64,000 nt of DNA. Origin: Mobula hypostoma. Taxonomy: Eukaryota. The notes beneath the pieces were generated by a model. It saw nothing but the letters and a program-made list of their open reading frames with translations, was not told where the DNA came from and ran no database searches. Shown one piece after another: positions 1 to 64,000 of the stretch. Position 1 is the first letter of the stretch. Every line of letters starts with the position of its first letter. The stretch is from the NCBI RefSeq assembly GCF_963921235.1, contig NC_086108.1, positions 17,360,001 through 17,424,000 of the forward strand. Reading direction: 5' to 3'. The position numbers and the translations under genes are program-made.

Positions 1-2588
1 ATTGTATCCGCCTCCACCATTGTTGCCAGCAGCCCATTCCACCACTCTTTGCGTAAAAAACTTATCCCTGACATCTCCTCTGTACCTTCTTCCAAGCACC
101 TTAAAACTGTGCCCTCTCATGCTAGCCATTTCACTTTTGAGAAAAAGCCACTGGCTGTCCACACGTTCAATGCCTCTCATCATCTTATACACCTCTATCA
201 GGTCACCTCTCATCCTCTGCTGCTCCAGGTGAAAAGGCCAAGTTCACTCAATTTATTCTCATAAGGCATGCTCCCCAAACCAGACAACATCCTTGTAAAT
301 CTCCTCTGCACCCTTTCTATGGTTTCCACATCCTTCCTGTAGTGAGGTGACCAGAACTGGGCACAGAACTCCAAATGGGATCTGACCAGGGCCCTATATA
401 ACTGTAACATTACCTCTCTGCTCTTAAACTCAATCCCACGATTGACGAAGGCCAATGTACTGCATGCCTTCCTAACCAGACAGTCAACCTGCACAGCAGC
501 TTTGAGTGTTCTATGGACTCGGACCCCAAGATCACTCTGATCCTCCACACTGCCAAGAGTCTTATCATTAATACTATATTCTACCATCATATTTGACCTA
601 CCAAAATGAACCACCTCACACTTATCCAGGTTGAACTCCATCTGCCACTTCTCAGCCCAGTTTTGCTTCCTACCAATGTCTCGCTGTAACCTCTGAAAGC
701 CCTCCACACTATCCACAACACCCCCAACCATTGTGTCATCAGAAAATTTACTAACCCATCCCTCCAATTCCTCATCCAGGTCATTTATAAAAATCATGAA
801 GAACAGGTGTCCCAGAAGAGATCCCTGAGGCACACCACTGGTCACTGACCTCCATGCAGAATATGATCCATCTACAACTACTCTTTGCCTTCTGTGAACA
901 GGCCAGTTCTGGATCCACAAAGCGAGGTCCCCTTGGATCCCATGCCTCCTTATTTTCTCAATAAGCCTGGCATGGGGTACCTTATCAAATGCCTTGCTGA
1001 AATCCATATAAACTACATTTACTGCTCGACCTTCATCAATGTGTTTTGTCACATCCTCAAAAAATTCAATCAGACTCGTAAGGCACAATCTGCCTTTGAC
1101 AAAGCCATGCTGACTGTTCTTAATCATATTATGGCTCTCAAAATGTTCGTTAAGTCCTAGCTCTCAGGATCTTTCCATCAACTTACCAACCACTGAAGTA
1201 AGGCTCACTGGTCTATAATTTCTTGGGCTATCTCTACTCCCTTTCTTGAATAAGGGAACAACATCGGCAACCCTCCAATCTTCTGGAACTTCTCTCATCC
1301 CCATTGATGATGCAAAGATCATTGCCAGAGGTTCAGCAATCTTCTCCCTCACCTCCCACATTAGCCTGTGGTACATCTCGTCCAGTCCCGGAGACTTATC
1401 CAACTTGATGCTTTCCAAAAGCTCTAGCACATCTTTCTTAATGTCAAAATGCTCAAGCTTTTCAATCCATTGGAAGTCATCCCTACAATTTCCAAGATCC
1501 TTTTCCACAGTGAATACTGAAGCAAAGTATTCATTATGTACCTCTGCTATCTCCTCCAGTTCCATACACACTTTTCCACTGTCACACTTGTTTGGTCCTA
1601 TTCTCTCACATGTTATCCTCTTGCTTTTCACATGCTTGTAGAATGCTTTGGGGTTTTCTTTAATTCTGCTCGCCAAGGCCTTCTCATGGCTCCTAATTTC
1701 ATTCTTAATCTCCTTCCTGCTAGCCATATAATCTTCTATATCTCTATCACTACTTTGTTTTTGAACTTTTTGTAGCTTTTCTTTTCTTCTTGACTATATT
1801 TTCAACAGCCTTTGTACACCACGGTTCCTGTATCCTACCATCCTTTCTTTGTCTCATTGGAACGTACCTATGCAGAACACCACGCAAATATCCCATGAAC
1901 ATTTGCCACATTTCTGCCGTACATTTCCCCTGAGAACATCCATTCCCAATTTATGCTTCCAAGTTCCTGCCTGGTAGCTTCTTATTTCCCCCTACTCCAA
2001 TTAAACACTTTCCTAACTTGTCTGTTCCTATCTCTCTCCAATGCTATTGTAAAGGAGATAGAATTGTGATCACTATCTCCAAAAGGCTTTCCCACTGAGA
2101 GACCTGACACCTGACAAGATTCATTTCCCAATACCAGATCAAGTGCAGCCTCTCCTCTTGTAGGCTTTACTACATATTGTGTCAGGAAACCTTCCTGAAC
2201 ACACCTAACAAACTCCACCCCATCTAAACCCCTTGCTCTCGGGAAATGCCAATGAATATTTGGGAAATTAAAATCTCCCACCACGACAACCCTGTTGTTA
2301 TTACACCTTTCCAGAATCTGTCTCCCTATCTGCTCCTCGATGTCCCTGTTACTATTTGATAGTCTATATAAGTACCCAGTAGAGTTATTGACCCCTTCCT
2401 GTTTTTAACTTCCACCCACAGAGACTCAGTAGACAATCCCTCCATGAATTCCTCCTTTTCTGCAGCCTTAACACTATCTCTGATCAATGGTGCCATGCCC
2501 CCACCTCTTTTGCATCCCTCCCTGTCCTTTCTGAAACATCTAAAGCCTGGCACTCAAAGTAACCATTCCTGCCCCTGAGCCACCCAAG
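1..2588 (-). mobile_element. CR1 LINE ORF2 (endonuclease + RT), frameshifted; 5' side abuts the minisatellite; 3' end runs off the window
   Basis: ORFs 1982-2284 (VGDFNFPNI...LDLVL...GDSDHN), 1164-1727 (NYRPVSLTSVVGK) and 210-1127 (QHGF, YMDFSKAFDKVPH, SGVPQGS, SKFSDDT) are typical CR1 EN/RT motifs. Confidence 0.95.
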
Positions 2589-5500
2589 TGTGTAGAGTAG
2601 GGTTGTCAGGAACAGAGCTTTGAGTAGGTGATTGAGGAACATAGTGTAGAGTAGGGGGGTGAGGAACAGAGTGTAGAGAAGGGGGAGTGAAGAACAGAGC
2701 GTAGAGTAGAGGGAGGGATGATGAACAGGGCGTATTGGAGGGGGGGGTGAAGAACACTGTGTAGATTACGGGGCTGAGGAACAGGGCATAGTGGAAGGTG
2801 TTTTGGAACAGGGCCTTCAGTAGGGGGTTCAGGCACAGGGTGCAGAGCAGGGGGATAAGGAACAGGGAGCAGAGTAGGGGTGTAAGGAACAGGGCGTAGA
2901 GTTGGGGATTGAGGGAAAGGGCATAGAGTTGGTGATGAGGAACTAGGTATAAAGTAGGGGATGAGGAACAGGACATAGATTAGTGGAGTGAGGAACATGG
3001 TGTAGCGTAGGGGGGTGAGGATCAGAGCATAGAGTAGGGGGAGGGATGAGGAACAGGACGTAGGGTAGGGGGTGATGAACAGGGTGTAGTGGAGGGTGTT
3101 TTGGAACAGAGCCTTCAGTAGGGGGTTGAGGCATAGGGTATAGAGTAGGGGGTTGAGGAACAGGACGTGGAGTAGAGGGGATGATGAACAGGGCGTACAG
3201 GAGAGGGGTGAGGAACACTGTATAGAGTACGGGGCTGAGGAACAAGATGTAGAGTAGTGGTGTGAGAAACAGGGTGCAGCGATGAACAGGGTGTAAAGTA
3301 GGGGGTGAGGAACAGGCAGCAGAGTGAGAAACAGGGTGTAGAGTAGGGGAGTGAGTAACAAGACATAGTGTAGAAGGGTGAGGAACATGGTGTAGAGTAG
3401 GGGCATGAGGAACAGGGCGCATAGTAGTGGGGTGAGAAACAGGGTGTAGAGTAAGGTGTGAGAAACAGGCTGTAGAGAAAGGAGATGAGGAAGAGGTAGG
3501 AGTTGAGGAACAAGGCCCAGAGTAGGGAGGTGAGGAAAAGTGAAGATTAGGGGATTGAAGAACAGGGATACAGTAGGGGGGTGAGGAACAGTGCGAAGAG
3601 TAGAGGGGTGAGGAACATGGTGAAGAGTATGGGTGTGAAGAACAGTGGGTAGAGTAGGGAGGTGAGGAGTATGGTGTAGAGTGGGGGGGTGAGGAACATG
3701 GTCTAGAGTAGGGGTGTGAGGAAGGACATAGAATGGGGGGTGAGCAACAGGGTGTAGAGTAGAGGGGTGAGGAACAGGGTTAGAGTAAGGGTGTGAAGAA
3801 CACAGAATAACGGGGTGAGGAGCAGGTTGTAGAATAGCAGGGTGAGGAACGGGGTGTAGAGTAGGAGGTGAGGATCAGGGTGTAGAGTACGGGGTGAAGA
3901 AGAGGGTGTAGAGTAGAGGGGTGAGGACAAGGTGTAGAGTAGAGGGGTGAGGAACATAGTGTGGAGTAGGGGCACAAAGAACAGAGCGTAGAGTGGGGGT
4001 GAGGAACATAGTGTAGAGTAGAGGGATAAGGAACAGGGTGCAGAAGAAGGGGGTAAGCAACAGGGTGTAGATTGGAGGGGAGGGCTGAGGATCAGGGTGT
4101 AGAGTAGGGGCATGAGGAACAGGGTGTACAGTAGGAGTTGAGGAACAGAGCCTAGAGTAGGGGAGCTGATGAACAGGGTTAGAGTAGTGGGTTGAGGAAC
4201 AGGGTTAGAGTAGGTGAGTGAGGAACAGAATGTAGAGAAGGCTGTGAGGAACAGGGTTTAGAATAGGGGGTGAGGAACAGCGTGTAGAGTAGAGGGGTGA
4301 GGAACATGGTGTAGAGTTGGGGTGTGAAGAACAGAATGCAGAGTAGGGCGGTGAGGAACAGTGTGTAGAGTAGGAAGGTGAGGAACAGGTAACAGAGTGG
4401 TGCAGTGATAAAGAAGGCGTAGTGTTGCATGTGAGGAACTAGGTGTAGAGTAGAGGGGTGAGAAACAGGGTGTACAGTAGGGCGGTGAGGAACATAGAGC
4501 AGGGGGTGAGGAACATGCAGAGAGTGAGGAACAGGGTGTAGAATAGGGGATGTGGAACAGGCATAAAATTGAGCGGTGAGGATCATGGTGTAGTGTAGGG
4601 GGGTGAGGAACAGAGTGTAGATTAGGGGGTTGAGGAACAGGGTGTAGAGTAAGGGAGGAACAGGGTGTAGCGATGGCAGTTGAGGAACACAGAGTGGAGT
4701 AGTGCGGTGAGGAACGGTGTAGAGTGGGAGAGCGAGGAAGGGGATGTAGAGTAAGGCATAAGGAACAGGGTCTAGTGTAGTGCTGTGAGAAACAGGCAGC
4801 AGAGTAGGAGATGAGGAACTGTTGTCAGAGTAGGGGTGTGAGGAACAGGGTTAGAGTAGGGGTTGAGAAACATGGCGTACAGTAGAGGGGTAAGGAACAG
4901 GGTGTAGCGTAAGGTTGTGAAGAACGGTGTTGGGTACGGGAGTGAGGAACAGGCAGTAGTGTAAAGAACAGTTTGAAGATTGTAGAGTAGAGGGTGAGGA
5001 ACAGGCGGTATAGTAGAGGGATGAGAAACAATGCGTAGAGTAGAGGGGTGAGGAACATGGTGTCGAGTAGTGGGGTGAGGAACAGGTTGTAGAGTAAGGG
5101 GGTGAGGAACAGATTGTAGAGTAGGGGAGTGAGAAACGGTGTAGAGTAGAGGGGTGAGGAACAGGTTGTAGAGTAGGGGAGTGAGGAACAGGGTGTAGAG
5201 TAAGGGAGTGAGGAACAGGTTGTAGAGTAAGGGGGTGAGGAACAGGGCCTAGAGTAGGGTGTGAGGAACAGGATTAGAGTAGGGGGTTGAGGAACAGGGT
5301 TAGGGTAGGGGTGTGAAGAACAAAGAGTTGGGAGTGAGGAGTAGGGTGTAGAGTAGGGTGTGATGAACAGGGGTAGAATAGGGCGTGAAGAACAGGGTGT
5401 AGATTAGGGGATGAGGATCAGCCAATGGAGTAGAGCGGTGAGGAATAGGGTGTAGAGTAGGGAGTGAGAAACAGGTTGTGGAGTAAGGGGGTGAGGAACA

Positions 5501-8262
5501 GGGTGCAGATTGGGGGGGTAAGGAACAGGGTTAGAGTAGGGGGTGAGTGTAGAGTAGAGGGGTGACGAACAGGGTGTTGAGTAGAAGGGAACAGGATGTA
5601 GAGTAAGGGGGCAAAGAACAGGGTGTAGAGTAGTGGGTGAGGAATGGGGTGTAGAGTTGGGGGGTGAAGACCAGGCAGTAGAGTGAAGAACAAGTTGTAG
5701 GGTAGGGGTGTGAGGAACAGAATGTAGAGTAGGAGGTGAGGAACAGGCAGTAGAGTAGAAGGGTGAGAAACAAGGAGTCGAGTAGAGGGGCGTGGAACAG
5801 GGTTTTGGAGTAGGGAGGTGAGGAACGCAATAGAGTAGCAGGGTGAGGAACTGTGTAGAGCAGGTGGTGAGGGCAGGGTGTGGAGTAGAGGGGTAAGAAA
5901 CAGTGAGGAGAGTAGGGGGTGAGGAACAGGGCGCAGAGTTGGATTGTGAGGAGCAGGGCATAGAGTTGAATTGTGAGGAAAGGGTGTAGAGTAGGGGTGT
6001 GAGGAATAGGGTGTAGAGTAGTGGGGTGAGGAACAGGGTGTAGAGTAAAGGGTGAGGAACAGGTTCTAGAGTAATGGATTAAGGAGCAGGGTGTTGAGTA
6101 GGGAGGTGAGGAACAGAGTGCAGAGCAAAGGGGTGAGCAACAGGGTGTAGAGTAGAGGTAAGGGCTGAGGAACAGGGTGCAGAGAAGGGGCGTGAGGAAC
6201 AGAGTGTAGAGTATAGGGGTGAGGAACAGAGTGTAGGGTAGGGGGTAAAGGAACAGAGCCTAGAGTTGGGGGGGGTGAGCAACAGGGTTAGAGTAGGGGG
6301 TTGAGGAACAGGGTTAGGGTAGGGGGTTGAGGAACACGATTAGAGTAGGGGCAGTGAGGAACAGAGTAGGTGATGAGGAACAGGGCGTGGAATAGAAGGG
6401 TGAGAAGCAAAGAGTAGAGTAGGGGTGTGAGGAACAGGGCGTAGCGAAGGAGGCTGAGGAACAGGGCGTAGCGAAGGAGGCTGAGGAACATGGTGTAGAG
6501 TAGGGGATGAGAAACAGGCATAAGAGTAGGGTGTGAGGATCAGGGTGTAGAGTAAAGGGTGAGGAACAGCACGTAGACTAGGGGGGTGAGAAACAGGGTG
6601 TAGAGTATGGGGTGAGGAACAGGGTTAGAGTAGGGGTGTGAAGAACAGAGAGTGGGGGGTGAGGAGCAGGGTGTAGAGTAAAGGGTGAGGAACAGCACGT
6701 AGACTAGGGGGGTGAGAAACAGGGTGTAGAGTATGGGGTGAGGAACAGGGTTAGAGTAGGGGTGTGAAGAACAGAGAGTAGGGGGGTGAGGAGCAGGGTA
6801 TAGAGTAAAGGGTGAGGAACAGCACGTAGACTAGGGGGGTGAGAAACAGGGTGTAGAGTATGGGGTGAGGAACAGGGTTAGAGTAGGGGTGTGAAGAACA
6901 GAGAGTAGGCGGGTGAGGAGCAGAGTGTAGAGAAGGGGGGTGAGGAACAGGCAGTGGAATAGAGCACTGAGGAACAGGGTGTAGATTAGGGAGTGAGAAA
7001 CAGGTGGTAGAGTAAGAGGATGAAGAACAGGTTGTAGAGTAGGGGTGTGAGGAACAGAGCGTAGTGTAGAGGGGTGAGGAACAGGGTGTAGAGATAGGGG
7101 GTGATGAACTGGGGATAGAGTAGAGGGTGAGGAACAAGCAATCGAGTGAGGAATGGCTGTAGAGTGGGAGGGCGAGGAACAGGAGATAGAGTAATGGGGT
7201 GAGGAACAGGGTGTAGAGTAGGGTTTGAGGAACAGGGCCTAAAGTGGGGGGGTGGTGGTGAGGAACAGAGCGCAGAGTTGGTTTGTGAGGAACAGGGCAT
7301 AGAGTAGAGGTGTGAGAAATGTTTGTAGAGTAGAAGGGTGAGGAACGGGATGTAGAATAGGGGATGAGGAACAGGGCGTAGAGTTGGAGGTGAGGAACAG
7401 TGTGTAGAGTAAGGGTGTGAGAAACTGGGTGTAGAGTAGTGGGGTGAGGAGCAGGCTTCATAGTAAGGGGTGAGGGACAGGCAGTTGAGTGAAATACAGG
7501 GTGTAGAGAAGGGGTGAGGAACATGGTGTAGAGTAGGGGGATGGGGAATAGAGTGTAGAGTAGTAGGGTGTGGACCAGGGTATAGGGTAGGGGAGTAAGG
7601 AATAGAGCCTAGAGTCGGTGGGTGAATAACAGGGTTAGAGTAGGGTTGAGGAACAGGGTTAGAGTAGGTGGGTGAGGAATGATGTGTAGAGTAAGTGGTT
7701 GAGGAACAGGATGTAGAGTAGGGGGCTGAGGAATGGTATAGTGCAGGGGGAGAGGAACTTTGTGTAGCATGTGTATGGTGGCAAGTGGGCAAGTGGTTAG
7801 GGCATTGAACTAGCGATCCAAAGGTTGTGGGTTCGAGCCTTGGTCGAGGTAGCGTGTGTGTCCTTGAGCAAGTCACTTAACCACACAATGCTCCAGTCTA
7901 CTAAGCTGAGAATGGGTACCGCCAAAAAATGCTGGGGGCTAACCTGGCGATAGACTGGTGTCCTATCTGGTGGGGGGGGGGGCGTGGTGGAGTCTTGTAC
8001 TCTCAGTTGCTTCACGCCACGGAAACAGGCATAACCTGATGGGCCACAAGGCTCGTGACTTTAATCTTTAATCTAAAATACGGTAGAGTAGGGGCGTGAT
8101 AAACAAGACGTAGATAAGTGGGGTGAGGAACAGGGTGTAGAATGGGGGAAGGAACAGGGCATAGAGTAGAGGGGTAACAGGGTGTCAGGAATAGGGCATC
8201 GAGTAGAGTTTGAGAAACAGGTTGTAGAGCAGGGGGTTGAGAAACAGGATGTAGAGTATGGT
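2589..8262. repeat. G/A-rich minisatellite, ~27-bp unit (consensus ~GTGAGGAACAGGGTGTAGAGTAGGGGG), interrupted by a SINE
   Basis: About two hundred diverged tandem units; strong purine bias on the + strand; an isolated unit-and-a-half also at ~9518-9557. Confidence 0.97.
7775..8074 (+). mobile_element. tRNA-derived SINE inserted in the minisatellite
   Basis: A-box-like TGGGCAAGTGG, B-box GGTTCGAGCC, then GTGTCCTTGAGCAAGTCACTTAACC body and a (TTTAATC)n tail. Confidence 0.8.
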
Positions 8263-8728
8263 GTTAAGGACAACCAGGCAGAGGTGCTGATGCCTATTTT
8301 TGCTGATTGCCATCTGGTGATCATAAATTCAAGGGTCCAGTTGCAAATTAAGGCATGGAGTTTCAGGTCTAGATGTTTGCAGATGAGTTATCTTGAAATT
8401 ATATTATTGAAGGCAGAGCTGTACTCAAGAAATAGCCGAATGTAGGTGTTTTTACTGTTCAGATGCTCTTGAGATGATTGTAGGGCCAGGGAGATGGTGT
8501 CTGCTGTAGATTAGTTTCAGCAGTAGGCAAATTACAGTGGGTTGAGATGAACTAGAAAACTGGAAGTGATGCGTGCTGTGACCACTCTCCTGAAGCATTT
8601 CATGATGGTGGATGTCAGAGTCACTGTTCAATTGTTATTAAGCCACATTACCTTGTTTTCCTTTGGCACTGGGCTTTTAGTGGTTTTCCTAAAGTGGTTG
8701 GGAACCTCAGATTGAAGCAGTGAGAGCA
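8263..8728 (-). mobile_element. Rex1/Babar-type LINE RT fragment (degenerate)
   Basis: Manual minus-strand translation: LSLLQSEVP...PVPKENKV...LTSTIMKCF...FAY...STADTISLAL...YSSAFN...ICNWTLEFMITRWQSAKIG, matching the Rex1 RT N-terminal half. Confidence 0.85.
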
Positions 8729-8904
8729 AGCGTACATTTCCATATGGAGTCACTACCTGTCAGTCTAAAAATAAGTGATTGAAGTTAACTGTAACATCCT
8801 CGAGAATGGTTCAGTGCACACTTTGCATGAATAGATTATTGATGAATCTTCCTCACACGGTTGGAACGTGTGCAATTAGCTGACATACAGATTGAAGTGG
8901 ACAT

Positions 8905-9205
8905 TGAGTCATGGAAACAGGCCCTTCAGTCCAACTGGTCTATGCTGATGAAGATTCCCAGCTAAGGCATATTCCATTTGCCTGCTTTTGACCTATATAT
9001 CTCTAAACATTTTCTTTTCATATACTTGGCTCAGTGCCTTTTAAATGCTGTTTATGTACCTACCACAACCACTTCCTCAGGCAGCACCTCTGGGTGAAAA
9101 GATTTCTCCTTGGGTTCCTATTAAATCTTTCTCCTCACACCTTACATCTAAGCCCTCAAGTTCTTGATTCTCTGACCCAAAATGCCTACTTGCATTGACC
9201 CACAT
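8905..9205 (-). mobile_element. Old CR1 3'-end fragment
   Basis: ACAGGCCCTTCAGTCC tail motif and decayed ORF2 C-terminus resembling other CR1 3' ends in the window. Confidence 0.6.
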
Positions 9206-10389
9206 TGAGTTTATACACTGTTTATATGCGCTGTTTCAGTGTGTTGGGTGCAGATTTGCATCCAGGAGCACAGTCTCCCAAAGTGAATATTTTTCCCTTC
9301 CTTAATCTAGGAAGGCAGTCAATTGTTTCAACCTTTTTTTGCTGGACAGTTCGAGACCATTACCTCCCTCAAACCTCTTCCACTATTTAATTGGCTCATG
9401 GCTGATTTAAACTTCTCCTATTGTTCCATAACCTCTAATGAACTCATCAACCTGAAGTGCCAGTTTTAAGATTTTAACTACACATCTATTTGCTGTAACC
9501 ATAGATGTTTTATTTTCAGGAACAGGGCGTAGAATAGGGGGTGAGGAACAAGGTGTAACAGATTCTGTCTCAGAATCTCATTAACCCCATCCTACACCAG
9601 ACCCTTCTCTCTGACTGATCCCCACCTTTTCCTTTCTGTGACTGACTTTCACCCAAGCCACTGTCTGCTCTCCCTGAGATCAGACCCTCACAGGTAATAA
9701 GCTCAGTTCTCCCCTGGCCCTGTGATTGGGCCCATGATCTCTCCCAATGAACTGTCTGTTCTCTGCAGCCCAGGGTAGTCAGCCTTTTTGACCTGGTGGG
9801 AAATCAACAGAAAATAATTAATTCAGTCTGGGAAATCTGTACTTCTGGATTCCATAGGCTTTAAACAGCTCCTTCCTTGAACTTCTTATCAAATTAATAT
9901 CAAACTCCATGGCCTGTAAATTCCTCCAATTTTGATAGAACAGTGCTGTACAATTGGAAGTAGAGTTAGCCCGAAGGCAAGCTATACTGCATCTGTAATA
10001 TATCTGTGACCACTCACATAAGAAACATGCTCTCTGCATAATCTTACTAATCCCTGAGCACTCACCCACTTCCTTCTCTTCATTGCAGCATCTATTTCTT
10101 TTAAAGCATCAACACTCTCCAGCAGCTACACAAGTGCTGCTGACGTTCTGGAATACTCTTTTTAGGTTGAGGTTGGAGCCACAAGGTGAAGTGCCAGCAG
10201 TGATAAAAAGTTGCAATAAATAACTTGTGCTGAAACTGATGAGGCACAGTGTTATACAGAGATATATTACCTTACAATTGAAGAATACAATCTTTATGAG
10301 ACTTCTAAAAGCAGTGTTAGTGTGACACATAGCACTGTTTAAGCGGTGCTTAAATGCTCTGAAGCAGTCTCGAGGTAAGTGGCTCTTAC

Positions 10390-11224
10390 CTGTGGCTTGG
10401 ACGAGGAGTTCTGCTGCTTTATTTTGCTGTGTGTTTTTGACTGGGATGTGGCCAGGTAGGTAAAGGTTTGCCCCAAAGTCTATGAGTAGCTGAATATACT
10501 GAGGTCCACAGCCATATCTGAGACACATCTCCAGGACTGTCTTTGGCTGCTTGATCCTTGCCAAAACTCTCTGCTCTGTACAATTGTAGTTGGGATCTGC
10601 ACCATAGAGAAGAAGCAGCCTAAAACAGTCAAAGTGCCTGTACACTGATGCAAGGTAGAGAGGGCCACTACAGGCACAAGCATTGGAAGCCCATTTGGGC
10701 ACCTTGGAACGAACGTTGACTTCAGCTCCATGCTCCAGCAGGGCCCGCAAGATCTCTGCATCCCCTTCCCTGGCTGCAGTGAGTACAGGTGAGCAGTTGT
10801 TGTAGATGCTTCCATTAGGATTGGCCCCAGCCCTGAGTAGAGCATGAACACAATACAAGTGCCTGCCGCTGACAGCGGTGAAAAGAGGGGTCTGGGCCTT
10901 AACATCTAAACTGTCCACCTCTGCGCCATGCCTCAGGAGCACTTCCAGGCAACTTAGGTGGCCCTTCGAGGCTGCCAGACGGAGAGGAGTCCCCGGTACA
11001 CCCCAGCCACTCCGATTATTGATAAACCGTCTGTAATGCTCCTGGGACAAAAGCTCATCCAAAAGGGCTACATCATTTCTTAAGACAGCTTGGTTGATTT
11101 GATTGATTTCAGTGTTGTCATCCTGGTTTCTGGGTTGCAGCATGGAGAAGATCTTGCTGATGTCCACCAGACTCATCCTCACTGGGGGCATGATCTCCAC
11201 TTTCAGCATGGTGCTGGCTTCCAT
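10390..11224 (-). CDS. ASB12: Ankyrin repeat and SOCS box protein 12(-like), main ankyrin exon; ends at a phase-1 splice donor; SOCS-box exon not located in the window
   Basis: MSLVDISKIFSMLQP...FINNRSGWGVPGTPLRLAASKGHLSCL...SLDVKAQTPLFTAVS...GSIYNNCSPVLTAAR...CSGPLYLA...YIQLLIDFGANLYLP matches vertebrate ASB12; donor ACAG|GTAAGA at 10390/10389 where similarity stops; start could be the downstream Met (MSLVDI). Confidence 0.9.
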
Positions 11225-11399
11225 ATCAGGCTTCTGGGATCACACAGAGGCATTACTGGTTGCCTGTTTTCCTTGCAGGCTTGGTTGACACTGATGGTGA
11301 TGCAACACAGTGCTGATTGTGATGTCAGGCAGGCAGAGTGCTGCATTGTCCCTCCTTATCTGTCAGCTAATACACTATGGGGAAAATTGTTTCATCCAT

Positions 11400-12585
11400 G
11401 TGGATGCTCCGGGCAAAACAGCACACCAATGTCTCTACTTCATCAGAAGGCTAAGGAAATTTGGCGTGCTCCCAATGATGGGTAAGACAAGGGAACACAC
11501 ACCAGTCCTCACCGAAAGATCAGAAGTGGAATGGGTGAGCAGTTTCAAGTTCCTGGATGTCAACATCTCTGAGGATCTGTCCTGGGCCCAACATATCGAT
11601 GAAGCTACAAAGAAAGCATGACAGTGGCTATATTTCATTCGAAGTTTGAGTAGATTTGGTATGTCACCACAGACACTTGCAAATTACTTTCACATATGGC
11701 CATGGAGGCCACTGGTTGCATCACTGGCTGGTATGAGGGGGATGAGGAAGAGTGTTGCTCAGGATCTAAATAAGCTGCAGAAAGTTGTAAACTCTCAGCT
11801 CGATCATGGACACTCGCCTCTTTGACATCCAGGACATAATCAAGGAATGAATGCCTCATAAAGGAGGCCTCCATCATTAAGGACCCCCATGATCCAGGAC
11901 ATGCCCTCTTCTCATTGCTACCATCAGGAAGGAGATACAGGAGCTTCTTCCTCTCTGCAATCAGATTTCTGAATGCACATTGAACACTCTCACAACTTTT
12001 TTGGCACTATTTAATTAAATATATACATACTTACTGCAATTTACAGTTTTTATTATTATGTATTGCAATGTACTGCTGCCACATAACAAATTTCACAACA
12101 TGTGCTGGTGATATTAAACCTAATTCTGATTCTGATGACTGTACAATTTGTACAGATGCACCCTATCCAGATGTATTACAACTTGGTGTTGTAGCTGCTC
12201 TTCCCAAGACCGCAAGAACTTGTAGAGAGTTGTGAACACAGCCCAGTCCATCACACTCCTCTCCATTGACTCCATCTACACATATGGGAAAGCAGCAAGG
12301 ACCTTTCCTGTCCTGGTAATTCTCTCTTCTCTCCTCTTTCATCAGGTAGAAGCTTGAAAGCACAAACCCGAGTGGACCTCTCATTTGATCTCCCAGTCTA
12401 CCTTATTGTGGTCCTTACACTTTATTTGTCTACCTGCACCGCTCTTCCTTTGTAACTGAAAGACTGTATTCTGCATTCTGTATTGATTTTTATTAATTGA
12501 TGTACCTGTGTATGGAATGATCTACCTGAATAGCATGCAAACAAAAGCTTTTCATTGTTATCTTGATACATGTGACAATTTTAAC
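11400..12585 (+). mobile_element. Two nested Rex1-type LINE 3' fragments (inner ~11479-12135 with (ATTCTG)n tail)
   Basis: LYFIRRLRKFG; VSSFKFLDVNISEDLSWAQHID...KKA; 3'UTR ending ATTAAACCTAATTCTGATTCTGAT; outer copy resumes after 12136. Confidence 0.75.
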
Positions 12586-13176
12586 CAAATGAATTGCTGC
12601 TGCAAAATTGGATGCATGGATCTCGCACAGCTGCTCGTCAAAAGTTAACTCTCATGCTTACCTCTCCTCAAACATCTTTAGTCAGCTTTCCACTGAGAGT
12701 AAATGTGGGTGGACAACATTTGCTTTAGATTGCAATGTGCAAGTGCAAATTGCAAAACAATTGTGGTATAGCTTGAAACTATGGAACCTGGCTGACTATA
12801 TAATCGAGATGTTGCAGAATTAGAAACAAACAGGAAAAACTTCTTGTCTGATCTACTGGTAGGTAGTAGTAGTTACTGAGCATGTCAAATATCAGGTTGG
12901 GAGGCTGTTCAGCTCTTGGACAGCATTGTCATGAAGATATTGCATTATCAACAGCATTCCGACATGGGATCTCATGATAGTGTAGTGACCAGCGTGACAC
13001 TATTGCAGCTCGGGGTGCAAGAGTTTGGACTTTACTTCCGGCATCGTCTGTAAGGAGATTGTATGTTCTCCCCATGACCATATGGGTTTCCTATGAGTGT
13101 TCCAGTTTCCTCCCACAGTCCAAAGACGTGCCAGTTATTAGGTCAAATGGTCATTGTAAATTGTCCTGTGACTAGA

Positions 13177-14680
13177 CAGGACCAGGCGAGATATACCCCA
13201 GGCTACCATGGGAGGCGAGAGAGGAGATTGCTGATCCTCTGGCAATGATCTTTGCATCATCAAAGGGGATGGGAGAGGTTTCAGAGGATTGGATGGTTGT
13301 AGATGTTTTTCCCCTATTCAAGAAAGGGAGTAGAGATAGCTCAGGAAATTATAGACCAGTGAGTCTTACTTCAGTGGATGGTAAGTTGATGGAGAAGATC
13401 CTGAGAGGCAGGATTTATGAACGTTTGGACAGGCATCATATGATTAGGAATAGTCAGCATGGCTTTGCCAAAGGCAGGTTGTACCTTCCGAGCCTGATTG
13501 AATTTTTTGAGGATGTGACTAAACACATTGATGAAGGTCGAGCAGTAGATGTAGTGTATATGGATTTCAGCAAGGCAATCGATAAGGTACCCCATGTAAG
13601 GCTTATTGAGAAAGTAAGGAAGCATGGGATCCAAGGGGACTTTGCTTTGTCGATGCTGAATTGGCTTGCCCGCAAAAGGGAAAGAGTGGTTGTAGATGGG
13701 TCATATTCTGCATGGAGGTCTGTAACTTGTGGTGTGCCTCAGGGATCTGTTCTGGGACCCCTTCTCTTCGTGATTTTTATAAATGACCTGGATGAGGAAG
13801 TGGAGGGATGGATTAGTAAATTTTCTGATGACATAAAGGTTGGGGGTGTTGTGGATAGTGTGGAGGGCTGTCAGAGGTTACAATGGGATATCGATAGGAT
13901 GCAAAAATGTGCTGAGAAGTGGCAGATGGAGTTCAACCCAGATAAGTGTGAGGTGGCTCATTTTGGTAGGTCAAATATGATGGCAGAATATAGTATTAAT
14001 GGTAAGATTCTTGGCAGTGTTTAAGATCAGAGGGATTTTGGGGTCCGAGGGATCTTGAGTCTGCATAGGTTGACTGTGTGGTTAAGAAGGCATATGGTAC
14101 ATTGGCCTTCATCAACCGTGGGATTGAGTTCAAGAGCCGAGAGGTAATGCTACAGCTATATCAGATCTTAATCAGACTCCACTTGGAGTACTGTGCTCAC
14201 TTCTGGTCACCTCACTGCAGGAAGGATGTGGAAACTATAGAAAGGGTGCAGAGGAGATTTACAAGGATGTTGCCTGGATTGGGGAGCATGCCTTATGAGA
14301 ATTTGTTGAGTGAGCTTGGCCTTTTCTCCTTCGAGTGATGGAGGCTGAGAGATGACCTGATAGAGGTGTATAAGATGATGAGAGGTATTGATTGTGTGGA
14401 TACTCAGAGGCTTTTTCCCAGAGCTGAAATGGCTAACATGAGAGGGCACAGTTTTAGGGTGCTTGTAAGTAGGTACAGAGGAGATGTCAGGGGCAAGTTT
14501 TTTACAGAGAGGGTGGTGAGTACATAGAATTGGTTGCTGGTGGCAATGGTGGAGACAGATACGATAGGGCCTTTTAAGAGACTCCAGGATAGGTACATGG
14601 AACCATAGGTAAGTACATATTCGGCACAGCCTCGTGGGCCGAAGGGCCTGTATTGTGCTGTAGGTTTTCTTTGTTTCCAT
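13177..14680 (+). mobile_element. 5'-truncated CR1 LINE (RT + 3' tail)
   Basis: ORFs 13245-14024 and 14078-14338 ([16 protein letters not shown]); tail GGGCCGAAGGGCCTGTATTGTGCTGTAGGTTTTCT. Confidence 0.95.
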
Positions 14681-14683
14681 GAC

Positions 14684-15505
14684 TGTCATGGCCCGGTCCG
14701 AAGTCCGCGTTCCGGTTCATGGTCTGCTCCGCGTACTCTAGCTCCGGGTCTTCCGGCTGTCCCTTGTTTCGGTTGGACTTAACCATAAGCACCTGATGCT
14801 CATCTTGGGGCTGGGAATATAAGTGGCCCTGGGATCGAGTGTAGTGGCTGGATTGTCTCGTCATTCTCCCCTCGGAGCAACCCACTGGTGGAAGGCTAGT
14901 GCAGTCATCGAGATATGGATTTGGCTGTTCTGTAGCCCACCGAGGTTACCAGCCGCCTCGGGTCTTGGAGCCACCCCGGACCTAGCTCCCTTCCTGTCCC
15001 TTGCCTCCATCGGGTAAGCCAGGCCGATTGGCATTACCCTGCGGTTGGTTCTGTCCCTTCCTGTCCCGTGGCTCTGTCGGGTAAGCCGGGCCATTTGCTG
15101 TTACCCTGTGGTTGAGTCTATCCCTTCCTGTCCTTGCCTCTGTGGGGTGCAGTCCTGCGTCCTGCCCAGGAGTTGTCTCGAAGTACCCTTGCCCCGTTAT
15201 GTCCTTGTCTAGCCTCCAACAACCCGATCCTTGTCGCGTCTTCGCCTGGTCTCCAAAAACCCGAGCCTCGTCACGTCTTTGCCTAGTTTTGGGGTCTGAG
15301 CCCAAGTCAAGACCCAGGTTCTGGGTCCTTGTCCAGTCTCTGGCTCAGAGTCCACGCTCCTTGTTTCCAGTCCCTCGTCCTGGTCCTGCTTCCCTAGCCT
15401 AGTCTGCGTCCTGTCCTGTCATTTAGTTTTGTCCATTCCCGTTCCTAGTACCTCAGTGTCTGTGTCTTGCATTTGGATCCATTCCCAACGCCCCCCACTG
15501 TGACA
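14684..15505 (+). mobile_element. Solo LTR (822 bp)
   Basis: TGTCA...TGACA inverted termini, 5-bp TSD ATGAC (14679-14683 / 15506-15510), TATA-like ATATAAG near 14817, internal short direct repeats. Confidence 0.85.
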
Positions 15506-16444
15506 ATGACTAAGCTATAGTTAAGTAGGTGGTTTGCTGGGTGGCATGGCTTATTGGGCTGGAGGGGCCTGTTCTGTGCTGTATCTCTAAATGAAATAAA
15601 ATTCTCAGTCATGATGTCTCTTGAGAAAAAAACTTGATGGGGTGTGAAGAAAATCCTTTCTTTTTCACTTCCTATGGGATGACCATATTTGACTATTAAG
15701 CCAAGGAATGTCAACAATACCAACTGGACACAATACAGTATCGATGTGGAAAGGTTTGACAGGGTTACTTGAACTTATGCCATTTGAAAGAGTCATAGAG
15801 ATATACAGTATGGAACTTTTCCAAGGATCATCTCCTTGTCTTGGTGGAGGGATTTGTGAGTTCCTGAGATCCCAAGAGCGACGCCATTGGAGCTTAGTCT
15901 CCTGGTAAGTTCAAGGGGAGGTTCCAGACAAAGAGCGATCCAAGTAAAACCTCAGTGATGAAGGTGGGGGAGGATGATAACACATCACAATGGCAGTGTA
16001 GGCAGAGAAAGACTGCAGCAGTGAAGGGTCTCCAGTCATCTTGCACACCATCCACTAGATCCTGACCCTGATCTATCAAGGACCATGTGGTGACTGCCCA
16101 TGCACCAGACGAAGTCACACACTGGCATTCTTCATTAAGGGAAACCACCCTAACATCCCGGAATAAGTCCCATGGTGATCAGTATGTGGCAAAGGGGGCA
16201 GGATTGTGAGATCTGGAAGCCCCTAATCATCAGCTGGCACATTGGGCAGTGGGTGTTTGATTCAGTTGCTGAAGTCTTGGACCAAGGCAGAAAAAGCCCT
16301 TTGGTAAATGCAGCCACAACTGAACAGTCCTATTTAGAAATCACTCTGCTCACCCCATGTGGGAAAGGGGCTAAAAAATAACCTGCCTCAAAACCTCTTG
16401 ATTGGATTATCACGTCCAGAGGGCATCATATGTGGTCAGAAATA

Positions 16445-19400
16445 TGTGACGGAGAATCCAGGATGGTTTGTTGCCTCCCGGGTGCCAGGGTCAAGGATGT
16501 CTCTGATCGCTTGCATGACATTCTGATGTGAGAGGGTAATCAGCCAGATATCGTGGTGCACATCGGTACCAATGACAAAGTAAGGAAGAGTGAGGAGGTC
16601 CTGGAGAGTGAGTATAGAGAGCTTGGTAGGAAGTTGAAAAGCAGGACCTCAAGGGTGGTAATCTCAGGATTGCTACCTGTGTTACGTGCCAGTGAGGGTA
16701 AGAATAGGATGCTCTGGAAGATGAACAAGTGGCTGAGGAACTGGTGTAGGGGCAGGGTTTCAGGTTTCAGGATCATTGGGACCTCTTCTGGTGCAGGTGG
16801 GACCTGTACAAGAGAGACGGGTTACACTTGAACTACAGGGGGACCAATATGCTTTCAGGGAGGTTTGTTAGTGCTGTTGGGGAGGCTTTAAACTAGATTT
16901 GCAGGGGGATGGGGACCAGAGTGCCAGAGCTGACAGTGTGGTTGGGGTGAAAAGTTCAAGCAAATCCAGTAATAGAAAGGTTGTAAGTGGTGGTAAAAAC
17001 CTTCTGAGGTGTATATATTTCAATGCTAGGAGTATTGCGGGGAAGGCGGATGAGTTGAGGGCGTGGATTGACACGTGGAATTATGACGTTATAGCAATTA
17101 GTGAAACTTGGCTACAGGAGGGGCAGGACTGGCAGCTTAATATTCCAGGGTTCCGATGTTTCAGATATGATCGAGGCAGAGGAATAAAAGGTGGGGGAGT
17201 AGCATTGCTTGTTAGGGAAAATATTACAGCAGTGCTCAGGCAGGACAGATTAGAGGGCTTGTCTACTGAGTCCTTATGGGTGGAGCTGAGAAACAGGAAA
17301 GGTATGGCCATATTAGTGGGATTGTATTACAGACCACCCAATAGTCAACGAGAATTGGAAGAGCAAATCTGCAGAGAGATAGCAGGAAACATAAAGTTGT
17401 GGTGGTAGGGGATTTTAATTTTCCATATATTGATTGGGACTCCCATACTGTTAAGGGTCTAGATGGTTTAGAGTTTGTAAAATGTGTTCAGGAAAGTTTT
17501 CTAAATCAATATATAGAGGGACCAACTAGAGGGGATGCAATATTGGATCTCCTGTTAGGAAACGAGTTAGGACAAGTGACGGAAGTCTGTGTAGGGGAGC
17601 ACTTTGGTTCCAGTGATCATAACACCATTAGTTTCAACTTGATCATGGACAAGGATAGATCTGGTCCTAGGGTTGAGGTTCTGAACTGGAAGAAGGCCAA
17701 ATTTGAAGAAATGAGAAAGGATCTAAAAAGCGTGGATTGGGACAGGTTGTTCTCTGGCAAAGATGTGATCGGTAGGTGGGAAGCCTTCAAAGGAGAAATT
17801 TTGAGAGTGCAGAGTTTATATGTTCCTGTCAGGATTAAAGGCAAAGTGAATAGGAATAAGGAACCTTGGTTCTCAAGGGATATTGCAACTCTGATACAGA
17901 AGAAGAGGGAGTTGTATGACATGTATAGGAAACTAGACTCTGTCTTGCCACTGGATCCAGATGGGAATTGGGAAGAGAGAGTGAGGCTGACGCTGCGCAA
18001 CTCTCCCTCACTTAAATCCAAATCACGCGCTAGTCTTGACACCATCATAATGGTGTCGAGGTCCTCAGCGATGTCAACGATAGATGAACAATAGGAAACA
18101 GGGAGTAAATAAGGTGCTTGAGGAGTATAAGAAGTGCAAGAAAATACTTAAGAAAGAAATCAGGAGGGCTAGAAGAAAACATGAGGTTGCCTTGGGAGTC
18201 AAAGTGAAGGATAATCCAAAGAGCTTTTACCAGGTATATTAAGAGCAAAAGGATTGAAAGGGATAAAATTGGTCCTCTTGAAGATCAGAGTGGTCAGCTA
18301 TGTGTGGAACCAAAGGAAATGGGGGAGATCTTAAATAGGTTTTTTGTGTCTGTATTTACTAAGGAAACTGGCATGAAGTCTATGGAATTAAGGGAAATAA
18401 GTAGTGAGATCATGGAAACTGTACAGATTGAAAGGGAGGAGGTGCTTGCTGTCTTGAGGAAAATTAAAGGGGATAAATTCCCAGAATCTGACAGGGTGTT
18501 CCCTCGGACCTTGAAGGAGACTAGTGTTGAAATTGCAGGGGCCCTGGCAGAAATATTTAAAATGTCGCTGTCTACAGGTGAGTTGCCGGAGATTTGGAGA
18601 GTGGCTCATGTTGTTCCGTTGTTTAAAAAAGGATCGAAAAGTAATCCGGAAAATTATAGGCCGGTAAGTTTAACGTCGGTAGTAGGTAAGTTATTGGAGG
18701 GAGTACTAAGAGACAGAATCTACAAGCTTTTGGATAGACAGGGACTTATTAGGGAGAGTCAACATGGCTTTGTGCATGGTAGGTCATGTTTGACCAATCT
18801 ATTGGAGTTTTTCGAGGAGGTTACCAGGAAAGTGGATGAAGGGAAGGCAGTGGATATTGTCTACATGGACTTCAGTAAGGCCTTTGACAAGGTCCCGCAT
18901 GGGAGGTTAGTTAGGAAAATTCAGTCGCTAGATATACATGGAGAGGTGGTAAATTGGATTAGACATTGGCTCAATGGAAGAAGCCAAAGAGTGGTAGTAG
19001 AGAATGGCTTCTCCGAGTGGAGGCCTGTGACTAGCGGTGTGCCACAGGGATCAGTGCTGGGTCCATTGTTATTTGTCACCTATATCAATGATCTGGATGA
19101 TAATGTGGTAAATTGGATCAGCAAATTTGCTGATGATACAAAGATTGGAGGTGTAGTAGACAGTGAGGAAGGTTTTCAGAGCCTGCAGAGGGACTTGGAC
19201 CAGCTGGGAAAATGGGCTGAAAAATGGCAGATGGAGTTTAATACAGACAAGTGTGAGGTATTACACGTTGGAAGGACAAACCAAGGTAGAACATACAGGG
19301 TTAATGGTAAGGCACTGAGGAGTGCAGTAGAACAGAGGGATCTGGGAATACAGATACAAAATTCCCTAAAAGTGGCGTCACAGGTAGATAGGGTCATAAA

Positions 19401-20050
19401 GAGAGCCTTTGGTACATTGGCCTTTATTAATCAAAGTATTGAGTATAAGAGCTGGAATGTTATGATGAGGTTGTATAAGGCATTGGTGAGGCCGAATCTG
19501 GAGTATTGTGTTCAGTTTTGGTCACCAAATTACAAGAAGGATATAAATAAGGTTGAAAGAGCGCAGAGAAGGTTTACAAGGATGTTGCCGGGACTTGAGA
19601 AACTCAGTCACAGAGAAAGGTTGAATAGGTTAGGACTTCATTCCCTGGAGCGTAGAAGAATGAGGGGAGATTTGATAGAGGTATATAAAATTATGATGGG
19701 TATAGATAGAGTGAATGCAAGCAGGCTTTTTCCACTGAGGCAAGGGGAGAAAAAAACCAGAGGACATGGGTTAAGGGTGAGGGGGGAAAAGTTTAAAGGG
19801 AACATTAGAGGGGGCTTCTTCACACAGAGAGTGGTGGGAGTATGGAATGAGCTGCCAGACGAGGTGGTAAATGCGGGTTCTTTTTCAACATTTAAAAATA
19901 AATTGGACAGATACATGGATGGGAGGTGAATGGAGGGATATGGTCTGTGTGCAGGTTAGTGGGACAAGGCAGAAAATGGTTCGGCATAGCCAAGAAGGGC
20001 CAAAAGGCCTGTTTCTGTGCTGTAGTTTTTCTATGGTTTCTATGGTTTCT
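16445..20050 (+). mobile_element. Near full-length CR1 LINE: ORF1 esterase C-terminal half, ORF2 EN and an open 541-aa RT segment (18304-19929)
   Basis: VHIGTNDK...RVVISGLLPV (SGNH esterase); [28 protein letters not shown]; (TTTCTATGG)n tail; probable TSD AAATA. Confidence 0.97.
17934..18090 (+). mobile_element. 157-bp retroposon 3' fragment (probably RTE-mobilised) inserted in CR1 ORF2
   Basis: 9-bp TSD ATAGGAAAC (17925-17933 / 18091-18099); hairpin CTTGACACCAT-CATA-ATGGTGTCGAG. Confidence 0.75.
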
Positions 20051-20390
20051 AAATAAAGAAACATGACCTTTGGAGCCTGGAGTGTCCACACTCTGATAGA
20101 TAGTGCAATCAATGATTGATCAGAGGTAAACTGCAATCATCACCAGAGTATTGAGGAGATGCTAGATTGATCTAGCTACTCCTTCTGAAACTTGGGTGAT
20201 AGACTAAGGCCAACTAAGGGAGGAGAAGGGTGGTCATTAGATAAGATTAGATTATGAGGACACTCAGTCCTTGTTTATTGTCATTTAGTAATGCATGCAT
20301 TAAAAATTGATACAATGTTCCTCCAGTATGATATCACAGAAACACAAGACAGACCAAGACTAAAACTGTTAAAACCACATAATTATAACA

Positions 20391-23113
20391 AAAACAACAG
20401 GAATTCTGCAGATGCTGGAAATTCAAGCAACACACATCAAAGTTGCTGGTGAACGCAGCAGGCCAACCAGCATCTCTAGGAAGAGGTACAGTCGACGTTT
20501 CAGGCCGAGACCCTTCGTCAGGACTAACTGAAGGAAGAGTTAGTAAGAGATTTGAAAGTGGGAGGGGGAGGGGGAGATCCAAAATGATAGGAGAAGACAG
20601 GAGGGGGAGGGATGGAGCCAAGAGCTGGACAGGTGATTGGCAAAGGGGATATGAGAGGATCATGGGACAGGAGGTCCGGGGAGAAAGACAAGGGGGGAGA
20701 AAGACAAGGGGGGGGGAACCCAGAGGATGGGCAAGGGGTATAGGGAGAGGGGCAGAGGGAGAAAAAGGAGAGTGAGAGAAAGAATGTGTGTATAAAAATA
20801 AATAACGGGTGGGGTACGAGGGGGAGGTGGGGCATTAGCGGAAGTTAGAGAAGTCGATGTTCATGCCATCAGGTTGGAGGCTACCCAGATGGAATATAAG
20901 GTGTTGTTCCTCCAACCTGAGTGTGGCTTCATCTTTACAGTAGAGGAGGCCGTGGATAGACATGTCAGAATGGGAATGAGATGTGGAATTAAAATGTGTG
21001 GCTACTGGGAGATCCTGCTTTCTCTGGCGGACAGAGCGTAGGTGTTCAGCAAAGCGGTCTCCCAGTCTGTGTCGGGTCTCGCCAATATATAGAAGGCCAC
21101 ATCGGGAGCACCTGACGCAGTATATCACCCCAGCTGACTCACAGGTGAAGTGTCGCCTCACCTGGAAGGACTGTTTGGGGCCCTGAATGATGGTAAGGGA
21201 GGAAGTGTAAGGGCATGTGTAGCACTTGTTCCGCTTACAAGGATAAGTGCCAGGAGGGAGATCAGTGGGGAGGGATGGGGGGGACGAATGGACAAGGGAG
21301 TCGCGTAGGGAGCGATCCCTGCAGAAAGCAGACAGAGAAGGGGAGGGAAAAATGTGCTTAGTGGTGGGATCCCGTTGGAGGTGGCGGAAGTTACGGAGAA
21401 TAATATGTTGGACCCGGAGGCTGGTGGGGTGGTAGGTGAGGACCAGGGGAACCATATTCCTAGTGGGGTGGCGGGAGGATGGAGTGAGAGCAGATGTACG
21501 TGAAATGGGTGAGATGCGTTTGAGAGCAGAGTTGATAGTGGAGGAAGGGAAGCCCCTTTCTTTAAAAAAGGAGGACATCTCCCTCGTCCTGGAATGAAAA
21601 GCCTCATCCTGAGAGCAGATGTGGCGGAGACGGAGGAATTGCGAGAAGGGGATGGCATTTTTGCAAGAGACAGGGTGAGAAGAGGAATAGTCCAGATAGC
21701 TGTGAGAGTCAGTAGGCTTATAGTAGACATCAGTGGATAAGCTGTCTCCAGAGACAGAGACAGAAAGATCTAGAAAGGGGAGGGAGGTGTCGGAAATGGA
21801 CCAGGTAAACTTGAGGGCAGGGTGAAAGTTGAAGGCAAAGTTAATAAAGTCAACGAGCTCAGCATGCGTGCAGGAAGCAGCGCCATTGCAGTCGTCGATG
21901 TAGCGAAGGAAAAGTGGGGGCAGATACCAGAATAGGCACGGAATATAGGTTGTTCCACAAACCCAACAAAAATGCAGGCATAGCTGGGACCCATATGGGT
22001 GCCCATAGCTACATCTTTAGTTTGGAGGAAGTGGGAGGAGCCAAAGGAGAAATTATTAAGAGTAAGGACTAATTCCGCTAGACGGAGCAGAGTGGTGGTA
22101 GAGGGGAACTGATTAGGTCTGGAATCCAGAAAGAAGCGGAGAGATTTGAGACCTTCTTGATGGGGGATGGAAGTATATAGGGACTGGACATCTGTGGTGA
22201 AAATAAAGCGGTGGGAGCCAGGGAACTTAAAATCATCAAAAAGTTTAAGAGCGTTAGAAGTGTCACGAACATAGGTAGGAAGGAATTGAACAAGGGGGGA
22301 TAAAACCGTGTCGAGGTATGCAGAAACGAGTTCGGTGGGGCAGGAGCAAGCTGAGAGAATAGGTCTGCCAGGACAGGCAGGTTTGTGGATCTTGGGTAGG
22401 AGGTAGAAATGGGAAGTGCGAGGTGTGGGAAATATAAGGTTGGTAGTAGTGGATGGGAGATCCCCTGAGCAGATAAAGTTGGTGATGGTGTGGGAGATAA
22501 TGGCCTGGTGCTCCTTAGTGGGGTCACGATCGAGGGGTAAATAAGAGGAGGTATCCGCGAGTTGTCACTGTGCCTCGGCAAGGTAGAGGTCAGTACGCCA
22601 GACTACAACAGCACCCCCCTTATCGGCGGGTTTAATAATAAGGTTAGGATTTGTGCGGAGGGAGTGGAGAGCAGAGAGTTCCGAAGGAGTGAGGTTGGAA
22701 TGGGAACAAGGTGCGGTGAAGTTGAGATGGTTGATGTCCCGTCTGCAGTTAGCGATAAAGAGATCCAGAGCAGGCAGAAGACCAGAGGTCCATGAAGAAG
22801 AGGAGGGTTGAAGATGGGAGAAGGGGTCATCGGTGGGGGTGGAAGAGTCCTTGCCGAAGAAGTAGGCTCGGAGACGGAGACTGCGGAAGAAGAGTTCCGC
22901 ATCATGGCGAACACGGAACTCGCTGAGGTGTGGGCGAAGGGGGACAAAGTTGAGGCCCTTACTGAGGACAGAGCGTTCTGCCTCCGACAGTTGAAGGTCG
23001 GAGGGGATGGTAAAGACCCGGCACGGATGAGAGCTGGGATCAGAGGGGGGAGGGGGGAGGCTGGGGGTGTCAATGGAGAGGGGAGGGTTGGGGTGAGAGG
23101 AAGATGGAACCTG
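20391..23113 (-). mobile_element. Penelope-like element (Neptune-type), 5'-truncated: RT + GIY-YIG endonuclease + pseudo-LTR
   Basis: VLSKGLNFVP, IIKPADKGGAVVV, MGTHMGPSYA, LRYIDD (~21891-21909), Cys-rich linker CKRNKCYTC, GVIYCVRCSRCGLLYIGET...RFAEH...HFN...GMN; TSD TTRTAACA (20383-20390 / 23114-23121). Confidence 0.95.
20489..20526 (-). ncRNA. Minimal type I hammerhead ribozyme motif in Penelope pseudo-LTR
   Basis: Minus strand UAGUC-CUGACGA-AGGGUCUCGGCCU-GAAA-C-GUC-GACUG; intact core and stem I. Confidence 0.8.
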
Positions 23114-23968
23114 TTGTAACATATAGTTACAACAGTGCAAAGCAATACCGTAATTTGATAAAGAACAGACCATGGGCACGGTAAAAAAAGACTCGAAGTC
23201 CCGATAGCCCCATCATCTCACGCAGATGGTAGAAGGAAGAAAAACATTCTCCCTGCCATGAACCTCCAGCACTGCAAACTTGGATGTGGCACCCTGGAAG
23301 CATCCGACCACAGCCGACTCTGAGTCTATCCGAAAACTTCGAGTCTCTGACCAGCCCTCTGACACCGAGCACCGAGCACCATCTCTGCCGAGCGCTTCAA
23401 CCCCGACCCCGGCCGCCAAGCAACAGGCAAAACTGAGGATTCGAGGCCTTCCCCTCTGGAGATCCTGGATTGCACAGTAGCAGCGGCAGTGTCACAGGCA
23501 TTTCAGAAGTTTCACCAGATGTTCCAACATGCTTCTCACGCCCGTCTCCATCAAATCAGGATTGTGCACGGCATCCTACTTGACAGATTACAGATGTTCA
23601 TTCCGGAGTGGCCGCTGCGTGCTGTGTCGCGCCGCCATCTTCTATTTTATAGCTTCTTCTTTCTTCTGGAAAGGGAAGGCAGCTGATGGGCCCTGGATCC
23701 ATGATATTGGGATTGCAATAAAGAACCAGCTTGTCAGTAAATTCTCTGAACTTCCCAACAATCAGATGGCAACTGCCTTGAGTGCTCATGCATCAATTTT
23801 GGACTCCTATGAGTACGAAAAAGAGGCTTTCTATGCTGTTGATCAACTCCAAGGAGGATAAGTTAATTTTCTTAAGGACTTCAATGCCAGGGTCAGTCAG
23901 GACTTCAACCTATGGAAGGGTACGATAGGAAAGGAAGGCATTGCCAACATCAAGTCAAGGAGGAGGAG

Positions 23969-24635
23969 AAGATGGTGGCGCGACGCAGTGCACATGGCCT
24001 CTCTGGTGAATGATATCTGTAATCTATCAAGTAGGGGACCATGCACAATTCTGATTTGATGGAGACAGACGTGAGAGTACGGAGGAGAACCTGGAGAAAC
24101 TTCTGAAGTGCCCGCTTCGCTGCCACTGCTACTGTGTGATAACGGGAATCCCTGGAGCAGAAGGCCCCGAATCCTCGGCTTTGCTTGTTTTTCAGCGGCC
24201 AGGACAAGATCGAAGGCGCTCAGCAGAGGATGGCGCTTGGGAGGCTGTGTCGGACGGGATGGTCGGAGGCTCAAAGTTTTCAGATGGATGGACTCGGTAT
24301 CGGCTGTGGTCGGCTGCTTCCAAGGCATCAGCAGTTGTCGGTGCCTTGGAGGTTTATGGCAGGGAGTTTCTCCCTTTTGCCGCCTGCTATCGGGGACTCA
24401 GGAGTCGAATGGGACTTGAGACTTTTTTTTACCGTGCCCATGGTCTGTTCTTTATCAAATTATGGTATTGTTTTGCACTGCTGTAACTATATGTGGTTCT
24501 GTCAGTGTTAGTCTTTGGTTTGTTCTGTTTTCTGTGATATCACTCTGGAGGAACATTGTATCATTTCTTAATGCACGTATGCATTTCTAATTGACAATAA
24601 AAGAGGACCGAGTGTTCTCATAAACTAAAAAAAAA
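23969..24635 (+). mobile_element. Non-autonomous retroelement copy B, inverted relative to copy A
   Basis: Starts AAGATGGTGGCGCGAC; ends GACAATAAAAGAGGACCGAGTGTTCTCATAAACT-poly(A); no credible ORF. Confidence 0.8.
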
Positions 24636-25104
24636 TTGAGTACCACTTCTCATCATATATGCTGAGCACCATTTTAACATTGTAAATATTCTCTTCAGTC
24701 AGAAAAAACAAATTCAAGGCATCTTGGAAGCACTCCCGTTCTAAACAGTGGCATCTTATTGGTTATGTCATCATCTGAGCTAGGGATTGCCGTGAAGTGA
24801 ATATCACAAGGACCATGATTAGTACAAATGGGTGCTGGACAGATCATCGCCTGAGGACTCCCAAATTTCCCACATCTCACATTTCCCACAAAAAACATTC
24901 AAATCCGTTCTCAGTGCACTAGGTATGTACTAACAGAAAAAAGATACCAGTTCTTATTTACTTACTTAGAACCTCAGCCTTTCCTTGCCCAAGCCTGTTT
25001 TTGCCTGACTGTTGAGTCAAAACTGGACCGCTCTAACAATGCCCCTCTCCAACAATTGCTGCTCTACTTACACCTCCTTTCTTTTTTATTGGCCTTTGCT
25101 GATC

Positions 25105-26000
25105 GCACTGATGTTGGCAAGGCTGCAGTTGAAATACTGTGTTCAGTTTTGGTCACCTTACTATAGAAAACATGGCATTAAACTGGAAAAAGTACAGTGG
25201 AGATTTACAAAGTTGTTTCCGGGATTTGAAGTCTGGTTTGTGGAGAGAGGATGAGTAGGCTGGTACTTTTTTCATTGGCATGTAGGAAAATGAAGGGTAA
25301 TTTAAGAGAGAGGTATATTATGAGAGGCATGACAGGGTGAATGCAAACTGTATTTTTCCCTTGGGGAGTCAAGAATGAGAAGACATAGGTTAAGGTGAGA
25401 AGAAGAGATTTAATAGGAGGAACCTGAGGGGCAACTTCTTTATACGGAGGGTGGTCTGTACATGGAAGCAGTTGAGGCAGGTATGTAAATAATATTTAAA
25501 GGTACTTGGACAGGTACATGGATTAGAATGGTTTAAAGAGATTTGGGACAAATGCAGGCAAATGGGACAAGCTTAGATGGGAATCTTGGTCAGCATGAAC
25601 CATTGTCCCTTCCCTCTCTACTGGTCCTACAGCCTAACCTTTAATTCTACCCCCTTCAATATCCCCATCACTCCTACTTCCGTCACCCATCTCACCCAGA
25701 GCAAGGTGTCAGTAACCCCAACAGTGAGACGGCAGTCTATGCTCCAGATTTTTCCTTCCCTCCAGCCATAGTCTGCCAGGATATGGGGCTTCCCCTATTT
25801 GAAATGAATGCTGCCTCTTCAGTGTGGATTTGAAATACTGTGTTCAGTATAGGTCACCTTACTATAGAAAACATGGCATTAAACTGGAAAGAGTACAGTG
25901 GTGATTTACATTGTTTGTGGGATTTGAGGACTGGTATGTGGCGAGAGGGTGAGTAGGCTGGTAATTCTTTCATTGGCATGTAGGAAAATGAAGGGTAATG
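25105..26000 (+). mobile_element. Old CR1 3' fragment (25105-25605) with a local ~170-bp duplicate (25830-26000)
   Basis: LKYCVQFWSPYYRK...LEKVQWRFTK; same degenerate sequence repeated ~700 bp downstream. Confidence 0.75.
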
Positions 26001-26305
26001 TTCCTGTAAAAAGGATGGAAACTGTTGGGAATGTGACTGGGAATCCCAAACCCACTCAACTACCTAAAAGCAGAATGCACTGACATCATCTCATGGATAG
26101 TGGCAGCAGCTATGGTCTGGAGGCAGATCTCACTCCCCTTGCTAGAAACCTCACATTGTCACCCCTTAGTAGTGAAGATTCAACTGGTACCAGGGACAAG
26201 ACTGGACATGGGATGAGATGCAGGAATCAGTCCATGTGGAGTTCTAGAGCCTAGAGTCTGATATTGAGAGACAAAGGATTTTAACTGTGTAACCCTGGGG
26301 TAGAA

Positions 26306-29300
26306 TATAGAAACAGAGAAAACCTACAGCACAATACAGGCCCTTTGGTCCACAAAGCTGTGCCAAACATGCCCTGACCTTAGAAATTACCTAGGGTTAC
26401 CCAGAGCCCTCTATTGTGCTAAGCTCCATGAGCTCCAGGAGTCTCTTAGAAGACCCTATTGTATCTGCCTCCACCACTGTCACCGGCAGCCGATTCCACG
26501 CATTCACCACTCTCTGCGTAAAAAAACTTACCCCTGACATCTCCCCTCTACCTACTTCCAAACACCTTAAAACTGTGCCCTCTTGTGCTAGCCATTTCAG
26601 CCCTGGGAAAAAGACTCCACACGATCAATGACTCTCATCATCTTGTATACCTCTGTCACATCACTTCTCATCCTCTGTCGCTCCAAGGAGAAAAGGCCGA
26701 GTTCACTCAACCTATTCTCATAAGGCATGCTCCCTAATCCAGGCAACATCCTTGTAAATCTCCTCTGCACCCTTTCTATAGTTTCCACATCCTTCCTGTA
26801 GTGAGGTGACCAGAACTGAGCACAGTGCTCCAAGTGGAGTCTGACCAGGGTCCTACACAGCTGTAACATTACCTCTCGGCTCATAAACTCAAACCCACGT
26901 TTGATGAAGCCCAATTCACTGTATGCCTTCTTAACCACAGTGTCAGCCTGTGCAGCAGCTTTGAGTGTCCTATGGACTCGGACCCCTAGATCCCTCTGAT
27001 CCTCCACACTGCCAAGAGTCTTACCATTAATACAATATTCTGCAATCATATTTGACCAACCAAAATGAACCACCTCACACTTATCTGGGTTGAACTCCAT
27101 CTGCTACTTCTCAGACCAGTTTTGCATCCTATCAATGTCCCGCTGTAACCTCTGACAGCCCTCCACACTATCCACAACACCCCCAACCTTTGTGTCATCA
27201 GCCAATTTACGAACCCATCCCGCCACTTCCTCATCTAGGTCATTTATAAAAATCACGAAGACTAGGGGTCCCAGAACAGATCCCTGAGCCACACCACTGG
27301 TGACTGACCTCCATGCAGAATATGACCCATCTACAACCACTCTTTGCCTTCTGTGGGCAAGCCAGTTCTGGATCCACAAAGCAATGTGCCTTTGGATTCC
27401 ATGCCTCCTTACTTTCTCAATAAGCCTTGCATGGGGTACCTTATTCAATGCCTTGCTGAAATCCATAACCATATTCCTAATCATATTATGCCTCTTCAAA
27501 TGTTCATGAATCCTGCCTCTCAGTATCTTCTCCATCAACTTACCAACCATTGAAGTAAGACTAACTGGTCTATAATTTCCTGGGCTATCTGCTCCCTTTC
27601 TTGAATAAGGGTACAACATCCTCAAACCTCCAATCCTCGGGAACCTCTCCCGTCTCCACTGATGATGCAAAGATCATCGCCAGAGGCTCAGCAATCTCCT
27701 CCTTCGCCTCTCACAGTAGCCTGGGGTACATCTTGTCCAGTTCTGGTGACTTAGCCAACTTGATGCTTACTAAAAACAACCTCTTCCTTAATATCTACAT
27801 ACTCAGGGTTTTCAGTCCTCTGTAAGTCATTCCTACAAGTGCCAAGATCCTTTTCCGTAGTAAATACTGAGGCAAAGTATTCATTAAGTACCTCTGCTAT
27901 CTCCTCTGGTTCCGTACACAGTTTTCTACTGTCACTCGTGATTGGTCCTATTCTCTCATGTCTTATCCTCTTGATCTTCACATACTTGTAGAATACCTTG
28001 GGGTTTTCCTTAATCCTGTCCACCAAGGCCTTCTCATGGCCCCTTCTGGCTCTCCTGATTTCATTCTAATGCTCCTTCCTGCTAGCCTTATAATCTTCTA
28101 GATCTCTACCATTGCCTAGTTTTTTTGAACCTTTCATGAGCTCTTCTTTCCTTCTTGACTAGATTTACAACAGCCTTTATACACCACGGTTCCTGCACCT
28201 TACCATCCTTTCCCTGTCTCTTTGGAACGTACCTATGCAGAATACTATGCAAATATCCCCTGAACATTTGCCACATTTCCTCCGTATGCTTCCCTAAGAA
28301 CATCTGTTTCCAATTTATGCTTCCATGTTCCTGCCTGATACCCTCATATTTCCCCTTACTCCAATTAAATGCTTTCCTAATTTGTCTGTTCCTATCCCTA
28401 TCCAATGCTATGGTAAAGGAGATAGAATTATGATCACTATCTCCAAAATACTCTCCCACTGAGAGATCTGTCACCTGACCAGGTTCATTTCTCAATACCA
28501 GATCAAGTACGGCCTCTCCTCTTGTCGGCTTATCTGCATATTGTGTCAGGAAACCTTCCTGAACACACCTAACAAACTCCACCCCATCTAAACCTCTCGC
28601 TCTAGGGAGATGCCAATCAATATTTGGGAAATTAAAATCTCCCACCACAACAACCCTGTTGTTATTAGGTGAGGTGGTCCACTTTGGAAGGACAAACTCC
28701 GATGCAGAGTACAAAGTAAATGGCAGGATACCTGGAAGTGTGAAGGAGCAGAGGGATCTCGGGGTACATGTCCACAGATCCCTGAAAGTTGCCTCACAGG
28801 TGGATAGGGTAGTTAAGAAAGCTTATGGGGTGTTAGCTTTCATAAGTCGAGGGATAGAGTTTAAGATAGAGTGTAATGACGCAGCTCTATGAAACTCTGG
28901 TTAGGCCACACTTGGAGTACTGTGTCCAGTTCTGGTCACCTCGCTACAGGAAGGATGTGGAAGCATTGGAAAGGGTACAGAGGAGATTTACCAGGATGCT
29001 GCCTGGTTTAGAAAGTATGCATTATGATCAGAGATTAAGGGAGCTAGGGCTTTACTCTTTGGAGAGAAGGAGGATGAGAGGAGACATGATAGAGGTGTAC
29101 AAGATAATAAGAGGAATAGATAGAGTGGATAGCCAGCGCCTCTTCCCCAGGGCACCACTGCTCAATACAAGAGGACATGGCTTTAAAGTAAGGGGTGGGA
29201 TGTTCAAGGGGGATATTAGAGGAAGGTTTTTTACTCAGAGAGTGGTTGGTGCGTGGAATGCATTGCCTGAGTCAGTGGTGGAGGCAGATACACAAGTGAA

Positions 29301-29592
29301 GTTTAAGGGACTACTAGACAGGTATATGGAGGAATTTAAGGTGGGGGCTTATATGGGAGGCAGGGTTTGAGGGTCGGCACAACATTCTGGGCCGAAGGGC
29401 CTGTACTGTGCTGTACTATTCTATGTTCTATGTCATTACACCTTTCCAGAATCTGTCTCCCTATCTGCTCCTCGATGTCCCTGTTACTATTGGGTGGTCT
29501 ATAAAAAACATCCAGTAGAATTATTGACCTCTTCCTGTTCCTAACTTCCACCCACAGAGACTCCGTAGACAATCCCTCCATGTCTTCCTCCT
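26306..29592 (-). mobile_element. CR1 LINE ORF2 (degenerate), interrupted by an opposite-strand CR1
   Basis: ORFs 29336-29581, 28106-28714, 27751-28026, 27104-27670 and 26597-27100 carry CR1 EN/RT motifs. Confidence 0.93.
28668..29433 (+). mobile_element. 5'-truncated CR1 nested in the previous copy
   Basis: ORF 28876-29370 (LVRPHLEYCVQFWSP...FFTQRVVGAWNALP); (TTCTATG)n tail; host sequence resumes at ATTACACCTTTCC. Confidence 0.92.
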
Positions 29593-29609
29593 GGTAGAAT
29601 ATGGTAGAG

Positions 29610-30745
29610 ACAGGTCAATGATAACACAGAGGAACAGCACTGTAGGGACAGATCACTAATTACTGCTCATGACAGGATTGTCACTGTAAAATAGTGGGCT
29701 ACAGTACTGGAGGAGAAGGGCCTGTCACTGTATAACAGTGTGGTACAATACCAGAGGGGACGAGTCTATCACTATATTACAGTACTGGATGGATTGGGTC
29801 AGTCACTGTATAACAGTGGGGTAGAATACTGGTTCAGATGGGCCCGTTACTGTATAACAGCGTGGTACAATGTTGGGTGGGGGGGGGGTTGGGTATTGGG
29901 TACTGTATAACAGTGCTGTAGAGTACTGGTTGGGATGGGTCTGTCACTGTGCATTAGTGCGGTACAGTACTATTCAGGATGGGTCAGTCACTGTATAACA
30001 GTGTGGTTCCTGAGGTTGTTAAAGCCGGGGTGGTAGTGGGGTTAAGTTCCCACTACCTATAAAGTGCTCCAAATAGCGTGCGACTTTAACAGCTTCTGAC
30101 AACCAAGTCCAACTCTTGGCCTTCACGCGTGGCTTAGCTACTAGGCTCGCAGGAACTGTCTCTACTGACAAGAGAAGCGGCAAAGGCTGACCACTGGCGC
30201 CTCAAAACCAGTCGCTCGTCAGCCTTGGACGGCAGCCCGCCTAGGAGAAGGAAAACTCTGATTTTAAACCTCCGCTGCCTTGTGGCCGTACCCAAATCAT
30301 GGGAAAAGCTTCGGGAGTAAACCCCGAGGAAGAAATCCCGAGCCGGGGTCCCTCAGGCAGTTTGATGTTGTCTACAACTTCACTCTGGCAACCTCTGCGA
30401 CGACACTGGTGCCAAGCTGTATTGGCGCTTGCCCTTCCCTTGGACTACATCAGTAATGTGGAGAGGGGGAACCCGCTGCATGGGCAACAGTCGGTTCTTC
30501 AAATCTTCCCGCCCAAAAGAGGTGACAGTCCACCAAAGGCACAAACCTATGATCCCCTGGGATCGACAGCTGCCTACAGTTACATTTACTGTACAGTACA
30601 ACAGTGTGGTACTGTACCGGAGGGGATGGTTCGGTCACTGGTCGGGATATGTCAGTCATTGTATAACAATGCGGTACAGTACCGGCGGGTACGGGTCAAT
30701 CACTGTATAACGGTAAGGTACAGTGCTGGTCAGGAGGGTCTAGAG
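29610..30745. repeat. ~43-bp tandem repeat (~GTCACTGTATAACAGTGTGGTACAGTACTGGAGGGGATGGGTCA), interrupted at ~30010-30577
   Basis: About nine units before and about four after the insertion, each with CACTGTATAACAGTG. Confidence 0.85.
30010..30577 (+). mobile_element. Non-autonomous retroelement with an RTE-like 5' region and strong hairpins
   Basis: Interrupts the 43-bp array; contains CTAGGAGAAGGAAAACTCTGATTTTAAACC (RTE 5'UTR-like, recalled not searched); hairpin GGTAGTGGG...CCCACTACC. Confidence 0.6.
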
Positions 30746-30749
30746 CAAG

Positions 30750-31130
30750 TTTATCGCGGCAGTTCGCTCTCCGTCAGTGAGCTTGACATGCAAAGTTCCC
30801 CGACGATGGACTAAACTCCTCCTCCCTCGCACCCGTTGCCCAATCCCCGGCCGCGCCCGGCCTTGACGCCAGCTTTCCGCAGCTGACGGCTTTTATTTTC
30901 CTAGACCTTTGCCGATTGGTTGGTTTGGGTAGGTTGACGCGCACCCGGAGGGACGAGCGTGAAATGGCGGGTTTAGGCCGGGCTGTGAGCCTTCTATACG
31001 GAGCCGGGCAGCAGGTGAGCGTTAGGGGAAGGTCGGGCGGGAGGACGTGGCTCCTGTTCTGTCCTGCCATGCCGGGTCCCCATCTTTAACCCCACACACG
31101 TCCGCCGCCGCCACCGCTACTTGCTCTCTG
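30750..31130 (+). promoter_or_regulatory. CpG-rich promoter/first-exon region of MRPS14
   Basis: Local CpG enrichment in non-repetitive DNA; CCAAT 30840-30844; inverted CCAAT (ATTGG) 30915-30919; YY1-like AAATGGCGG 30962-30970 overlapping the ATG. Confidence 0.75.
30964..31014 (+). CDS. MRPS14: Mitochondrial ribosomal protein S14, exon 1 (MAGLGRAVSLLYGAGQQ, targeting peptide)
   Basis: Kozak-like GAAATGG; donor CAG|GTGAGC; phase 0 joins exon 2 in frame. Confidence 0.85.
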
Positions 31131-31576
31131 GACCCTCTACTTTTCCTTCCCTCCTTTTGACCTCCAAGCCTGGGCCTATCGTTCCCTCCGTCTCCCCGGG
31201 TCTATCACGACCCTCACTTGCTTCCCTTCCACATACCCACCTCACCATTCCTTCTCCCCTCCTTCCTGCTCAAGTCTTGTCCTCCTCTCACCCTCTTCTG
31301 AAGTTTGCTGGCTGTGGAACTACTTGGTCTTTTTTCGTCGGTAATATTGATCATCCACCCTCACTTAATTCTTGCCCCACTGACCTGTACTTGTTCACTT
31401 TCCAAGTGCATAAAGAAGTTGAGAATTACTTGTTTCTTTGAAGTTTGTATACGGTCTTGTTGGTGAAGTCTTGTAGCTCTGAAGTAGTTGAGGAGTTAAA
31501 GCTCATTTTCCTGTTGTTCTGGCACCTATTTTGGAATAATTTTCCGTTTCAAATGCTTGTGTTTCTATCTTTGTAG

Positions 31577-31744
31577 CTCTTGTCATTAATTCCTAGAGGA
31601 AACATGGGATTGGTTCGTAATTACTATGTAGATTGGCGAATGTTAAGGGACGTGAAAAGGAGAAAGCTGGCTTTTGAGTATGCAGATGAGAGGCGGCGAC
31701 TCAATGCAATACGAAAGAACACCATTTTACCAAAGGAACTGCAG
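31577..31744 (+). CDS. MRPS14: MRPS14 exon 2 ([56 protein letters not shown])
   Basis: Acceptor TTTCTATCTTTGTAG|, donor CAG|GTATGA; YVDWRM.RDVKRRK...YADER...RKNTILP is the uS14m signature. Confidence 0.95.
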
Positions 31745-31859
31745 GTATGATCAAACATCGTTCTGCCTCAGTGCACTGTATGATGATTTGATCTGTATGG
31801 ACTGTTTACAAGACAGGCTTTTCATTGTATCTTGAGAATTGAAGATTCAAGATTGTGTA

Positions 31860-34800
31860 ATGTTCTGGAATCTGTCAAATAGCTAATATTCTTCAATTAT
31901 TCAAGAAGGGAACCAGAGGATAATCCTGGAAACTATAGACCGGTGAGTCTCACTTCAGTGGTAGGAAAGTTACTGTAGAGAATAGATGGGGATTGGATTT
32001 ATGAGCATTTGGGCTAATTAGGGAGAGCCAGCATGGCTTTGTGCAAGACAAGTGATGTAGTAACTTGATTGAGTTTTTTTGACAGTGATGAGGTGATTGG
32101 TGAAAATAGAGTTATGGCTGTTGTCTACCTGGATTTTGGTAAGGCATTTGACAAGTTCACTCTTGGGAGGCTTGTCCAGAAGATTAAGGTAGAAACAGAA
32201 AACCTACATCACAATACAGGCCCTTCAGTCCACAATGCTGTGCTGAACATGTACTTACTTTAGGAATTACTTGGGGTTACACATAGCCCTCTATTTTTCT
32301 AAGCTCCATGTACTTATCCAGGAGTCTCTTAAAAGACTGCCCTCCACCAAAGTTGCTGGCAGCCCATTCCACACGCTCATCACTCTCTGAGCAAAAAAAA
32401 CTTACCCCTGACATCCCCTCTGTACCTACTTCCAATCACCTTAAAACTGCTCTCCCGTGTTAGCCATTTCAGCCCTGGGAAAAAGACACTGACTATCCAC
32501 ACGATCAATGCCTCTTGTCATCTTATATACATCTATCAGGTCACCTCTCATCCTCCGTCGCTTTAAGGAGAAAAGGCCGAGTTCACTCAACCTATTCTTG
32601 TAAGGCATGCTCCCCAATCCAGCCAACATCCTTGTAGATCTCCTCTGCACCCTTCTATAGTTTCCACATCCTTCCTGTAGTGAGGTGACCAGAACTGAGC
32701 ACAGTACTCCCAAGTGGGGTCTGACCAGGGTCCTATATGTCTATAACATTACCTCTCAGCTCTTGAACTCAATCCCATGGTTGATGAGGGTAAATGCATC
32801 GTATGCCTTCTTAACCTCACAGTCAACCTGCGCAGCAACTTTGAGTGTCCTGTGGACACAGACGCCAAGATCCCTCTGATCCTCTACACTGCCAAGTGTC
32901 TTACCACTAATACTATATTTTGCCATCATATTTGACCCACCAAAATGAACCACCTCACACTTAACTGGGTTGAACTCCATCTACAACTTCTCAGCACAGT
33001 TGTGCATCTTATCGATGTCCCGTTGTAACCTCTGACAGCCCTCCACTATCCACAACACCCCTCAACCTTTGTGTCATCAGCAAATTTACTAACCCATCCC
33101 TCCACTTCCTCATCCAGGTCATTTATAAAAATCACGAAGAGAAGGAGTCTCACAAGAGATCCCTGAGGCATAGCACTGATCACCAACATCCATGAAGAAC
33201 ATGACCCGTCTACAACCACTCTGGGCAAGTCAATTCTGGATCCACAAAGAAAGGTCCACTTGCATCACATGCTTCCTTATTTCTCAATGAGCCTTGTATG
33301 GGGTACCTTATCAAATGCCTTGCTGAAATCCATATACACTACATCTACTGCTCTATATTCATCAATGAGTTTTGTCATATCCTCAAAAAATTCAATCAGG
33401 CTCGTAAGGCATGACATGCCTTTGACAAAGCCATGCTGACTATTCCTAATCATATTATGCCTCTTCATAAATGAGTTCATAAATCCTGCCTCTCAGGATC
33501 TTCTCCATCAACCTACCAACCACTGAAGTAATAGTCACTGGTCTATAATTTCCTGGACGATCTCTACTCCCCTTCTTTAATAAGAGAACAGCATCTGCAA
33601 CCCTCCAATCCTCAGAACCTCTCCCTTCCCCATTGATGCAAAGATCATTGCTAGAGGCTCAGCAATCTCCTCCCTCACCTCCCACGTTAGCCCGGGGTAT
33701 ATCTCGTCTGGTCCCGGTGACTTATCCAACTTAATGCTTTCCAACAGGTCCAGCACATTCTCTTTATTAATGTCTATATGCTCAAGCTTGTCAGCCCGCT
33801 GTAAGTCATCCCTACAATTGCCAAGGTCCTTTTCCGTAGTGAATACTGAAGCAAAGTATTCATTAAATTCCTCTGCTATCTCCTCCGGTTCTATACACAC
33901 TTTTCCACTGTCACACCTGATTGGTCCTGTTCTCTCACGTCTTATCCTCTTGATCTTCTCATATTTGTAGAATGTCCTGAGGTTTTCCTTAATCCTGCTC
34001 ACCAAGGCCTTGTAGCATTTTCTGGCTGTCCTAATTTCATTCTTAAGGTCCTTCCTGCTAGCCTTAAGTTTTCTGGATCTCTATCATTACCTAGTTTTTT
34101 GAATCTTTCGTAAGCTTTTCTTTTCTTGACTAGATTTTCAACAGCCTTTGTACACCATGGTTCCTGTAGCCCTACCACCTTTCCCTGTCTCATTGGAACG
34201 TACCTATGCAGAACATCACACGAATATCCCATGAACATTTGCCACATTTCTGCTGTACATTTCCCTGAGAACATCTGTTCCTAGTTTATGCTTCCAAGTT
34301 CTTGCCTGATAGCTTCATATTTCCCCTTACTCCAATAAAATGCTTTCCTAACTTGACTGTCCCTATCCCTCTCCAATGCTATGGTAAAGGAGATAGAATT
34401 GTGATCAGTATCTTCAAATTGCTCTCCCACTGAGAGACTTGCCACCTAACCAGGTTCATTTCCCAATACCAGATCAAGTACATCCTCTCCTCTTGTAGGC
34501 TTATCTACATATTGTGTCAGGAAATCTTCCTGAGCGTACCTAACAAACTTCACCCCATCTAAACCCCTTGATCTAGGAAGATGCCAATCAATATTTGGGA
34601 AATTAAAATCTCCCACCACGATAACCCGGTTATTATTGCATCTTTTCAGAATCTGTCTCCCTATCTGGTCCTCGATGTCCCTGTTACTATTGGGTGGTCT
34701 ATAAAAATCACCCAGTAGAGTTATTGACCCATTGCTGTTCCTAACTTTCACCCACAGAACTCAGTAGACAATCCCTGCATGACTTCCTAGTTTTCTTCAG

Positions 34801-36335
34801 TAGTGACACTATCTCTGATCAGCAGTGCCATGCCCACCTCTTTTGCCTCTCTCCCTGTCCTTTCTGAAACATCTAAAGCCTGGCACTCTAGGTAGCCATC
34901 CCTGCCCCTGAGCCATCCAAGTCTCTGTAATGGCCACAACATCATAGCTCCAAGTACTGATCCATGCTCCAAGCTCATCCGCTTTGTTCATGATGCTTCT
35001 TGGATTAAAATAGACACATCTCAAACCATCAGTCTGAGCGTATCCCTTCTCTATCACCTGCCTATCCTCCCTCTGATACTGTCTACGAGCTTGCTTGATT
35101 TTGAGCCAACTGCCCCTTCCTCCGTCTCCAGTTTGGTTCCCAACCCCCAGCGATTCTAGTTTAAACTCTCCCTAATAGCCTTAGCAAACCTCCCTGCCAG
35201 GATACTGATCCCCCTCATATTCAAGTACAACCTGTCCTTTTTGTACACTTCACTCCTGCACCAAAAGAGTTCCCAATGATCCAGAAATCTGAATCCCTGC
35301 CTCTTGCTCCAATCCCAAAGCCATGCATTTATCCTCCACCTCACTCTATTCCTATACTCACTGTCGTGTGGCACAGGCAATAATCCTGAGATGACTACCT
35401 TTGAGGTCCCGCTTCTCAACTTCCTTCCTGTAGTCTGTTTTCAGGACTTCCTTCCTTTACCTACCTATGTCGTTGGTAGCAATATGTACCACAATCTCTG
35501 GCTGTTCGCCTTCCCACTTCAGGATATCGTAACGTGATCAGAAATATCCCGGACTCTGGCACCTGGGAGGCAAACTACCATCCGTGTTTCTTTCCTGCGT
35601 CCACAAAATTGCCTGTCTGACCCCCTAATTTATTACCCTTATTACCGCTACCCTCCTCTTCTTTTTCCTACCCTTTTGAGCCACAGGGCCAGACTCTGTG
35701 CCAGAGGTGCAGCCGCTGTTGCTTCCCCCAGGTAGGTTGTCCCCCAACAGTACTCAAACAGGAGTACTTATTGTAAAGGGGGACAGCCACAGGGGTACTC
35801 TCTAGTATCTGACTCTTGCCCTTTCTTCTCCTGACTGTTACCCACTTATCTGTCTCCTGAGGCCCCAGAGTGACTACTTGCCTATAGCTCCTCTCTATCA
35901 TCTCTTCACTTTCCCTGACCAGATGAAGGTCATCGAGCTGCATCTTCAGTTCCCTAACCCAGTACCTAAGAAGCTGTAGCTCAATGCATCCAGCGCAGAT
36001 GTGGCCGTCCAGGTGGCTGGGAGTCTCTCAGACATCCCACATCTGACACCCAGTACAGAACACTGGCCTCACAGACATACTACCTATTCTTATTCTTCAC
36101 AAGTAACTTACCTCACCGAAGCCCTGTTGAGCCAAAGCCCTCCTATGCTGACTCCCTCTGCTCCATTGCCCACTCCTCCAAAGCCGCTCTAAGCTGTCTT
36201 CCTTTTAAATTCTTCCCGCCAGTCTAACTGGCTGGCGTCCTTGCGCTTACGCAGTCATGCCTCGATCCATGGGATGCATGGGATCAATGGTGAATTAGCT
36301 GTTTGGATTGAGAACTAGTTTGCCCGTTGAGAACA
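31860..36335 (+). mobile_element. Old CR1 RT fragment (31860-32189 + 36268-36335) split by a full-length CR1
   Basis: NYRPVSLTSVVGK; VVYLDFGKAFDK...LVQKIK; resumes as HGINGELAVWIEN after 36268. Confidence 0.75.
32190..36267 (-). mobile_element. Full-length degenerate CR1 LINE (5'UTR, ORF1, ORF2, tail), antisense in MRPS14 intron 2
   Basis: ORF1 pieces 35668-35943 and 35156-35419 (VVISGLLPVP); EN 34809-35057 and 34446-34751; RT 33277-33480, 33046-33228, 32756-32980. Confidence 0.93.
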
Positions 36336-37700
36336 GATTATTTCAATAGGTACATTTAATGTCAGAGAAATGTATACAATATACCTCCTAAAATTCTTTT
36401 TCTTCGTAAACATCCATGAAAACAAAGGAGTGCCCCAACGAATGAATGACAGTTAAAATGTTAGAACCCCACCAAAGACCCCCCCACCAGCTTCCCCCTC
36501 CCACACACAAGCAGCAGTAAGGCAACGATCAACACCACCCCCCACCAGCAAAAAAGCATCAGCACCCTCCACCGAGCACTCAAGCATGCAGCGAATCATC
36601 AATAAAGACAGACTTGCAGTACACAAAAAACTGTTCGTTCACCCGGTCATTCGACATACCACAGGCTCACTTGTTCCCTAATAAGGGAAAAAGTGGTGTT
36701 CCCGTTTCACAGCTAGAGGGGAGATGTAACAGACAACTCGCTGATTTACAATGTTAAAAGCCTGTTGTGTCGATTTTTCCGAGCTCTGCGCCCAGAGAGT
36801 CGGCACCAAAAAGGCGCAGCTCCGTGGACACACAACCCCCTCACTATTCCCAATGTTCTGTGGTCTCCAGCGACGCTTCAGTCAGGGGCACCGGCCTAGA
36901 ATCAGCATATCCCCAGAGCCATGAAAATCTGGAACCTTGAAAATGCACATGCCTTCCAGGCTGCGTCCTTGGGATATCAAAAAAAGGTGGATACAACAGG
37001 GTCTTTTAAGAGACTCCTGGATAGGTAAATGGAGCTTAGAATAATAGAAAACTATGGGTAACCCTATGTAATTTATAAAGTAAGTACATGTTTGGCACAG
37101 CATTGTGGACCGAAGGGGGCCAGTATTGTGCTGTAGGTTTTCTATGTTTCTATGTCTAAGCAATAGAAGCAAGCAACAACAACAGCATTCCGATCCAAAT
37201 CCCCGGAGCAGGCCCAAAGCCTCAGGGATTTATCAGTGGGCAAATTGCTGCAGAGAAAGGAGCCCCCAGTTTATCTGGGCTGGTGTTTAAATTATTTGAA
37301 CCTCACACTAGGACCTGCCCCCGCACTCTCCCCCCCCCCCAGTGAATTGCTCCGGGCCTAGATTTTGCTGCTGGAGAAGCCAGTCTCGACCTCTCCAAAT
37401 TTTAAGAGACATTTAGATAGGCATGTGAACATGAGGAAAAAGGAATGATATGGATATTGTGTAGGGATATTGGATTAGTTTAGTTTGCCATTTAATTATT
37501 AGTTTATTTGGTTGGGCACAACATTGTAGGCCGAAGGGCCTATTCCTGTGCTGTTCTGTTCTATGTTCTATGTCCTATGTCATTTCCAGTACACGAATGT
37601 AAAAGAGAATGAAATCATTGTTACTCAGGATTTGATTCAGCCCTAAGACAACACTATAAGATAAAGAACACAATAAAAAAGCCACAATATATATAAATGC
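36336..37700. mobile_element. Cluster of a non-coding retroelement (minus, ~36336-36985) and short CR1 3' tails (~36987-37155, ~37400-37575)
   Basis: CR1 tails ending TTTCTATGTTTCTATG / TTCTATGTTCTATG; intervening non-coding repeat-like sequence is unclassified. Confidence 0.55.
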
Positions 37701-38785
37701 ATCATCATCATCAGGTGCCATCCCCAGTTTGAGCTTTGACTGCCATGGCCCACACACTCCTGTTTCAGGTCAAGTGGATCAATTCATTGGTATTCATTTC
37801 CAGTTCTCTGGGGGCTGTCTCCATCATTTGTCTTTGTCTTCCTCTTGATTTCTTCCCTCAATCTTTCCCATAATTACCATGCATTCTAATTCCTCTTTCC
37901 TAATCACATGTCCAGTGAAGTTACGTTGCCTTTTCATGATCTCATATATTATTTCTCTTTTTGTGTTTGCTCTGTTCATGACATCCTTGTTAGATATTTG
38001 TTTCGTCCATGATATTCTTTTCACCCTCCTCAAAAACCACATCTCTGCTGCTACAATTCATTTCCTCATGTTACTAGATATTGTCCAACATTCTGAGCCA
38101 TATAACATAACTGGATAAACGTAACATTTCAGTACTCTGAGGCGGGTTGTCATGCCTAGTTTAGTATTGGTCAGTATACTCTTCATTCTCGTAAAGGTGT
38201 CTTTTGCCATGCCTATTCTTCTTTTGATGTACATGTTGCACCTACCATCTGATGTCACCCAGCTTCCTAAGTAGCAGAAGTTCTTTCGTTGTTTTATGTC
38301 TTCCCCATTTACTCTCAGCCTGCAGATAGGATTCTCCTTCTTTCTGGATATCACCATACATTGTCTTTTTGCAATTGATAGATAGACCCATTTTTGCACT
38401 TTCTTCAACAATTATATCAATTAAGTTTTGTAGTTCTTCCTCCATACTTGCAATTAACACAGTGTCATCCTCATATCTGAAATTATTGATATTTTCACTG
38501 CCAGCTTTGATTCCCAAGATGTCTCTTATTTTTTTGTAATATTGTTTCACTGTACACATTAATTAAATCAGGGGAGAAAACACACCCTTGTCTAACGCCT
38601 CTCTTGATTTTCGTAAACTGCCTCACTTCTCCATCTATTCTTACAGCAGCAGTTTGTTCCCAGTACAGACTTCTGATTAGGTGGAGGTCTTTCGAATCTA
38701 GATCTAGAGTTTTCTGTAATATTTCAAATAACTTACTGTGCTTCACTTTTTCCAAATGCTTTTGTAGTCGATAAAACAAACAAAT
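37700..38785 (-). mobile_element. RTE-clade LINE 3' portion (RT + (GAT)n tail)
   Basis: IKRGVRQGCVFSPDL, NINNFRYEDDTVLIA, FCYLGS...IKRRIGMAK, VMLYGSECWT, GHVIRKEELE; CATCATCATCATC at 37700. Confidence 0.92.
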
Positions 38786-39014
38786 AAATACATAAGATAG
38801 CTTATTTACATAAAGTGATAAATAAAGTCCATAAAGTGATGCTAGACATAATATACTAAATGCCAATACACAGTAGGTGGTGTGTGCTGAAGTGAGTGTT
38901 AAATATTAAGGGGCTCATAATCCTTTTGCTGAGTTTTTGTTTTGGTTTTCTGTATGTTGGAGAAGCAGTGATTTAAGTTGTGCAAAAATACTGTGGCTAA
39001 TATTATGGTGCCAC

Positions 39015-39215
39015 ATGTAAGGAGTTTCTACGTTCTCCCTGTTACCGCATGGGTTTCCTCCCACAGTCCAAAGATGTACTTGTTGGTTAATTGGTCATTG
39101 TAAATTGTCCTGTGAATAGGCTAGTGTTAAATTGGTGGGTTGCTGAACAGTGCGGCTTGCTGGGCTGGAAGGATCAGTTCCGCACTGTATCGCAATAAAA
39201 TAAAAAATAAATAAC
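39015..39215 (+). mobile_element. V-SINE 3' fragment
   Basis: GGGTTTCCTCCCACAGTCCAAAGATG...GGTCATTGTAAATTGTCC; (AATAA)n tail. Confidence 0.75.
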
Positions 39216-41703
39216 AAACACAGTCACGTGTTAAAATATAGATTCATTAAAGAGTTGGTGAGTCAAATTTTAATTTTTGTCAGTGTGTCAAACAGCATAA
39301 ATTGGCTTTTTTGCCCATCACATCTGATGCTGAAACAAGGTTGACTTTGATGGCCCATCTTTGGGTACTTTGAGAGGGTGGTGTGTGACACTGCCTTGTA
39401 CTGCAACAGTAAGTACTTGTGTCACTGCTGTGTCCACGTTGAAGTTCTAGGACTAGTGAGTAGAAACACTGGAGCAAAAGTGATGGGCGGTGATGTATTC
39501 ATGTCTGGACCTCAAAGCAACTTCAGTTTTTTGGCCCATTGAGTACATATGTCAATCACTTCTTTACACTAATCTTGCACCCTCTTCTGTGTGATACCAA
39601 ATTTGGCATGGTCAGGGCATGCTGCAGAAGGAAGATTCACTGTTAATGTCTGCGCAGTACAAAAATTAGAGCTTTGCCCAATTTTGGATTATTTCTGTAG
39701 AGCTGTATCAAACAAAAACTATTACTGCCCTCGAGTGTAGTTAGAGTTAATATACTAACTGCCAGACTATTTGAAACTCAGTGACTTGTATGATTTTATT
39801 TCCATGTTTTTTAAAATGCAATTTTTAGTCATGCAGAACATGCTTCATCAGAGCATAAGAAGCAGAAGTAGGCCACGTATGATTTTCTGCGCTTGTACCA
39901 TATCCTTTGATTCACTTAATATTCAACAATGACTCCCTTCACCAAGCTTACCTCGAAACTGGACCTGTAGGAAATCCACAGGTAGAAAGACACTGAGACT
40001 GTCCATTCCTCTGAATCTTTGGAAAATTATCCCCAGCCTTGTGCCCACCCTCCAGGTTGCATCTTCAGTTATTCAGTTGTACACCTGGCAGCCTTGCTAG
40101 TAAGTGGTTAAGTTCATGCAGAGCAGAGGTTGAAACTACTCTGGCCGATACCCTTGGGTTTATGCAGCACAGTGAAGAGAGCTGCTTGCCTCATGTTTAA
40201 CACTTGGCATGCAGGACAGAGCCAGAAGAGGTCAGTATTTATCAAGCAAAACTACGTGATGATTCATCATTCCCAAAGGACTTAATTAAGGGAATACTGA
40301 GGCCTTAAAGTATAAAGGGTTATATGCCCTGTTTGAAATATTTCTTCCATTAAACTGATTTAAGCTGTGCCTTGTGGAGGAGGATTCCAGAATAAGGCAA
40401 CCGAAGCTTATATTTGATCTTGACCTTTCAGGACAAGTCAGTAAGAGGCTGTCTTTGTGTAGAAATAAATGTGTTACTTTGGGGATGGATGGGCATGACT
40501 CATAGGATCACTACCCTTCACCAGTCTGTAGCAATGACTTGAATCTTCAGAGATGTGTTGTAAATTAATTGGGATCCTGGAAGTATGAAATAAAAACAAA
40601 AAGCTGAACACCCAGCAGGTTGGGTAGCATCTGTAGAGAGAGTTTTACTGTTTCAGCTTGAAGACATTTGTCAGAAGTAATATGTCAATATTTGATATAG
40701 CTGAGTGGCGGTGTGTACTATAAGGAAGATGCAGAATGGGCGATGTAGTTAGGTTAGGTGAGTGGGTGAGGGTGTAGCCAGTGGAATAAAATGTGGAAGT
40801 GTGAGGTCTTTCTTACTTTATCTTCCAAAACAATGTAGTGTAATTTTTAAATGTTGAGATTTGTTAGGAGGCTTGTTGAGTATTCTCCTGCATGAATCTT
40901 TGGAAGTTGACATACAGATACAGAAAAGAAGTTGAGCTGTTGCAAGCTGTTACAAAAGCTAGCAAGTATATGCCCACTCTGTGATAAACTGCCCTCATCA
41001 TGGGCGTCAGTCTGCTGAACCTCTTATGCCCTTTCTCAATTCTTGACAGAGGGAGGCAAGACCCGTAGAAGATGTTTCATTTCTGACAAAAGGTTGTCAC
41101 AATTTGCCCTGGTGGTACAAGATATAAAAAATTTGGTCCAAGTGGGAGTTGGGTTCTTAAAGAGCATCTGAAAAGTGGAATATACCTGTGATACTGCTAG
41201 CTTTTTAGTTATACTCTGTCTCACCATCCTGGTGCACGTGACAATAAACGCAACTCTATTTGACTTGAAATGAAAACCAGGATTCTGAGAGGACTTTTGA
41301 GGTGTGCTACTAAAAAGCATAGGTTTAAGAGATCTGAGGGACAAGTCTTTTCCCATACAAAGTGGTGGGTATGTAGAACAAGCTGGCAGAAGAGGTGGCA
41401 GTACAGCTGTGGCATTTTAAAATTAACTTGTGGGCGGATACAAGTATGTGAGAAGAATGGAGAGATATGGACCAAATGCAGGAAAGTGTGGTTAGTGTAG
41501 ATTGGCGTCTGAGTCAGCTGAAAGGCCTGGTTCCATGCTGTATGACTGACACATATCTCAGTTTCTAGTGATGGGATGAAGAAAATGGGGGATCCAGCAG
41601 AGACCAGAATTAGGGTTCCAGGGCGGGGGTATCACCGCACCGTTAGTTGCAAAAAGTGACCACTGCTGTGCACTTTATTCACCCCAGTGGTATGTTCCCA
41701 CAG

Positions 41704-41886
41704 GAGATTGCTGACAAGGAGATTGCAGTTCTGCCAAGAGACAGCTGCCCAGTCCGGATTCGCAATCGCTGTGTCCTCACCTCACGGCCACGAGCAGTCA
41801 AGCGCAAATGGCGACTCAGTCGGATCGTGTTCCGTCACCTTGCTGACCATAACCAGATGTCTGGGATCCAGCGTGCCATGTGGTAG
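41704..41886 (+). CDS. MRPS14: MRPS14 exon 3 ([60 protein letters not shown])
   Basis: Acceptor TTCCCACAG|; conserved S14 domain; TAG stop; total 133 aa. Confidence 0.97.
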
Positions 41887-43047
41887 CACCAGTGGTTTGG
41901 CTTGAGGAGCCTGCTCATGGTGACTTGGATAACAAGTATCTGACCACTGAAGCCACCACAAGCTGACTGTTCTTCTGCAGTCAGAGGGTGGGCTGGGAGC
42001 TCTATTACATAAAACAACTGTATTTGAGAAAACTCTGAAGACTGTAGTGTTTGGGACGTATTATGAAAGCTTTACATAAAAACATGCCCTTGATGGAATA
42101 TAGACAATACTGCTCTTTCCCTACTGAACCTTCATCCATGAGGTGACATGGACAAAGGCAGTGCTCTTCAGCATCAAATTTATCATTACTGACATGTATG
42201 ATGTGACTTAAGACTGATCCTGAGTAGCTTCATCCGTGGCAAAAGTGACTTTACCACGGTTGAGCACAGTGTGACTCTACCTGTGCTAGATATCCCAGTG
42301 CTTCTTTTACCTGTGCCCATCTTATGAAAAATACTTTGTATGAGTTTCACTTGGGCTTAATTTGCCCACTTTAGAAGTGTTCCTGTGCTATACACCTGAC
42401 ACTGGAGTATTTTCTTGCCAGAATCTCATGCAGCAGAGTTCAATGGTTAATTTAAATGACTAAAAGGTGACTTGCACTCTCTTGTAATGTATCCTGTGTT
42501 TGAAGACTATGAAGGATAGTTTTCTATGGAAGTAATATCTATTGAGACAGTAAAGGGAAAAACAAGACCTTGTTAACTTTATCTCAAATGCAAGTGGTGT
42601 TAGTCTTGTTGTGGTCCATATCATTCTGTATTTGTCAAATTGCTGTACTTCCATTTAAAAGAAAGTCTCCCATGAATGTTGCAGGAGTTGTGTCTACCTG
42701 TCTTTTTTGGCTGCATGGAAACGCTTGCCACAATGAAACTACACATACTTGCTTTCTGAATTTGTGTGAAAGTTGTTTTATGTTGTAATGCTCCAAAGAA
42801 CAGAATAGTAGTGACATGACTGACTTTAATACTCTAATAAAGCTTGGTCCAAGAACATTAATAATCTGCTTACTTATACTTTTAAGTCACCTTGGACAAA
42901 AATCTGTTGAACATCTCTTCCCCTCTTTATTTCTCTCAGCTGTTGTAGCACTTAATTATTTGCTACTAATGTTGCTTGCCTCCTACTTCTCTGCTGAGCA
43001 TACCCATTGGTCCCAATTTAGGCACAATAAGGAGGTGTTTGTTTACC

Positions 43048-44945
43048 ATAAGACACAGGAGCAGAATTAGGACATTTCAGCCCATCAAGTCTGCTCTGCC
43101 ATTCCATTATGGCTGATTTATTAACCTGCTCAATCCCATTCTCCTGCCTTCTCCCTGTAACCTTTGACACCGTTACTAATCAAAAACCTATTAACCTTCA
43201 CCTTAAATATATCTTATGACTTGGTCTCCACAGCCATCTGTGGCAATAAATTCCACTGATTCACTACCCTCTGGTTAAAGAAATTTCTCCTCAGCTTTGT
43301 TCTAAAGGGATGTACAGTACTTCTATTCTGAATCTGTGCCCTCTGGTCCTTAGACTACCCCACTGTAGGAAACATCCTCTCCATCCGTTCTATCTAGGCC
43401 TTTCAATATTCAATAGGTTTCAATGAGATCCCTCTTCTTTCTTCTAAACCACAGCAAGTATAGGTCCAGAGTCATCAAATGCTGCTCATACATTAACCCT
43501 TTCATTTTTGGGATCATTCATGTGAACCTCCTCTGGACACTTTCCAATGTTAGCAGATTTTTTCATAGATTAGGGGTCCAAAACTGCTCATGGATTTCAG
43601 CAAGGCATTTGATAAGGTACCCCATGCAAGGCTTATTGAGAAAGTAAAGAGGCATTTGATCCAAGAGGATCTTGCTTTGTGGATCCAGAATTGGCTTCTC
43701 CACAGAAAGCAAAGAGTGGTCATATTCTGCATGGAGGTTGGTGAGCGGTGGTGTGCCTCAGGGATCTGTTCTGGGACTCCTTGTCTTGATTTTTATAAAT
43801 GACCTGGATGAGGAAGTGGAGGGATGGGTTAGTAAATTTGCTGATGACACAAAGGTTGGGGGTGTTGTGGACAATGTGGAGGGCTGTTAGAGTTTACGGC
43901 GGGACATCAATAGGATGCAAGTCTGGGCTGAGAAGTGGCAGATGGAGTTCAACCCAGATAAGTGTGAGGTGGTTTATTTTGGTAGGTCAAATATGATGGC
44001 AGAATATAGTATTAATGGTAAGACTCTTGGCAGTGTGGAGGATCAGAAGGATTTTGGGGCCTGAGTCCATAGGACACTCAAAGCTGCTGCGTAGATTGTC
44101 CCTGTGGTTAAGAAGGCATACGGTGTATTGGCCTTCATCAACCGTGGGATTGAGTTCAAGAGCTTTGAGGTAATGTTATGACTATGTCGGACCCAGGTCA
44201 GACCCCGCTTGGAGTACTGTGCTCAGTTGTGGTCATCTCATTACAGGAAGGATGTGGAAACTACCAAAAAAGGGTGCAGAGAAGATTTACAAGGATGATG
44301 CTTGGATTGGGGAACATGTCTTATGAGAATAGATTGAGTGAACTTGGCCTTTTCTCCTTGGAGCGACGGAGGATGAGAGGTAACCTGATAGAGGTGTATA
44401 AGATGATGAGAGGCATTGATCGTGTGGATAGTCAGAGGCTTTTTCCCACGGCTGAAATGGCTAACGCGAGAGTGCACAGTTTTAAGATGCTTGGAAGTAG
44501 ATACAGAGGAGATGTCAGGGGTAATTTTTTTACGCAGAGAGTGGTGAGTGCGTGGAATGGGCTGCTGGCAACGGTGGTAGAGGCAGATACAATAGGGTCT
44601 TTTAAGAGACTCTTGGATAGGTAAATGGAGCCTAGAAAAATGCCCATACCCTAGGCTATGTGTAATCCTAGGTAATTTCTAAAGTAAGTAGATGTTTGGC
44701 ATAGCATTGTGGGCCGAAGGGCCGGTATTGTGCTGTAGGTTTTCTATGTTTCTATTCACTTCTGTCCCCTGACATTCTTGCATTTCCGGCATTCTGCTAG
44801 TGTCTTCCACAGTGAAGAATAATGCCAAATGATTAAGATCCCTATGATATCGACTCTCAACTCACTATTTCTCTTTACATATGTGGGAAAAAAAACACTT
44901 TGGTATCCTCTTTTATATTATTGGCTCATAATCTAATATCTTCTC
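43048..44945. mobile_element. Minus-strand CR1 3' fragment interrupted by a plus-strand CR1 (43590-44755)
   Basis: [29 protein letters not shown] and FFTQRVVSAWNGL on +; reverse CR1 tail at 43048. Confidence 0.9.
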
Positions 44946-45046
44946 GTACTCTGTATTCCCTTATGCAGTAACTAATAAAAATATTGAAAGAGGAATTCAC
45001 TCTGCAGTTTGAGAGGGAGAAGCTAGCCAGAGTTGATTGTAAGGGG

Positions 45047-45894
45047 TGTGACGAGAATACACATAAAATTAAGATGTTTGCTGGCCTGGGTTAGCATCAG
45101 TGACATCAGCAAGTGGTCTGCCACCTGCCCTCAGGGGAAGGAGAGATAAGGAACAATGGAGCAGCGTCTGGAGATGTGTAATGAAGGGACGTGGGAGAAA
45201 GAGAGCTTTCTGGAGCGGCTCCCCCTTTGAACCCTGAACTGTTTGAAGTGATGGACAGGTGATACCCCAGTAGGGGGATAAAAGGGGACAGGTTCGCTAA
45301 GGCAGCACACACGCCACCCGAGGTAACGAGACCCTGGAAGCGGTACGCTTCTCACGAGTCGGTGAGAGGTACCGGACAACGGCCAGGGTGGAAAGGTACG
45401 AACAGCGGGAACCCGGTGTGTGTCCGCCCTTGCCTGGGTGCTGGGTTCACTGCAGAGGATTGACCGCATCTGGAGGAGGGGTCACAGTCGGTGACCTCAG
45501 GTGACATCACCAAGGACCCACCCAAAAGTTGCTTGTGAGCAATCTTGCCGGTCTGTGAGTGAAGCCATTCTGAATGATCAGTTGTTCCTGTTCTATCTCT
45601 CTCTTCCCCAACGTTGTCCATCGCCAGGGCAACGATTACTGCGAACTGAACTAAACTTTGAGTCACTTTGAAATTTGGTCATTTACCCCTAGACAACAAT
45701 AGAGCTTGATTGATGCTGTTATCTTAATTCTGTACACATGTGTGTTTATCATCGCTGAACTGTTTCATTTATTATCCTTTCGATTACTGTGTTGCTTGTT
45801 TCTTTAATAAAACTTTCTTAGTTCTAGTACTCCAGACTCCAACTGAGTGATCCATTTCTGCTGGTTTGGCAACCCAGTTACGGGGTACGTAACA
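45047..45894 (+). repeat. 5' LTR (848 bp)
   Basis: TG...CA termini; AATAAA near 45806; near-identical to the 3' LTR apart from scattered substitutions and a 12-nt indel. Confidence 0.97.
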
Positions 45895-45898
45895 TAAG

Positions 45899-45916
45899 TG
45901 GGGGCTCGTCCGGGAT
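45899..45916 (+). promoter_or_regulatory. Primer-binding site for tRNA-Pro
   Basis: TGGGGGCTCGTCCGGGAT, 4 nt after the 5' LTR; same sequence as the classical MLV tRNA-Pro PBS. Confidence 0.93.
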
Positions 45917-45992
45917 TTTGAACGCTAAATTTGGGACGGAGTAAATTGATTGGGTTAAAATTCCCGAAAGAAAGAAAAGACAAACAGCAGAA

Positions 45993-48082
45993 ATGGAGGC
46001 TGAGGAATTTATAAAGGCGCCGACCTTGGAGGCATTAGAGGATGCCAGGAAATCGGAATTGATAGCTGTGGCCAAACGGTTGAATCTTGCTAAGGTGAAG
46101 TCGACAATGAGGAGAGAGGAGATACACAGAGCTATTGTAGAGCACTATGTATCTAAAGGTGTGTTTCCCCAAGGTGAGCTGGGGGTGGTGTCTATTGAAA
46201 AGCCTGCTGGAGACGCGGTACAGGTACAGCTTGAAAAACTGAGACTCGAGCACGAGTTCCGGGTATGGCAGTTAGAACACGAAGAGAAGCAGTTAGAAAG
46301 GCAGGAGAGAGAGTTAGAAAGGCGGGAGAAAGAGAAAGAGATGGAAAGGAAAGAGAGAGAGAGAGACAGTTGGAGAGAGAGGAGAAACAGAGGGAAAGGG
46401 AATTTGAGCTAGAGAAGTTAAAGATAAGGGCCGAGCAGGGGCTCGTGCCGAACCAAGGTGGAGGGTTCCGGGCGACCCAGGAGGTTAGGCTGGTTCCCCC
46501 ATTTGACGATACCGACGTGGATCGGTACTTCCTCCACTTCGAAAAAGTGGCTATAAGTCTGGACTGGCCGAGGGATAAGTGGGTTGTTTTACTTCAGAGT
46601 GTACTGAAAGGGAAGGCCCAAGAAGCTTACTCCGCTTTGTCCGCGGAAGATGCCCAGAGGTATGAGGTGGTGAAAGAGGCCATCCTCAGGATTTATGAGT
46701 TGGTCCCGGAGGCATACCGGCAGAGGTTCTGGAATGCGAGGAAGCAGTGGGACCGCACGTATTTGGAGTTTGCCCGTGAGATGCAGACATATTGTGAGCG
46801 TTGGTGCGCCTCGAAGGGGGTAGAGGGGGATTATGACAGACTGCTACAACTGATTCTGATTGAGCAGTTTAAAGGTTGTGTCCCTGGGGGTATGAGACCC
46901 TACCTCGATGAGAAAGAGGCAGCCACGTTAGCCGCAACTGCTAAGTTAGCGGATGAGTATGCGTTGACGCATAAAATGAAGTTTGCCCCGAGTAAAGGCT
47001 ACCAGAAGGGTAGTCAGGACGGCGGGGAGAGTCCGCCGGAAAAGTCAGAAAGTAAGCCGGGGACTAGTGAAAAGGATAAGGTAGACCGGGAGCAGTCTGG
47101 TAGGAAGTCTCCTGGGGTCGTCTGTTATAATTGTGGGAAAGCTGGACACTTTGCGTCCAGGTGCTTTGCCCCAAGGAAGGAGATGGGGAAAGGAAAAGCG
47201 GAAATTTTGAATGGCTGTATCGAGCTGTTAAGCGAACCGCTAGGGAAGGACAGGTCTGAAAAAGTCCAGGAAGGGCGCGAGAGGTTTATCTCGGCCGGAT
47301 TGGTGTCAGTGAAGGAGGGGTTAAAACCAGTTCCAGTGCGGATCTGGAGAGACACGGGAGCGTGTCAGTCACTAATACTGAAGAGTGTATTAGAGTTTAG
47401 CTCAGAGACCCAGACTGGGAAGGTAGAGGTCAAAGGTGTTGGGGAAGGGACAGAGTCAGTCCCTTTGCACCAGATACACTTACAGAGCAACCTGGTCTCT
47501 GGACTAGTCACGATCGGGGTGAGGTCCGAATTACCGATGAAAGACGTGGAAGTCTTGCTCGGTAATGACATCGCCGGAGGAATCGTGTTCCCAGTCGTGA
47601 GATTGACAGGTCAGCCTGCCAGCATTGAGGCCCGGCCCATGGACTCACAGGTTCATCACGGGCCCGCGATAGTGAATTTAGCTGAAACATTTTTGCCAAC
47701 CTTATATGAGACAGGGTGTAGTGAGATAAGAGGTAGTGAGGGAACTGGGACAGACGTAGCAGTAGCCAGGAAAGAATTTGTGCAGACGCAGGAGCGAGAC
47801 GAGGGGCTGATGGTTGTGGCAGAGACCGCTCTCTCTGACACAGCCTTAACAAGGGAACTAGTAGGCTATTGTGCGGATGAGGAAGTGCTAAGGAAGAAAG
47901 GGAAATCAAGGACAGTATCCGCAGATGAGGAGTGGGGGGTGGTGCAAAAGAGTTATGGGGATGAGGTTTTTAACATGGCCCACGAGGTTCCCCCCCAGTG
48001 GACATTTTGCGGTGCTGGAGGAAACAGTTGGTGGAATCATGAAAGAGATTTACCGGCTGCCCAGGGGGAAAAATGTTATTGA
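45993..48082 (+). pseudogene. gag-pro: coiled-coil N-terminus, capsid/SCAN domain, CCHC knuckle, aspartic protease; one frameshift near a (GA)n tract (~46350-46380)
   Basis: LVPEAYRQRF...LILIEQF...LADEY (SCAN-like); CYNCGKAGHFASRC; IWRDTGACQSLI. Confidence 0.9.
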
Positions 48083-48932
48083 TCATGACCGACGCGAACT
48101 GAGACGGTCACCGGCTTTTGATATGCTAACAAACCTAGTCGGTGTTAGCGTGGAAATCAATGAAGCTAGGGGCCCCCTGATAAGAGGGAAAAAACATTTT
48201 GAAAAGATTCGTATGGGATCGATCAGATGGGAGAAGGCTATTGTTTTGGCCAGGTCTACTGATAAGGTCTCTCCCTTAATCCCCGAACAAAGCGAATCTT
48301 TAGAAGAAGTAATTAAACGACTCGCGCCCGTGGGTTTGATTGTCCCGAGGAAATGCAAAGAACTGGGACGTTGGGTGATGTCTGTTACAATAGGGCGGCC
48401 TAGTAAACAACACCCATATTTTTTGAGTAATTCAGTGACTAAAGGGCTGATGAACACAGAGGTGTGTATTGGCAATTTAATACGGCTGTCTGAAGCCAGT
48501 TTGATAGTGAACCTTGAAAAAAATGAATTCGGCCACACGAGGGTCACTTACCTGGGAATTGTGGTGACACAGGGGCAGCTGGCAGCGATGCAAGCTACAG
48601 TGCAGGCTATCGCTGACCTCCCAACCCCGACAGACAAGAGGGCCCTCAGAAGGCTCTTGGAGATGGTGGGGTACTGCAGGAAGTTTTGCAATAACTCTGC
48701 GGTCAATACCCGTCCCCCTCCTACTGAGCCCTTGCGAGAGAAAATTGAGTCGGAATGGGACGACCCTTGTTGTTGTGGTCCGGGACAAAACCAAATGAGA
48801 GGTTACATTGGTCGTAATTCATCAGTGTTTTTGGCCACTATGAAGTTTGCTGAGTTGGAGCCTGGTCTAAGGGATTATTAATAACACGTGTAAAAGGAAC
48901 AGAAAATGTGATGACTGTCTGTCAAGGTGTTG
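47925..48932 (+). pseudogene. Patchwork pol remnant in the order integrase N-terminus, RT pieces, RNase H C-terminus
   Basis: MAHEVP/PSGHF (IN His-His); KQHPY; IVNLEKNEFG..RVTYLG...RRLLEMVGYCRKF (RT thumb); RVKGTENVM-DCLSRC* at 48881-48932; no YxDD or DDE core seen. Confidence 0.8.
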
Positions 48933-49055
48933 ACAGCTTCAAACTCGCTGTGTTAGCCAAATAGCTGATAAAGATGTATATTTGTGTATGTATCAAATAA
49001 TGTATTCATGTTCGTAATTTTTACCTCCCGGTAAAAATCCTTAAAAGGGGGGAAG

Positions 49056-49915
49056 TGTGACGAGAATACACATAAAATTAAGATGGTTGCTGGCCTGGGT
49101 TAGCATCAGTGACATCAGCAAGTGGTCTGCCACCTGCCCTCAGGGGAAGGAGAGATAAGGAACAATGGAGCAGCGTCTGGAGATGTGTAATGAAGGGACG
49201 TGGGAGAAAGAGAGCTTTCCGGAGCGGCTCCCCCTTTGAACCCTGAACTGTTTGAAGTGATGGACAGGCGATACCCCAGTAGGGGGATAAAAGGGGACAG
49301 GTTCGCTAAGGCAGCACACACGCCACCCGAGGTAACGAGACCCTGGAAGCGGTACGCTTCTCACGAGTCGGTGAGAGGTATCGGACAACGGCCAGGGTGG
49401 AAAGGTACGATCAGCGGGAACCCGGTGTGTGTCCGCCCTTGCCTGGGTGCTGGGTTCACTACAGAGGATTGACCGCATCTGGAGGAGGGGTCACAGTCGG
49501 TGACCTCAGGTGACATCACCAAGGACCCGCCCAAAAGTTGCTTGTGAGCAATCTTGCCGGTCTGTGAGTGAAGCCGTTCTGAATGATCAGTTGTTCCTGT
49601 TCTATCTCTCTCTTCCCCAACGTTGTCCATCGCCAGGGCAACGATTACTGCGAACTGAACTACTAACTGGACTGAACTTTGAGTCACTTTGAAATTTGGT
49701 CATTTACCCCTAGACAACGATAGAGCTTGATTGATGCTGTTATCTTAATTCTGTGCACATGTGTGTTTATCATCGCTGAACTGTTGCATTTATTATCCTT
49801 TCGATTACTGTGTTGCTTGTTTCTTTAATAAAACTTTCTTAGTTCTAGTACTCCAGACTCCAACTGAGTGATCCATTTCTGCTGGTTTAGCAACCCAGTT
49901 ACGGGGTACGTAACA
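49056..49915 (+). repeat. 3' LTR (860 bp)
   Basis: Follows the PPT; ends CGTAACA then GGGG TSD. Confidence 0.97.
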
Positions 49916-49919
49916 GGGG

Positions 49920-52130
49920 GCAGTAACTGATGAGAGTTCTTTGAGAAGGTGACCAGGCAAATAGAAGAAGATAGTGCAGTGGATGTGATCTACATGGATT
50001 TTAGTAAGGTATTTGACAAAGTTCCACATGGTAGGCTTATTCAGAAAGTCAGAAGGCATGTTTGGCCAGGTGGATTCAGAATTGGCTAGCCTGCAGAAGG
50101 CAGAGGGTCATGGTGGAGGAAGTACATTCAGATTGGAGTTCTCAAAGAACTCTATCAGTTTTGTTAGACACGATCTGCCCATCACAAAGCCATGCTGACT
50201 GTCCCTCATCAGACCATGATTCTCGAAATGCCCATAGATCCTATCTCTAAGAATCTTTTCCAACAGCTTTCCCACCACAGACGTAAGACTCACTGGTCCC
50301 ACAAGGATCGGTTCTGGGATCTCTACTTTTCGTGATTTTTATTAACAACCTGGATGTGGGGGTAGAAGGGTGGGTTGGCAAGTTTGCAGACGACGCAAAG
50401 GTTGGTGGTGTTGTAGATAGTGCAGAGGATTGTCGAAGATTGAAGAGAGACATTGATAGGATGCAGAAGTGGACTGAGAAGTGGCAGATGGATTTCAACC
50501 TGGAGAAGTGTGTACACTTTTGGAAGGATGAACTCCAAGGCAGAGTAGAAAGTAAATGGCAGGATACTTGGTAGTGTGGAGGAACAGAGGGATCTGGGGG
50601 TACATGTCCACAGATCCCTGAAAGTTGCCTCACAGGTTGATAGGGTCATTAAGAAAGCTTATGAAGTGTTGGTTTTCAGAAGTCGAGGGATAGAGTTTAA
50701 GAGTCGTGAGGTATTGATACAGCTCTATATAACCCTGGTTAGGCTACACTTGGAGCACTGTGTTTAGTTCTGGTCGCCTCACTATAGGAAGGATGTGGAA
50801 GCATTGGAAAGGGTACAGAGGAGATTTACCAGGATGCTGCCAAGTTTAGAGAGTATGGATTATGATCAGAGATTAAGGGAGCTAGGGCTTTACTCTTTGG
50901 AGAGAAGGAGGATGAGATGTGATAGACGTATACAAGATATTAAGAGGACTAGATAGAGTGGACAGCCAGCGCCTCTTCCCCGGGGTGTGCCTTAGGGATC
51001 TGTTCTGGGACCCCTACTCTTCGTGATTTTTATAAATGACTTGGACCTGGACCTGGATGAGGAAGTGGAGGAATGTGTTAGTAAATTTGCTGATGACACA
51101 AAAGTTGGGGGTGTTGTGGATAGTGTGGAGGGCTGTCAGAGGTTACAACGGGACATTGATAAGATACAAAACTGGTCTGAGAAGTGGCAGATGGAGTTCA
51201 ACCCAGATAAGTGTGAGGTGGTTTATTTTGGTAGGTCAAATATGATGGCAGAATATAGTGTTAATGGTAAGACTCCTGGCAGTGTGGAGGATCAGAGGAA
51301 CCTTGGGGTCCAAGTCCATAGGATACTCAAAGCTGCTGCTGGTTAAGAAGGCATACGGTGCATTGGCCTTCAGCAATCGTGGGATTGAGTTTAAGAGCTG
51401 AGAGATAATGTTGAAGCTATATAGGACCTTGGTCAGACCCCACTTGGAATACTGTGCTCAGCTCTGGGTCGCCTCACTGCAGGAAGGATGTGGAAACCAT
51501 AGAAAGGGTGCAGAGGAGATTTACAAGGATGTTGCCTGGTTTGGGGAGCATGTCTTATGAGAATAGGCTGAGTGAACTCTGCCTTTTCTCTTTGGAGCAA
51601 CGGAGAATGAGAGGTGACCTGACAGAGGTGTACAAGATGATGAGAGGTATTGATCATGTGGATAGAGACTTTTTCCCAGGGCTGAAATGGCTAGCACGTG
51701 AGGGCACAGTTTTAAGGTGATTGGAAGTAGGTACAGAGGAAATGTCAGAGGTAAGTTTTTTATGCAGGGAGTGGTGAGAGTGTGGAATGGGCTGCCGGCA
51801 ACAGTGGTAGATTTGGAAATTATAGGGTTTTTTAAGAGACTCCTGGATAGATACATGGAACTTAGAAAAATAGAGGGCTATGGGTAACCCTAGGTAATTT
51901 CTAAGGTAGGGACATGTTTGGCAGAGCTTTGTGGGTCGAAGGGCCTGTCTTGTGCTGTAGGTTTTCTATGTTTCTATTTTACCAACAGATCCACTGAACC
52001 GCTCTACCTATCTGTCTTTCCTTTCGAAACAATGTGTATCCTTTAATGTTAAGCTCCCAGCTATGATCTGCTTTCAGCCATGACTCAGTAATACCCACAA
52101 CGACATACCTGTCAATGTCCTGATGACTGT
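49920..52130 (+). mobile_element. Mosaic of CR1 RT fragments with an inverted segment (~50137-50297) and a minus-strand EN fragment (51980-52130)
   Basis: ORFs 50332-50574, 50576-50767, 51023-51346 and 51454-51720 on +; 50108-50302 (PVSLTSVVGK...QHGF) on -. Confidence 0.88.
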
Positions 52131-52319
52131 CAGAATCATGCACTGCCAAATTTGAAGCCAGTAAATGCAAAGTGCTTAGTTGGTGTCTACATTAGCTTTT
52201 GCATCCCTGGAAAGCCTCTATATATGCACAGGTCCACTGGGCAACTGATTTGTATGAAGGTTGCCAGTTCTTGGAGAGATAGCAAGAGAAATTAGTAAGA
52301 ATGGTAGAAAGGATATGGG

Positions 52320-52600
52320 GAAAAAAGACTGCTGGAGGAACTCAGTGGGTCATGCAGGATCTTTGGAGGCAGAAGGGTGGTTGGCATTTTTGTGTTGAAA
52401 CCCTGCATCAGGACTGAGAGGGTAAAGGGGAGATGGCCAATATAAAGAGGTCAAGACAAGAGCTGACAATTTGATCCAGGTGATGTGGGGTTGATTAGCA
52501 GGTGGAGGAGGGGTGGTGGAGTTGGCTACAGGGTGGTGATACGCTGAGGCAACAAAGGGCTGCAAATAATAGAATTTGATTAGAGAGGACAGTGAGAAGA
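52320..52600 (-). mobile_element. Old Penelope pseudo-LTR-derived fragment with a decayed hammerhead
   Basis: Minus strand CAGTCCTGATGCAGGGTTTCAACACAAAA...CCCACTGAGTTCCTCCAGCAG resembles the pLTR motif. Confidence 0.55.
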
Positions 52601-53444
52601 ATCAAATAAGGCAGGTAGGGCTGGTAGATGGAAACAGCGGAGGCAGGGATAGGGACTTATTAGATTGAGTATGAGAGTAATGGTCAGCTGGAACTGAGTG
52701 AGAGAGGAAAGAAACTGGTTAGTGGGACTTGTGAAAAGGGCTGGATAGATGGGATACATAAGAATACCTGGATGGATCAGAAGGGAGAGAAAAGGACAAA
52801 GTGTATGAGTTACCACACATACTTATGAATCTGAGAATATGGGGGATTAGTTACTGGGGAAATTGGGACAAGGCAAATGGGCAGCCCTCCTGCCTCTTCA
52901 CTATGTCAGTCTGGTATGTGATCTTGATCTGTATATCTGCCCTTGTTTCATTTCCAGTCATGCTTAATAAAATCTGATTTAATATAACAATCATTCAACA
53001 TCAACTGCTACTTCTAGAGAAGTCTTTAACATTTCTGTCACCTTTTGCATGTAAAACTGTTTCCTTTCTGAAAGGTCTGGATAAATTTTTATGTCCTCTA
53101 CACTTAGATACCCAATATTTGGCCTCAGTAATTTTTAGTTTGGAGCTGAGATCTCAGGCTGAAATAGTCAGCAGGATTTCCATCCCTCTGGTGTGTACAC
53201 TTCAATGAGATCACTTACTCAAACCTGGGTTGTGCCTAGAAAGCCTAAACTGATGGGCTGCTTCACCATTAAGGTGTCCGAAGTTTCTTACATTGATGTT
53301 GGAAATTATAAGGGAAACATTTAGTACAAGTCCCTCCCCATCCACACCCCTTTACACCTCTTGATGCTGAGCATCATTCAGGGTGCTAGCTCTCTATCTC
53401 ACTCCTCTCCCTTGTTTCACTCTCTGAACCTGCATCCTCTATTG

Positions 53445-54370
53445 AAGCTGTAGCCTCTGACTGCCCTCTGCACTATCCACAACACCTCCAACCTTTGTGT
53501 CATCAGCAAACTTACTAACCCATCCCTCCACTTCCTCATCCAAGTAATTTATAAAAATCACGAAGAGTAGGAGTCTCAGAACAATGAGGGGTGACTTCAT
53601 TGAAACCTATTGAATGGTGATAGGCTTTGATAGAGTTAATATGGAGAGGATGTTTCCTATGATGGGAGAGTCTAAGACCAGAGGACACACACAGCCTCAG
53701 AATAGAGGAGTGTCCTTTAAGAACAGAGATGAGGAGGGATTTCTTTAGGCGAAGAGTGGTGATTCTGTGGAACTCTGCAACAAGCAACTGGGGAGGCCAA
53801 GTTTTTATGTATATTTAAGGCAGAGGTTGATATATTCTTGATTGGTCAGGACATGAAGGGATATGGGGAGAAGGTAGGAGACTGGGACTGAGAGGAAAAA
53901 TGATCAGCCATGATGAAATGGTGGAGCAAACTTGATGGGCCACATGGCCTAATTTTGCTCCTATATCTTATGGCCTTGTGGTCTTGCCTGCATTTTATCT
54001 TATTCAACTGGAATTATTTTTCCATCCATCGTACACTTTCTCTAATATTGAAAACAAACTAGGCTAGGCAGTCAGAATCTTTTTCCTTGGTTTGAAATAT
54101 ATTGCTTTTAAGGTGAGAGGGGACATTTTTAAAAGAAATATGTGGGTCAATGTGTTTTGCAGAGTGGTAGGTGCTTTGAATGGGCTGACAGGTCTTACAG
54201 TGGAAACAGATACAATAGTGGGGTTTAAGGGGCTTTTAGATAGACAGGTGAATATGCAGGGAGCATAGGAATATGATTATGTGCAGGCAGAAGAGACAAG
54301 TTGGCATTGGACTTGTCACAGATACGATGGGCCAAAGGGTTATTTCCTGTGCTGTACTCTCTTATGTGCT
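53445..54370. mobile_element. Short CR1 fragments and 3' tails
   Basis: Reverse SKFADDTK segment at ~53460-53575; forward ORF2 C-termini with GGGCC...CCT tails. Confidence 0.7.
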
Positions 54371-55209
54371 AACTTGTTTTTATTTCTTCCAATTCTTGTA
54401 CCTGTAACTGCTTCTTCATCTAGAGATACTATCTGAACTGAGTGCTGACTGTGTCTCGTGTTTTTCTAGTATTTCACAATTGACTCTTGACATCTACAAA
54501 CGTTTGTATTTCCCATTCACTTTGTCTACCCTTATATCTAATTTTATTGTAGATCACATGTGGTAGACAGCATAAGGGCTTGTTGAAGCAGTGGGTGTGG
54601 TGGGGGTGAGAGGTGCGTACTTCACATGGGTTGCTTCTTTCTCTTGTCTATCTGTTAACATCTTATTCCATTCTTCCTCAAGCTGATTTAGCACTCTCCC
54701 CCATACAGAGATGCTATTCACTTCTGTTGCTCCTTTGTGTACCTAGGTGTTATTTGGGGAAAGATGTTCCATACAAATTCTCTTTTGGATTTATTGATGA
54801 TTAAAATATTATCTCCCTACATGAAATTATCACCTTAACAAACCCTTCTCTAATCTCAAAGACCACAACGTAATCCCCTTCGACTTACTTTTGTAAAGAG
54901 AAAATTACCTAGTTCGTTCAACCTCTTGTCAAAGTTAAAAATGCTGTCTATCTTAGAGAGAGAAAAAAGCAACAAAAGCTTGACTGATATGTCTTATGAC
55001 TACATTCCTCTATTTTGTGCATTTTCTGTGATTTATGTGGGTTATATTTGTGGATGTTCTTTCACATTGACTTTGTATCAGTGTATTCCTTCAGCTTCTC
55101 TGCTTAGCTATTGAAGTGTAGCCCCCAGTAAGCCTACTGAACAGGGAGCAATAGGGATGCGAGAGATGCAATAAAGAACAAGTAACAGGATTTATGTAGA
55201 CAAAAAAAC

Positions 55210-55850
55210 TCAGACTGGGAGACCACTTTGCTGAACACCTACGCTCTGTCCGCCAGAGAAAGCAGGATCTCCCAGTGGCCACACATTTTAATTCCACATC
55301 CCATTCCCATTCTGACATGTCTATCCACGGCCTCCTCTACTGTAAAGATGAAGCCACACTCAGGTTGGAGGAACAACACCTTATATTCCGTCTGGGTAGC
55401 CTCCAACCTGATGGCATGAACATTGACTTCTCTAACTTCTGCTAATGCCCCACCTCCCTCTCGTACCCCATCCGTTATTTATTTTTATACACACATTCTT
55501 TCTCTCACTCTCCTTTTTCTCCCTCTGTCCCTCTGACTATACCCCTTGCCCATCCTCTGGTCCCCCCCCCCGCCTTGTCTTTCTCCCTGGGCCTCCTGTC
55601 CTATGATCCTCTCATATCCCCTTTGCCAATCACCTGTCCAGCTCTTGGCTCCATCCCTCCCCCTCCTGTCTTCTCTTACCATTTTGGATCTCCCCCTCCT
55701 CCTCCCCCTCCCCCTCCCACTTTCAAGTCTCTTACTAACTCTTCCTTCAGTTAGTCCTGATGAAGGGTCTCGGCCTGAAACGTCGACTGTACCTCTTCCT
55801 AGAGATGCTGCGTGGCCTGCTGCGTTCACCAGCAACTTTGATGTGTGTTG
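55210..55850 (+). mobile_element. Penelope-like 3' fragment (GIY-YIG C-terminus + pLTR)
   Basis: Near-identical to the reverse complement of ~20425-21070. Confidence 0.93.
55752..55789 (+). ncRNA. Minimal type I hammerhead ribozyme motif
   Basis: UAGUC-CUGAUGA-AGGGUCUCGGCCU-GAAA-C-GUC-GACUG; predicted cleavage after C55784. Confidence 0.82.
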
Positions 55851-56257
55851 CCATTATTATTAACTAGTTCGTGCACACATCGTTGGAGCTCTTATAGAAC
55901 CAGGTCCCCCTTCCTCCAGTTGATGTCCTCCTTCCTCCAGTAGACCCACGAATGGGACCACCCTCGGTGATCGACCAAACGCTCTATTCGAGTCTGTCCG
56001 TGTCTCCTCTCCTCACCAAAGACCCTGGGGCTCGGATTCCCGCTTGGGGTCCGTTCTGTCGCCCAGCTTACAGCATCGCGTCTCCTCTCTCTGTCCCCAT
56101 CGTGCATTCTGCCCAAAGCCTGCGAAAACAATAGCTTACAGACACTCAAGAAAGAATAACATCTATCTCAATTGGTTAGCAAATGAATACAATTCTTGTT
56201 ATCAGTAATTATAACCCAAACAAGCTGCTATAGAGAGAACCGCTGTTTCAGCAGTTA

Positions 56258-56996
56258 ACATAGAACATAGAATAGTACAGCACAGTACAGGCCTTTCGGC
56301 CCACATTGTTGTGCCGACACTCAAACCCTGCCTCCCATATAACCTCCCACCTTAAATTCCTCCATATACCTGTCTAGTAGTCTCTTAAATTTCACTAGTG
56401 TATCTGCCTCCACCACTGACTCAGGCAGTGCATTCCACGCACCAACCACTCTCTGAGTAAAAAAACCTTCCTTTAATATCCCCCTTGAACTTCCCACCCC
56501 TTACCTTAAAGCCATGTCCCCTTGTATTGAGCAGAGGTGCCCTGGGGAAGAGGTGCTGGCTATCCACTCTATCTAGTCCTCTTAATATCTTGTATATCTC
56601 TATCACATTTCCTCTCATCCTCCTTCTCTCCAAAGAGTAAAGCCCTAGCTCCCTTAATCTCTGATCATAATCCATACTCTCTAAACCAGGCAGCATCCTG
56701 GTAAATTTCCTCTGTACCCTTTCCAATGCTTCCACATCCTTCCTATAGTGAGGCGACTAGAAATGGACACAGTGCTCCAAGTGTGGCCTAACCAGAGTTT
56801 TATAGAACTGCACCATTACCCCGCGACTCTTAAACTCTATCCCTCGAGTTATGAAAGCTAACACCCCATAAGCTTTCTTAACTACCCTATCTACCTGTGA
56901 GGCAACTTTCATGGATCTGTGGACATGTACCCCCAGATCCCTCTGCTCCTCCACACTACCAAGTATCCTGCCATTTACTTTGTACTCTGCCTTGTA
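56258..56996 (-). mobile_element. 5'-truncated CR1 (same subfamily as 28668-29433)
   Basis: ORFs 56757-56999 and 56421-56735; (ACATAGA)n tail on +. Confidence 0.92.
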
Positions 56997-58056
56997 CAAA
57001 GATCACAGAGAAGCCATTTTATTATAACATAACAAAGAAGCCATTTTTATTAGCCTTAGCAGTAACATAAAAGAAGAAACCCCTTACAGAAGTTTTGCCT
57101 ATCCTGTATCATGCAACACCACTCCACCCATTAACCAGTATAAGATTGAATGACATACGTTTTGACTATTTTCACCCTCTCAATTTGGGCATTTTCTGTG
57201 GTTTTCAGTATGTGTGTTAGGTTTGTGGATGTTAATCCCACATTGACTTTGTCTCTGTGTATTCCTTCAGCCCAGTAATTCTCTGCTACTAGTTATTCAA
57301 ATTGACAGTTTCAGAAAAATCCTCAGTTCATTGATCTAAATGAAACTTTCAGCTTCATTTGACAAACCTTATGCTTGAACAAACATGCTCTTAATGTTTG
57401 TCTACAGAACTCTTTCTTTGCCTTTGTTCCTCTGAATGGTTTACTGATCAATTTTATTCCAAAGCCATGAATACAAATCTATTCATTTAGAATTGTTCAG
57501 AAAGTTCACTTGGCAGCAACTTGCTTCCCAGGACTTGGTGCCAGGTGACCCTACCTTAAATCAGTCACATCATTTTTTGGATGCAGAATCTTTCCATCAG
57601 ATAGCTTAACTCAATGGAAGAACAGAAAATGAAACAGGGAACTGTTTTTACTACCTGTGGAAAAGGAGAAAGTTGATTTTAGAATGTAGAACACTACAAA
57701 GGCCCAGCGGTCCACTATGTTATGCCAACCTTTTAACTTCCTCTAACATCAGAGTTAGATAACTCTTAGAGGGTTAGATAACTCTTCCTCCTACATGGTA
57801 CATGGAGCTTAGAAAAACAGAGGGCATAGGTAGTTCTAAGGTAAGGAAATGTTTGGCACAGCTTTGTGGGCCAAAGGGCCTGTATTGTGCTGTAGGTTTT
57901 CGATGTTTCTATACATTTTTCTGTTATCCCTGTGTTTATCTAAGAGTTTCTTAAATCTCCCTAATGGAGCTGCCTCTACCATCACCCTGGCTGGGCATTC
58001 CACACACCCACCACTCACTGTGTAAAACACTTACATATCTCTGACATCGACCTATA

Positions 58057-58404
58057 CAGTGCCTATAAAAAGTATTCACCTGCCTTGGAAATTTTCATGT
58101 TTTACAACATTGAATCACAGTGGATTTAATTTGGCTTTTTTGACACTGAGAAATACTCTTTCGTATCAAAGTGAAAACAGATCTCTACAAAGTGATCTAA
58201 AGTAATTACAAATACAAAACACAAAATAATTGATTGCATAAGTGTTCGCACCCTCCCCGTCTTAATATGACACACCAAATCATCACCAGGGCAGCCAATC
58301 GGTTTTAGAAGTCACATAATTTGTTAAATAGAGTTCACTTGTGTACAGTTAAGGTGTTTAAATCGATTGAAGTAAAATACACCTGTGTCTGGGAGGTCCA
58401 GCTG
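58057..58404 (+). mobile_element. Tc1/mariner left end (IR/DR type), truncated by the Nimb-like LINE
   Basis: TA|CAGTGCCTATAAAAAGTATTCACC; inner repeat AAGTGTTCGCACCC near 58240. Confidence 0.75.
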
Positions 58405-59713
58405 CCGAACTGGGTTGTGCCTGTTTGGAGGGTCTGAGAGGGGTTGTCTGTGGGTTTGGTAATGGAGGATGAGACGAGAGGGGGGGTTGAGGGAAAGAGA
58501 GTGGAGAAGGAGCAAGATAGGGATTCAGGATCAGAGGTAGGCAGCTGAGGAGAAATGGATTATTGTGAAGGAAGAAATAAAGGGAATGAGGAGATAGTGA
58601 GGGGATGGATGAATGAAATCCGAGACAAAGGGAATAAAAAAATAAGAAATGATAGTGGAGCGAGCTCTGAAAGTGAGGAAGATGACCAAGTTCAAAGAGA
58701 AGGTATTGTCATAATTAGGTTTAATGAGAAGGCTCAAGGAAGCATGAAGAAAATTAACCTGTTTGTGCTAACAACAACTCTGGCTAATAAGATAGAGGAA
58801 GTAGTATTTGCAAAAGTCCTTAATGATGGCAACCTATTGGTAAGATGTGCGAATGAGGATCAACTTGAGAAAGCACTCAAGCTAAAAGAGATAGGAAAAT
58901 GCAAGATGGAATACACAGGGAGGGTGGGAGCACGAAATGGCGGTGGATGTAAAGGAGTGATCACAGGGCACCAATGAGTATAAATATGGAGGAGTTAAAG
59001 AGGAATATCAAAGGAGGAAAAGTAATGAATGTTCAAAGACTGAAAACAACAAAGGAGGGAATGAAAAGGGAAAGTGAAACAGTATTGATTGAATTTGAAG
59101 AAGAAAGAGTGCCAAGGAAGGTGTTCCTGGGTTTCATGAGTTACCCAGTAAGGGTGTATGTGCCAAAGCTATTGAGGTGCTATAATTGTCAAAGGTTTGG
59201 ACACATAGCTAAAAACTGTAAAAGGCAGAGGAGATGTGCTAGATGTGGGGGTGATCATGAATATGGAAAGTGCGGAACAGGAGTGCAACCAAAATGCTGC
59301 AGTTGTGGAGGAGCTCATAATGTGGCATATAGTGGGTGTGAGGTTATGAGATGGGAGAATAAAATTCAAGAAATAAGAATGAAAAGAAAGATCACTTAGG
59401 CAGAAGCTGTAAGAATGTTAAGAGAACAGAATAATGCTCATTGCAGGAGTGATTAATAGTACGACTGAGGTAAAGTCAAAAAATGACAAAATTTAGCTGG
59501 TGGTCAAAGCAGCAGTGAACCATTTAGGGTTAGTAGGACTGACATGGGAAGAAGTGAGGGAGAACCTCACTAATCAGTCAAGCCAGGAAGTGTCATGGGT
59601 TGGTTAACACTAATGCAAACAACAGGAATTCTGCAGATGCTGGAAATTCAAGCAACATACATCAAAGTTGCTGGTGAATGCAGCAGGCCAAGCAGCATCT
59701 ATAGGAAGAGGCG

Positions 59714-59751
59714 CAGTCAACGTTTCAGGCCGAGACCCTTTGTCAGGACTA
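59714..59751 (-). ncRNA. Hammerhead motif with a broken core (CUGACAA; GUU triplet)
   Basis: G8-to-A change in the CUGANGA box; predicted inactive. Confidence 0.6.
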
Positions 59752-60089
59752 ACTAACCTGATGGCATGAACATTGACTTCTCTAACTTCCACTAGGCCCC
59801 ACCTCCCCCTCGTACCCCAGCTGTTACTCATTTTTATGCACACATTCTTTCTCTCACTCTCCTTTTTCTCCCTCTGTCCCTCTGAATATACCTCTTGCCC
59901 ATCCTCTGGGTCACCCCCCCCCCCGGTCTTTCTTCCCGGACCTCCTGTCCCATGATCCTCTCGTATCCCCTTTTGCCTATCACCTGTCCAGCTCTCGGCT
60001 CTATCCCTCCCCCTCCTGTCTTCTCCTATCATTTTGCATCTCCCCCTCCCCCTCCAGCTTTCAAATCCCTTACTCACTCTTCCTTCAGT

Positions 60090-60127
60090 TAGTCCTGACG
60101 AAGGGTCTCGGCCTGAAACGTCGACTG
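60090..60127 (+). ncRNA. Minimal type I hammerhead ribozyme motif
   Basis: UAGUC-CUGACGA-AGGGUCUCGGCCU-GAAA-C-GUC-GACUG. Confidence 0.8.
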
Positions 60128-60196
60128 CGCCTCTTCCTATAGATGCTGCTTGGCCTGCTGCGTTCACCAGCAACTTTGCTGTATGTTGGTTAATAC

Positions 60197-61047
60197 TGTT
60201 ATGAGAATACACATAAAATTAAGATGTTTGCTGGCCTGGGCTAGCATCAGTGGCATCAGCAATTGGTCTGCCACCTGCCCTCAGGGGAAGGAGAGATAAG
60301 GAACAATGGAGCAGCGTCTGGAGATGTGTAATGAAGGGACGTGGGAGAGAGAGCTGTCTGGAGCGGCTCCCCCTTTGAACCCTGAACTGTTTGAAGTGAT
60401 GGACAGGCGATACCCCAGCAGGGGGATAAAAAGGGACAGGTTCGCTAAGACAGGGACACACGCCACCCGAGGTAATGAGACCCTGGAAGCGGTGCGCCTC
60501 TCACGAGTGGGTGAGAAGTATCAGACAACGACAAGGGTGGAAAGGTACGATCAGCGGGAACCTGGTGTGTGTCCGCCCTTGCCTGGGTGCCGGGTTCACT
60601 GCAGAGGATCGACCGCATCTGGAGGAGGGGTCGCAGTCGGTGACCTCAGGTGACATCACCAAGGACCCGCCCAAAAGTTGCTCGTGAGCATCTCGCCGGT
60701 CTGTGAGTGAAGCTGTGCTGAATGATGAGTTGTTCCTGTTCTCTCTGTCTCTCTTCCCGCACGTTGTCCATCGCCATGGCAACGATTACTGCGAACTGAA
60801 CTACTAACTGGACTGAACTTTGAGTCATTTTGAAATTTGGTCATTTACCCCTAGACAACGATAGAGCTTGATTGATGCTGTTATCTTAATTCTGTGCACA
60901 TGTGCGTTTATCATCGCTGAACTGTTATCCTTTCGATTACTGTGTTGCTTGTTTCTTTAATAAAACTTTCTTAGTTCTAGTACTCCAGACTCCAACTGAG
61001 TGATCCATTTCTGCTGGTTTGGCAACCCAGTTACGGGGTACGTAACA
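60197..61047 (+). mobile_element. Solo LTR of the same family as 45047-49915
   Basis: TGTTATGAGAATACAC...CGTAACA; 4-bp TSD ATAC (60193-60196 / 61048-61051). Confidence 0.96.
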
Positions 61048-63524
61048 ATACTAATTATGGCTATTCTTTTGCAATGGAATGTAAGCAGCTTACTGGCCAA
61101 TAGCCAGGAATTCAAGCACTTTATTAAAGAAATGATCGTAAAACTGAATATAGTGTGTATTCAGGAAACTTGGTTGAAACCAACTTTAAACTTTGTGGTA
61201 TATGGGTATACAATGATAAGGAAAGATAGAAATCTAGGGGGAGGAGGGGATTGTGCTATGTTAATCAAGCAAGGTATACCATGTAGAGTACTGGAAAAAG
61301 GAGATGATCAGGAATACATAGTGGTGGAAGTGGGAGAGAGGGAAGTGGTTATAATTAACTACTACAATCCATGTAAAAGGTTGGATTTGGACAGCCTATT
61401 AAGGATACAAGGACAAAACAGACATAAAATAGTGTCGTGTGCAGATTTCAATGCTCACAGCACAATATGGGGGGGGGGGAATCCGAGTACAGATTCAAAT
61501 GGAAAGGTAATTGAAGATCTGATGGAAGAAAAGGATTTGATGTGTATGAATGGTGGTAGAGGAACAAGGATAAACATAACAACAGGAACTGAGTCAGTAT
61601 TAGATATTATGTTAGTGTCTAATACCTTGGCTGGAGTTAGTAACTGGGGAGTTTGGACTGCTTCACCAGTAGGTAGTGATCACTACTCAGTTTTATGTTC
61701 AGTGGGTGAAAGAGTTTAAGACCAGGTGGTGGAATCCCAAAGTGGGTGTTTGGAAAAGCAGATTGGGATATGTTCCAGAAGTCGAGTGAAGAAGCATTGA
61801 CAAGGATTGACATTTCTGGAAATATAGATGAATTAAACAGTCAGGTGACTTCACCAATTATTATGGCAGCAGAAGGATCTATACCTAGGAGTAAGAATAG
61901 GATGAATAGAAAACTGGTACCATGGTGGACAGAGGAATGTTGTCAGGCTGTAAAAAACAGAAATAGAGCATTCAGGCTGGTTAAAAGAACCCACAATATG
62001 CAGCACTCGATTCAATATGAGAAGGCACAGGCAGTGGTGAGAAGAACTATACGACAAGCTAAAAGGGCAAGTTGGAGGAGTTTTTGCGACAAAATAGGAA
62101 GAACAACACCTGTGGGAGAGGTATGGGGAATGATTAAGAGGATGGGGGGAGATAGAAGGGAATGGGAATATCCAATAATGATATCTGAGGAGGAAACAGC
62201 AGACTTCAGTAGGGATAAGGCTGAGATCATGGCCAAGTTGTTTGTACAGATACACAGTTCAGAAAATTTGTCTGAAGAAGGGAGAAGGAGAAGGGAAAGA
62301 ACAATGAGTCAACACCCAGGTGTGTTAAACAGGAGGGAAGAAACTGATAATATAATTGATGATCCATTTACTTTGGCAGAAATGGTGAGAGCAAAAAAGA
62401 GATAGAGACCAACCTCCCCAGGGAAAGATCTGATATGTTATGCTAAAAAAGTCTAGGAGAAGGAGCGCTCTTGCAGTTGCTGCATTTTTATAACAGAGTG
62501 TGGGAGGAGGGAAGATTACCAAGTGCATGGAAAGAAGCAGTAGTAATTCCAGTAAGGAAATCTGGCAAGGATCCATCAAAACCCACTAGCTACAGATCAA
62601 TAGCATGAACATGAAATATATGCAAGACAATGGAAAGGATGATAACAGAAAGGTTATCGTATGAGCTTGAGAAGAAGGGAATGCTGGCAAGTTATCAGAG
62701 TGGTTTTAGGAAGGGAAGGAATTCCATGGACTCAGTGATAAGGTTAGAGACTGAAATAAGAAAGCCCCAGGCAAATAAAGAATCAGCAGTTGCAGTGTTT
62801 TTTGACATAGAAAAACCCTATGATATGATGTGGAAGGAAATGGCACCCAGTTCCACAGTTGTGTAATTAAACTGCACAAGATGGGGGTTGGTGGGAGAGT
62901 TTTTAATTGGATTAAAGATTTTTTGTTTGGTAGAAAATTTCAAGTTCTGATTGGATCAGAATTATCAAAACAATACATAGTGGGAAATGGCACACCTCAA
63001 AGTAGTGTGATTAGCCCATTACTTGTCATCATTATGATCAATGATGTTTTCACAAAGGTACCAGTGGATATAGGTACGTCACTGTTTGCGGATGGTGGGG
63101 CCTTTTAGAAAAGAGGCAGGAACATGGAGCATATAATCAGGAAACTACAAGGAGCAATTTATGAAGTGGTGGAGTGGGGTAATGATTGGGGATGTAGATT
63201 TTCAGCAGAAAAAACTCAAACTGTATTTTTCACCAGGAAAAGAATTGAGGTAGGGAAGAAATTAAGGATGTATGGGATTGAATTAGAAAGGGTTGGATCA
63301 TTTAAGTTTCTTGGAGTTATATTTGATTCACGATTAACATGGACAGACCATATCAGGAAAGTTGAGGAGAAATGTCAAAATAGTAATAAATGTGATGAGA
63401 TGTTTGACTGGTAGGGAATGGGGAGCAAGTTGTTCAGCGTTGAAGAGAATGTGTGTGGCTTTAGTAAGATCTGTGTTGGACTATGGAAATATAGCATATG
63501 GATCAGCAGCTAGGTCTCTTATAA

Positions 63525-63740
63525 GAAACACACATAAAAGTTGCTGGTGAACGTAGCAGGCCAGGCAGCATCTCTAGGAAGAGGTACAGTTGACGTTTCG
63601 GGCTGAGACCCTTCGTCAGGACTAACTGAGAGAAGAGCTAGTAAGAGATTTGAAAGTGGGAGAGGGAGGGGAGATCTGAAATGATAGGAGAAGACAGGAG
63701 GGGGAGGGATGGAGCCAAGAGCTGGACAGTTGATTGGCAA
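63525..63740 (-). mobile_element. Penelope pLTR fragment with hammerhead motif (63587-63624), interrupted by a CR1
   Basis: Minus strand UAGUC-CUGACGA-AGGGUCUCAGCCC-GAAA-C-GUC-AACUG (core intact, one stem I mismatch). Confidence 0.85.
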
Positions 63741-64000
63741 CATAGAAACATAGAAAATAGGTACAGGAGTAGGCCATTCGGCCCTTCGAGCCTGCACCGC
63801 CATTCAGTATGATCATGGCTGATCATCCAACTCAAAACCCTGTACCAGCCTTCCCTCCATACCCCCTGATCCCTTTAGCCACAAGGGCCATATCTAACTC
63901 CCTCTTAAATATAGCCAATGAACTGGCCTCAACTGTTTCCTGTGGCAGAGAATTCCACAGATTCACCACTCTCTGTGTGAAGAAGTTTTTCCTAATCTCG
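63739..64000 (-). mobile_element. CR1 3' end, continues beyond the window
   Basis: (CATAGAAA)n tail; AGGCCATTCGGCCCTTCGAG; reverse of FFTQRVVNLWNSLP. Confidence 0.88.

Follow-up and report, generated by a model that had tools for sequence, protein, structure and literature searches.

A 27-nt minisatellite in Mobula hypostoma that probably arose in place from the reverse transcriptase motif of an adjoining Rex1-type LINE copy

The locus described here lies in a 64,000-nt stretch of the Mobula hypostoma genome (NCBI RefSeq assembly GCF_963921235.1, contig NC_086108.1, positions 17,360,001 to 17,424,000 of the forward strand), hereafter the window, by whose numbering all positions are given. The following features are relevant:

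1..2589, minus strand: 5'-truncated LINE, presumably CR1, sharing 85-88% identity with its sister copies elsewhere in the window; runs off the window edge
2589..7771, minus strand: main minisatellite array of a 27-nt unit, about 197 monomers; its inner edge at about 7771 was placed by eye
6537..6917, minus strand: higher-order repeat within the array, consisting of three copies, 97-99% identical, of a 127-bp block of five monomers
about 7772..8083, plus strand: SINE-like insertion that splits the array, on inspection presumably a tRNA-SINE; boundaries approximate
8084..8268, minus strand: first seven array monomers, the first of which opens with the reverse transcriptase (RT) L-N-T codons in monomer register
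8260..8725, minus strand: decayed Rex1-type RT fragment, truncated at both ends, with five stops and one frameshift near the junction, ending in LNT
8910..9170, minus strand: high-copy LINE 3'-end fragment, presumably CR1, between the remnant and the RT fragment
9520..9557, minus strand: isolated remnant of about 1.7 monomers, located when the window outside the array was searched with a profile
10390..11224, minus strand: intact ankyrin-repeat exon, ending at a GT donor near 10390

Because the array lies downstream of an ankyrin exon that ends in a GT donor, it is probably located in the intron that follows this exon. The host gene, presumably ASB-like, should have its last exon beyond the left edge of the window, and the ankyrin exon offers a good anchor for finding orthologues. 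On the left side, the LINE at 1..2589 forms the limit of the visible array, whose far flank it conceals. An Rfam search of 7600-9800 returned a single chance-level match and none relevant to the SINE-like insert. No intact Rex1 motif was found elsewhere in the window by motif scan or tblastn, nor was the 3' half of the array's LINE copy found within it. Decayed Rex1-type 3' pieces of other copies are present at 11397-12276 on the plus strand, upstream of the ankyrin exon; as candidates for the missing 3' half of the parent they were rejected, since they lie on the opposite strand and on the other side of the array.

The tandem array occupies 2589-8270 on the minus strand and comprises approximately 204 monomers. 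Tandem Repeats Finder (TRF) reported a period of 27 at 2590-7733, and wrap-around decomposition of the minus strand (over 8270-8072 plus 7735-2588) yielded 207 segments between 8268 and about 2589, all but three of which (204) are at least 18 nt long. The modal segment length is 27 nt (101 of 207), followed in the count by 26 nt (56 of 207), so the 26-letter unit quoted in the first-pass annotation has to be replaced by one of 27 nt. A 23-letter pattern of the unit matches 83 times, compared with no match in 100 shuffles, and the monomer consensus translates as LTPLLYTLF. The same annotation described an array of 5.7 kb: the repeat and its period of 27 are real, but it is discontinuous, being interrupted by the SINE-like insert at about 7772-8083, after subtraction of which the monomer sequence totals approximately 5.37 kb. 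On the plus strand, 2589-8270 is strongly skewed in composition (G 45%, C 7%) and contains 271 runs of at least three G and 26 quadruplex-like motifs; such a G-rich skew and such motifs could promote instability of the array.

Individual monomers differ from their consensus by 14.9% (substitutions). Pairwise identity between monomers is flat (0.69-0.71 at every lag tested), and blocks of 20 monomers show no gradient of divergence with distance from the junction (0.80-0.85), which together suggest that the array may stem from a single old burst, after which the monomers decayed independently. No higher-order structure was detected across the array apart from the 127-bp triplication at 6537-6917, which is the sole young event in an otherwise old array. 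An extra 27-nt monomer found behind 8230 in one of the sequencing runs compared below (X5), together with this triplication, indicates that local turnover continues. Among the contigs listed, pieces of paralogous Rex1 copies resemble the RT fragment at about 78-85%, and the apparent ages of the array and the fragment are compatible with expansion soon after insertion. A coding role for the array was considered and ruled out by the many 26-nt units, by other frame-breaking indels and by the near-even mismatch at the three codon positions (0.15, 0.12 and 0.17). None of 3,038 candidate predicted proteins was built of the repeat at E 0.01, although this counts as weak evidence. Most likely, the array has no function and is simply decaying.

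The sequence adjoining the array reads on the minus strand, over 8274-8723, as a single frame with five stops (translation ...ICNWTLEFMITRWQSAKIGISTS). Its best match among fish RT proteins has an E value of 7e-35 at 49% identity (22 of 381 candidates matched), and a wider protein comparison retrieved 2,932 representatives at E 0.001, whereas Pfam applied to the fragment alone gave nothing at E 0.01. One homologue of 933 residues, P0006, carries Exo_endo_phos and RVT_1 domains and is 45% identical to the fragment region, compared with 22-31% over the RT to the CR1-type copies of the window. As judged by these comparisons, the fragment is part of an AP-endonuclease LINE RT distinct from CR1. 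Its more specific label, Rex1, is our assumption, based on its motifs, and no named Rex1 reference was returned among the database matches. The published Rex1 primer RTX1-F1 (PMC3728117) has its best match in the fragment at the homologous SSAFN site, at 13 of 21 letters, a value no better than the background in other loci. According to the published accounts, Rex1 coverage is highest in rays (PMC13343379), and Rex1/Babar LINEs have a conserved 3' UTR and an oligonucleotide tail (PMC6274825). The first-pass annotation had the fragment reading into VVLNT; the RT is indeed present, but VVLNT lies one frameshift off the upstream frame, which itself reads SAWLSLTPY.

In homologues of the fragment, the relevant segments follow in the order LNT-GAPQGCV-LSPLLYSLF-THDC, and derivation of the 27-nt unit from this Rex1-type RT motif appears well supported by sequence similarity. 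The least biased comparison is one in which RT homologues were found from the upstream fragment alone and the unit was then compared in all frames and all phases. The best match of the unit in the 933 residues of P0006 is LSPLLYSLF at residue 682 (score 38). Two of 1,000 shuffles attained this score at some place in P0006, whereas none of 3,000 did so within 30 residues of the junction. The sequence PQGCx is present in 83 of 172 fetched proteins, and the nine residues that follow it are identical to the unit at six or more of nine positions in 64 of these 83 (eight in 2 proteins, seven in 23, six in 39, and five or fewer in 19). The original proposal had equated the unit with the segment VLSPLLYSL. 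Its origin from the RT motif is upheld, but the register lies one codon later, as LSPLLYSLF/Y fits better in six of six loci.

At the DNA level, the unit matches the motif at 20-23 of 27 positions in all six fish-type loci used, compared with 16-18 elsewhere in those loci and with shuffle maxima of 20-21 in 200 shuffles, although these identities are inflated, as the loci had been picked with a unit-like pattern. An unrelated contig (L002) and a near twin of L001 (L006) were left out of this comparison. In one locus, L004, the match of 20/27 only equals the locus's own shuffle maximum, and the unrelated contig L002 matches monomers at 22/23, so a C-rich unit of this kind can match by chance. 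It might accordingly be asked whether a C-rich minisatellite of unrelated origin simply came to lie beside a Rex1 fragment, a view to which the low complexity of the unit, the unrelated contig at 22/23 and the two shuffles that score as high somewhere in the ORF all lend something. However, strand, frame and position all agree, and no shuffle scores as high close to the junction; such a coincidence is very improbable.

The RT fragment abuts the first monomer at 8268 on the same strand and ends 30 nt, i.e., ten codons, before the motif matched by the unit. The ten codons GAPQGCVLSP of homologues are absent at the junction, and after the frameshift the LNT codons run straight into the third-to-fourth codons of the monomer, which means that 30 nt (or 30+27k) are missing. 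Since the LNT codons sit in monomer register and resemble the monomer start (7/9 letters in loci L007 and L008), the junction lies in microhomology. Contigs of four organisms (runs X1, X5, X9 and X10) were compared over 8060-9700; those spanning the junction differ from the window by 0, 7, 11 and 20 letters, respectively, where the zero belongs to a run, X1, that may be the source sample. The letter at 8262 differs from the window and is common to X5, X9 and X10, in which it changes the Thr codon to Ala. The ancestral junction codon was thus probably Ala rather than Thr, in which case fewer letters speak for the LNT reading.

None of the four organisms retains the linker codons, so the seed is not contiguous with the array. 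The first-pass annotation had regarded the seed as still attached; this is likely, and the fragment does adjoin the array on the same strand, but not only is the 30-nt linker missing in 4/4, monomers also occur upstream of the LINE piece. Because the array and the deletion are common to X1, X5, X9 and X10, both are older than these lineages. Indeed, monomers are already present at the junction in all three other organisms, and no unexpanded orthologue was found among these three. The orthologous contig of X10 fits only from 8150 up, and its first 252 letters match nothing in the compared stretch 8060-9700; this organism may be without the SINE or may have a different array start.

The isolated remnant at 9520-9557 stands out clearly from its surroundings (E 1.4e-7, with the next best match in the window at E 2.3), and its ungapped score of 36.6 exceeds the shuffle maxima of 18-28 (10 shuffles). 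It is identical to the array at 4247-4286 in 36 of 40 letters, lies approximately 800 bp upstream of the RT fragment and 1.25 kb upstream of the junction, and is covered by orthologous contigs in 4/4 organisms. As it contains tandem junctions, it derives from the array and not from a lone LINE, and with the remnant upstream and the array downstream, monomers flank the LINE piece on both sides. If the array was born in place, the remnant demands an extra event.

The presence of monomers on both sides brings in the opposite order of events, in which a Rex1 motif at another place or an earlier time gave rise to the array, which then extended as far as about 9557, and the Rex1 piece was joined to it by homology, either through ectopic recombination or through internally primed reverse transcription that started at an array nick. 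The truncation of the fragment at both ends, its fusion in monomer register at microhomology and the occurrence of the remnant in all four organisms would be in keeping with such a course, and it stays a candidate because the 3' half of the LINE would lie beyond the CR1-type LINE, outside the window. However, approximately 400 bp of the interval that separates the remnant from the RT fragment are single-copy in depth and contain no further monomer remnants, which favours old intron DNA with a small templated copy over later insertions into an older array. Moreover, the pairing should have taken place at the longer homology of 27 nt, in which case the linker codons would have been retained. On balance, a capture of the LINE piece by a pre-existing array seems unlikely. 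A special form of it, in which the LINE homed onto its own offspring, is improbable: Rex1 RNA would have been reverse-transcribed from an array nick that paired with its internal motif. There too the array would have come first, and, with similarly low probability, the doubly truncated RT piece would have been left fused in register. If this were true, minisatellites born from transposable elements would be sequence-specific landing pads for the parent family.

The array might also be one copy of a dispersed minisatellite family derived from Rex1, which was born a single time at another site and whose copies, each with its Rex1 flank, were spread through segmental duplication or transduction. 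The depth of sequence bears on this. Monomer-like bins have about 1-3 times the single-copy depth in X1, X5 and X10, compared with some 300 times for the RT fragment (a rough measure), and X5 shows no excess at the remnant. In X9, however, one monomer bin reaches about 20 times the single-copy depth and six contigs occur at 8144, so that further arrays in this organism are possible; the isolated remnant, too, shows that pieces can move. Among the matches listed, there is one junction-spanning contig per run, and all four X1 between-joint strings listed at monomer places trace to the array at 6952-7105 (by eye; one was checked). Depth and joint strings fit one or few loci, among the matches listed. 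A metagenome scan for the unit yielded eight loci, namely seven Rex1-type RT sequences and the unrelated L002, and the array was present in none of them; neither Rex1 nor the unit was found in viral contigs or in prokaryote genomes. Taken together, spread from a founder elsewhere is quite improbable.

The unit matches the LSPLLYSLF codons and abuts a broken Rex1-type copy, and thus the array likely arose in place. A birth in place followed by a microhomology deletion is, in our judgement, the probable history of the locus. Six steps would connect the features that can be seen directly (the identity of the unit, its adjacency to the LINE piece, the shared strand, the missing 30 nt and a junction common to four organisms). 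First, a Rex1 copy would have inserted into the intron. Second, nine of its codons would have been duplicated, with two Ser-to-Thr changes in the founder unit that were passed to most copies. Third, one early burst of slippage or unequal exchange may have raised the number to at least 200 copies, which decayed independently afterwards. Fourth, 30 (or 30+27k) nt would have been deleted between the LNT codons and the monomer start that resembles them. Fifth, a copy of 1.7 monomers would have been placed 1.25 kb upstream, probably serving as templated filler in break repair. Finally, the SINE and the CR1 would have inserted later.

It is rare that the initial step in the birth of a minisatellite can be seen. 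In the present case, the unit can be assigned to specific codons within a conserved RT motif, the probable parent adjoins the array, and orthologues are available in four organisms, so that the array can be used to study how tandem DNA originates, undergoes a single expansion and then decays. Its importance would be greater if the capture of the LINE piece were true or if 26-27 bp were a preferred birth length in this lineage. Judged by its sequence, the array may be counted among tandem repeats derived from transposable elements, in that it is a head-to-tail array with a unit homologous to a mobile element beyond chance. Comparable cases are known. In the human genome, the survey of Ahmed and Liang (2012, PMC3389668) reports 7,276 tandem repeats from mobile elements (23% of those surveyed), most of the cases having two units, and arrays were kept at an identity of at least 95%. 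As in those minisatellites, the unit described here corresponds to a small part of a mobile element that was expanded by local duplication; unlike them, the array has an RT coding motif as its source and consists of approximately 200 units, which are about 70% identical in pairwise comparison. SINE-derived satellites have been described in a study of 56 reptile genomes (Vassetzky et al. 2023, PMC10702118), and in squamates they likewise consist of part of a retroposon amplified head to tail in a few to hundreds of units. However, the squamate units are 70-290 nt long, derive from non-coding SINE sequence and occur at many loci, whereas the array has a 27-nt unit from LINE coding sequence and was seen at one locus.

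Closer in their source are satellites related to LINE ORF2, such as chicken HinfI (CR1), hamster PROsat (L1 ORF2), seal Pvc20 and the cetacean common satellite (PMC9659126, PMC6947457). These share with the array a homology to LINE coding or 3' sequence but differ from it in that their monomers are longer and either contain the LINE sequence within them or resemble it in part. PMC9659126 contains no occurrence of Rex, and its passages on these satellites describe no attached parent copy; a literature search that left most subscription journals outside its range found no Rex1-RT-derived array. The model of Haber and Louis, as cited in PMC6947457 and PMC3389668, has duplication by slippage or unequal crossing-over followed by expansion, an order that it shares with the proposal made here. 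However, it wants flanking direct repeats of 5-10 bp, and no repeat of more than 3 nt at period 27 was found in seven fish Rex1 loci, among which the parent's own sequence is not included; a 4-nt repeat at period 28 is present in two of the seven. The principle that mobile elements give rise to tandem repeats has already been published for Alu, L1, CR1 and reptile SINEs, and the array beside this Rex1-type fragment leaves that principle unchanged.
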